A stretch of 64,000 nt of DNA from the NCBI GenBank assembly GCA_907165135.1, contig OU015567.1, positions 558,001 to 622,000 on the forward strand. Reading direction: 5' to 3'. Of this stretch, positions 1-64,000 are shown in pieces (the stretch's first letter is position 1; each line of letters opens with the position of its first letter). This stretch comes from Oikopleura dioica (taxonomy: Eukaryota > Animalia > Chordata). A program made the translations under genes and the position numbers. Below the pieces are notes generated by a model. The model saw nothing but the letters and a program-made list of their open reading frames with translations. It had not been told where the DNA came from and did no database searches.

Positions 1-36
1 CAAAAAATAAATTGAAAATTGAACAAAAATATTCAG

Positions 37-981
37 AATCGGGACATTCAGAGGATCCATGCGAGAAAATCACCTGATCCAGCGCCCGAAACTCGGGCGT
101 TGCCTGGAGCGGGGTTATACTCTCCCTCCAGGCGCCACGTTTGGCCATAAAAATGTCAAATCTGACGGTGGTACTGCAGGTGCGCTTCAGTACTCTCCGC
201 TCAATGCAAGAATAAAGTCAGCTTCGCCGGAAATGATGCAGAAGGACTTTGTCAGGCTAAATCGAGCAGCGCTCAAGGCTGGCTGCATTTCTGCTTCTGG
301 ACAAAAACAGGTTTGTTTTCAAATGAAAGAAGCATTTCTTAAAATTTCGATTTTCAGTTTCGAGCATTGAATGATTACCGACTTACTCCTCCATCACGTG
401 ATGTCAAACCTCGAATTTCAGTTCCAGAAGATATGACATTCGGCAAACCGGTAACCTCCCTCCCTACTCCCCCCCCATCTTACTTAAATTCTAGTCACGA
501 CCAAAATCGCCAATCTACGAAGTCATCGAGCACAAATTCCAGAAAAACTGGCTGATTGAAAGAAAACTTCAAGATCAACGTCTCGCTCAGGTTTTTGATC
601 TCATTATAATTATATTTTTTAAAATTTCCAATAGCAAAAAGAAGAAGAATTAAACATCCAGCGGAAGAAACTTCAGGGCACCCTCACTTCTGCTCTCAGA
701 TCTACCCGATCAAAGGTTAAATTTTGACACCACTGAACAGCGATAACAATGTTTAAGAACCCAGATGATAAAGTAGATGGCCCGCAGTGGACAATGAAGC
801 GATTCAAATCCGCCGGGCCAAAGATAAATGCAAGTTTCTTTCGAAATTCTAGTTGATTATTCAATTCTAGAGCTTCCGAAGCAAGTCGGCAAAGGAAAGA
901 TCGGTTCATTTTTACGAAGACAGCAAGCATACTCAGCTGGGAAATCATAATCGAGGAATAATTGTGCCAGCGAAATCTTGA
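37..981 (+). CDS. CFAP77: Cilia- and flagella-associated protein 77 (C9orf171 family), 5'-truncated; exons 37-310, 358-450, 495-590, 635-715, 758-829, 871-981
   Basis: Spliced product RIGTFRGSMRENHLIQRPKLGRCLERGYTLP...KDFVRLNRAALKAGCISASGQKQFRALNDYRL...VPEDMTFGKPSRPKSPIYEVIEHKFQKNW...WTMKRFKSAGPKINSFRS. This aligns from memory with human CFAP77 blocks (RLGVVRDSM, YIAMNRGAVKAG, MTFGIRARPSTP, WHMPHF). Four GT-AG introns and one GC-AG intron, all 41-47 nt. Confidence 0.9.
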
Positions 982-1096
982 TTTTTCAATAAACTTGATC
1001 ATAAAAAAAACAATATGTATTTATTTTCTTGAAAAGAACATGTTTATTGAGTTAAAAAAAGACAGGATGTATTCTTCTCTTTTGAATTGATTTTCT

Positions 1097-1857
1097 TCAA
1101 TTGCTTCCGACGTAGTTTCCATCAAGTGGTCCACGGCTGTCGACATTCTTGGCCTCCTGACCTATGTAGTTTCCTGGAGGATTGTATCGGCCAACAGTCC
1201 AAGTTCCGAGGGAGTTGACTGCCTTCGCGTAGCAAGCGCTAGTGGTCGATTGCCAGACATTCTGGGTGAAGTGGCCGTAGACCTTGTCTTTCTTGCAAGT
1301 CGCGCTGGAGAAGTTCCAGTTGACATCTTCACTTTGGAACATGGTGACAGCAGAGCTCATGGTGCTTCCGCCCCAGGAGGACCAAGCGATGTTTTCGCCT
1401 TCTCCTGGTCGCTCAGAGCTTGCTAGATTACTTTTAGTCTTGAATCTCTGACTTGTTTTCCTTACGCGAATGCTCCAAAATAGGCTTTCCTTGAGCAAGA
1501 GACTTGTCGGCCAAATGCTGGGCCCACTTTTGAGCGCCTTCGCAGGTGGTCTTTGATGGAACAACGAAGTTGTTAGCTGCGTGGTTTTGTCGGTACTTGT
1601 TGTTTAGAACCAAAGCATCGCAGGCTTCGACAGCGTTGCGGTGGTAAGCGCTGAGGCTGTTGACGCAGTCGTCTTTGAAAGCACGTCCCTCTGGAGCCGC
1701 GAGAACTTCGGTCTTATGATTGGTTATTAAAATCGAGAAAACCATGACCTACCATGAATTCTTCATCGATGATCGAATCGTTGACGATGACACCTTGTCC
1801 GAGTCGTTCAGGAAGAATGCTTGCGGTCGCAATAGTGGCGAGGCAGAACACTTTCAT
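1097..1857 (-). CDS. Secreted CAP/SCP (PR-1/GAPR-1-like) domain protein, 225 aa; exons 1857-1753, 1712-1466, 1422-1097
   Basis: Signal peptide MKVFCLATIATAS. CAP motifs AQKWA, LEHS, GENIAW, GHFTQNVW and VGRYNPPGNY. Two short GT-AG introns join the ORF-track fragments in frame (678 nt total). Confidence 0.92.
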
Positions 1858-3554
1858 CTTTGTCTTCAACTTTTCTGTTTTCAGAATGAAGTGGCTTCAG
1901 AAGAGAACAGTGGGAATCAACACAGCATCTGCTCATTTCTCAATGTCTTCTAAGTAAAATTAAGATAAATTTTATTCTCATGAGAAGAAAATTATGAATA
2001 TCAGATGCTTGCACATCATATGACAGCTGGCCCTTGCTTCGCCGGTTTCGTTCGTTCTGTTGGTTTGTCATCGTTCCTCTCGCAGCCTGGCTGATAATCA
2101 CGATCATCAAAGCAACGAGAAATTTAAAATAAATTCAAAGAAACCGGAAGAAGGCCGAAAGGAAGAAACAACTGAACAAATCACTGGAAGCGACACTGCG
2201 AATAATTGTCGTCAAGATTATATTCATAGCGACTTGGTTGCCAAATATGCTCGAGACGTTTTATTATGCAAATACAATTACTGCTACTGATGGATGTAAT
2301 CGATCAGCGAGCGTATTTGCTTACGACGCATTTTATGACATTACTCTTGGATCTTTCACCAATCTTTTTTTTATCATTTGATGTGGAATGAAATTAATTT
2401 TTCCTTCAGATTTGAGATTAGGACATCCAACAATAAGAACGCCAAATAAATCACACAACTCACGCGAGTTTCAGCGGACTCAAACACATAAAATCAGGAG
2501 AGACTGCCTAACTGTCAGCTTACTGATTATCTTTCGGTTGGCCACTCGCCTAAAAACGCTCCATTTTTTCAAAGACCAGCGCCGAGATCTCTGATGCGGA
2601 CGATTAAGAGGTCTTTAGAGAGAGAATAAAAAGCTGATCAAGAATATGCTAGTCTTATTCTTGCAAAATGATATTCGTCATTTTTAGAGAGATCAACCAT
2701 ATATAAAAATTTTCATTGGAAAATAAATTAATTTGCTTAATTTGATTATTCGTGATGTCAATCTTTGAACAAAACCTTATCGAAGAGACAACTAAGTGCG
2801 AAAAATTATTTTTTCCTTTAGGCCTTAGCCAATGATTTTCTTTTGGAATCATCAAGAAAATTTAGTCTGATTGACAAAACCTTGCCTTGATGTTTTTTTC
2901 CGATTTTTTTGTAATAAATAATTAATCCTTTTTGTATCAACGGCATTTTAAGCATTCAAAAAAACTTATCAATGCCCTTTGAATGAAGAATCGCTGAAAA
3001 TTGTGATCTTATCGATTGTGAACTTGAGCGCCCGCGAGCCAAAATCTGTCGATTGCTGGAATCTGTTTCGAAAAATTATTTTGGAAATAATATAATAAAT
3101 ATTTTGGAAAAAATAAAATTAAGATTATCGATTTATTTTTGAAAACTTCGATATAATAAATACTTTTAAATGCAAATGATATAAAACTTTAAGCCTGCTA
3201 AACATTTATTTCAATTCTATTTATTTAAGTTGTGAAATAAAAGTAGACACTGAAAATGTATCGAGTGTCCCGAATCTCACCGATGTCCCCTAATAATTCT
3301 AATAATCCGAAGGTCCCCGTCGGATCTTACATTAACAAAAGAAAAAAAGAACTCAGAATTTTTTTTTGGCTTAAGTACGTAATTGTTTTTGTTAAAATTC
3401 AAGGAGAAGATCGCACAATTAATGGTAGAAAAATCATTATATTTGCTAAATAATCGCCTCTAACAAATTTTTTGAAAATTTTTTAATTTTTTGCGCTTTA
3501 ATTTAAAAAAGTAAATTATTGAAGACATAAAAGAGATTTGGAATATATGCTTAA

Positions 3555-3923
3555 GGGGGGATGGACGAGAATTTTTCAGGGGTGATCATAATTTCGCTTG
3601 TATACATAGTCTGTAGATGAAACTTATCCTTTTTGAATTAACAGATTCTACCGAATCTATCGAGCCAAAAATCAGTCGATAAAAATGAGATTTAGGGGTA
3701 AAATAAAGAAACTTGCGAAAAAAATGACCATTTTTGGTGCATGTTTGCGGAAATGGCCCTACTTTGACGAGATTTTTGACCGGTTTTCTAGTCAAAATTT
3801 TTGACTTCTCGCCGGCTTATTTTTTCAACCCTTTTCTATTCGCCAGTAAATTTAGCTTTTGCCTATCTGATCAGGTTTTCCCGCATTTTAGGTCACGGAA
3901 ATCCCGATTCTCGACGAGCCCCC
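3555..3923. mobile_element. TTAA-flanked MITE, family A (Kolobok/T2-like), 369 bp
   Basis: TTAA at 3551-3554 and 3924-3927. Imperfect TIR GGGGG(GATGGA/CTCGT)CGAGAAT. Interior is homologous to 42323-42699 (shared aaaatgacc..tttttgg..gaaatggccctacttt and atcaggttttcccgc). Confidence 0.85.
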
Positions 3924-3927
3924 TTAA

Positions 3928-4036
3928 GGAGGTATAGGGCGGTTCTCGGGAAATTGATCGTTTGAAAACAGCTCTCAGGCTCAGATGGATAAGAAAATTT
4001 AAAATTCGAATCTTCGCCAAGCCGCCCCATACCTCC
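3928..4036. mobile_element. 109-bp TTAA-flanked MITE (Kolobok-like)
   Basis: TIR GGAGGTATAGGGCGG at the left end and CCGCCCCATACCTCC at the right. TTAA at 3924-3927 (shared with the neighbouring element) and 4037-4040. Confidence 0.88.
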
Positions 4037-5127
4037 TTAATGGATTTAAATGGACAAAACTAATTTTCTTCTTCTTTTGCGTTTTTATCGTTTTCCTTCG
4101 ATAGTTCTTTTTCTTTTGCTACTGATTCTTTATTCGCGTGTCTGAAAGCAAGGATGAATGATCAACAAAAAATGATTCTTTATGATTTTAACGCTCCTTT
4201 TCTAAGAAACCAAGTCTCAGCAGAATATAAGAAAACATACTTTTGTTTCGTTTGGGCTTCTGTTTCTGTCATTTGCTCAGGAAGATTAACATGTTGCTCA
4301 TTGCAACAATCAATTATCAATGAAAATGTCGTCCCCATACAAAGTATTCTTCTGAATAAAAATTTTTATGACATAACGTTAAAAAATTTTAGACAATTAA
4401 TTTAAATGAATAGGGTAACAGAAAAAAATTATATCATGGATAGGGTTTCTATCGGGAATGCGGCGCGCGGCGCGGCGCTTTTCCTATAAAATGTTCGATC
4501 CCTTATTCCTTACTTGATCTAAATTTTCAGTAAAAAACATTTTGATACAGTCATTTTGATGGCGCTGATTCATAATTTGCCCTTAAAATTTTTCAAAAAA
4601 AGCGAAGAAATCCCTTCAATTTGCGAAAAAATCACTCTTAATACGTCTAAATAAAGTTTTAAAACTCTGATTTTTTGATACAGTGTGAAGCACTTTTAAG
4701 GCCGATTTTCGGATGACAGCGAATTTCAAAAGTGGCCTTAAAATGGATATTTTTGTCTCGAGTCGGATGACAACAATTTTTTTTTCTTTCTTGGGAAAAA
4801 AGATAAATGAGGGTTCATAAAATTATTCGGAACTTAACTTTCTTTCACTGTTTTTGGAATATACTTTCAACTTATTTCCTAAAAAATAGAAATAGTATTA
4901 TTTTTTTTCGCCCGAACAAAATATGAATTGTAGCCTTTTTCAGAATGTTAAACTTTTCAGAATTGAACTCAACATGATTCTTTCTGTCATTTTTTCAAAA
5001 ATAATATTTGTAAAGCATTAAGGGTAGAGTAAGACGTTTTTCTTTAGTCTATCAAAATTTCGAAAGGGGGGGACACAAGGAACCAACCAAAACCAGCAGA
5101 AGAATGGGTAGAACTGACGGCGCGCTA

Positions 5128-5419
5128 CCCCCCTAGGATTATTTTTGTGGACGCGATAAGGGGCGTCATGACGAGCTCTATCGAAAATTCCTTTCGTCCG
5201 GCCCACAGGCTGAATCATAGACACAGATGCAGTCTCCAGCAAAATCCCAAAGTTGAATCATCGGCAATCGCTTTGATTGGACATCACCCCTTGACTCCAC
5301 GTGGAGCTTTTGGATATGAGCCCCTGAGTCTGATTCAACCTGTGGGCCGGACGATAGGAATTTTTGATAGAGCTCGTCATGACGCCCCTTATCGCGTCCA
5401 CAAAAATAATCCTTGGGGG
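5128..5419. mobile_element. TA-flanked MITE with ~95-bp TIRs, nested in the hAT element
   Basis: ccccctaggattatttttgtggacgcgataaggggcgtcatgacgagctctatc... is mirrored at 5325-5419. TA on both sides. The overlapping ORF-track hits at 5018-5506 are artefacts of this inverted repeat. Confidence 0.85.
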
Positions 5420-5776
5420 TAGTGCATTACGCAGTGAAAGCGCTGCAAAAATGAGTTTTTCTTCCTTTACGGTATTCAAATAAACTTGTAGAACTCTGAT
5501 TTTCATATATTTTGTTAAACAAAGCGCACTTGATATTCTGTTAAAATTTCATGAGGGGGCTAAAAGCGAAACCTTCCAAAACCACCGGATGACTGAGAGT
5601 GACGCGCTTACTAAGGCTCTTTCCATGCGCTTGGACTCTGTTGACATTGCTCCCCGTGTAAGGTTCGAACCTTTTTGCATAAGGTGACAAAACCTAGTGG
5701 TTCGATATGAAATCTAGGGATTTCCGGAACTCATTCCATTAGTACTATGTAAATTATGAAATTAACACTTCCTGAA

Positions 5777-6090
5777 GGTAGACGGCGGGTTCCATTCTTT
5801 GTGAAGAATGATTCTTTTTTCAAAGAATGGTTCTTTTTCGCAAAGAATCATTCTTTTTTAAGAATACTTGAAACATCGCATAAAAGACAGTCAAAAGTTC
5901 AGAAACAAAATCCTGTTTATGCAAATAACTTAGGAGCGAGTGTGCGCTTCGCGCCAGTGATCAGGGAAACTCCAGAGAGTTTGATATCCAAGAATTTTTA
6001 TATATCCGAAAAACCTATTTTTACCTTATTTTCTCTAGAAAATTGGAAAAAAGAATGATTCTTTAAAAAGAATGGAATCCGCCGTCACCC
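5777..6090. mobile_element. Mutator(MULE)-like MITE, 314 bp, nested in the hAT element
   Basis: ~40-bp imperfect TIR GG(TA/GT)GACGGCGG(G/A)TTCCATTCTTT. 9-bp TSD CTTCCTGAA at 5768-5776 and 6091-6099. Confidence 0.8.
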
Positions 6091-6460
6091 CTTCCTGAAT
6101 TCGAAAAAAAAACTTGTCGACCATGAAATTGCTTCTCAAGAAGAGATTGACAGATCTAAAGAGACTCTTAATAACTTCAATATCGATTAAAATAAATAAG
6201 CTATCCTAATCTCCATCAAAAATTACCCATAGATATGAAATTTCCCCAAAAAAGCATGGATTTTGGTGATTTTCTCCAAGCGCACTAAAGGCGCGCCCCT
6301 CCTTGCGAGCACCACCACGCGTGTCTCTTGTCATTTTTTAAATAGCAGATTCGTGATCAGCACAAAAAACTGATATAAACACTTAAATTTCAAGAAAAAA
6401 GACAGAGTTCGATTTTCCCGATAGAAACCCTAATCATGGATCATAGAATAAGATTTGATT

Positions 6461-9288
6461 CTACTCCTTCGTATTTTGATCGATTTTAAAATTCCTTGAA
6501 TCGTTTGAATCTATTGATTCTATTTTTTGAGTTTTCGATGTTCGAAATTCGTTTTGATATTGGTCATAAGTTCGAAGTGGTGGTAAGCGATGATGTACAG
6601 CTCTATAATTCCTCAAGTTATTTTTGGGAGGATCAAGAAGAACTGGAATTTTCAAATGGAGCTCTGTCTCATCTTCATCGCTTATTTGATTATTTTCTTG
6701 ATTGCCTTCTTGATTTTCATGTTCTGGAAGTGAATTGGTATACGAAACAATATTGTCCGTGTCAATCTTGCAATCAATTTCGTTGAAATGACATGTGCAA
6801 AAAAACATTCGATGAAAACAGCATTGATCAGTACAGCCGCAGAAGAGTTTCCAGATTATATACTCTTAATGCATAAAATAATGACTTGAGCACTTTCCTT
6901 TTTCATTACCAAAACAGCTCTTTCTCTTCGGATTAAAAATATAGCGCTTCAAATTCCTCGGGAACGGTTTTTTTGATCCTTCTTCATAAAGTTCCACAGT
7001 AAAATGGTGACAATTTGAAGTGAAATTGCTGTATTCTGACCAGCCATTGTTTTTCATGGCGAAAAATTTTCGCCGGAAAGATGCAGTTATCTTAATTATT
7101 ATGAACAATTATTTCTTAAAAATCTTAAAAGCTTTAAAATAATCCATTATTTTTTCTTGTTCTTATGCCAATTGCTCGAAACATGCTGATTTGATTTTCT
7201 GTTTTTAGTGAATTCAATATTATAAATATATAATCGCATTCCAATAATTTTCCCTACATGATTATTCCAAGGCAGCCTCAACAGACAATTTTTATAAAGG
7301 ATTTTTATCTGATCATAACGAACAGAGGAAATAAATTCAATTCTTTTAATTCAAAAATCTTTTAAACCTCATTCAGCTCTTCAGCATTATCAGTTGGTAG
7401 ATCGTCCAATTTGATGAGTTCTTAAAGATTATTTTAAGAATTTAATAAATTTGAGAATAATTATCATTCTTGAATCGAATTTTAAAGAAAAAATATTTTA
7501 AAAGATTTAAAATATTTAAGTTCTGATCTTAAACGACAATATTTATAAATAGATAGCATCATAATATGAATGTTTACATCAAATGAGTCAAAGAGAATGA
7601 AGCGTTTTCCTCAATCTGTGGTAGAAACCTTCCTTATGAAGCAATATATTCTTATATTTTTACACAATCTTCCACAATATTTTTAGAAGGTCTTTTTTTA
7701 TCATTATTCCTATCGTTGCCTTACCGTGTTCAAATTTTTCAAAATTCGGTCGATTGGCTGATTTGCTTAGAAGGGTTAACTGGCAGCTTCCGCTCACATA
7801 GTCATATTTGAAGGGCCATACAATAAGGGCAGTGTGATAAGTCAAATCCCCACCGCAGCAGAAAATGTCCAGGATACGACTATTAATGGTCTCTCTTGTC
7901 ATCTTAAACAAAAATTTTAGGAGATTCATTAAAGATCAAGGGTTAAATGTCTCGTTTTACCAGTTTATTTTAAACAAAAAGGATAATTTCTATTTATTAA
8001 ATATATGATTGGCGCTCGCGCTCAGGATAGAATATGTTCTTTTATTTTAGTTGAATTCTTACCCAGATTGCTGACTCGATGGGAATTTTTTTAATATGAA
8101 ATAAATAATCATCTTTCTCTTGTTGATTAATAAAGCTATCTGCATTGTTTAAGCTTTTATCTGTAGGCAAATTCTGCGGTTTGTCGTCGAACAAATCTTC
8201 TTTGAGCAGATCAACCTGTTGACTGAAATCTTTCATCTTCAATCTTGTCGACCTTTCTGGGCTGATACTACTGCCGCGCCGAAGTTATTAATGTTTAATT
8301 GTTTTCCGAAATAAGATGATTTTTCGGATGACATGGGTTCAGGAAAAGTCCTTTTATAATGAAAATTTTCAAGTCGACCTTAGGTTACAGAGGAGTTTTT
8401 TTATTTTCTTAGTAAATTGATAAATTGCCGTTTATATGTACCAAAGAATTTTTAAGGGGTTTTGGATTAAAAACTAGGCTTTTTAACCGCATGGGACAGA
8501 AGGTGTTTTCCACTGCACTTAAGGACTTTCTAGCTAAATAACTTCCGAACGAATTGTCCAAATTAGATAAAAATTAAAATGGTTGTTCCTTCATATAATT
8601 TGAGCAGGTTGGTAAGTTTCAAGGAATTATCGATTACCAACCGCCCTCTGCACCGGATTATATGCGGCCTAATTGGCCTCCCGCTGAGTGTTTGCCTATT
8701 GAAACCGAACCAATATCAAGACTTTTGTCCACTAAAAGGGGTTTTATATGTTTTCGATATCGCTGATTTCAAATATTGAATTAACTTTTTCGAGAAATCT
8801 AAATAAGAGATAATTTTGAAACCCATCTGAGATAAATGCCTTTTTTTCTGCAAATTTTGATAGCGGATTTGAGATCTACACCCCAAAATTAGTAATACTA
8901 CTACCAATGGGTATAATTTTCAAGTTTATCCGACGACTAGTTTTCTTAAGTGCAGTGGAATACACCTTCTGTCCGAGTGCCTCTATCCCCCGATCTGTCC
9001 CACGCGGTTAAGGAGAAAGACTTCAACGAGACTGTTAAAGTTTTCAATGGTTGCGAAGTTCTCGAAAATGCTCATTGCCTGGCGCTTCAAATTGATGAAC
9101 GTTGAGCTGCGAAACAAGTAGAGATTGAAGAAGCGACTTAAGTTTAAGTGACTGATAAAGCCAATGTGAGGTATAATCGACAATTTTCCGAAAGAAAAAA
9201 TTGTCATTTCAGCGACAATCAGAAGTGCCAGCCCAGAAGTGCCAGCCAAGATATCCACTTGTGTACTGATGCTTTTTTTTCTAACCAT
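6461..9288 (-). CDS. Putative multi-exon gene (or two genes) of unknown product
   Basis: A chain of same-strand open segments (9288-9020, 8242-8070, 7900-7720, 7108-6866, 6808-6461), several bounded by GTAAG donors and AG acceptors. The first has a hydrophobic stretch. I could not build a full model or assign a family. Confidence 0.35.
8487..9007. mobile_element. piggyBac-like MITE, 521 bp
   Basis: TIR CCGC(A/G)TGGGACAGA plus an inner inverted GGACAGAAGGTGT(T/A)TTCCACTGCACTTAAG. TTAA at 8483-8486 and 9008-9011. Confidence 0.88.
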
Positions 9289-10999
9289 CTCTCTCTCTTT
9301 TTATCGAACTTTATTTTATCTGTCGACGGGCAGGAGGTAACCGATTTATAAGATCATCACCATAGACACTGTTTGATTTTTCAGAAAAGCTCTGCATGAA
9401 TCAAAATTCCCATAAAAATGAATTCATGTGGGGGGACGGGGGTTGGTTTTCATTTTTTTTTTCTCGAGAAACCTGTTTTTGGCCATTTAATTTTTTTATT
9501 TTTATGAGCACAGAAATTTAAGTCGGATCTTTGCTGTTAGATTTGGTGCACAGGCAGACAAGGACTTTTTTGCTATAATAATCCATTTTTTAAAAAGCGT
9601 TACCTGGATACGACAAAAGGTTTAGAATGCGTTTTCGTGTGCCCGCCCTAGCTGTAGCGACATTCTCGAAAAGAGCATCGCCCTGACCCCGGATGTTACT
9701 TTCTCGACCTTCGCAAATCATGAGCTTTGTTCATCTGCAATTCCAGTAAAATCAGCCCTCCGCTTCTTCGCTTTTTTAATAAAGTTGAATGTTCACAGAA
9801 ATTGGTGCACCGCAATTTGACGTCCGGCGGCGCGGAACACGCGATAATAAAAATGGAAATATTATATCGAGGCGGCGCGGGAATGTCGGGAACAACCGGT
9901 CACGTGGTCACCGCGGTGGAAATGATGACGACGGAGAGAGGTTTTTGGGGAGACATACTTGAATGTACAACTATTGTAATTTTTGGGAGAATGATGTAAC
10001 ATGCATTTTTCTGTTTTTTCGACTTGAAAATAGGAAAGATTGAGCATCTTAAATAACTGTTACTGAATCGATTATTCTAAATAATCACAAAATCAAGCAT
10101 AAGGGTACTACCGTCGATTTTCCAAATAACCGAAAATGCTACAAATTTTTTTGTCTTTTTTCGGAAGTTGGTGACTTCGAGCCAAAATTTATCCTGTTTC
10201 TACTCGAGAAATCAAGAAATCCTTCTGACAAATTCAAGATCTAAGATAGATCTACTGCTTTAGTTATTTCTGCTAACATTGATAGGTTTTGAGTTATTCG
10301 ACCGTCAAGTTGGGGAAATCGAAGTTAGTACCCTTAAAATCAGGAGCTGAATTTTGAGCAAGCTCAACTCGACTTTGAACTCAATCTTTTAGTCGTTTAA
10401 TTATTGGCATGCGTTATTGGCAAGATCATGAGTAGCAAACCAAATCTTACGTTGCGGCATTGCCGAAAATAAATTAATCCGGAAGCGACTCGCTTTTGTA
10501 AACAGGCAAACCCACGGCGACTGACGGAAATGAAGCTGCTGGAAACGCGATTTGTTTAACAAACGGGAAAGTTTATTTTCGAGTGATTTCTTTTACGTAT
10601 TCTAACTGCTTCGGTTTGAGAAACTCACGAGAGACGCTCTTTTTTGGTTCTCCTTTTTTCAGAATAAAAATTATCTTTCGCTTGATAAGTTTATTTTTCA
10701 ATTGGAAAAAAGACCGTTTTTTATCAAGAAAAATTCACTCGAAGCCGTCGCGATAAAACGTTCACAGCGCTTCCGGCTGATGATCGCTTGCTGAATTCAG
10801 CAATGGCGACTGTGGAACTTGTCACCCCTTGTCAAGACGCTGCATCTCACTTCACTGCCAATTATCATATCGCATGTTATCGCCACCCGTTGTTTTTGCT
10901 CTAGCTTTCGAGCAAAAAGCGAAAACGTGTGTGAATAAACAGTCATTTTTATTAAAAAATTTATTTGACCCTGACTCTGGTTTTCTGGTACCAGCTTTT

Positions 11000-11347
11000 C
11001 TCGGCAACCTATGTAGAAAACCTGACTCAGGATTCTGAAAAATCCGTGTAGCCAGTCAATTCTTCAGATTCTGGCAAAGCCGCTTCGCGGCTTCATTTTT
11101 TAAATGGCCGCTACGCGACTTTTTTGAAGATTTTTTCACCCTGACTCAGATTTTCTTCTCAAATTTCTGATACCAGATCGGCTCGGAAATCTGTGTAGAA
11201 TCCTGACTCAGGATCCTGAAAAAACCAATCAATTTTTCAGACTCTGGCAAAGCCGCTCCGCGACTTCGTTTTTTAAAAAGCCGCTTTGCGGCTTTTATTG
11301 AAGACTTTTCTAAACCCTGACTCAGGGTTTCCATTCAGGTTGCCGAG
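11000..11347. mobile_element. CCTGACTCAGG-family MITE with two ~180-bp internal units
   Basis: Ends CTCGGCAACCT and AGGTTGCCGAG. Repeated CCTGACTCAG motifs and AAGCCGC(TTC)GCGGC hairpins. Same termini as 32790-32945. Confidence 0.8.
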
Positions 11348-11832
11348 CAAAGAAAAAAGGTCAGGAATCCTGACTCAGGATACTAAAAATAGATTGATTT
11401 ATAATCCGACTCATAACTTCTATCAAACATTTCTGTCGGAAGTTACGAGTCTCGTAATTTTTGATGAATTGCTTTTTACGTTCATTTTCGAATCGTCGTC
11501 GTTATTTGATGTTTTAGAAACGAGCGGCTGAGAGAGAGAGAAAAGCTTGTTTCTGCGGGTAACCGCGCCTTCTGGTAACTTCTCAATTTAAATGTTTCTT
11601 TGCGCCGCGGTTGGAAGATGTTTGCAGCGGAGAATTACAACGGTAGAAGCGGGATTACAGCGGATAGAGAGGAACGTACCAGACCACTTCTATCACCATA
11701 AAACATCAGAAATAGAACCGTTTTTGGGAAAATTCGCCATATTTAATGAGCGTGAAGATAAAGTTCAATTATTTCCTCTGCAAATAGCTAACGATTGGAA
11801 GATTTGAGTAAAACTCATTCAAAAGTGAATAA

Positions 11833-13900
11833 ATGTTCAAAATTATTTTTCTTTTTTCTTTTCCCATCTTAGACGCGATTCGTCCTTTTCTTCGGGAAGG
11901 GCAATGTCCGTGAGTCTTGTATTTTATTATCGTTAAAATTGAACATGTATCTTTATCTTTTTTATGAGATATATTATTCTACATACCTCGGGTACCTGAT
12001 TTAGGGTCGCTTTTTTGGTCCTGAAATTCCGAAAAAACGACACTAAATTGAACGACACGAAATTTGGTGGCAAAAACAGTGTTGTTCAAAAAAGCGACAC
12101 TAAATTAGAATTTTCGGGATCCCGCTTTTTGAAAAAAACGACACTAAATTGGGCGACACTAAATCGGGTACCTGAGGTAATAGTTATATTTAAAATTATG
12201 AGTTATAACTTAGTAAATAAAAAAAAATAAAAGAGATGAAGAACTTGGCCTTCTTTGTGACAGTCAATGTTATAAGGAATTTCTTGCTTGTAAAGATGCG
12301 TGTAGCTCATCGTCCTGCGAGAGGGTTTGTCTGACTTCCTATATCGGTAAGATTTCTTTCTCTTGTTTTAATACCGATCAAGATTGCTACCGACTTTGCC
12401 CGTGCTTTGACGATTGCACAAATGGTTGTGATGGATGTAAAAATTCGGTTTGCTCCTGCCGATTGCCTGAAATCAATAATGTCGATTATCGACAATGCAT
12501 AAAAGAAGTAACTGATGAGTTTAATTCTTGTTTTGGGAATTGTACTGCTGATAGTTTCTGCTACCAAGAATGTACGTCGACACTCATAGATGATTCTGAA
12601 AAATATCCGTGTAATTCTGGATGTCCTCTCGGCTGTCCTTGTGAAACTGGATACGAATGTCAGCCTTATATTGCTTCTCTTTGTCAATCAACCTCTTCAA
12701 CTTTTGTCGATTTTAGTTATATGATTTCAGCCAATGGTCATATCAAGGATAGTTTCATAAAAAAATTTCAAGCAAAGAAAGCCAAATTATTCACGAAACT
12801 TTTGAAGGAAAATCGATATTACTCATCGCCCTTGACCTCTGCACCTTTTTTACGAGTAGCTGGCAGTGCTCTTTTAAAAAACGAAATGTTCATTTTTGGT
12901 GGTTACTCAGATCCGAAAAAGGTTTTTCTCAAAATTAAACAAAATTTGATATACCTCGGGTACCTGATTTAATGCGCTTTTTTGGCACCGAAATTTCGAA
13001 AATCCGGCATTAAATTGGAATCGTATGGTTGCCGATATTGGAATTGATCTACATATAATAATCTAACTTTGAAGATAGCTAAAATAACAAACTGTGCGAT
13101 AAAAGAAATCGGAAAGAGGCTCACATATAGTTTTGTATCGACGGCTGGATCACTTGTCACATTAGAAGAAGTTGTAGAAGAAACAATTTTATGTAATGCC
13201 AATGAAGACCCTCTCAAATGCGAAAGCTTTGATGGACAATTTCTTCGCCAAGTCAGCAATACCAAAATTCAGCATAACAGTGGTTGTATGGCTCGTTATC
13301 ATGGACAGGCTCTTATTATTGGGGGACAGCAGACAAACACTGTTGAGATACTTGAATTCAGGTAAAACAGGTTATTTTAATTATATAATAAATTAATGAT
13401 AGGAATTCATATCAATTATTCTTAGCGGTTGGCAGTATATAAAAGCTTTTCCATCGGAGGCGAAATTTTTTCATCAAGCCTGTACATCAGTTGGTAATGA
13501 AGTAATTACAGTCGGAGGATGGAATGACACTTACATAAAAGAAGTGTATTTTTTTAAAAATAATGAGTGGAGCATTGCCGGAATTATGCAAAACGTTTGT
13601 TTTATTTTATTTATTGATAAATTTTTTCTTAGTATCATAGGGATGGATCGATTATTTTTTTTGAAAATTTCTTCATTATCTTCGGTGGCTCAAATAAGTA
13701 GGACTTGATTTCACGTTATTAAGTTCAGTTTTATTTTTAGATACAATTCTGTTGAACGAGGCGAATGGCTTAATGATACTGTCATTTCAACACGAACAAT
13801 CCGTGATCATGGCGGCGATTGCTATCACCCAATTATCTTTGAAACAACTCCCGATATTTGCAGGGATTTTTGTAGCGAAGACTTTTGTTACCTTCCATAA
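11833..13900 (+). CDS. Secreted Cys-rich + Kelch-like beta-propeller protein, paralog 1
   Basis: Signal peptide MFKIIFLFSFPILDA. Cys-rich repeats (CYKEFLACKDAC, CPCFDDCTNGCDGCKNSVC, GCPLGCPC). Kelch-type GG..W repeats (MFIFGGY, ALIIGG, VITVGGW, FIIFGGS). Ends PIIFETTPDICRDFC. All introns keep frame; one is GA-AG. Confidence 0.85.
11986..12177. mobile_element. TA-flanked MITE, 192 bp, in intron 1 of Kelch paralog 1; a 5' fragment recurs at ~12954 in another intron
   Basis: TIR CCTC(G/A)GGTACC(T/C)GATTTA, TA on both sides, and about four internal CGACACTAAATT repeats. Confidence 0.85.
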
Positions 13901-15113
13901 AATAAATTTTAATGACTGTTTTCTTGTTTCAAAATCTTGAAATTATAACCATTTTGGCAGAAATCACGCCGGTAAAATCCAAAAATTAAAGCCCTTTCTT
14001 TTAGTTTTTTCGACAATATTTAGAGTAAACACGTTAAAGTAGCAAAAATGTTTAGTATTTATCGCAAATAACCATAATATTTTTGGCAATTACTTTTAGT
14101 GAATAGCAGTATGTTTTCTCATCGAATTTTCCAAATATTTAAAAAACGTTTGGAGCGTGTTCTCATTTTCGCGGCGGTGTCAAAAAAGCGCTTTACATCA
14201 GAAGAGGCAGGACTGGGCGGCTCCCATGTTCTGTGCGAAATTGAACAAGGAGAAATAATTGAGCAGCATCCAGAAAAGGGACGCCACCCTGAATACAAGA
14301 ACAGTTGTTTTCTCTTCTGGTGCTAGAATCGGCTGGACTGGTAGACTGCTTGTTTTGCCATTGGGAACTTGAATAACATGATTTGGAGAAACAAGATAAG
14401 AACAGTTAATGGCCCGTAATTGCGGAAGCTCATATCTTGCTCTCTTTTTCATGAACTTTCATGATTTCTTGCTCCTAGCGTAAAAAGAGTCCTCGAGGAA
14501 ATTTGTTTAACTAAAAATCCTCTGAACAGTATTTTTAGCTCAATTTCAGCTCCGGATTTTCCAGGCGCCTCGGAGATTCCAGAGAAAGAGAAGAGGTGAT
14601 AAAGATAGACGTAGCTTTGTATACGACTACATTTCTGAAGAAAAATGATAAGCCATCGGAGATAAGGGTGGAGCACATTTTTTGCTTTTGAAGATCTCAA
14701 CCCTTTTTTCTGATGGAAAATGGGGATTAATACTATCCAGGTAAAATAATGATAGATTTTTTTTGCCAAAATTTTCAAGATTTTTAAAAATTTTTATGAT
14801 TTTTAAAAAAATCCAGATTTTTTCAAAATTTTTATTATTTTTAAAAATTTTCAAGATTTTTTCGAAATTTTCAATTTTTTTTTAATTTTTAAAAATCTTC
14901 GTGATTTTCGATAAAAAAAAATTTAATGATGAAGAACCCTAACCCTAACTCCACCCCTCTTTTTTCGAAACCCTAACCCCAATCGCCCGAGATGACCGAA
15001 AATGACTTTCGATCTTTCAATCTTTGCACCCGGTCATATTTTTATTGCAATTTAAATATCCCTTCATCTGGGCGTGCAAAAGTAGCTTCGAATTTCAAAA
15101 TTTACGAACTAAA

Positions 15114-17329
15114 ATGAAACTTTTCGGGGCTTATTCTGTTTTTTCGACATTCTCGAATGGTCAGGAAGAGGAATGTCTGTAAGATAGAGTTTTCGATGTT
15201 ACACACTTGAGTGAATATATTTAGAGATGCGGAATTGGCGGACGACTGCCAAGGAAAAGCAGCTCTTGAATTCTTGGATTGCGAAGGAAATTGCTTGGAT
15301 GCTGCTTGCGAAACGCAATGTCTCAACGTCAAGGAGTTCAAATAATTTTTTTCTTCAAATGAATCTATATTTCATGATATTTTTTTAAAGAATCCTGTGA
15401 TAAGAGTACCGCGAAGAGCTTGATTCCTGCCCTTGTGGACGGGATTGTCCAATCGGGTGCCAAAATTGCAGCCATCAAATTTGCCAAAATGAGCAGAATC
15501 ACCTCTTCGTTCTTGGGGATTACGGAGAATATCGAAGAGAAAACTTTCTGATCTCCACCACTGGCGAGTTTTTCGAAACGAGGGAGATCACCGTTCCAGA
15601 GGCGAAAAAGGCTACTTGCATCTTGCGGGACATGCTTTGTTGAATGACGAGATATTTATTTTCGGCGGATATAACGATTCGTACAAAGCGGCAGTTCTGG
15701 AAGGGTGTGCCTTCCGCGAGCTCCAGCAAAGGCTTATTTACGACTACAGTATTGGCAACAATGTACGCGAACTTGGCGGGGAGGTCTATATTTGCTTCAA
15801 CAGGAAAATTAGCAAAAAAAAGAGAGACCATAAAATAATTTTCAAATTATTGATCCCATTTTTATTGATTGAAATATAATTGAAATTGAAAATTTTTCAA
15901 TGTTAGCGGTATATAATGCTCTGAATTCTTTTAATTATTGAAAAGTCAATATTCAAACACAAATAAAAACTGCCAAGTTTTTGATGGCGAAAACTTCTCT
16001 ATGTTTCGCCCTGAAACAACCTACACACATCAATCCGGATGTCTTGCAGAATTTGATGATAGCTTGCTGGCTATTGGATCTTATTACAGGTAAAATTTAT
16101 AAACAAGTTACAAAACAGCTTGTTTAATCATAAATTCTCGTACAGATGTAGCTGCAGAAGTAATGATATACAGCTTCCCATTGAATATAATCATCTCCTC
16201 TTATTTCTTTGTAGCTAATTGTCCAACAGCCATGACAATATGGATCCCACGGTTTACGTTTTTCGCCATTTGGGTCATTTTTACAATCAGCCAAATAGTT
16301 ACCACCAGGATCTTCCCGTACTCCCTGATTGGTTCCTCGCAAGGATTGCTTTTCCCATTATTTCTTTCAATTTCTCTACTTTCTCGAGCATTTTTCTCAG
16401 TACGCCGTGGTCTTGAGCATTCCGGTGTGAATATTTAATTTCAATATTATAAAAAAAATATGAAAACCTTTGATCTACAAATTTTTAGTTGAGTTCGATT
16501 CTCCTTTATATCAGTCGTTCGATCTTTCATACTGTTTGAAAAGACTCTCAAACAGGAATATCGACATTCTCGATCGTATCCGTCCAGAGAGCATTTATCA
16601 AGAAAATGCTCTGATGGTTTCGAAAAAAGAAAGCTTGGCAAAATGATTAAAAAACATCTCATTTTTGTCTTAGCCCGCTGATAAAGAGCATATGTAAAAC
16701 ACATTTGTTTGGACAAACCTGAGCAAATAAAGATCTGACTGTATTTAGTGGCGATCGAAATAAAGTCGAGCTTCTCCAAAAAGACACTTGGATCGAGCAA
16801 GAAAATCATCCCAAGTAAGCTTCTTCGAAAATTATCCGCTACAAAAAATATTAAGAAATCTAGCACTGTTTGGCTGCTTAAAAATTGGCACCGGCGTAAT
16901 TACTGTTGGCGGTTTCAACGTGCTGACGAACAAGCCATACGATGATGTCTTTTTCTTTCAAAGTTCAAGTTGGCGATCTCTCGGAAAACTTCTCACCGTT
17001 AATATGCTTTTTGAAAATTTACATTGATAAATATTCAGCCTCAATTTTACAGCACAGTGTATTCTGTTGGCGGCGAGATCTTCTCAATTCTTGGTGGTAA
17101 AAGGTAGCGGAATTGTATACGCGAAGAATTAAATATTATGACTTTGTTTTTAGCCCGTACAATATCGAAAAATTCCGACTGCTTCAAGATGGAGGAAATG
17201 TGACGGATAATGAAGTTATTTATTCTGACTTCAGGTAACGAAAAAGGGAAGAAAAAAAAATAAAAAAATATTTTTAGACTTGATGCTCCAATTGTATTCG
17301 AAGCTGAAATCGATTTTTGCTTGAACTAA
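15114..17329 (+). pseudogene. Cys-rich + Kelch-like protein, paralog 2; frameshift near 15600 (pseudogene or assembly error)
   Basis: Same architecture as paralog 1: MKLFGAYSVF..., CPCGRDCPIGCQNCSHQIC, AGHALLNDEIFIFGGY, CQVFDG..HQSGC, VITVGGF, terminal PIVFEAEIDFC. The frame of ISTTGEFFETREITVP differs from the frame of GEKGYLHLAGH, and no frame-correcting intron lies between them. Confidence 0.75.
16124..16662 (-). CDS. Small putative secreted protein nested antisense in intron 16090-16748 of Kelch paralog 2
   Basis: ATG plus signal-like MRCFLIILPSFLFS, then Cys pairs (KCSLDGYDRECRYSC), a heptad-like segment (VLRKMLEKVEKLKEIM), and a Cys/Trp-rich terminal ORF (DCKNDPNGEKRKPWDPYCHGCW...FCSYIC). 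Exon junctions are uncertain. Confidence 0.55.
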
Positions 17330-17582
17330 AAAATAAATGAAAAAATAGAAAGAACTTGATTTTTTAAATAAGCAAGAGCATCTCTGTTCAAAGTTGTCGC
17401 GCGCTCTAGAAAGCTGAGAAATGCAAAGGAATCCCAAATACAAGCTTATGCGAATATGATGACGCCAGTTTGGAATTCAAAGCCAATCTTCTTAGGGCTT
17501 GGCCGTTGCGCGATTAATTCAACTCAGCCACCCTTATTCCTGCATCTGACAGCTCAGTTCCTCATTTTACCTTATTTTTTAA

Positions 17583-18263
17583 GGTGGTAGTCCCTGCTTT
17601 TGAGAAAATCCGAATTTTGAAATTTTCTTTCCAGATTCTAAAAGCTCATTAGAAGAGCTACAAATTTTGTATTGATCATTTTTTCCGAATGTAAGAGAAA
17701 AGTCCCAAAATCGGCCTTAAAAATTGATATTTTGATGAAAAATTTCAAAAATTTGAAAATTTATGACTATTTTATCCAAAGTCGAAGCGTTGTGTTAATG
17801 ATTTTTGGTCTGTAGATTACTCAAATAATAAATAAATTGTCTTCTATGAAGGCTACATAAGATTAATCTTCTTTCAAAAACTCATTTTTTCAAGTTTTTC
17901 AGACCCAAGTTTTGATCGATGGTATTAAATAATGATTTTTTTGAGTTTCTTAATTTCGTTGAGTGGCAACTTTAGACGAAGGTATAAACTTGTTAAAAAT
18001 ATATTTGGTTTACATTTATTTTAATTTTTAAGGGCTCTACGCGTGTTTGAAAATAGGCCAAAATGGCGATTTTGCTCGGGTTAGGTTAGAATATGGCACC
18101 ATAGCTCCTCGATAGGTCGAAAAAAATATCTTTCGGGAACTGGCAACTTTAGAACAGCGTTCGACCTTTCTACCGATATAGTTTTCATCCTTCAACTTAA
18201 GCCCAAATTTGTATGAGCGCTGTTCAAAAAGTGCCAAGATCGCAAAAAGCAGGGACTACCTCC
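17583..18263. mobile_element. TTAA-flanked MITE (Kolobok-like), 681 bp
   Basis: TIR GG(T/A)GGTAGTCCCTGCTTTT. TTAA at 17579-17582 and 18264-18267. Confidence 0.85.
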
Positions 18264-18617
18264 TTAACCAAAAACGTTCTTACAAAATCTGGGCTTTTTG
18301 GCTACTTGGCCTAATCGTTTCAAATACTCGTGAAAAAGCTCTCTCAACGGTGGCACCGGCAGCAAAAACGATCCTTCGAAGCAAGCTGCCTCCGCGGTTA
18401 CGAAACTTACGCCAGTCAGCTTTTGATAAATCACCAAAAGCGGGTTCGTTTTCGCGTTCATTCGCAAGCAAATTTGATACTTTTACCAGCATGAGCATTC
18501 ATCAAATTCGAGTGAACTCCCGAGCTCCGGTTTTTTTCGATTTATTTTCATAAAGAATTTTTTTTTGCTGAAGAATCGGGGTAAAACACATTTATGGAAG
18601 TGTTTAACATGGACCTG

Positions 18618-18780
18618 GGTTTTGATTGGTCGGTAGGCCAAAAACAGCAATCTTATTGGTAATCCAAAAATGCACGCCCTAAAATCGTTAGTCCAAAAAT
18701 CAGCACTAACCAAGAAATAGAAGTGAATTTTTGAATGACCAATAAGCTTGCTGTATTTGGCCTACCGGCCAATCAAAACC
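18618..18780. mobile_element. 163-bp foldback/MITE with ~42-bp TIRs
   Basis: GGTTTTGATTGG(T/C)CGGTAGGCCAAA(A/T)ACAGCAA(T/G)CTTATTGGT is mirrored at both ends. No TSD recognised. Confidence 0.7.
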
Positions 18781-19882
18781 TTTCCCATAAAAATCACTTC
18801 TTTTGCTTGTTTCGGCCACAAGAATCGCAGTCTCTTGAAGAAAAAAAAGTAAGTCACAGTAAAAGGCAAATCTCTAACAGAACTAAGAGTGATTCATCCT
18901 TCAATCAATTTCTTCATCAAAGAATTGAGGGAAAGACCTTCAAATTTCTGCAAAAATCTAATGAGGGCCGATGTTGGAGGTCTGAATAAAACATGTTAAC
19001 GCGTTAATGGACCCGTTTTTTACCTTGTAGAATAAATATAGTAACAAGAGCAAACTTGGAAAATAACAAAAAGGAGAAAAAGTCGAGAAATCATATTATG
19101 TTCTTTGTTAACAAGAATTTTCCCCGTTTTAAAAACTGTCGCGATCATTAATTCAAGAAGCAAGCTAATTCAATCAACAATTTATCCAAAAACCAGCGTT
19201 TTCATCTAAAATTGAGTGGACGGAAAATGATGTTGGAAGGCACGTCAGAACGACAAAGCTGTAGTTTTTCAAGTGGATTTTGTATTTTTTTTTATTTTTT
19301 ATTGAATTTAAATTTGTTCGAATAATTTTTCAGCCCAGCGATCGAGGCTGATCTCATCAAGTTTTTGCATAAATGATACGATAGATCGTCGGTTCCTAAA
19401 TGTATTTTGATCAAGTGAAGAATAATGTCGGATGCCCTAAAACATCGCTTTTATTGATGAATATATGGTCCAAAACGTCTTTTTGGCCACGTGACCTTAA
19501 TTTAAATTTTTTTTTTATTTCTTTTTACATTTTTGCTAAGGCTACGTGGCCAAAGGGACGTTTTCGACCACAAATGCAGCAATTAGGCGACGTTTTATGG
19601 ACCCCCCGTCAGCTTTTTCCTTCGAAAAATTGAAATTTTTAAAAACGCCATACTTTTGGTTCATAATGCGTCCCCAGGTTAAACTTGCCTCAAAAACTTG
19701 ATACAAGAGGATTTTTGACCAAGAAAAATCAATATTTTTGCCGAAATTAGGGCAAATTCGTCAATTTGCGGCGAAAAGTCCAATTTTTAAATGGGATTTT
19801 GGGGGTGTTAGAGTCGAGATAGACCCCCGAAAAATTAAGCCTCAAAATTATACAGCTCTAAAAATCAGACCATTAGAGCCAC

Positions 19883-20184
19883 GTCTCTTGTATTCAGTCA
19901 GATAAGGGGCCAACCGACCCGAAGGGGAGGCCAGCCCCGTCTCTTTTATTCAGTCAGATAAGGCGATCTGGCTCCAGATTCAGGCTTCTCTTCGGGTCGG
20001 TTTGGCCACTTATCTGACTGATTCAAGAGTCTGGGCTAGCCTTTCCTTTGGGTCGGGTTGGCGCCTTCTCTGACTGGATTCAAGTGACGGGGCTGGCCTC
20101 CTCTTCTGGTCGGCTTGGCCGTAAACCTGACTGAATACAAAAGACGGGGCTTGCCTCCCCTTCGGGTCGGCTTGGCCCCTTATC
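19883..20184. repeat. Head-to-head array of a ~60-bp GC-rich unit
   Basis: Unit ~GACGGGGCTGGCCTCCCCTTCGGGTCGGCTTGGCCCCTTATCTGACTGAATACAAAA. About 1.4 reverse copies, then 3-4 degenerate forward copies. Inversion point near 19970. Confidence 0.85.
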
Positions 20185-23100
20185 ATGTATATATGTGGAA
20201 CATCGACACGCGATGAAAAAGGGTCTTTCCGTGTTTTTTGTCTTGACATTTTCGAGCAAAACCAAAGAAAAACAACAATTTAATAAAAAAAATGGTCTTT
20301 TTCTCAAAAAACTGTCGAATTCTTGCAAAGTGGTCAATTCCACAGATTTCAGCGAAATCGGCGAAAAAAAAATCTGCGGAATTGACCATACCCACTGTAT
20401 AGGCCACCCCTATTTTGGACAGTTGCTTTTGAATTTAATTCGCAAAAATTCAGGATTTTTGTTTATTTTTATTTCATCTGTTCATGCGCCCAGGCATCCA
20501 GGCTTATCCGATCCGATCATCAACGACAGAAGAGATCCGCGGTTTCTTAGTGTTCTTTCAGAAAACTAAATGTTTTTGCCAGAAAATTACCTTTTAAATG
20601 ATTTTGTTTGCCAAAAGAGAGCGCAAAAAGCGAAAATAAAACAGTTTTCAGATTCATTTTTTATTATTTTTCGTTTGAGACGTGGTTGGGGCTTGAATTC
20701 TTCTGATTGCCCTCTTCTTTTAAATGGTCCCAAGAATATGTAATCAATTGAAACAGGTGTTCAAACATAAATTCTTTATTGTCAAAAGTGGTTGAATATT
20801 CGACAAAGAAAATAAAAACAAGTCTACTAGGACGACTGTTCGATTAATAAATTCTTATTTCAAGTCGAAATAGAACGTTTTGAAGAAAAAAAGGGAAAAA
20901 ATGTTTCTTCTTTTTTTTCCGCTGAGTGCTCAAAAATCGCCGCCCCGAGAGTTTCATTCTCGAGAGTTAATAATTTCAATGTATGGTAATCCGGCGCTGG
21001 CTCCGTCCGAATTCATAATCCCGCTTCAATTTTCGGCGTTCGCGGCGGATTACGACGCTCAAGAACGTCTTTGTCGCTCACAACGGGTGATTTTTTCCGG
21101 CTTCGTTACAACAAAAAAAAGGGGCGACATGTTGGGTTTTCGGCCAATTACTATTGTATTAACTAAACAAAGTAGCAAATTATAAAATAGGACAAAGAGG
21201 ACGGTTTTTCAGCCTGATTGGGTTCTCGCCAAAACTGTGTTCTTTGTTAACAAGTATTGAAAAACGTAATTACGGGCTGATCGATACCCTGGGCTCGAAA
21301 AACTGAGTCAGAAATCAAAAATTTCGACTCGAAAGCAGCGTTTTTGGATAAAATAGATTAAGGGTGTCAACATTTTGCCAAGTTGTAGATTTGGGAAAGC
21401 CGCTTCGCGGCTTTGGTTTTCTAGGAGCCGCTACGCGGCTTTTTATGAAAATCCTATCAAATCCTGACTCAGGGTTTGAAAATGCTATTCTAGGCAATTT
21501 TGAGCTATTGAAAAATTTTCATTTTCAAAATCGAAAAAGACTATCTTATTCCCGTCTATGCAAAAGATCTAAGCGGTATTGGAGATGCTGAGCGGCACTT
21601 TTGCTATCTTTGTAAGCTTAATATTGTTCAAAGTGTCCTAAACAGCTCGCTGATGCGCGGCCTTGCTTATGCTTGTTATCATCGAACACATCCGAATTTC
21701 AAAAACAAAAGCAGTCCGATGAAATGGGGGCTATTTTCGGGAGCGTTTTGTTTTTGCCCTAAATCGTTGAAAAGGAGACGTTTTGTTGATAAATTCTTGA
21801 GAAAAAAATTTTCTTATTTAATTTTTAGTTAATTTAATTAGATTATATCAAAAAAATATAATTGAATAAAATATATTTAAATTTATTTAATTAATTATTT
21901 TTAATAAATATATTAATATATTATTAATATAAAAAAAAATTCTGCAAAAATTGATAAGAAAAGAAAATTCTAGAGCCCTATTTATTCCAGCAAATAATTC
22001 GCGTAAATTGTCGAAAACTCGGAAGTCCGTTTCCTTCATATTTTCGTCAACAGGGAAAACATTGTTTACAGTCATTTTCTGCAGCGCCAAAAAGGGGTGC
22101 TATAGTCAAAACAAAAGCTAATTAATGGAACATATATTCAAAACGACAATCAAAACGCGCTTGATGACTATTCACGGGAGGCAATTATTTACTTAATTTC
22201 CAGAAGAAAAAAAGAGCTAGAATGATTGGATTCCAGCGCCGGGAAAGATTAGAAGCGGCGCAGATCGCATTCTCGAGTTAAATAACTGCTAGAGTTCTTT
22301 TTGGACAAATCGTTTGTTGCTAACAAAGGCAAATGCTTTTGGAAGAGAGCCGGAAGTGAGCGCGAATGCCTTCGTTCGAAAAGAAACTTTTCGTCTCGAG
22401 TAAATTTATAGACTATCAATTATCGTATTTTTAAAAGCTTATCATCAATCCAGGTTCTAACACTATTCTGAAAAATTGTACTTAGTAGATATCAGATATG
22501 TAAATAATGACAAAAATAAAAATCTTCAGAAACGAAAATTAATCTTATGGTGTTTTTTTTCAACTTTGTTTTTTCATGTTTATAAAAATCGCGGTCGTTA
22601 GTAGGATCCTCTACGAATGCTGGAATTTTATGCGCGAGGTCCACGTTCTTCGTCGCTCATTTTAAGTGATTAGTCGAGCCCCGTTTACAATTAGCGCAAA
22701 ACTCGAAGACCAGAAGTGCTCCATTTTATTCAAGAGCCACTGTTTAAGAAAATTTTCTTCCTGCTCAAGAATTCTTGAATTTCGCATCTAAGCCAGTCTT
22801 TTTTTGAGGCGAAACTGAATGCTTTTTCAAAAAAATATAAACGAAAAAAACAAAGTGAAAATTTATCATTTTTTCGCTCGTCAAAAGTACTTAACAACAA
22901 CTGTTAGCTACTTATTCGGCAGGAAACGAATCAAGTTTAAGTCGGAAAGGGCAGGGAAGAGGTATTGATGAGTGAGTGAGTGAGTCGAAACATGGGCGGC
23001 CACGGAAGTCGGGTGCCTTTGAGCTCGCGTGATTTAGCAATCCGGCTTTACAAGCGCCTTGTTTCCGCCTGTCGCAGTGTCCATTTGTTCCGAAACAAAG

Positions 23101-24486
23101 TGAAACCGATGTTTCAGGACGCGCCGCACGTTCCATTAACTTTTCGTGCTAATTTTTGTCCAAAAAGCAGTTTTAGCTTTTGTCCTTTTTTTTAGCCGCA
23201 AATTACGCCTGTTCATTTAACATTTTCGGTAGATGTTTGCACATCGAAGCGCAGCAAGAGGGAGAAAAACGTGGTAAACAACAGTAATCCGAAATATGGT
23301 AATCGTTTCACCTCGAATTGTAAAGTGAGCCTTCTACACGGCGCTAGGTCACACCGAGGTCATCTCAAAATCGCGCCAAAAATCTCAAACAAAAAAGGAT
23401 TTTTCCATTTTTTCTAACACTAAAAGTGAAGCCTCATAAAGAAAACGCAAAAACAATTTTTTGATAATCGAAAATACTTATTAGATTGATTGAATATCTA
23501 CTTTACAGTAAAATTCACATCTTGCCTCGCCGCAGATGCGCTCTAGAGACGCAAAGGAGTCAATTATCAACATTGTAAAAGGTCAAGATTAGAAACCTAA
23601 GAAATCATAAAATGAAACTCAAATATAGACCCTTTTTCTTTGGATATTTTTAAAAATATTCATAGAAAGAAATTTTATATCGCTAGATAATCCTTCTACA
23701 AAAAACGAGAAATTCCTGACAATTAATAGTTTGTTTGTAATGCCTTGAATAATAAATATTTGCATGAAAAGTAAATACTTATTGTTTGGTCTGACTTTGC
23801 AGTTAGGAAAATAAGTCCGCATTATTCGAAAAGGACTGAGCTTGTTCTTTTGATTCAACCAAGAGAAATAATCTTGATTTTTCAATGCCAGCCAGGACTG
23901 TCAGTGTAGCTGTCCCAAGTAACGAAGTCCTAGGCGGAGCTGTTCTGGTTCTGATTGCTGGTGCTGTCTGTTAAAGTTTTTAAAAAACCTTCATATTTTA
24001 AGAAATAAGAAATTTTACTTGATTTTAGGAAATAATCACAACTTGTTCCTTTATTAAAAACTTTATGAAGTTATGCGATTAACACTACGGACAAAGCTGG
24101 CCAGTCAGGAATGGATGGTGTCAAAAACGGCGAATTGAGAGACTGTAGTTTCAAATCATGGCTGTATTCATTCGATGCAAAGTCAAGAAATTTTCCTGCT
24201 TAGAATCTTCCCTGAATCTCATGCTTATTTATTATTTTAGAAAATTTAATAAAAAAGTCGAAAAAATTTTGAGAGCGAGAACAAAAATGCAAAATTTTAG
24301 TTTGTTTTCAAAATATATTTCCATAAAACAGAAAGAACGGTTGGATTGAAGTCAAAAGCTTTTTTACGATTTGTCAAACGCAAGAGTTTATATACAGTGG
24401 TGGTTTTTTTCCTTTTGGTTCTGGCAGCCATGCGATTTTACAATTACAGTTAGGTTTCAAGAAGTCAAGGCACAGTTAAAGTCTTC

Positions 24487-27400
24487 TCAAACCATGACGA
24501 TATCATTGGTTCTCGAGCTGAGTCTTGGAACTTGGCTGCCATCGAAGTAGGAAAACTCGGCTCCTTCGCTCATTGGCTGGGGAATATGGACGGCGGCGTA
24601 GCTGGATGGAGCAGCAACTCGACCGGCGGGGTAGAGATCGACGATCGCGCCGGTGGGGCCGCCTTGCTGGGGAGCGCCCTGGGGAGAGTTGGGGTAGCCA
24701 GGCGAGTAGTTGAGCATCGACTGGGGCGAGAGGCTTGGGTCGTATTTCTCGACGTAGGAGGACTGGTAGTCGGACATGGTCGGAAAGCTGTCGGAGCCCT
24801 TGCCAGCCATGAAGACTCGACGAGCGAGGAGGAAGATGATGACGGAGAGGACAACAAGAAGAAGACCTGAAAAAGAAGATTAGTTGGAGGACAAAAAATA
24901 GTTTTAGAAAGAGAAAGGGAGCTGTTTTCTTAAGTCAGTAGACTTGAGCGTGAAATCAGAGGGTTAGGGAGGTCTAAATCAAATATTCCAAAATGGACAC
25001 TTACCGACAACAATGCCAATAATCATCGCGTTTGGCAGGGCTTCTTGCTTCTCCATCTCGGGCTCGAGAAATTGGACGGGCACACTGGTCTTGTCTAAAA
25101 AGAAGCGTTAGATTCTCGATTTTTTCAGCATCATCGAATTAATAAATAAGGGCATCAAAAATGAAGCAAAAAAGTTCGAATGTTCTTATGACAAAATTTT
25201 CCGCATTTTTCTGGACCAGAAAGCCGCATCCGGCTTTTCTACCCCGGCTTCTTTTCCTTTCTTTTTGGAAAAAAATTTTTAGTTTCTAAAGTCGCTGCAC
25301 GGAAGGGGCCTCGGAAACGCTTAGAATAACGCGTCCACGTTGTTTTTTCTTTCATCCCTCAGAGCGTAACTACTACTCGGCCCCGTCCGGAATCGCCATT
25401 TTTGACTCGAAATAATTATAGAGCAGGGTGGATTAGCGCCGTACTTCTATATCATCAGCGCATTATTCTGAACGTGACCGCTGCTATTTTTACTTTTCTT
25501 GTTGACACCCTTAAGAAAAAAGACCCATTTTCTTACCAGTTGCAGAAGAAGCAAAGTCGTTACTGTAGCTGTCGACTGTAGACTCGGTTATTCGCTGGAT
25601 GCCGGTTTCGTCTGAAAGAAAAAGAGATTAGATAACTTCCTCAAGTCGTTATTTTATAAAAACTGATAAGCGAAAGTCGAAACTTGGGGCACTTATCAAA
25701 GTTATTCAAAAAATATCCAGGATCTTACCTCCTCGATGGACTGAGATTCGCATTTTCATCGAATGGGATGAGCAGACGCCGCCTTCTTTTTGATCGAGAG
25801 TTGCTTGGTCGCCATTGGAAGTCGCTAGAATTGAGGGTTAAAGGGTTGAAAAAAGAGGGAAGGGATTGGTTGGAAAATGATGGAGGGGGACTTACAGATG
25901 AAAAAGTAGTCGACATCGGGTTTGAACTCGAGTCCGAAGGGGCTTGGGCTGACTTCCTGGAACTTGACGGTGAATTTCTTCTCTCTGACGGGTTGAGAAC
26001 AGGTCATGATCTAGATAGAGGGTTAGAAAAGGAATAGGAAGGTTGAAAGGTACCTTTTTGAAGCTTCGGAAGTCGCCAAGTCGGCAAGAATTGAAGCTTT
26101 CTTCGTCGACCATGTAGATTGTTTGGTAGTGCTTGTCGGTCGAGAAGGTTTCTGTTCGATCATCGACGGCGGCAGAGGAGTACTGGGGGCAGTAGATGTC
26201 GACTTTGTCTTCCAGATTGACATCCAGGGAGTAGGAGTTCGCGAATCTAAAGATGGGGGGTTAGATTTTTGGATGAAAAGGTTTTTAAAAAATTGTTGAG
26301 TTTTGTTTTGATTGGCCAGCTTTTTCGAAAATCCAATTTATTAGTACATCGACGAGGGTTCGTTCTTTTGGCCCGGTGCCTAGCGAAGCGCGCACCCTCT
26401 CTCTTTTGTTGGGATTATTTTTCTTGTAATTTGGCTCCGTGTCGTAACCTTATCACGCTCTCTGCGTAAATAAGGAAACGTTCCGCCCGTGTGCCCCGCT
26501 TTTTCGGATTCGACCCATTGGATTGGAAAATAGAGAAAAGCAATCATAAAAAGTGGAGAGCAAAATGTAGTTTATAAACAATTATGACTAGAATATCCGG
26601 CTTCAAAAGGGCGAAATTGATGCATTCACTAATTCGCCGTGGCAGGAGAGCTTCAAATAAACCTCCACTGGTTGCCCAAACAATAAAATAATTAGATTCC
26701 TGCCGGGAAATTTAACTTTTCAAATAAGGACATACCACCTGATAAATCAAAACAATATAAAAAAGAGCATCTAATTTATCTTTTTTATAGAAAAAAAAGG
26801 TGTCAAAAACGCGTCAAATAATAACACACTGATACCCTTAAACCCAATGATTCGCGGTATTTTTGCCGCATCATCTGCTCAACCTCAAAAATTGCTCAAA
26901 AAATGAAGCATTAGAAACATTTCAAAACGAAAAACCAAAATACACGATTTCTTCATTTTCTCAAGGGTCTGAGAAAATACCGAATTGCACTTTTTTTGTT
27001 TGAAAGAAATTTAAAAAGTTTGTAAAAAAAAGTTTTGAAAGAAGAAGTTTTTGAATTTGAGGCCGGAAGGGGACGAGTTTGGAAAAGCGCCAAAATCTCT
27101 CGAAAAATATTGCTGTTATCGCTTTGTCAAAGTGCAGGTGAATTTTCAAGGGCGGCGAGATTTCCCAGCATTTCGAGAATTAGGAATTAAGGAAGTTGTG
27201 AATATTGGAACATCTCTTTTTTTCTGGGAAAATTGAATTTTGACCCGCTTTTTTTGGCTGAAAAATGAGTTTTCATGAGTTTTCATGATTATTTATACTT
27301 TTGTCAATTTATCTTTTCCGACTCAAAGTTCGTATAGATTAAGGGCGTCACTTTGTTTTGTATTTTTTACAAATAAAGTTTCTAAAAAAGAGTTTTAAAA

Positions 27401-30400
27401 AGAAGCTTAGCCTTGTTTTTTTCATGAACAACCGTTTAATTTGAAATTGATCAATTAAGGGTGTACCCTTCGCTCTAAAACGTAACCCTAGCCCAGCAGG
27501 AGACTTATCCGGCTCAGACCTTTTGGCTTAGCCACGAAGCCGCAGGATTCACTTTTATCATAATAAAGGCTTTTATCGCGGAAATGCGATGTTGTTGCAA
27601 ACAACTCCCGCTGCAATAAATAAACAACAAGCAACAACTTGTCTTATCAGCTCAGAGAGCCAGAAGAACCGAATAAAAAATGGGCTTGTTTTTAATCTTG
27701 GCGAGGCCCGATTAAATTAAACCCGCGAAAAAAACGAAGTTATCAGAAAAAAGCGAAGAATGGAACCGTTTTATCTCGAGTCGAGAACCTTACTGACTGC
27801 TACACCCTTAAGTTTTTTAAGTTTTCGACTCGAAAAAAACTTGAAAGAAGGGTAGAAGTTTTTAATGCTTTGAAAATTAAGGGTATCACTCTGAATATTC
27901 AAAAAGAAAAATTGGTTCGAAAAAAGGGGTTTTCAACGGATATACCCTTAAGAAAAAAGCTTCCATTTTGAAATACGCGTGGCCAAAATCGCGAAAGCTC
28001 GCGAAATTCGTATTTAAGAAAGAATTTGTCTCTAAACAAGGGCTAAGTCACGGCCCAGTTCCGCCGCATTTAAGGTGACCTACCCCCTCGTAGATTCTGT
28101 GTTCATCTAAGGTAGTGAATATCGCGGATGCGAGCAAAATATCTCCAAAGAAAAAAATACCCCAACTTAGAAAGTTATACTTCCGCTTTTGCGATTTCAA
28201 ATTTAAAGATTTTGAATTCGAGAAAGCGAGGGAAGAAAATCGAGACGATAAGGCGATGAGGGATGAATCCGGGCGAAAGTGGATTCACATAATCTTGACG
28301 TCAAAAAATAGAAAGATGATTTTTTCCTTCAAATATTTCAAATTAAAAAAAAAATAAAAAATATTTTTTATAATTCAATTGAACCCGGAAATGATTCTTT
28401 TTCGCTTTGGAAATAAAATCTGTTCAAATTCAATTTCAAATTCGCTCAAAAGGAACCAGGAAATCATCAAATAAAACCAACATCTGATCAAAAAAGCGCG
28501 CTCTGAATAGACTCTTCTCCGGGGCCTCTTTGACTCTCTTTCCCGCATCCGGCTGGCTCAGCTGGGCCAGTCGGAAAATTTTTTGCTTGTTGGAAAAAGT
28601 CAATTATGCAAAAACGCTAAATGAATTACAAAGATCAGCGAAAATCCGGGTTCGGAAAAGAAAGAAAAAAACGGAACCAGATGTGCGGAGAGCGGATAAA
28701 CACTGCGGCTTTACATGTTCAAAACTTAAAAATTGGATTAAAAACAAGCTGCTGGAGGTGTTAAAATCAGCGCTTTTATGGACTTAAGAATTTTCTTTCC
28801 AGAGCGAAGTTGTGGCATATTGAACGTAATCTGGGTACGTGTTTTGACGGGTGGTAGACATTCTAACCATTCCGAACATGACAGCTCGGCACGATAAAAA
28901 GTCGAATCAGACGCGATGGCTTTTTGGAAAGGAGGACTTTTGCCATAGCCCGAAGTACTTAGCGAAAGTTTTGACAATCTCAAAGAGCAAGAATATTCTT
29001 ACCAAAACGAGCGATAGGCATCAGGAATAGGCGGCGCGAATAAATTTGCAATAGAAGTTACTCAAGAATTCGGCCGAAATTCCACAGCGGGTTAGATTTT
29101 AGAATAACGGGTTAAATTGCTCAAACACTAATTTTACTTATTTCGAGATTTTCTTTTAAAAAATTGAGTTCGCAGATGTTTAATAGCCGGTAAGAAGTCA
29201 AAAGGCACAAAAATCAGCTTGATTTTTTTTGGATATTTGAGCTATGGCGGGTCGGGCTTTCCGTTTGATGCGATCATCCGGCCCATCAGTCAAGCTGAGC
29301 TCAACCCTTTCCTTTAAAATTAACCCGTCTAAAGCTAATTGCGCGTAATTGGTCGCCGGTTACAGCATGTACAAAGGGATTGAATTAGATGATTAGCCAG
29401 ATTTTCGGATTTGCTTTTTACAAAAGTTTTTTTGAAAATTTTGGATAGAAAAGGGGATCAAAAAGATTCGGTTATTTTGAATTCCGCTAGAAATTGATGC
29501 AGAAAAAAGTTAATTTGGGAAAACGCAGCTGAAACTATTTCCCTGGCTTCGAAAAAGCTGAATCGTCAGATCCCATGATGCGCGGAGAGTTTTACGACAC
29601 ATTCTCAAATTTGCTCACTTGGCCAAACAATTGGAAAACAGGCAAAAAGTACCATGTTGGTAAAAATTGAAAATTTGCAAATTTGGATATTTTCAAAACT
29701 GGGAATTGAATTGATTCAGTTTCGCCGCGAGCGAGTGGTGTTTATTTGAAAAAGAAAATCACGGCCGAGCAAGTTTTACGGCGATAGTTTGCGCAGATGG
29801 ACGGGATTATTTGGCGTAAATTTCAAATCCATTATTACATCAAACGGCAGCGAGTTTCGCTTCTTTTGACCGGGGAGTTAATTTATCCTATGCCAAGAAA
29901 CTTTCATTTCCAAAATGTCGAATTTTCGAATTTTCAAAAATTAAAAAATGAAAAATTAAAAAAATTCTTTTTTATTTGAATATTAAAATATTTTTTTAAT
30001 TTTTCAAAATTTGTATCTCAAAAAATATTTTCTTTTCAAAAGCTTATCACTTTTTAATCCCTCATTTTGAGCACTGAAAACTCCCCTTATCAGCTGTACT
30101 AGTACCCTTGTCAATCAAAAAAGCAGGGCCCCTCCGTCAATCAGCAGCTGATTGGCCTTGATCTCTTTGATCTGATTCTCGTACCGCCCGGTGATTTATC
30201 TTTTTCAATCTCGATCTCAATTCAAAAGAGTATTTATATACAAAAGCCGTTTTCCGGTTCACGTGACGGCTTTGAATTTATTTCAAGTTCGCCGAGGTCA
30301 AAAAGGGCCTTATTTACAATTTATAAGTCTATTTACAATTTTGATTTTACGGTTTTTTTGACGAATTTTTGGCTGATTCGGGATTTCCGAAAGCTATTTT

Positions 30401-30745
30401 TGGCTCGAAAATTTTTCAAGTTTTTTCTCTGAAAATAGGTGTGGATTAATTTGGCAAACAAAAGTTTTTCAGGTCAGAGGTCAGGAAAAATTGGCAAAGT
30501 CGATAAAAAATGGATTGACACCCTTAATTGATTTCCCGAAAAAAACGGAGTTTTGAAAATTCTGAGGAAAAAAATTTCAAAATTTCGGGCTAAAATTTGA
30601 GCAAAATTTTCTTTAATTTTAATTTCAACCCTTTTTTTGATACATACCTGAAGTTGTCGACATTCCAGAAAATCTCTTCTTTGACTCTGCTGGCCTGGGC
30701 AGCCGAGCAGGCGAGGGCAACAAAGCTGATGATCATCTTCTTCAT
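24487..30745 (-). CDS. EFNB: B-type ephrin; exons 30745-30648, 26246-26054, 26010-25896, 25824-25729, 25611-25537, 25094-25005, 24866-24487
   Basis: Signal peptide, then the ephrin domain IFWNVDNF...KVDIYCPQY...IYMVDEESFNSC...[33 protein letters not shown]...EGGVC..HSMKM. This is followed by a TM helix (MIIGIVVGLLLVVLSVIIFLLA) and a Tyr/Pro-rich tail ending DIVMV. All six GT-AG junctions are phase-compatible. Confidence 0.95.
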
Positions 30746-31915
30746 TTTAAAATCTCTAAGTTCTTTTTTTTTCGTTTTTTTTCTGTTGTTGTTTTCGTAA
30801 AATAATTATAAAAAAAATTGCTGCAAAGGCTTTCGGTTTCTGTGGTCAACCTCACTCTAAGTTTGCGTAATGAGTTTGGGTGCTCTTTCTCTCCGGCTCG
30901 AATAGCGCGATCTTTTGCGGCGCCAGAGAGCGCTTTTTACGCGCTGCGCTTTTTTTCAGCGCGCGCGGTGCTCTTGCCTGCGCAGGGCTAGGGGGCGCTA
31001 CGGGGCTGGGGAGATGATTTTGAAGGGGGAGGGAAAGGGGAGCTGGGCGTTATGGGTAATGATTTGGATTGCTTTGGGTACACGGATTTAATGGTTAATG
31101 AAATTAAGGTTTCAGTAAAAACATATTAAATGAATTGTGAATCTAATGCTACTGCACAATGTTTAGCATGTCATGCTAAAAATGTGACTTGTTCGTTCTA
31201 AGTTCAATAATTCTAGTATCTCTTATTAACAAGAAAGTATGACTTATATCAAATGTCATAGTATTATAGTCATACTAGGTGCAAGCCTAAGGATAATGAA
31301 GGAATGATTTTTTCAGCAGAAGAATATTTTTGAAAATATTCAAAAGAGTCTGAAAATATGGACTTATGGTTTTTAGATATAATACTCATTCGTTTTTCTA
31401 GATAAAGCTTACAAGAATTTTTCCTGTCATAATTCTGCAATTCTGAGTTTTTTTCCAAGAATTTTTTATGTCTTTTTTATTCAAATTTTTTTCTTAGGGA
31501 ACTTCTAACGATGAAACACTGTGTAAGCCAATTTTGCTTTGTGAAAACTTTCTGAGGCAAAAAGTCTTCGCTTGTTTTAGTTGTTTTGTGCAGCAGGGAA
31601 TTAGCATTTTCACCATGTTTTTCACGCTTTGAGGTTGAATTTCGCCAGCTTTGATCCTTTTTTTGGCAATTCAGAAGGGATTCTTTGGGCTCGAGCCAAT
31701 CCAAACGGGGAAAATACAAGTGGGCTAATTAAACGGATTGAGGCGAAACAAGAGTTCTGTTTTTGGCGATTTTCGGGGCTTGAACATCAAAAAAGGGTTG
31801 AGAATATTTACACTTTCTTTCGCGCCAAAACTTAAAAAAAGTCCCAAAAAAATTTTCTGTACAGAAATAATTTTGGCTCGAAATTTAAAATCAATCATGG
31901 ATTTTTATTTTTCAG

Positions 31916-32030
31916 TCAAAATTTTCGAGTCAAAATGTGAGTCAAAATTTTCGAGTTAAATTTTCGAGTAAAGAATTTCGAGTAAAAATTTTCGAGTCAA
32001 ATTTTCGAGTAAAAATTTTCGAGTCGAAAT
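31916..32030. repeat. 13-14-bp minisatellite (AAAATTTTCGAGT), about 8 copies
   Basis: Read directly: gtcaaaattttcgagtcaaaatgtgagtcaaaattttcgagttaaattttcgagt... Confidence 0.85.
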
Positions 32031-32789
32031 TAATTTTTAATTTTCTAAGATTTTCGTTCGAAATCGGCCAGGAATGGTTCTTTTTTCCAAATTTCTAGCT
32101 CCAAATCGATATTCTGGGAATCCCCAAAACCCGAGCAATCAGAAATCGAAGGCGCTAATTCCTCGAAAATTTCGTGCTCAGAACAGTAATCCCCCGCTGC
32201 GAGTAATTCCTTCGCTCGCACCTGAGCAGCTTTCTCAGCGGGTGATCTCTAAACAAACTTTTTTATCGTCTTATCTCTTCAATCTCATCATCATCTTTTT
32301 TTTCTGTTCGATTGTTTTGAAATTGTCAGATGAAAACTTTCCAAAACGAGGAGCAGCAAATAAACACCAATTATGCTTGCTTAAAATATTTTGAAATTTT
32401 GTTAAAGGCGCTGGCCAGCCGCCACCGGCCCAGATCAGAAGGGCTTGAGCAACTCGCGCGGAATAAATATTTTGAGCGAAAAATTGAGGTCGGCTTTGAA
32501 AATGTGTGCTTTATGGGCCCATGGCTTCGCACTCTTTATTGTTGCCAGCCGCGGCTAGAATATACAATCACGATTTCAAGCTTCTTTTTTTTTTCAAAAA
32601 TAAGGATTCCAAAGACCTTGTTTTATGTTGGTGTTAGAGTGGTAGTTTTTTGAAATAACGGGTTTCATGACAATGAATCAGTTAGTTGGAGTTTTCCAGT
32701 GATAAAAAAATATTCAATTTTATTCTCAATGAAATTATATCGATCTTATGGTTTTTCAGATCTTGATTCTAGAGAAGCCCTGTTCTTTG

Positions 32790-32945
32790 CTCGGCAACCT
32801 GTATAGAAAACCTGACTCAGGGTCTGAAATATCTCAATTTAATAGCCGCTCTGCGGCTTTGTTTAGAAAAAAAGCCGTTCCGCGATAATATTACTATTTG
32901 GGATATTTCAGACCCTGAGTCAGGTTTTCTACACAGGTTGCCGAG
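32790..32945. mobile_element. CCTGACTCAGG-family MITE, 156 bp
   Basis: Near-perfect 44-bp TIR CTCGGCAACCTGT(A/G)TAGAAAACCTGACTCAGGGTCTGAAATATC. Internal GCCGC..GCGGC hairpin. Confidence 0.9.
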
Positions 32946-33699
32946 TTTAAACTTTACCGGCAAAAAAAAAGTGTCTCGTTGGTAAGAATTGCTTTAAAAA
33001 TCTTCTGATAACTCCTTTTTTCTTGAATCCAGGGAAAAAATAAAGATTCCCTCCAAGCAAGTTTTCAAGTGCCAATTGAGCTAATGGAGAGTCCTTGTAG
33101 GAAAAAAATCCGTCCAGATTTTTTACACTTGACTTTGGCTGGCGACCTTTGCTCAAGCCCTTGAGAAGGCAAATACACACCATAATGGGCTCAATTGACC
33201 ATTTTTGGGGACTTGCTCTCTTTTGGCATTTTGCGAAGAAAATGGCATGTGTGTGCCTTGATTCTTTACAAATAAAAAAGGACATTCTTTTTCATTAATT
33301 TGCTGCTTGGGAAAGTAAATTTGAATTTGCTGCCTCCAGCTGGGCGCGGCTGACAGCAACGACGAATTATTGCCAGGTTCTTTTTGGCACAAAAGTACTC
33401 TTTTTTCAGGGCCTTCCTCATTATTGTCATTTTTTGGCAAAATAAGGAAGCCCCGAAATTTATAGATTTTGGACAACTTTTTCAGTCATTTTTCTTCAAT
33501 TTTATGAAGTCACGCTCCAACTTTCGGGTAAGTCTATACACATAATCAGGGTAATTATTTTGGTGATTTCTACTTTTTTGAAAGGCGAGACAAAGATTGA
33601 TCCGGCGGTGAGTTGGCGCCGAATCACACGGATTCGCGCTCCACCTCCAAGAAACGGAATAAGCCAGCGATTATATTTAATAAACTTAAACGCTCCCGT

Positions 33700-34610
33700 C
33701 AGGGGTCTGGATTTTGGCCAAAAATGAAAAGCGAAAGCGAAGCGAAAGCGAAAATTTTTCAAAAATTTAAAGCGAAAGCGAAGCGAAGCGAATGAAAATT
33801 TCGTGAGCGAAAGCGAAGCGAAGCGAAAAATTTTTCTAAAAAGCGAAAAAATGCGAAAATTTTCCGGAAATATTTAACCTTTGAAAAAGTGTCCATTTTA
33901 TGTATGGTTTCATTTTTATTAGTGACGCCCGGATCGGTGCTGGAGATGCCAAGATTGATTGACGTCTGAAAAGCAAGGATCGAAATTTTTGAAGCCGGGA
34001 TTGAAGATGGTGATGTCAGGATTGATTGTCGGGAGGCCAATATATGAAGTTATAAGATCAATCGATTTAAATTATAATACATCGCCGTTTGTCCAATTCG
34101 CCGATTCCTCAAGTTGGACAAACAGAGATCTTGGGCAAACGGCGACTCAGGAAAATGGAGACCACTCCATTCGGACTCCCTCTCCGATTTTTCAAATTGC
34201 AAATTTTCTGAGATTAGTGAGCTGAAGAAGCTGTGTGGCTCAGCTCAGGTCAATCATTTTTTAATATTGACTGCCTTGCTCAAATTAACTGAATGAATTT
34301 GAAGAGTCAGCTCAGCTCAATGATTTTTTGTGAAGGACAGCTCAGCTCAGCGCAGCTCAGAATATTGTCTACTTTAAAAACAGTAAAACTTCTCTGAGCT
34401 CAGCTTTTCCAAGTGCCAACTTAGCTCATTCAGCAAAATTTCCACTTGAGTTTAAACTAAAGCTAAGCAAAAAAGGCGAAGTTTTCAATTCCTGGAAAGA
34501 TTTCTTTTGAGCGAAATTTTCGCGAAAATTTTTGGTAAAAAGCGAAAGCGAAGCGAAGCGAATTGAAATAACAAAAAGCGAAAGCGAAGCGAAGCGAATC
34601 CAGACCCCTG
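33700..34610. mobile_element. Non-autonomous hAT-like element, 911 bp
   Basis: Perfect 14-bp TIR CAGGGGTCTGGATT. Flanking duplication CTCCCGT (7 bp; 8 bp GCTCCCGT if the terminal G is counted). Subterminal (GCGAA)n arrays at both ends. Confidence 0.85.
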
Positions 34611-37600
34611 CTCCCGTTATTATTTTGATTCTAGTCATGCTGCCAAAAAACGGCGGAGGGGGTAGATACGAGGGATTAAGATAAGAATGAAGTTATGATG
34701 AATTTTTATATGAATAATTACCGGTACTACTATTGGAGAAAACTGAACTCAGAAGACCCAGAATTACTGATATCTGCCGCTTATTTAATTATTTTGTTCT
34801 AGAGTCTGGTCTCATCCCTCTATCGCTAATTAAACCCAGTCTATTTTTATTTCTCCAAAATGATCGCCATTCACACGAACGGCAAATCTATTGTCTCACC
34901 AAACATCAGGTGCCATCCCAAAATTGAATGATTAGACTAAGTACCGTAACGTTTACATTTTTCACATTTGTCGCTTAGCAAATCAGGTGGGTGAGGAATT
35001 TATGGGAAAGGTATTAAAATCGCCCTTTTGGGACAACGCCAAGGGCAAGATTTCACACTTGACATTGTGTGAGCACGGCCTTTTTAAATTTGAGCTTTAT
35101 TAAATGCAACAGCGGATGTATATTCTCTCTTATTACTGTCAATACTATTGAATCAATAGTGTCTTTTTTCGAACATGACATGGCCAGAACCCAAACTTTC
35201 TGGCACAAAGCAAGAAAATCAAATGGATTTTGGTCCATCTAATCAGTGATTATGTGTATAGCCTTACTCAAAAATTGGACCACTAGAAGCGTAATGCCAA
35301 GAAACGTGACTTCATAAATTGAAGGACACCTAAGACTGATATTGAATGAAAGTTCTGATAAGCTGTTATGACCAGGTCATTTTATCAGTACTGACTCACA
35401 GACGAGATTCGCACCACTTTTTTCAGCAGTAGGAAACGAAGAGAGGAGTTTTCATTCGAGCCTATGATTCGAGACATCCAATATCTCTAGAATTTGGGGT
35501 AGTGGTTAGGGTTCTGGGGGGCGTGCCCTTTGAGTTAGAGTGAGGGACAGCTCGAATGATTACCCCTACTACCCTAGGCGAAGCTACAGATTGTTGCAAG
35601 CAGTAGTCGATCTCGTCACCAAGATCTCCCCTAAAAACATTTAAATCCCCTAATCTCCAAAAAATCCCCCAAAATAAAAAAATTTGCGCTGGAAACGTGT
35701 CAAAAGAAGCGGGTTGTTGGCGGTTCAGAAGGGCAAGTTTTCTTAATCCCAAAAGTAATTTCTGTCTTTCCGTAAACAGCTCTATTTGTGGAGATTACAA
35801 CGAGCGGCGATAATTTTTGCGATTAGCAAAAATTTTGAGCAAACGAGCCCTGGATTTATTTGATTTTTCAGCAGCGAGGTAGGATTAAAAAGAAACGCTT
35901 CGGAAATGATTATTTTTTTTTCTCGCTCTGAACTTCTTCAATAGAAGGCATTTTCTTACAGTAAGGAGTCATTCTGGCGCTGGTTTTTAGAATTTCGTTT
36001 GTCGAAGAAACGATGGGATTTTTCAAAGAACAATTGAAAATCATCAATTTCCGGAATCAATTGTAACTTCCGAAGCTCCGAAGTGTCCCCACCATTTTCC
36101 CTTATTCTACACATTTTTTCTCCAAAATCGGTACTTTGTCGTTCCCTAAGCAGCTCATTTGCTCGCTCAAGTGTTCCCCAAATAATTCAATTAAACCAAC
36201 AGTTAAGAAAAAATGTTATTCTTCGCTTTATTTGCTCATCTTTCACCTAATGTTTGTAACTCTTCGGCGAAAGAAGATTAGCCCTGAGAAAATTTTGTTC
36301 CTCAGCCTATATTTTCGGGTTAGACTTTTAAAATATTTATTGCGAGCGTCGTCAATCTCATTATCACAGGAGAAAACAGCTGGGCGGAAAATTTTTCGAA
36401 GACGCAATTTTATGCCTGCCAAGTTTGCTGCTTTCCTATGGATCCTGTTCTTTTAGACAGTGACACCCTTATTATTCATCAAAAGTGATGTTACTGTCTG
36501 CGAGACAATATTTTGTCTATCAGACATGATTTCCAAATAAAAGACCTTTCTTTTTAATCCTTCTAAAACTCATGTTTTTTCCATATTTACGAACATGAAA
36601 ACGGGCGTCTGAAAACTCCAAAATTGGAACTACCAAGTTGCCAAAACAGTAAAATATATTTTCTCAATTAATTTCGTGTTTATTGGGCAATAACCGGGCG
36701 CGCTCCAGGAAATCAGTTTTGCGAAAAGCTCGGACGCGAGGAAAATTACGAGCCATAAAAATTATCCAAAAATTTATGGGGCCAAAAGGAAAACTGACAG
36801 GGATGACTGAGAGACGGAATTTCTTTTTAGAAACTCTGAGAATGATGATGGCCACAATCATCATCTCAATTGACAAGTTCTAAGAAACAACCTCGTAAAA
36901 ATAATTTTTTTGAAAATTCGAGTCGAAAAATTCGTATGGCGAAAATTTCGCTCTCTTTTTTTGGCGGGAAAGAGGCGAAATTGTTTGACATTGATTGCGT
37001 TTCGCACTTTGCTTATCTCGGATTCGCACAAAACAGTCCTTCAGCTCGTTGTTTGCCAAGATTTATCCACGTGACAAGTCCTTAATTTACAACACGGCAA
37101 ATCAGCATCTGACTGATTTACTACTCTTTCTCTCTAAGCTCTGGATTACTCCGACTTTCTTTGATGTTTCTATAAACAAAAAGTACAATTAGCGGCTCGA
37201 CCCCCTTAAAATCGAAAATTTTTCTGATCTTGTGCGCGTTTTTCATCCCTTTCTTTCGGAATTCTAGCGACAAGAAGAGCCGTCAGATCTATTGTTACAA
37301 ATGATGCCAAATCACTATCGATTAGTATTGCTGAGTACAGTAGTACCCAACCGAAGAAATTATTCTGTTCCCATTTGTGAGCCATTTGCAGGTCATGCAG
37401 AGAAGCACGGATCCGCCATTTGCCCCCCGAGGCGCGTGTAACCGATAAGCATTATCGATCCGGGCTCAGAGAGACCCGGATAAAGCAGGATCAAATCTGC
37501 CTGCAAATTTTCAGCGGGCGCTTTTCCCCGCGATATTTTTTGATAAGAACAAAATTTTTACAGACTTCTTTCCGCATTTTGTAGTTAGTAGTATCTTGTT

Positions 37601-37884
37601 CCGGGAGCAGAATTGTTTTTCACGCGATAATGAAGGCCTGGATTAGACTTCTTTTCAGCGCTTCTTGGGAAAGTGATCTTAGCCGTCAATTCTGAGATTC
37701 TTCTTTATGGCCAGATCTGAAGCCGGCTTATCGGAAAGGCCTGCTCTTTTCTTTGATGTTTTAGTTTGTTTAAGATCCCTCATATATTTTCTTGATAAGA
37801 CATTGAAAGATATTTTAGATTTTATCAATATATGATATATCAGGGGTCATATACTTATAAGATCTAAAATATCATATATGAGTA

Positions 37885-39406
37885 GGGGGTGAACAGTGAA
37901 AAAATGAGCAAAATTAAAAGTTGAAAAAACTAATTTGAATCGATGTATATGTATAAAACACATCATAAAAAACATTAAATTCAATAATTGTAAATTAAAA
38001 AAACGTTGTTTTCCATCATAAACGCCAATTTTCTCATGTAGATTACAGTTTTTTCAAGATAACTTTTGATCTCAACCTTCCTCAAGCCTAAATCAAAGAT
38101 AATCTTAATCTACAGAAAAAATGCTTTCAGAAACTTATAAAATCACTTTGTGCACTTGTGTGCAAAAAATTCTAGAGCTAATTATTTGTCCAAACTCTGT
38201 GAGTTGGCCCTCTAGGGGTGTTCGAATCCCGGCAATGACACTTTTTTTTCATTCCGATTTTCCTCGAAAAATTGCGTTAGCTTGATCACGTGACTGAGTT
38301 TGAGTCATAATAAGTCCTCCGGAGGACATTTTTACTTGGAATATATTGCTGGACGACTGAGAACTTCCGCTTATTAAATTCAGTCGGCCCCGTCCCTGGC
38401 TTTTAAATTGAAATGGGCTTGACGGCCCTTCGGGCCGTCTCAGCCCCGTCCCTGGCTTTTAAATTGAAATGGGCTTGACGGCCCTTCGGGCCGTCTCAGC
38501 CCCGTCCCTGGCTTTTAAATTGAAATGGGCTTGACGGCCCTTCGGGCCGTCTCAGCCCCGTCCCTGGCTTTTAAATTGAAATGGGCTTGACGGCCCTTCG
38601 GGCCGTCTCAGCCCCGTCCCTGGCTTTTAAATTGAAATGGGCTTGACGGCCCTTCGGGCCGTCTCAGCCCCGTCCCTGGCTTTTAAATTGAAATGGGCTT
38701 GACGGCCCTTCGGGCCGTCTCAGCCCCGTCCCTGGCTTTTAAATTGAAATGGGCTTGACGGCCCTTCGGGCCGTCTCAGCCCCGTCCCTGGCTTTTAAAT
38801 TGAAATGGGCTTGATTACGGCTGGGATTTGAAGAAAAGATAGAGATGATCAGTCTCATTTCTTCCCAAACCCCGCCCACACCCATTTTTCAATAAACTTT
38901 TGTTTGTCCTTCCCGATTTTTAATTATGGTTTTTCAAATATCAATTTTTTATATAGATTTCTCTACATTCTTAATTAAATTCTTCCATCAGATGGGGTCC
39001 TCCGGGTCCTCCGAGGGTCCACGTGATCAAATTATCAGATTTATATATGTTCACGTTTCGGTTAATAACCATGCCGAAGGAGTCCCTGGAAGAGATTATT
39101 CTTCATTAAATTTGCATAAATTCTTCCATCATCTAGGTCCTCCGGGGTCCTCCAAGATGTCACGTGATTAAAATTAAGGAAAAATTTACATGATCAGTGA
39201 TAATCAGCAATCAAAATCATGAATAGAAACCCTAGTTACGTCGAGTTTGGGAAAAATCAGATTTTGACCTCAGCTGACCCCACGTGACCTTTGATGACCT
39301 CAAGTCATGTGTCAAAATGATCAGTGGATCAAGGGCTTTCCATCGATGTGTTATTCATCTCTATTGGAGGATGATAAAAAAATCAATTTTTTCACCGTTC
39401 ACCCCC
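37885..39406. mobile_element. TA-flanked TIR element, 1522 bp, carrying the 56-bp array
   Basis: TIR GGGGGTGAAC(A/G)GTGAAAAAAT. TA on both sides. Inserted in a (T/A/G)-rich low-complexity tract. Confidence 0.8.
38388..38814. repeat. Perfect tandem array, 7.6 x 56 bp, hairpin-forming unit
   Basis: Unit CCCCGTCCCTGGCTTTTAAATTGAAATGGGCTTGACGGCCCTTCGGGCCGTCTCAG starts at 38388 + 56n. I saw no differences between copies. Confidence 0.97.
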
Positions 39407-39888
39407 TATATATGAGTCATATAAATTATATGATATAATATGAGTCATAAGAAATTATATCATATTATATATTATATTATATCATATGATATAATCATAT
39501 ATAATACAATATAGGATATCATATTATATTATATCATATGATATTTTAGATATCTGATTATATATTCCTTTTAATATCTTTTGTATTTTATGTTAGATTC
39601 ATACTGTATAAAAAATATGCTTCTTGAATATTGGAATGGATCCTAGAACAGGGATGGAAATATGACAAAATTTTCCGGCGGCACCGGCACGGCACGGCAC
39701 AACCAAAATACCCGTGCCGCGGCACGGTACGGCACGGCACGGCACGAAATTCGATAATGGGGTGCCGCGGCACCACGGCACTGCACGGCACAAATTTGAA
39801 TCATATGACTTATTTATGAAAATGAAAATAATTAAAGCTGCGAGTGAACTTATAGAATTTTCGAAAGATAATATACTAGGTATAACTA

Positions 39889-40826
39889 GGTAAACTTGAT
39901 GAAAAATGAGCTCTTTTTAGAGCTTATAAATCAGGAATATAATACAGTTTTAGAATCCTCAGAAGCTGGGGATGATTTTGACTATTCATACTTGGGGTTT
40001 TGCTCATGCCCTGAGGGGTTTTGGGCCTTCCAAAGTCCCGAAATGTGGCCAATCTCGGTTAGGGGCTCATAACTTTTCTTCTCCCCATTTCTGGAGAAAG
40101 CCCACCATATGAGCTTGTAGAGGAGGCTCTAACGATTCAGAATATGTATAGAAAACCAACGGACACCCCCCATTCTAGACCCTCTAGAAGGCCCGGAAGT
40201 TGAGGAAGTCACCGGAAAATCAGTACTTTTTACGAAAATAGAGCAAAAGTGCAATATTTTCATCGGAAATCATTAGAAAAACGTTTTAATGACTTTCTGA
40301 CGCACAAAATTTACTCTTGGGTCATTTGAGGTCACGTGGGGTCATATTGTGATAAAAATTGAATCTCGTAACAACTCACCCCGGAAGGTTCCCAGACTAA
40401 ATTTTGTACGTCAGAAAGTCATTAAAAACGTTTTTCTAACGATTTCCGATGAAAATATTGCACTTTTGCTCTATTTTCGTGAAAATAGTACTGATTTTCC
40501 GTTGACTTCCTCAACTTTCGGGCCTTCTAGAGGCTCTATAATGGGGGTGTCCGGTGGTTTTCTATACATATTCTGAATCGTTAGAGCCTCTTCTACAAGC
40601 TCATATGGTGGGCTTCCTCCAGAAATGGGGAGAAGAAAAGTTATGAGCCCCTAACCGAGATTGGCCACATTTCGGGACTTTGGAAGGCCCAAAACCCCTC
40701 AGGGCATGAGCAAAACCCCTAAGTATGAATAGTCAAAATGATCCCCAGCTTCTGAGGATTCTAAAACTGTATTATATTCCCTGATTTATAAGCTTTAAAA
40801 AGAGCTCATTTTTCATCAAGTTTACC
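39889..40826. mobile_element. Foldback element, 938 bp, with ~433-bp arms and a ~70-bp spacer
   Basis: 39889-40321 is the near-perfect reverse complement of 40391-40826. TA on both sides. A diverged arm fragment occurs near 60685-60760. Confidence 0.93.
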
Positions 40827-40951
40827 TATATATAACCGTAATAAACTTATAATCTTGGATAATTTGAATTTTTCAAACAATGGGTGAGGGTGGGGTTGGG
40901 GACATTACGGAGATTGATAGCAATGTTCCCAGCCAATGTCAAGCCCCTTAA

Positions 40952-42318
40952 GGGTACCTAGGTCGAGATGGCCATCTTTGTGGGTAAATTACTACCCTTT
41001 ATTCATAATGTAAAAAGCTCCTTAATAGCTTATTGGATGGATCTATCCTAGATCTCAGATCGTGACAGAGCACTTTTTTGATTTCAAAAGTTTTTCAGAT
41101 AAAACGCCGTCAAAGTTTGCGTCTCGGCCTAAAATAGCCAACTTCAACGCTAAATTCAGGTGAAAATTCTCATACAAACTTTTTTTTTCTTTCTGGATTT
41201 ATATAGTTCCAAGCCTCCTCTTCAATCGTGACAGAGCAGATTTTTGGATTTCGAAGATTTTTTTAATTAAGGGTAGAGTCCCCGTACAGGGTCAGGTCTC
41301 AGAATCGGTTTTTGACCACTTTTTCTGAATCTCCATGAAATTCTGAGCAAAAACCTCCACATGAGTATTTTCTTTATCTCAACCCATTTTCGCACAAATT
41401 GCAATTGAAAATGGCAAAAATTAGTGCATTTTGGCTAGAAGGCGGAAATTTTAAAATTTTTACAATTTTTGGTCGCTATGTTAGGGTGTCATATGATACC
41501 TTTTTGGAAAGCCCACGTTCAGGACATCTTTTTGCGATGAGAACGGCGCCTTTTGGGCTATGCCCGCAAGGCAATTCACGAAGTCAAAGGGACGGAAAAT
41601 GGGTACCTTCGTACTTTAAAATTTTTAACATAGAAAATTTTGACCAATTGAAAAAGCTCGTGTCATTTTTAAGACAAGGGTCCAAACATTACCCTACAAA
41701 AGAATCGAGAGGGTTTTTATTGCTCACTTTGGAGGAGAGTCGCCCTGAATATTGGCTATTTTCGCGATTTTTCGCTGAGACGACAACTTTGAGCGAACCG
41801 CACGTGACTTTTCTCCTGGAATTTCGAAAAAAGCTCGTGTCAATCAGAAGATCTAAGATTAAACTTTCATTTGAGCCATTACACGCCTTCCCAGCATTGA
41901 TAGGTTCGGAGGAGAGTCTCGCTGCTTTGGGCCTGTACGGGGACCCTACCCTTAAATTTTCAAAAGTTTGGACTAGTCATCGCGAATTCCGCGTTTTTGC
42001 TTAGTAAGCTTCCATTTTTCCCGATTTTGAGATGAATTTAATTTTCTGTGGCAATTTTAAGCTTCACCACGATGTTAAGAAGGCCATAAGCTTTCAATTA
42101 AGCCCTTAATTAACAAAATCAGAGATGAAAAATTCTCGTCAAAATTTAAGGTGCTAGCATTTCCTATAGATTTTTAACTTTGAAGTGGTTTTTGAAGGTG
42201 AAAACGTTAAGATAGCTATAGGGTCATTATAGAGTTTTTTGTTCCTCAGAACCTGAAGAATGCGATTTTACGGTCAGAAAATAGTTTAAGGGTGTACCCA
42301 AACTCGACCTAGGTACCC
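40952..42318. mobile_element. TTAA-flanked element (Kolobok-like), 1367 bp including a nested insert
   Basis: TIR GGGTACCTAGGTCGAG. TTAA at 40948-40951 and 42319-42322. Confidence 0.9.
41271..41951. mobile_element. TTAA-flanked MITE, 681 bp, nested in 40952-42318
   Basis: TIR GGGTAG(A/G)GTCCCCGTACAGG. TTAA at 41267-41270 and 41952-41955. The 201-aa ORF at 41399 lies inside it and has no transposase motif. Confidence 0.9.
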
Positions 42319-42322
42319 TTAA

Positions 42323-42699
42323 GAGGGGCTCGTCAATATGGATTTTCGGGGGAGATGAAAATCTCACTTCTACATATAGTGTGCATATGTATAATATATT
42401 TTTAGAATCTACAGATCCTGACGAGTCTGTTGAGCCTGAAATTATTTAATAAAAATAAGTTTTAGGGGGTAAAATCGATGAATTTGTGAAAAAAATGACC
42501 GTTTTTGGTTAATTTTCGCGAAATGGCCCTACTTTTGCGGCATTTTTAACCGATTTTTTCTGACCAATATTTTTTCTCGTTTGCGCCGGTCGAATTTTAC
42601 AACCCTTTTCTTCCCCCTATGAATTTTATTTTTTTCTATCCAATCAGGTTTTCCCGCTTTTTTTGGTCAAGAACAACCCCGATATTGACGACCTCCCCC
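42323..42699. mobile_element. TTAA-flanked MITE, family A, 377 bp
   Basis: TIR ~RRGG(G/A)G(C/G)TCGTCAATAT. TTAA on both sides. Homologous to 3555-3923. Confidence 0.88.
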
Positions 42700-42899
42700 T
42701 TAAATTCAAAAATCAAGGAACGGGGCTGAAACGGCCCAAAGGGCCGTCAAGCCCTTAAATTCAAAAATCAGGGACGGGGCTGAAACGGCCCAAAGGGCCG
42801 TCAAGCCCCTTAAATTCAAAAATCAAGGAACGGGGCTGAAACGGCCAAAAGGGCCGTCAAGCCCCTTAAATTCAAAAATCAAGGAACGGGGCTGAAACA
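42700..42899. repeat. Second array of the 56-bp hairpin family, opposite orientation, about 3.6 copies
   Basis: Unit TTAAATTCAAAAATCAAGGAACGGGGCTGAAACGGCCCAAAGGGCCGTCAAGCCC(C) starts at 42700, 42755, 42810 and 42866. Its reverse complement aligns with the 38388 unit. Confidence 0.92.
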
Positions 42900-45815
42900 G
42901 CCGAAAGTTATGTCCTTTATTTTTACCGATAATGAAAATTTACCTAAAAATAATGTTATACTGTGCCGCGGTGCCGCAACCAGATTTTATTCTATGTGCC
43001 GTGCCGTGCCATGCCGCTGTGCCGTGCCGTGCCGCTCAGATTTCCATCCCTGTCCTAGAAGACCCTCAACTCTTGCCAAAATCCCACTAAGCAGCTCTCA
43101 AAAATAATCATTTTCTTATTATTCGCCCTGAGTGAATATTCTTTTGTCAAGCAAAGTGCCCTCCCATGGCGAGCGAAGATTGAATCTTTTCTCTTTTTTA
43201 TATTGTCTTTTGGGACTTCTTTTCTTTACTGAGGGGACAAAGGGCTTAATTACAATCATAATTACAGTAAGAACGAAATTGAATTTTGGGGCCAAATTTT
43301 TGGAAGGTGAAGTTTTTTTTTCGCGGGGACTTTTTCACGTATTTCCGGTGGCTGCCTTCCGGATGTTGCCAAAATCTTTTCTCAAGTAATTTCGCTGTTT
43401 TGACAACATTTGAAAATGAACAATTTGTGGAACGATTACGGAAAGCTGCGGGGCCGAGCTGTTTGTCGGTACGCAATTTTTTTGCTTTCCATTTCCGACG
43501 AAATCTTTATTTTTTCATCAAAAAGAATCGAGCTCAATTTGGGAAAATCCTTTTCTTAGAGCCATTTTTTGCGGAAATTTATCAGTTAGACACCCTTCTT
43601 TTTCCGAAAATTATGAAGGTGATTCCGACTTCTCAATTTTGATAAAAATAAGGGTGTCACAGCGTAAATTCGCGAAAAAAACACCTTCGAAGATTGGTTA
43701 AACGATGGTAACCCCCTTAAAAATTGATAAAGACCAACGATAAGGATCATAATTATCTCCACCCAAAAATCAGAGCTAATACGCCATAAACCCAAAAACA
43801 CAACCTTCCTCCCTCTTGTGACCCGAATAACGGTCGTAAGAACATGTCACGGGGTGTCACGTGATATTAATGACACAAAAAGTAAAACTCGCTTTTGCTG
43901 TTTTATCAAGATGAGCAGCTGGCGAATTGAGGCTAAATGGACAATCAGGAGCTCGGGACAATTCAGAGGCAATTTTTTGATTATTGAGTGGCGATTATTG
44001 AGGACGCTTTGGACAGGCTTTCTTTCTTTGGAAAATACACTTGAGGATTCACTTGTGAATCTTCTTCTGCTGAATTGTTGATTTGAGTTTTCGAGAAATT
44101 TCGATGATTTTTCGGAACCGACAGAAAAATTTCGACAAATTTTGTGTGAAAATTTTCAACCAATCTGAAGCCTGGATTCGGCAATTCGGCTAATCAGAAG
44201 CGGAGTAGTCGCCCACGCAAAATTTGTCGAAATTTTTTTTGTCGGTTCCTGACGCCACCCCGATTTTTTTTTGAAAAAGATGATCTTCTTGGACTCTTGC
44301 CGGTTTTGTCCTGACGAAATCGGAACCATTAATGCGCGCCCGATCGCCGGTTGTTATGGCGTCCGTTAATTTGTGGAAAATCGGTGTGCGATTACGGGAC
44401 CACCCAGTCGCTCCGAGACTCCGCTCGCAAAATATTTTTCCAACGCCGAGAAAATAATTGTCCTCGCTCTTATATAAATGTTGATCCAAGGCACCATCAC
44501 CCAGACAATCTTGCCCCTTTATGACGCCACTGAGCTGGGAATAAGGAGCATTTCAAGATTGACTAGATTCTTGATGGGATTTTTTCTCGAAAGAAAATAG
44601 TCAAGCTTGAAACGAACCTGAGTCAGGACCTGAAAAAGACCCTGATTCAGGTTTTCTCTTCGATGAGATTAAATTCGGAAACACCCAAGTCGTCGTTCTA
44701 AAAACTCGATTTCCGTTTTAATTTCATCCAATTTACGTCCGTGTTTAGTCGACTTCTTTTTTCTAAAAAAATTTCCAGAAATGCAAAAATAAAATGTTTT
44801 GGGATTACACCATCTACCCGTGTACCTTAGCAAGTTACAACTTTCCGCCACGCAAGTAATTTGACACGAGTGGGGAGATATTAACTTGGAGCCTGTAACA
44901 AGCACCGAAAAAAGCAGAAAGCAGGAGCAGAAGGTAACCACCGAGCTAGCCACGGGGACATCAACAGGGTTACCCGCCACATCACGTTTTTAAATTACCG
45001 AATCGAGAGTTTTTCTTTTACGATAATTACGGAACGCGCAAACAACTTCATTTTTTCAAAGAAAAGATATCATCATAGGCGTTTGGTCAAAAAAGGCTTA
45101 AAATTGGGTTGGCCTTGTTCATCCTCTATCTTCCTGCAGGTGTGAATTTGTTCATCTTGAGGCCAAGAAGCCCCTTTTCTGTCGAAATTTCTAGAAAATT
45201 ATAGAAAATTCTAGAAAACTTTTATTACGCATAAGTGACCCAAGGATGAACAAGGCTCCATATGCAGGAAAATGGATGACGAACAAGGCCACCCAAAATT
45301 TTAAGCCTTTTTGTAACAATTTTTATCGCAATAAAAAATCCTTATTTTAAGTTTTTAATCGTCCGTCAAATCGATCACTTTCTCCGACTTACAAAGATCG
45401 AGGGCCATAAAAACTCAGAAGAACATAAATGTCACGTGAGTCAGTCTACTTTTTCTCAAAAGCCATTCTTTCCTGTCGCCTGTCAGTATTTTCTGCCGCG
45501 TCGGAAGTCGAGCGGGAAATAGTATCGAGAGTGATCATTTTCTGTCAGTCCTTCCTTTTTGTTGGTTTCTGGTAATTGTGGCCTTTGAAAAGCTGTTATG
45601 ACAGCAGCAACGAGAAGTTATGCTCCTCTTTTTAGAAAAAGAAAAAAGGGGTCATCGACCGAAGAATAGAAATATTCAATAGCCTTGACTTTGTTAGTTT
45701 TTCTTTGTTACGAATAGTTTACAAAACGTAATTCTATCTTTGCGAGGCAAATTGACAGGCTTTCCCATGTCAAATAAGGCTCTTTAGTACAGTTTTCTTT
45801 AGACCTTGAATCGGG

Positions 45816-46164
45816 AACCTGTGTAAAAACCTGAGTCAGGGTCAGGAAAAAGGTTCTTTCGGGACCCTTACTCAGGTTTGAAGACAGGTTTTTTCAAAAC
45901 CCTGAGTCAGGACCTAACAAACCCTAACCCTATGTACAAACCTGAGTCAGGGTCAGGAAAAAGGTTTATTAAGAACCCTGACTCAGGTTTTTCTCAACGC
46001 CCTGAGTCAGGACAGAACAAACCCGAACCCTGTGTAGAAACCTGAGTCAGGAACAGGAAAAAGATTTTTTCAGAACCCTGACTCAGGTTTTAGTCAGGGT
46101 TTTTTTCAGAGCCCTGACTAAGGACCTAACCCTAACTTCGCTAACTCAGGTTTCTACACAGGTT
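45816..46164. mobile_element. CCTGAGTCAGG-family element with three ~105-120-bp internal units
   Basis: Ends AACCTGTGTA.. and ..TACACAGGTT. About 7 exact CCTGA(C/G)TCAGG copies plus variants. Includes CCCTAACCCT stretches. Confidence 0.85.
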
Positions 46165-46816
46165 GCTGCGCCCAAATTTTGGCAAAAAAGCGTTCAAAAA
46201 AGTCCTGAAAGCTTAAAATTTTCTCGAAAAGGAAGATTAGCGAAACATTAACATAACAATCCACGCGAGTAAAAGCGAAGAAGCTCAGCGAAATCCGTTT
46301 GATGCGCCGCCAAGTAATCGAAAAGCACACACTTTATGGTCGCTTCCCATGTCGAATTTCCAAACTGGCTAATCCGTCTGCGACAAATTTGGCCCCATTC
46401 ACGCGCCAAGGAATTGAACAAAGCGTGTGCATCAGATCAAAGGAAAAATTAAATAAACAATTTCTAGAGCTAAATTAATTCAGGCCCTTCTCTTCCTGGT
46501 CGAATATCTTTCTGATAAAAGCTTAATTCTGGAGTTTGTCCAACCCTTTTTTCGACTGAGGGAAGAAAATAGAGATTTATCTCGCCAGCTTAATCCCTTG
46601 TTTACGGGTCGTTACGGCGATTGGAACGTAAGACTTAATTCGCTGATGCAGGCCGTTTTTTTTTCTTGGTTCGCGCCCAAGAAAGATTGGATTTCGCCCT
46701 TGGGAAAGGAGGTTAAAAAGTCGACGGAGAGTGACTTCAAACGGGATGATCGGATGTAAAAGATTCAATTACGAAACTCTAAAGTAGAGAGAATTTTTCG
46801 TAAATGAGACATTTAA

Positions 46817-47348
46817 CCTTACGCCGCCAAGTGTGCCATATATGGCACCAAGACTTTAAAACGCCTGTAACTTATTTTTTACTTGGAGTGAGAGTTTCGC
46901 CGACCCCCCTTTATACCCCTACTTTTCGCTAACCTTTCACGTAGTAGGCCTTTGGTTGGCTTAGCACCGCTACAAATGCGTCAAAATAGCGAATTTAGCT
47001 TCGCTACTTGTGTGCCATATATGGCACAAGAATGTATTGTGATGTGCCATATTTGGCACATTTGGCGGCGGTGGGACTTTTTCCGCCTAAAATGCATTGT
47101 AAGGGATTTTCCCTTATAAGAGGAAGATAAACATTTCCGAGATGAATCTGATGTCATTTGATGTCGTCTGATGTCCTATAATGTCAAATGTCTAACATTT
47201 GGAAGCATGACAAAAAATTTCCTATTTTCAACATCTCCAGCCGACTTTTTAAGAGTTGTGCCATATTTGGCACATCGAATACACTGCAATGTGCCATATA
47301 TGGCACATTTGGTGGCGGGGGGTGAAATTCGGGTTTGGCGGCGTAAGG
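46817..47348. mobile_element. piggyBac-like MITE, 532 bp, with five GTGCCATAT(A/T)TGGCAC palindromes
   Basis: TIR CCTTACGCCGCCAA. TTAA at 46813-46816 and 47349-47352. Confidence 0.9.
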
Positions 47349-47422
47349 TTAAGGGGGTAGTCATCGATAGCTGGAAGGATACAAAATTAAGCTGATATAA
47401 GTCGTTGGCTTGAGTTATGTCA

Positions 47423-47695
47423 ATTTTTAGAAACTTGACAGTTCTTCAGAAGATATTTCTACGTGACTTTGAAACGACTGAAGTGACACCCTTATTTGGT
47501 CGTTGGAAACCCTAACCCTAACAACCCTTCCGATCCTTACTCTTATGGTTATGGTAAGGAAGGTAAGGGTTAGGATTGGAAGGGTTCTTAGGGTTCTTAG
47601 GGTTTCCAACAACCAAATAAGGGTGTCACTTCAGTAATGTCAAAATTCTGTAGAAATACATTTTGTTCTTCAGAACTGTCAGATTTCGGAAAAAT
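47423..47695. mobile_element. 273-bp foldback with a telomere-like core
   Basis: Arms include CTGAAGTGACACCCTTATTTGGT(C/T)GTTGGAAACCCTAA in inverted orientation. Degenerate CCCTAA and TTAGGG runs lie toward the centre. Confidence 0.8.
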
Positions 47696-48455
47696 GAGAA
47701 TTTTGTAAAAATCGAAATCTTGATAAGTTCAAAGAAAATAATAAATATTAAAGTAAGACCTTCTGTTTCCTGTCTGGTAGACATTTCTGACATCAGATTA
47801 TCGAAAACATTGATTTCTGAAGAAAGAGTTGGAACGCTTTCAACATCACGCGGATTTGAGCGCGAATTGACACGCTTAGTAGGGCAATAAAATGGTCTTA
47901 GTGGGTTAACTGCTCATTATTAATCGATTCTTTATATCTCCGAGAAAGACTTGTATATTGCGGCATTTTCGATTTTGCCTTTTTTTTCACTGACCGCGGA
48001 GGATTTCCGCTGTGACAGAGGTCGGTTATGAGCGGCCGGTAAATATTTGAAAGGCGATACATTCACATCGTTGAAACCTCTGTTTCAATAACAAATGTCA
48101 AAGAGGAAAATGAGATAATTGAATTGCCTCGCTTCGGACCGCTGGAAGTTATGTTTTTCGCAGATTGGGCTTTGGCAACACCGAAAAATTAGCGCTCTCC
48201 CATGAACTTGATCATTTTTCGGGAAGAAAAGTACTTCTCGATTCGATTGAAACCACGTGACTTTCAATATTGACATTTTAATCGCTCTTATCAGTAATTC
48301 AGGACAGTGTTCCGAAATGTACAGTGCTTCCGTCAAATCTTAATCTGGTTAAATACTGATTTGCCTTCGAAATACTGATCGCTAGCTTATCACCAGCTCG
48401 CTCAACAAATTGGTGGAGCATTTAAATTGAGGCATCCGGATCAGACTCGCGCAAA

Positions 48456-49392
48456 ATGGCACAGAGAAATACCACCAAAATACTTTTATGGGGCACCGGA
48501 ACATTTTTCGCGTTGTCGGCCATTTGCACAGTTATAACCGTGCCAGTTATGCTTTCAAGAAATGAAAAAACAATCTCTTCTGTAGGATAAAATCTTAACT
48601 TCACAACTTCTTTAAATTTTTTTTGAGGAAACAACATTAACGACAAATCAGGATTCTTCTGCCTCATCGCCAACATCGACCCAGCCATCATCGTCAACGT
48701 CAAAAACAACTTCCTCAGCTTTGAAGACTTCGACGACATCAACAACTTTGACCTCAACAACAACCTGGACTTCTTCTGCAGCTTCGACGAAATCTCCTTC
48801 ATGGACAACTTCATCAACTTGGTTTTCAACGACAACTTGGACAACATCGACAACTTGGACGTCAACAACAACTACGACAACGAGTCAAACAACAAGTGGA
48901 TACCTCGACTTTGAGGACACAATTATCAGCGGATCAAAACATCGCATGTCCTTCAATTCAAATTCTGGTGCCGTCTTTGACATTGCCATGTCCTATGTCG
49001 GGCCGCAAAATCCCATAAGTCAGCTCAGCTACAATGTGGCAAGCTTGAAACAAACAACTGATAAAAGCGCCATATTCAAGTATTCCGGCGACGATGGGAC
49101 GAAAACTGGACTCTATCAATTCTGGAGCAATGGATTTTACTGGACACGGAATGGAACTGACTCGATAAACATTATTGGAAAGAGCGAGCAGTACCAAACA
49201 GACCTCAGTTTTTTCGATTTGAAATTCCAAGATCGAGATTTTCAGATCTTCGTTCCACCAGAATTCGAGAAAGTGCTGTATCCAATCGATGATGATGAGG
49301 GAGACTGTAAAGAAGACTGTTTTCCACTTAGAATCGGCGATCCAAGCTTGATTGATAAAGAACTGTACACATTCACCATGGACCCTGAATGA
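48456..49392 (+). CDS. Type II membrane protein with a Ser/Thr-rich (mucin-like) stalk and an unrecognised ~155-aa C-terminal domain; exons 48456-48581, 48628-49392
   Basis: MAQRNTTK, then hydrophobic ILLWGTGTFFALSAICTVITVPVML. One 46-nt GT-AG intron joins in frame to the S/T tract and the 223-aa ORF. Confidence 0.8.
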
Positions 49393-52300
49393 CTTTCAAT
49401 AAAGTAAAGTTGCACAACCTTTCACTTGCGGGTTTATTGAAAAGGTCAGACTGAAAAGGCGGGATGAAAGGGTGATGATATGGAGATACCCGAAGCCGGT
49501 AAGCTGCGACTCAGAATATCAGGCGGCGCCAATTAGGAGAGCTTAGAAGGGGATGAATCTATCATCTACCCGTCAACTCTGCCAAGGAGGGGCGGATTTA
49601 GGCCAGTCGCGCGCGCACATGTGTCATCTGATACCAACAAGCAAAATCTACTACTGACTAATAAAGATGTCAACCCGTTTCGTTCTGACAAAAATTTCTC
49701 GGAAATAAAAAAACCATAAAACTGGAAATTTTTTATTAAAAAATAATTTTCAGTTTCTTTGAAATAGGTGAAAAATAATTAAAACTTTTAATCTTCCATC
49801 GTAGATTTAAACCATCATTTATGCAAGAAATTATAATTTACCGCGAAAAGTCCAAAGAAAAAGAAGCGAAATTCTTGACAAATGGCCGGGAATCCCGTCC
49901 CGTGGTCGGCAGGAATTATTCGCGGAATTAAAATCTGGAATCCAGTCCGGCCTTCGACATTTTGTCTAGCGCTTCTAATCTTTTGTCCGCGAATTCTTGA
50001 GAGAATTTTATGAGAATTATGCCATAATCGTAATGCCAAAAGTACAGAACTTTGAACAGCGACTTTGATTTCAAATGACATTTTTTAAAAATCCCCGCCA
50101 CAGATGTTCAACTTCTTTTCCCAATATTTTCCACTGTCAAATTTCCGTCAGCTCCTTTCTTTGCCCAGCCCGCTTTTTCTGACACTTCCCTGCTTCCCTT
50201 GCCAATTCGCGGCGGCTTGAACATGGCAAATGCGGTAATTTAATTTGTAAGATTATTTAACAATTAAAGATTTTTCGCCTTTTCGAGGGAGAAAAGGAGG
50301 AAGCAAGGGATTATCGTCGGGTTGACCCGGATCCAGCTGAGGTCGGGTCAGGTTTCACGGGCATTAGCACCTGTGCGAAAAATTTTCAATGAAAAAAAAT
50401 CTCAATTTTGCCAAATTTGGAATTTCCAGCAGAAAATCTTTTACTTCCCTTCTCATAAAAAATGGTGATAAAGCTCCGAAATCCGCGCAAATTCGCAAAT
50501 TATCTCGAAAATCCCAGAAAAATTTTGATCGGCGAAAAAAAATTTTTTTTCTCAAAACTTTTCTGAAATTTCTTAAAAAAATTCTTTGAAAAAAGAATCT
50601 AAAATTTTACTAAAAATTTCTGAGAAAATTCAGTTTTGGCTAATCCTAATAAATGCAGTTGATAATTAGATAGCGGTTGTTTTGTAATTTGTCTCTGGCC
50701 TCTTGACTTTGCAGTACTTTTGCGATTGTGTGCGCTGGAAGCAGGAGAGGAGGCGAAGTGAGCCAAGAAACGCTGCCGGAAGTGAGCGGAAAACATAAAT
50801 GGCACAAACGAGCCATTAGAAACGAGCCGGATGCGTCTTCAATTGACGCTGGAATTTTTGACTTGCGTTTCTAAAACTTTGTACTTCTATACTAGAATAT
50901 ACTTTTTTGGAAAGAATAAGATGTAGGAATCAATTTGATTAAATCTGTTTGCATGAAATAAGGGTATCAACACTATCACTTTCGAAAAAATTAAAAGTCA
51001 TTGATAACTAGATTTTACAGAGAGACACCCTTATTTCTCTTTATGTAGAGAAGGAGCTAAAACCCTAACCCAAACCTTAATCTTCTTGTTTGAAATAAGG
51101 ATATCCCCACAATAATTTTCGAAAATTTGTTTATGTCATAAATCATAAGATTTCACGAAGCGACACCCTTATTTTTTGGATGTAGAAAAGAAGCCCGAAC
51201 CCTTACCCCTAGCCTCAACCCTAACCCTAACCCCGAACCCATAACAATTTGTTCCCGTCAATATAATTCATCAAATTGATTATCAAACTTCCTTTGTAGC
51301 TGACATGTCCAATAGTGGTACATTCACGCCCTTTCCTTTTACTAGTAAAACATCAACAACACCAACAAAAAGGCAGATTGGGGCCAACTACTGTCGCTCA
51401 AAAGAGTTGCCGATCCGCAAAATTATTTTTGACACAATGAGGCGTAAAAGCTAAAGCCCCGCTTGGAGAACAAAGGGTTGAAGGACTTTCAATCGAGTCG
51501 TCAATCAAATCGCTCGCGTTTTATTTTGAAAGTTGACCGACAAGTGTAAGTCGACCGGGAAGCGCATTGAACAGGGCTGGTTTTGGGTGGATTAAAAAGT
51601 GGAAATTAGAAGGAAAATGATGAATTTCGAATTTTGAATTTCGATAATCAGAAACAACGTCAAAAGTGGATCCCATCATTTTCCCCGTAAAAAGCTAAAT
51701 GATATCGAATTAAATCCGTTTGAGTTGATGATATTCGCGCCAGGTTCGAGCTGAGCTGATATGCTTGGCGATAAATAGTCGGCTCAAGTAGCCGCGTAAT
51801 TGCACTTAGAATACGCCCCAGTCGAAAGCTGCTTTTCGGAATAATCGGAAGCCTCTGGACGGACTTCAGCTGCGAGAGATTTAGCGTTCCGGATCACCTT
51901 AATTTCGACATAGATTATTTGGCGCTTTCCCCCTTTTTTGCTCAGAAATAAGTCATAGCATCAGATTCTGGATAAAATCGAAATTCGCATTAGCTAATAA
52001 AAACCGTACTCTGACATAAAATTACAACTGTCGCCGTTTTAGAAGTCCGTTTATAGGCATTTGGGATTAAGGATGTCTCGACCGCAAAATCTTGTGTTCC
52101 ACTTTGTGATGCACGGAAGCTGGCCTCTCGCGTAAGCAGATGGGCCAAATGTCACAATGTGGCAAAAAATGAAGACAGTTATCGATGCCAGTGTAACAGA
52201 TTCCAAATCGATTTAGAGCTCGAAAATATGGTCTCAAGACTATTTTAATTTTTAATTTGACAAATTAGTAAATTACCCAAAAAATTTTCGAAAAATCCGC

Positions 52301-53794
52301 TTTTTAATCCCTTTCTTAATCCTTGATGATTGGTCAGTGCCAAAATTTCCAACCCTGACCCAAACGAGGAAGCCTTAATCCCCCCTCGGCGGGAGGTGCC
52401 GAGCCCTATCAGCTGCGAAAATGTTTGGATTTTCACCTTGGCGATCAACGAAAAAAATCTATGGATTTGGGATAAGCCGATTTTAGTCAGCAGGTCGTGG
52501 TTTCCAGGAAGTGATTGGAAAGTGAGGAACTGCTGTGAAGGTTATTAGAGAGTTTGGAAGCGCAAGTCATATTATCTGAATATCGCAAGTCACTTTGATA
52601 AAATATTTTGCAGCTTGAGATTTTTCGAGAATTTCTAAGAGCGATCCTTGAACAAAAACTTAAATAAAAATATGTCTCCTGAATATTGTCTTGATAACAT
52701 GATCCAATTAACCATTTCATTGATGCACCGAGTACTTCCTTTTTCTCGATTTAACTGGAGCGATATAAAAACCCCCAATCAATAAAATTAACGCCGGAAC
52801 GCATATACGACCCATTTTTGGGTAATACGATTTTGCTCATCAAAAAACCCATATTATATTTGATATACCGTATATCATATACGCATATAATATGACCACG
52901 CTCAAGTTATATTTTTGTAGCTTAGAGTCCGGTTATAATATATAAACCCGGATTTTTATTCTCTTTATGCCCAAATCGCGAAAATATTGGGTTAAAAAAT
53001 GGTCAGAAATTGGCAAAAATGGTCATGCGTTCCGGGATTAAGCATTCATTTATGGTTTTTCCAAAAAATTGTAGAGAAAATCGGAAGTCTTGATCTTTAT
53101 GAACCATAATCTGATCGAACTTATTCCAAATATTCCTGATTCTTCAAATTTTTCAATAAAATAAAAAATGAAAAAACCCAATTTCTAAAGTAAAACCTTG
53201 TCTTATGGTTCCTCTTCACAGTAAGAGGATATCCTGTTTGTTTGGGAAAGATGCTGGCTTTAGAATCTGGCTCAATCGGAAGCTGCGACGAATATACCAA
53301 CAAACTATCAGAGAAAAAAAAACTTCAGGAAACTCGAGCCCCTTTACTACGTCAGTCAAAATATGCAAGGCAGAACTTGCGGAAATTTTCGCGGAACGAC
53401 GGACCTGAGCCAAAATACGCGCAAAGGTCGCTGCCCGGAAAGCTCCACCCCAGAATGACTCGGGCATAATATTTTAATTCAGGCGGCTTAAATTGAGTAA
53501 TTTGCGTAAAAATGAAAAGAGGCTGGAAAGAAGGGTGCTATTTTGAAAGGAAGAGAAAAGCTTGTGCAACGTTAAATAAAGACTTAACGCAAGTTTCACA
53601 GTTTGGATGAGCCCCTGACCCCAAATATCAACAATCTGCAGATAAGAACATTCGGTCTTCTGTTTACGTTTTCGAGAATTCTTTCTGGCGAAGATCGCCA
53701 AAACCTATTTTCGGTCGCCAAAGTGTTGAGATAAGCTTTTAGGTCAAGTAATTTCTAAGGAGAAATATTTATTCAGCGATTATTTGAGAAAAAG

Positions 53795-54887
53795 TCAGAA
53801 GATTTTCTTGATTTGAGAATCATTGAAATCTTGTCGGCATTTGGGACAAGTTTTTGGATTCAAGGAGTTCAAGCATTTGAAGCAAAATGAATGGAAGCAG
53901 GTGGCAATGCAGGCCTGTTGATGATCAGCACCATATTTTTCGAAGCACACTCCACAAGACAATCCATCATCTTTTTTCTGTTGAGTAGGACGGCCTTTAA
54001 TTGATATGATAATGTTTTAATGTGTTCATTTACATTCTTTTTTCACTTGTTCACATTTAGACGTGAGGTCTGCGATCTTCTGCTCTTTATTACTTTTGAT
54101 TCCGAGTAAATTTTTTTTTCGAAACCTCAAATTTTTCAATCTTGTCGATATTTCTTTGATTTCTTTTTGAATATTTTCTAGCTCGATTTTATTTTCTTCG
54201 AGACTTCGCTTTTCCTGGTTTAGCTCTTCCTCGGCTTTTTTAAACCCCTCAAGTCGCTTGATTTGGTTGTGTAACTTATGAATCTCGTCATCAATGCCAG
54301 AAGAGTTTGAGTTCGAAGATGAATTATTGCAAAAAGTAAAAAGATGTTGAAAAAAACCGTCGAATGACAGTTTCGCGTCACATTTTTCATGTGGACATCT
54401 AAAAATCACACCGGAAATTTTGCACTCCACCCTGTCAACAAAGGCCGAAATAGGAAGAGAAGATACGCAATTGTCACAATTTTTTTTCCTATTAAAAATG
54501 GTGATACGGCCTAATTCTTCGGCTTGGAGGCCGAAGGATTGATGCGTGTAAGAACACTGATTCTTCGGCATGAACCGAAGAATGAGTGATAAAAGATGCA
54601 CTGATTCTTCGGCTAAGGTGAATTTATTCACAGATTCCTGTGCCCCTAACCACGGGGCTCCGCCCCTTAGGTCCTAAAATGCCGGGGTCTAGTCTATGGT
54701 TACTTTTTTGAAAAATTTATGAGTACGATTGTCAATCTTCTGCAGTAGGATCTTGAAATTGGTTTAAAATTTTTACGAAGCATACTTCTGCTTACCCGCA
54801 CTCCTGGCATTGTGAACCGGCGCAAGTATTCTCAGGATGAACCCATTTTTTCGGGATAATTCCTTTTTCAATATCAATTTCTCCCAT
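53795..54887 (-). CDS. Zn-finger + coiled-coil + C-terminal C3HC4 RING protein (putative E3 ligase); exons 54887-54796, 54751-54704, 54488-54034, 53994-53795
   Basis: Last exon encodes CGVCFEKY...TCFHSFCFKCLNSLNPKTCPKCR. Before it lie a TRAF/SIAH-like CPHEKC..HLFTFC segment and a long E/K heptad region. N-terminal Cys clusters CAGSQCQECGSYC and CDNC. GT-AG junctions are phase-compatible. Confidence 0.88.
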
Positions 54888-55421
54888 TTTTTTGAGAATT
54901 GAATACATAAAAATATAACCGGCCGTTAATGTTAACATTTGCTCGCTTATTTGCAATTCTTTGAATCATATATGATTCACTTAATTTTCAGGTAACGACG
55001 AGCTGGAATTGTCGTAAAAAATTAAAGAAAAACAGCTAAAAAATGGAGTAGAAGTAAATATAAGAAATTCTTGAATTCATAAAGTGCATCCCAAGAACCA
55101 CATAATCTGTTTTGGGTTCAAAAGCCAGGTCGTGTATTGTAGCTGTAAGCGAGCGAAGACCAAGAAATTAGTATTGAGTAGCCTGGGAGTCATTCTGCCG
55201 TGAATGGGAAAGTACCTCCCTTATCCGAGCATTGATAAACAGCTTAGACAGAAATGAAGTGGCTATTCCTATTTTGGGGAGCGCGGATTAAACCCAAGAA
55301 TGGGCCAAGGGCCAACTTCCAGGGCAATGATGACTTTCCGAGAATCATGAGTTTTCATGATTATTTTTTCATAGTTGATAATAATAATTAATAAAAAATG
55401 GCTAGAAAAGGTCAGAATTGA

Positions 55422-55507
55422 GCTCAGAAACCTGTGTAAAAACCTGAGTCAGGCTCCTCTCAAAGCTTTTTTGGCCCTGAGTCAGGTTTTTACACAGGTT
55501 TCTGAGC
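55422..55507. mobile_element. Minimal 86-bp CCTGAGTCAGG-family MITE
   Basis: 32-bp TIR GCTCAGAAACCTGTGTAAAAACCTGA(G/C)TCAGG with a 22-bp spacer. Confidence 0.88.
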
Positions 55508-57223
55508 AGAAGGTCGGATTTGATTATGTAAAACAATGTTTTGAATGGAAAAATCATCCTTTGGTATAGAAAGTGTTGTACTCTTGTCGCCCGAAATTCC
55601 ATGGTAGATGCTTATCCACCTGTCGATTGCATTTTGCGTGGAACCCGCGCTGTTCTTTTATACAATCTCACGCGGTTACCTGATTGCATCAGCCGTTCTA
55701 ATCACCAAAAATAATATGACGCTCTATTTCCTCTTACAAAAATGCCGAGTTGTCCTTTTTTGAGCGACCCGAAATTCCAAAGTACCGTTTTTTCCCGATC
55801 GAATTTCCCAATCGCTTTTCACTTTTGTAAATTCGGCGAAGAAATTAAATAAAAAGAAGAAGTACGAATCAAAACCGCAAAAATCGTGCCCAGCACGGCG
55901 AAACTCTCATTAATTGACCTCATCCCCTTTTATCGGCGAAAATGCGAAGATAAATTCCTTATCGCTAGCTGCCAATTTTCTCTCTTTTTTTTCTCTTCGT
56001 AAAAAAATACGTGTGCTTTGCTCCTTATCAGATTCACCAATGATTTTCATGTATTTTAACCTTTTTTTTCCTCCTGAAACGAAGTTTCGGAAATAAAATC
56101 TTGCTGATGATTTTAAAACTCCGAATCGAATGTCTATCATGGTCCACTTGGATCGGCCACCTGTGGAGAAAACCTGACTCAGGGTCCTGAAGAAGCAATT
56201 ATGTGTCGTAGGACCCTGACTCAGGTTGTAAGGCAGGGAATCCAGGAGATGTTGGGTTGAAGATGACAAAATCGACAAAAATGACGACAAAGTTGCTCAA
56301 ATTTTTAAAACTGTCTTCATTTGAAATCTGATCGGCCCAGTAGCCAAGCGCGGAAGTCTGATTGGTCTAAAATTTGACAAATTTTTCTGTCAAATTGTTC
56401 GATTTTTCGTCCATTCATGCCACTGTCCGGCCAATTCTTGCTTTTTCGGGACCCTGAGTCAGGTTTTTAACACAGATTGCTTGGCCGAAATCTTTCATCA
56501 CGAATCAACATTGAATTTATCAGAAAGAGAATCTTCTAGAGTGCAGCGCCTGAACATCCAGGTCGGAAATGTAACCCTAGCCCTAATCCGGATTTTCGAA
56601 CTTCCGGATTAAGATGTCGCAATCAATGTGTCTGTTCACTCAGCTTACTATTTGTCGAGTTTGCTCAAGCCTGAAATATTGATCCCTGATTAACTGACTC
56701 TAAGAACACTACTGATAAGAAATCTCGAATCTAAGCACTCTTCAAGCATTTTGCTTCCGAAAGCGAAAGAAACGAATGCAACAGAACTGCTGGGAATTAA
56801 GAACACGTGGCAGCGAGGCGATAGAACTGTCGTCGCTGAGTAAGCTCGGGCGGATATGATATCCGGCTAAGCTAGGGTTTCTTTTAGAAAAGAAGAAATC
56901 CGCCGCCAGAATTATGCGATCATTTGCAATTTGAAATTGCCAATTTCGAATTTGGCTTTGTGAAGTTCAACAAAGTGGTTTTTTGTCTTGATTGGTTGGT
57001 TGGAGTTTTTACGAGATCTACAGTAGTCCAAAATTAATGAGGAAATTTGCTAAATCTATTTCCGCTTTTTTAAAAATTGACGCTTCTTTTTCTCAAAATG
57101 CTTTCTTTTTCAGACTTAACTTTCGATACAGTCGATGCAAGCGATGATCTCAAGAATTTTATCACGACCGGAGAAAAAATTTTTCGAGAGCGAGTCTGTC
57201 AAGAGTTTGATAATGAAGAGAAA

Positions 57224-57908
57224 ATGAGCGAAAAGTAAGTTGAGAAAAATTTTTCTTCCTCATTAATTTTCAAGAAATATTTCTTGTATGAAGAAAATCA
57301 ACGAAGCAATCCGCTTGAATCAATTCGACGATTTGTCGAATTTGGAAGAGGTTTGGGTTTTCGGCTACGGGTCGTTGATTTGGCGTCCCGTCTTTCGCTA
57401 CTCGGAGAAAATCGTTGGAAAAATCCGTGGGTTTCACCGACGGTTTTACCAATCGGACATGACGTACAGGGGCACGCCAGAATTTCCAGCTCGAGTTGCG
57501 ACGCTTCTGAAAGACCCCACTGCAGAAGCAGAGACATATGGCTGCGCGTTCAAATTGTCCGGAAAGAATGAAATTTCTGCGGGGATTAAATATCTCCATA
57601 CGCGAGAGGTGGAAAAAGCAGGCTACAGCGTGACCGTGGAGGAGTTCCACAGCTGCGAGTCGCCGCCGATTCCAGCGTTGGTCTACACCGCTACGACGGA
57701 AAACTACTACTTTACTGGAAAACAGTCCATGGAGGAATTATCTGACATTATTGCGAATGCTAGCGGATTGGCTGGGCCGAATACAGAATATCTCTTTCGA
57801 CTGGCTGAATGGCAGCGGGAGTTTTTACCGCTAGTTGAGGATGATCATCTTTACGAACTGACGCGAATGACGAAAGAGAAAATATCGAAAATCGAAAGCG
57901 AAAACTAA
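57224..57908 (+). CDS. CHAC1: Glutathione-specific gamma-glutamylcyclotransferase (ChaC family, CHAC1-like); exons 57224-57234, 57275-57908
   Basis: WVFGYGSLIW, RRFYQ....RGTPEFPARVATL, YLHTRE...GY, GPNTEYLFRLA. A 40-nt GTAAGT-AG intron links an upstream ATG in frame. That frame stays open back to the acceptor at ~57114, so the true start may be further upstream. Confidence 0.92.
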
Positions 57909-59647
57909 ATTTTTCCGCTCTGTTTTCTTATCAAAATGAATACAAACATGAAAAAGGGTTTAACGATGATGTCTACTAGACATTGTCTAGCAGTCAAAAA
58001 CTTGAAAAGCCGGACATCCGGTTTCGTCAACTTTCAAGCGAAAAGTCGTAAAATCAAACACCCAAATCGCGCCTTTCACTTCCGTTTCTACTAAGAAATT
58101 TTGAAGAATTTGAAAACTCAAAAGCTTTGATTCAAAATCAGAGGCGGCTCTGAGAATTTCCTTTCGGAAGAAATTTCGTTTTTGATTTCGTTTGAAGTGA
58201 CAGGCCGTGCTGGCACGTTCTTGGCCCCTCCCGTGAGAAGAAGTTAGTAGAAGAACAAACGGAGGGGAGAATGGAGCACCGTCTTCCTGGAGAATGGAAG
58301 CACTTGAGCTGGCTTTTTACGGGAGCTTCTGTTTTGAGGCGATTGAAACAACAATGATCTCGCTGAAATCGAGCCAGAATATGACAAATTTTTACAGTAA
58401 GATACGACTAATGATAATCGGGCCGCCCGACATTCGACGAGATTAACGACATTCGAAAGCAAAGTCCGGGCCCCGCAGAAGGAAAGTGTATGATCTGTTG
58501 TTAATTTATTGAGTCAATGGTTCTTCTTATCAATTTAAAATCTATACACTCCGATAAATTAGATGATTATGGTCTCACCTCGGTAAGTTATCTAGAAAAC
58601 CTGGCCAGGGTCCTTATTCCCCATTAATTAAATTAATTAATTTAATTTTCCGACTTCGATCTGTTTTTGAGTTGTTTTTTGTGCTATTTGTTGTGCAGAC
58701 TTCTCAGAAAACGAGTCGTGTTGCATTATTTCACAGCCGTTTACAAATAGATACATCATTTGTGAATGATGTTCGTTATTTGTCTACGCGCTAGAATCGC
58801 GTCTGATTCGCGCAGGTTCGTGCAGTATTGCGTGGTGCTACACGATTTTGCTAATCACCGCAAATGGAGGCGATTTGGGGTGCATTTTTTTTGTAAAACT
58901 CCGTCAGCAACATGTAAACGAACATTTTCGAAGCGTAAACGGAAACAAAAAAAACGAGAAAATCTGCTAAAAACTGCTCGTAAAAAACACTCAAATTTTC
59001 GATTTTTTAAACAGACTAAAACATCAAAGCAAATTGCCGCGCTTGAGGCGATAAGGTTTATCATCATTAGCTCCCCAAAAGACTCTTTCGCTCGTTGATG
59101 AAATTGATGACAAAATTTCTTAAGAAATCGGATTTTGGCATCAATTTTCAAAGAGGGCCCAAACTTGGCAAATTTCTAAAAATTGAACAAATTTTTGAAA
59201 AATAATACAAAAAAAAATTTTTAACAAAAAAGAGTGAAATGATTTTTTGGTAAAGTAAAAAGGATGAGTAATTTATCGTTTCAAGCGAACACATGCCATT
59301 GTCGAATTCCGTCATCAGGGCGAGTTATGAGACGACAGAAGCCAATTTTCGAATTCATGCGGTTGCTTTATTCGCGTTTTTTCACGCTGCTTATTTTGTT
59401 CATTATTTTTCTTGAAAAAAAGAGCTGCATTCAACATCATTAGTCATCGAAAATCGCCACTTGATGCCCTTCGTAAAAGCGGAGAATTACACTGGAGTTA
59501 TCATTTGTTACGACATCTGGTGTCGACTTAGTCTTCCGCCGAGTTTATCTCTGACAGCCGAGAGGTCACAGCATCAACACGAATCATTAGTAACCAAATC
59601 CGGTCTTTTCGCAATGCGAAACATCGGGTTTTACGATGTCTTTTCTA

Positions 59648-59742
59648 AAAACCTGTGTAAAAGCCTGAGTCAGGGTCCTGCTACGGTTTTTCCCAAAAAA
59701 AAAATCCTTCAAGATCCTGACTCAGATTTTTACACAGGTTTT
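59648..59742. mobile_element. CCTGAGTCAGG-family MITE, about 95 bp
   Basis: AAAAACCTGTGTAAAAGCCTGAGTCAGG ... CCTGACTCAGATTTTTACACAGGTTTTT. Confidence 0.82.
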
Positions 59743-62127
59743 TTGAGCCGAGGTCCAAATGTTCCAACCCCAGAAAATTCATCACTCGAGCGGAAGAGTC
59801 CTTTGATGCCCCCGACGATGCCGCAAACGAGGACCAGGCGAAATTGGACCAATGTTTAGATTTTCGCGCAATATTTGAGAAAAAATGATCATTAGTCGAA
59901 GGAGCAGCTTGGGTGTGACAAATTGCACGAGGCGAGATCCATCCTCCTTCGGCCCGTTTCTGATCTTGTTTAGCGTTGTTTACCCTGGCAAACAAAATTA
60001 CACAACAAGCAGCAAAAGGTACAACTGCACATGTGCGAAAATTGGATGAGCCCGGCGCTTCTTCGCGAATCGTGAAATTTGCAACGCCAGAGTCGATCCA
60101 CTTTCCTGCCCTGTTTTGGTATTTTCAGCATAAATCGACTCTTTCCGCCCGCGTCACTCCACCGGATGTGAATTTTTTCCGAGGATGGAACCGATTCTTG
60201 ACTGAAAATATACTCGAGTCAAAGAACTAAAAGAAGAGTTCGAACTTTCTTGTCGCAAAGAAAAATAAGGGTTTCCCCTTGCTTAAAAATCGAGAAGCCG
60301 CGCGCAGCGCGGCTATTCTTTTGATCCTTAAAGACGTATTCTACTACCCGATTTTGAAGCAAGTGACACCCTTATTTATCGATTTGATCTGGAGTCAAAG
60401 AACATTAAAAAGTGTTTGAACGGAAATAAGGGTGTCTGTCTGTTAACGCTTGAACGCACGTTTGTAAAGTTTTGCTGAACGCATATTGCGCAGATTTCTG
60501 CGCAGCGCCTTTGACGGGTTCTAGTGTCGACTTATAAAAAGATTTGAGATTATTTCAGATAGCTGATTAAAGCTGAGACGCTTGGCAACCAGAAAAATAT
60601 AGTTTTGAGTCCTAACTAGGGGAAATCACTAATAATTGGACTTTTTTTTGGGCTTAGTAGGGTGGGCATATAATACATATTTAGAAAGCCCAGGAGCTGG
60701 GGATCATTTTGACTATTGAAAGTGGGGGCTGATTCCGTACCCTGAGGGCATTTAGGGACCTCTGAAGACTCCTAACCCTAACTTTAACCTAGCTAAAACA
60801 AGTGATTTCAAGTTTTACCTAAGATATGCCATTTTCTCAACTTTTATCGACTATCATACAAAAGAATCTATCATTTTGACAATAAATCGTCATTTTGACT
60901 CTTCTAAAATAAAATTAAACCATGAAAAATTTACTGATTTCGTCAAAAAAGAATCAAATTATAAGGAAAATTTGTAGAATTTGGGCGGGACGGAAATTTT
61001 CGCTCTGAAGCCAAATTTTTAACATGAGGCCAAAAACTTTTTGATGATGGATTCGGATTCTTCATCGAAAAAGACCCCGAAAAGTGGGGGTTCATTTTAA
61101 ATTTTGATAAAGTTAAGTTTGAGTTATCGAGCTTCAACGGTGCTTTGCGCAGAAATCTGCGCAATATGCGTTCAATCATTAAAAATCGAGAAACCGCGTG
61201 CGGCTTCGAGTAGAAATAAAACCAAAAAGCCGCGCACAGCGCGGCTTTCCCTTTGATCTTTGGATTCTTATTCGTCTTCTCGATTATTAAGCGAGTGACA
61301 CCCTTATTTATCATTATCAGATGGAAGTTCAAGCAAATTTATTACCTGAAAATCGAGATTTCGATGTCTATCCCCTTAATTTTTCTGCTGTATAATTAAT
61401 CAAATTGAATTCTTGAGAGCTTAAAATAAGTCCATTGAGGGTAAAAGAGACTCAAACCGAGTTAAACGTCAGGTGAGCTTTGATAGGATTCGGGTAGATC
61501 GCAGTGTTTATTCGGAACACGTTCACTCCAGCTGCGACGCTAACTGGATCCGAATTTCGAGAAAAATAAATTTTCATAAAGCTGCTTTTTTCGCACGTTT
61601 CGAACTTCTAGTTTCGGAAAGTGAGAATAGTATTTGGGAAATTAGCTGTTTTCCAGTTTTTGGTAATCCGCGCGGGAGTGGACTTGTTTAACACAAGAAC
61701 CAAAACTTGATCGCTTTCGATAATCCGATGGTGAGCCGACAGGGATTCCACCTGCACCGTCCTAGAAATGACAAATCAACGAGAAAATTACAGGAGATTT
61801 TCGAGTGCCCATTCCAGGTGATTCTTTTCTTCGAATTTCTTTCCGCTTTGAAAAGACCAAAAACTGGCCAGGAGAAATTGTTCTCTACCGATGATTTTTG
61901 ATGATTACCCCGAAAATTAAACCCCGAATAAGCGACACCAAGCGAGCAGATTTCTCTAGTGCCTGGAGGACCCTCCTGCTGGAAGAATTCTAAGTCAAAA
62001 GAAGAATAATTTCTTCCAGAAGTTCTTTCAATTGAGTTTTATTTTTTCTAGGGCCAATTTTTATTTTTTTTTTCTAGAGCATCTGCTAGAATTCTGTGTT
62101 TTCTCGAATAAAACTCAGTTTCAAGTT

Positions 62128-63111
62128 ATGAGTACTCCCGGCGACTACAATTACGGGGCTGTGAATAATCAGTGGTCGCCAGGTTTTCAGGGGCACGAAA
62201 GTTCACAGTGGGCTGCTCCAAGTACCAATTCTTCTTCTTACTCCGGACAACCTGGAAATCCGCAATATCTTCCTGGTGCCCCTGCAAGCTCATATCCAGG
62301 ATATGTGATGAACCCTGGTGTTCATAACTTTGCACCAGTGAATGTTCCCGACAAAAACGAGCATGTTTTGCAAGATCTGCAAAAATTATTCAGGTTAATT
62401 GGTTCAATTTTACATCTTTAAAAATCTGAATCGAAAATTCAATAGCTTGAACCATTAAAAGATCGCCAGCTAACGCCGATATTCACCTGCGAAAAGCAAT
62501 CCTCCAACAATATATAGAAATCCTGACGAGCAAGAGAATAACTGTCAGACACGAAAGAACAAGAGGCGGGGGCGAAGCACAAACTACTGAGATCTACTAC
62601 AAGCCGACCAAGATGCCATTGACCAGGCAGAATTTCGCTCGAGGCGATCCAAAATTTGTTATTTATTTCATCCACTCTATTCTTCCGGGTTAATAATTTT
62701 ATAGAAAAATGAGTTTTTGAATTTTATTAAGGAAACCCAAAAGATGCAAGCTCTTGTAGATTCTCTGATAGCCGATTGTATCAGTATCCAGTTAAAACGG
62801 CGTTGTGTGGGGTTAAATCTGGCTGGAATCAGTTCATGTCCCTTTCTGAAGAAGACAGAATGATAATGGAATGCGTAAGGCTTTGTAAAGAAAAATAAAA
62901 TAAAAGCTGATGCGATTTTAGACCGGCTGGAATCAAAATCAACTCTGGGCAGGAATGGCATCAGTTCAAACTTTACGTGAGTTCAAACCGCCAAAATCAA
63001 TTTTTTGTCAACAAATAAATCAAATAACTGAGTTTTAGTGGATCAAGATTACACTTCGGGACTTGCTTGCAAAATTATCTGCAGAACTATAATATTTTTG
63101 CTTCTCTGTAG
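62128..63111 (+). CDS. Unknown protein with an N-terminal P/G/Y/S/N/Q-rich low-complexity region, about 5 exons
   Basis: ATG follows a TTTCAAG acceptor. Open exons (SPANADIHLRKAILQQYIEIL..., GNPKDASSCRF..., DAILDRLESK..., GSRLHFGTCLQNY...) are bounded by GT/AG; one donor is ambiguous. AATAAA near 63138. Confidence 0.6.
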
Positions 63112-63172
63112 AGTTCTGTTCTATTTAATCACTAAGAAATAAATTTTAATATAGAAAATTTTCTTGTATATT

Positions 63173-63946
63173 TCAGAAAATATCACATTTGCCATGAATT
63201 GTTTGGATGAAGAAATCTGAACAGAAAGAATCTTCAGTAGGACAGCGAAAGTTTTCAGTAAGGTTTTTGCTGTGAATCATTGATATAAAAGCATTAATAA
63301 AAATTTCAAGTTCGCACGCGAAATCCTTTGATAAATGTGTGCTATTTTCTCGGAGACTTTTGGTAAAAGTATGAAACTCAGCTGTCTCGAGAATTATGAA
63401 CTCAATTCTTATTGTGTCGAAAGAGGCACCGCTAATCTCGCCGGAAACAGGTTGCATCGGAATAATTCCTGCATAGGACTCATGGCTCCTGCATTTTCCC
63501 CTCCAGTACCAGTAGATGTCATCCTTTGTGGCAAGCTGCATTTCTGCAGCGCATTTCAATAGTGACGAATCGAAATCTTCATGCTCCGAACTCGCGGATT
63601 TTTGAAACTGTTTTCTCGCTCTGTCAAGAAACATTTTTCTTGTAAACCTTTGAATGATTGTTCAACACGAATTTCTCTATCTTTGGAAACTTACGCTCCA
63701 TTTGAAGTTTTGTTAACCACAGAAATATCTAAAATGTCGATTCTCTTGGTGTTGACATCTTGTTTTATAATTCTTTTCGTTTATTTGTTTGAGCTTTCGG
63801 AATTAAATTCCATCTTCAGAAACTAAGTACAGTTAACATAAAATACTCAGAAAAGTAAGCTTACCATGTGAGTGGCAAGAGAGAAATTTAGCGCACTGAA
63901 GTTTTGACAAGAAAATTAGAAGGAGAAGAGTGATATCTAGATTCAT
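63173..63946 (-). CDS. Putative secreted protein of unknown family, convergent with the previous gene
   Basis: Signal-like MNLDITLLLLIFLSKLQCA. Two GTAAG donors. The 153-aa ORF extends upstream in frame across a GT-AG intron. One junction would need a non-canonical donor. Confidence 0.55.
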
Positions 63947-64000
63947 TTGATGGGCATGTATTTCACAACAATAACGCCCATCAAATCAATTTTTATTGTT

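Follow-up and report, generated by a model that had tools for sequence, protein, structure and literature searches.

Satellite arrays inside MITEs are already well known. The pearl/DTC84-type tandem-repeat-containing MITEs of Donax trunculus and oysters are one case (PMC3879986), the miDNA4/Xstir-type MITEs of Xenopus (Tc1/mariner-type or other), which enclose a satellite monomer, are another (PMC9659126), and in Drosophila the Helitron derivatives DINE-1/DINE-TR1 carry central tandem repeats (PMC9659126). The repeats described here lie in a window of 64,000 nt from Oikopleura dioica (contig OU015567.1, positions 558,001 to 622,000) and are arrays of a 56-bp hairpin unit, each followed by a common trailer of ~130 bp. 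Array and trailer together probably constitute a passenger cassette inside non-autonomous cut-and-paste transposons, here called shells.

As in DTC84, the elements are non-autonomous with a central core-repeat array of variable copy number, each repeat has a palindrome, there proposed as a hotspot of length change, and the flanks serve as a 'cassette' for the repeats (PMC3879986). DTC84 shells are of a single modular type, with AA as putative target-site duplication and a linked microsatellite (PMC3879986); here, by contrast, the shells number at least eight, with differing TIRs and TSDs, there is no microsatellite, and the hairpin has a 13-bp stem. As in miDNA4/Xstir, the satellite multiplies in tandem and is dispersed together with the MITE, shell family A (TA flanks) being the closest counterpart (PMC9659126). 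However, miDNA4/Xstir satellites are bound to one MITE family (PMC9659126), whereas the present cassette crosses families and TSD classes. The variable-length central repeat block, non-autonomous element and subterminal hairpins recall DINE-1/DINE-TR1 (PMC9659126). Those elements differ in their Helitron termini and A|T target, neither of which is seen here, where the shells have TIRs and TSDs. Ac/Ds-type hAT elements undergo internal deletion and filler capture in gap repair. Non-autonomous hAT derivatives with similarly rearranged interiors would account for transfer between hAT shells, but one shell family here is not hAT-like.

A single cassette across at least eight shell families and three TSD classes is a broader pattern than usual. 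Because it appears to be carried as cargo in so many different shells, it broadens the recognised connection between satellite DNA and transposons. As a system it lends itself to the study of satellite spread, of interior exchange among non-autonomous transposons and of whether strong hairpins drive array turnover, in a host genome among the smallest in animals. The cassette also accounts for some of the repeats in the large fraction that was reported as unclassified for the assembly (PMC8008620).

Two arrays and their shells in the window

Array 1 and its shell, H1, comprise the following features.

37875-37882, no strand: left 8-bp TSD of shell H1, TATATGAG; the same 8 bases occur again at 39409-39416
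37883-39408, plus strand: shell H1, non-autonomous and hAT-like, termini TAGGGGGTGAAC..., carrying array 1
38283-38372, plus strand: inner left arm of H1 (TGATCACGTGAC, GTCCTCC/GGAGGAC, TGGA-type motifs)
38387-38814, plus strand: array 1, 7.6 identical 56-bp hairpin units (100% identity)
38807-38934, plus strand: trailer 1, ending TTATGGTTTT
38960-39176, minus strand: two inverted inner-arm copies, 38960-39036 and 39100-39176
39409-39416, no strand: right 8-bp TSD of shell H1, matching the left TSD

The count of 7.6 identical copies in the original prediction holds. The host of array 1 had been called a TA element and no TIR had been seen; its termini are instead TAGGGGG... with perfect 8-bp TSDs, and array 1 and its trailer are flanked by inverted arms. 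Since this host is hAT-like with an 8-bp TSD, both window hosts are hAT-type, so that the two, although indeed of different families, are less unrelated than had been said. A sister copy of H1 (L033) has the same TIR pair and its own 8-bp TSD, AAGATACC. With L031 it is a full-length homologue, the homology extending ~530 bp upstream and 600 bp downstream, and unit counts in the family run from 7 to 29. In shell H1 all ORFs are shorter than 150 aa. Trailer 1 contains the decayed start of a unit, a palindrome of the type CTGAG..TGATCA..CTCAG (decayed here) and a C-rich run, which is a G4-type motif on the opposite strand at 38864-38883. A tRNA-derived SINE head, considered for a GTTCGAATCC-like stretch in H1, was rejected, as ARAGORN found no tRNA.

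Array 2 lies in a second shell, H2, which received nested insertions later.

39641-39648, no strand: left 8-bp TSD of shell H2, TCCTAGAA
39649-43052, minus strand: shell H2, a non-autonomous hAT with TIR CAGGGATGGAAAT and GGCAC subterminal repeats, carrying array 2
39881-40833, no strand: nested foldback element at the end of trailer 2, from comparison with the sister copy L036
40834-40946, minus strand: trailer 2
40952-42318, no strand: nested TTAA-flanked TIR element E1, read directly
42323-42699, no strand: nested TTAA-flanked TIR element E2, inserted in the same unit TTAA as E1, read directly
42700-42925, minus strand: array 2, 3.8 units (94%, repeat span 42696-42907) and a decayed edge unit
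43053-43060, no strand: right 8-bp TSD of shell H2

E1 itself contains a second TTAA-flanked element (~41270-41958), and its 201-aa ORF has no Pfam match. The segment at 40927-40951, rightly noticed as a split-off end, is where array 2 really ends, and the two TTAA-flanked elements separate it from the rest of the array; the estimate of about 3.6 copies on the strand opposite to array 1 compares with 3.8 found there. L036 has the same TIR and an 8-bp TSD, ATCAGGGA, and the order L end, trailer, R end recurs at eight more sites, with spacings equal to ~0.7 to 36 units. A 5' lead-in fixed in both arrays did not survive the comparison, being absent from L036. That of array 2 is the decayed edge unit and aligns as such at 13/18 positions (by eye); that of array 1 is specific to its own shell family.

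The 56-bp unit and its hairpin

The hairpin occupies half of the 56-bp unit, the other half being linker. Folding of the array 1 unit gives the 8-bp stem lengthened by GGGCT/AGCCC that had been predicted; folded as DNA the unit reaches -14.8 to -15.5 kcal/mol (z ~ -4.1 to -4.4), and 0/200 shuffles folded as well. The array 2 unit folds more weakly (z -3.0 to -3.7). Unit matches genome-wide number at least 385, spread over many arrays.

Among 10 shell variants compared, the hairpin half is 96.6% identical versus 78% for the linker half and 58-83% for the trailers, and the 33-nt hairpin core is near-invariant across shells, loop and bulge bases included. A pure passenger model leaves the difference between the two halves unaccounted for. 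These same figures, together with the conserved loop and bulge bases, would suit a selected cis-element, in which the 33-nt palindrome, as a putative sequence-specific site for a protein or a structure-dependent step, would benefit the elements bearing it and so have been acquired and kept by many families. This explanation is compatible with the passenger model and on balance unlikely: the stem, essentially invariant among variants, offers no covariation (its sole recurrent change is C25 to T, G-C becoming G-T/U), within-array substitutions are not rarer in the hairpin half (7 versus 13, p = 0.18), and amplification bias alone could suffice if stable hairpins slip more. Reading constraint from the within-array mutation spectrum was dropped, the substitutions being too few. 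It is similarly doubtful that array and trailer form a portable unit repeatedly acquired by unrelated transposons because the hairpin helps them. If so, the hairpin, as a sequence-specific functional site, might draw in a transposase or a factor of the host, or start template switching during repair, and the cassette would hitch-hike on elements that are themselves hitch-hikers, with quasi-defined ends of its own.

Shell families across the genome

Cassettes were read at 22 sampled loci out of roughly 150-180 in the genome. All 22/22 are enclosed by shells whose transposon termini can be recognised. The shells are of at least eight kinds: four hAT-like with an 8-bp TSD, one with a 5-bp TSD, one TA-flanked, and two others. 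A perfect 8-bp TSD was found for H1 and H2, in two copies each, and for two further hAT-like shells (CGTGTGCC in L039, TCTATGGT in L040). The TIRs of all four have YARNG-type starts (TAGGG.. in H1, L039 and L040, CAGGG.. in H2), and the genome has 9 sites with the hAT dimerisation domain. Family A, seen in seven copies with a 27-bp TIR, TA flanks and unrelated surroundings, has hairpin cores numbering 9 to 51; the alignment of family B, judged by eye, shows a TSD of 5 bp. Families A, H2 and H1 are non-coding TIR elements with a variable internal array, i.e. tandem-repeat-containing MITEs.

Three things are directly observed. Whole shells transposed, leaving near-identical copies with unique flanks and TSDs. 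The cassette occupies shells with different TIRs and different TSD classes (8 bp, 5 bp and TA). Unit number varies widely among sibling copies, from ~0.7 to 51 with the cassette at the identical place in every copy read. The notion, in the original prediction, of array and 3' flank as a discrete module recurring in different transposons also stands; with more copies the flank similarity grew stronger, while the shells differed in TIRs and TSDs.

Unit and trailer variants follow shell family, trailer identity being 0.87-0.97 within most families versus 0.58-0.83 between them. At the C4 locus 49 units are identical to those of array 1, the trailer is just 79% identical and the shell is unrelated. 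H1 and L046 share a segment of arms, array and trailer, family A keeps the left arms only, family B keeps the right arm only, and arms are absent from H2, C and L039; row L034 of the arm alignment, whose coordinates were wrong, is disregarded. Such arms, common to subsets of shells besides the cassette, could reflect descent from one ancestral satellite-bearing hAT-like element whose interior was kept and homogenised while its termini diverged with the transposases, and the hAT-like character of most shells (YARNG-type termini, 8-bp TSDs in four) points the same way. Common descent is nevertheless improbable. Family A is TA-flanked with an unrelated TIR, the TSD of family B is 5 bp, different shells show no BLAST homology to one another outside the cassette, boundaries are abrupt and not graded, and TIRs, as functional parts, should be the last to diverge.

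Under the preferred reading of a passenger cassette, shells would owe their mobility to hAT-type and TA-targeting transposases acting in trans, and array length would be altered by replication slippage or unequal exchange, with the hairpin assisting. The cassette may be exchanged between shells at the DNA level, probably by recombination or gap repair, and would move without a transposition mechanism of its own. Transfer could occur when an older arm-bearing element nests and a deletion follows, by template switching in gap repair after excision, or by ectopic conversion between arrays. No capture of a cassette by a shell was caught among the cassettes read, and no shell family with both filled and cleanly empty copies was found in the sampled set.

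Cassette edges and proposed independent movement

The trailer is present in every sampled shell and conserved at 148 or more loci, the 3' flank motif giving 148 genomic matches (at most 1 mismatch) versus 0 for the reversed control. A 3' flank common to both window arrays is thereby borne out; the length of 20 nt first assigned to it is not, the actual trailer being ~130 bp. The trailer begins as a decayed unit after the array, and homology between shells stops within ~20 nt of one point, TTATGGTTTT, in all shells, which is sharper than random capture predicts. At the other edge the cassette starts inside a unit (..GGGCCGTYTCAG), and array 5' edges concentrate in the loop and 3' half of the hairpin.

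The sharp 3' boundary common to at least eight shells, the clustered 5' edges and the conserved hairpin are what the original prediction would lead one to expect, namely an autonomous-style mobile unit, Helitron-like rolling-circle or RNA-mediated, that enters other transposons. With 0/22 cassettes outside a shell and variants that track shell families, independent mobility of this kind is now very improbable. Helitrons have a 5' TC, a 3' CTRR, a hairpin ~10 nt from the 3' end and A|T insertion without a TSD. At the 22 loci the cassette edges show neither a 5' TC nor a 3' CTRR accompanied by a hairpin close by, and no A|T context. When the 64.3-Mb assembly was searched in six frames for PF14214 (Helitron_like_N, Rep domain), 0 matches came up, with controls equally silent, and Rfam (positions 36000-45000, E up to 1) gave no relevant match to the cassette. 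The ragged 5' ends were given weak weight and set aside as proof of mechanism, because the ragged edge at L037 comes from a nested MITE insertion and palindrome deletions, which can imitate such ends, occur in several edge units.

Two further candidates were rejected. A hammerhead or retrozyme was considered for GAAAC...GUC on either side of the hairpin, but neither the CUGAUGA core nor helix I pairing is there, and Rfam gave nothing; 5'-truncated retroposition should leave a tail, which is absent, and candidate flanking direct repeats (e.g. TTTTTAAG in family B) are inconsistent across shells. Elsewhere in 36000-45000, Rfam returned four weak chance matches to miRNA/sRNA families.

Distribution

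In metagenome scans the hairpin core gave 0 matches, and the trailer motif matched 6 unrelated G+C-rich contigs. Within the genome, the cassette is enriched roughly 15-fold on the 2.9-Mb contig C3, probably the repeat-rich Y-specific region, and this enrichment informs how sex-limited DNA gathers repeats.

Distribution of the hairpin unit and its trailer

Across the 64,281,565-bp assembly searched (19 pieces, the longest 17.09 Mb), the 56-bp unit is a dispersed minisatellite, with at least 385 BLAST matches on all five large contigs and arrays of up to ~50 units. On this assembly the window spans C5:558001-622000. The motif that had been read as a shared 3' flank of the two window arrays is real, occurring 148 times in the genome at no more than one mismatch versus 0 times for its reversed control, and only its extent was misjudged. 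Alignment of 20 sampled loci with the two window copies gives a ~130-bp trailer common to the shells, i.e. the transposons that hold a cassette of array plus trailer. The sample, blind to host, comprised 10-kb stretches, one for each of the first 20 exact matches to the 3' motif on contigs C1 and C2.

The trailer opens with a stretch resembling a decayed unit, continues through a short palindrome and a C-rich run, and closes with an A/T-rich stretch whose end is TTATGGTTTT. When each shell is represented by a single copy, pairwise identities are 0.85-0.93 across most of columns 1-80, ~0.5-0.67 to column 135, and at background (~0.35) past column 160. The C-rich run, among the best-conserved parts, presents four G-runs on the other strand, a G-quadruplex-type motif seen at window 38864-38883 and in the corresponding segment of all trailers. 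Exact trailer-motif matches are concentrated on contig C3 (2.92 Mb), which holds 31 of the 70 at ~10.6 per Mb; the density on the four large contigs is 0.5-0.7 per Mb. In the published OKI2018_I69 assembly (PMC8008620), C3 probably corresponds to the Y-specific region, which is rich in repeats.

Cassettes and shells in the window

Features of the two window cassettes (arrays by Tandem Repeats Finder, trailers by alignment)
37883-39408: H1, shell of array 1, 1,526 bp; TAGGGGG... termini, perfect 8-bp duplication TATATGAG
38387-38814, + strand: array 1, 7.6 copies of the 56-bp unit, 100% identical
38807-38934, + strand: trailer 1
39649-43052: H2, hAT element holding array 2; TIR CAGGGATGGAAAT, duplication TCCTAGAA
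40834-40946, - strand: trailer 2
40952-42318: first TTAA-flanked TIR element within array 2, in the TTAA of one unit
42323-42699: second TTAA-flanked TIR element, in the TTAA of that same unit
42696-42907, opposite strand to array 1: array 2, 3.8 copies of the 56-bp unit, 94%

By its termini and perfect 8-bp duplication, H1 is hAT-like rather than the TA element first proposed as host of array 1. Sister copies of both shells were found, L033 with the ends of H1 and duplication AAGATACC, and L036, of the H2 element, with duplication ATCAGGGA. Inverted blocks of a GGCAC pentamer repeat lie just inside both ends of H2 (window 39680-39790 and 42960-43036) and look like subterminal transposase-binding repeats. 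A left-side part of H1 (window 38215-38327), including the tRNA T-arm-like GTTCGAATCC, is matched at 71-77% by ~15 other loci, none of them a full H1 copy; no tRNA in the window was called by ARAGORN.

The split-off end at 40927-40951 is, as predicted, the true end of array 2, parted from the remainder because the two TTAA-flanked elements inserted in one unit's TTAA. This TTAA seems to be a preferred target for TTAA-specific transposons (window 40948-42703). A third TTAA-flanked element (~41270-41958) is nested in the first, whose 201-aa ORF has no Pfam match. The end of trailer 2 is the exact insertion point of a near-perfect foldback element of ~950 bp (window 39881-40833), whose arms reach 177 nt with 98% complementarity.

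Shells elsewhere in the genome

Each of the 22 cassettes read is enclosed by a shell of which one terminus or more can be recognised. Two further shells (L039 and L040) are hAT-like, each with a perfect 8-bp duplication; hAT transposase domains occur at nine sites in the genome. Family A, with a 27-bp TIR and TA flanks, is represented by seven copies in unrelated surroundings, carrying 9 to 51 hairpin cores. In family B the termini read ACAGTG..., and inspection of the alignment by eye gives a duplication of 5 bp. Family C, of which only the left end was found, is marked by CAGTGTTGG... termini together with 40-bp repeats rich in G+C, and L046 is a long-TIR shell in which a duplication is not evident.

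Extent of the shared segment

No leader common to all shells was found on the 5' side. Arrays start inside a unit, mostly in the hairpin loop or 3' half. The proposed shared 5' lead-in dissolves on alignment: its array 1 copy is confined to the array-1 family, and its array 2 copy aligns as a decayed unit that is missing from L036, where only ~0.7 unit is present. Clustering of 5' edges was not relied on because a nested MITE insertion accounts for one edge (L037) and several edge units have within-palindrome deletions.

In the array-1 family and L046, inverted arms flank array plus trailer on both sides, holding TGATCAYGTGAC together with GGAGGAC and TGGAAGA motifs, two of each motif (alignment with the L034 row left out). 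Family A has left arms only and family B one right arm only; no arms remain in the array-2 family, in family C or in L039. The extent of the shared segment therefore differs by shell, array plus trailer being the minimal segment in common.

Cargo or independently mobile unit

The original prediction was of a Helitron-like or RNA-structured unit moving independently of its hosts. Cassette position is constant within each shell family in all copies read or inferred, and unit number alone differs. At eight more sites of the array-2 family the trailer again lies between the left and the right end, at spacings equivalent to ~0.7 to 36 units. Trailers group by shell (identity 0.87-0.97 within most families, 0.58-0.83 between families), and each shell has a distinct linker variant of the unit. 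Neither Helitron termini nor an A|T target was seen at cassette edges, Rfam gave no match, and a six-frame search found 0 Helitron Rep domains, the control being likewise silent. Taken together, the results fit a cassette carried by its shells as cargo rather than one that transposes independently.

At C4:10075920-10078616, 49 units are 100% identical to the array 1 unit, yet trailer identity is only ~79%, and beyond array plus trailer the two shells are unrelated. This disparity suggests that array sequence may have been exchanged between elements, e.g. by ectopic conversion between arrays of different elements. Alternatively, an older arm-bearing element could have nested in a shell and then suffered deletions, or templates could have been switched while excision gaps were repaired, a known route in hAT elements; both would be compatible with the shared segment because its extent varies.

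Among known systems, MITEs with internal tandem repeats, for example DTC84/pearl, come closest: a palindrome lies within every core repeat, and the published description treats the flanks as a cassette for them (PMC3879986). Two further close parallels are DINE-1, with its central tandem repeats, and the Xenopus MITEs that bear satellites (PMC9659126). The novelty here is breadth, a single cassette in at least eight shells with three target-duplication classes.

Conservation of the hairpin

Single-stranded DNA folding of the array 1 unit recovers the predicted 8-bp stem, lengthened by 5 bp more (-14.8 to -15.5 kcal/mol, z ~-4.1 to -4.4, equalled by 0 of 200 shuffles); the array 2 unit folds more weakly (z -3.0 to -3.7). 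Over ten shell variants the hairpin half is 96.6% identical versus 78% for the linker half, with trailers down to 58%. The stem is near-invariant across shell variants, beyond use of a covariation test, and within-array substitutions are too few for constraint to show. A functional reading of hairpin and cassette, of low probability, stays alive because the hairpin half is so conserved and the 3' boundary is sharper than random capture would predict.

A degenerate 57-bp array at window 19880-20184 (3.4 copies, 74%) has only short cores in common with the 56-mer (AGCCCCGTC and CTTCGGG); the one copy folded has no stable hairpin, and an inverted partner lies directly upstream.
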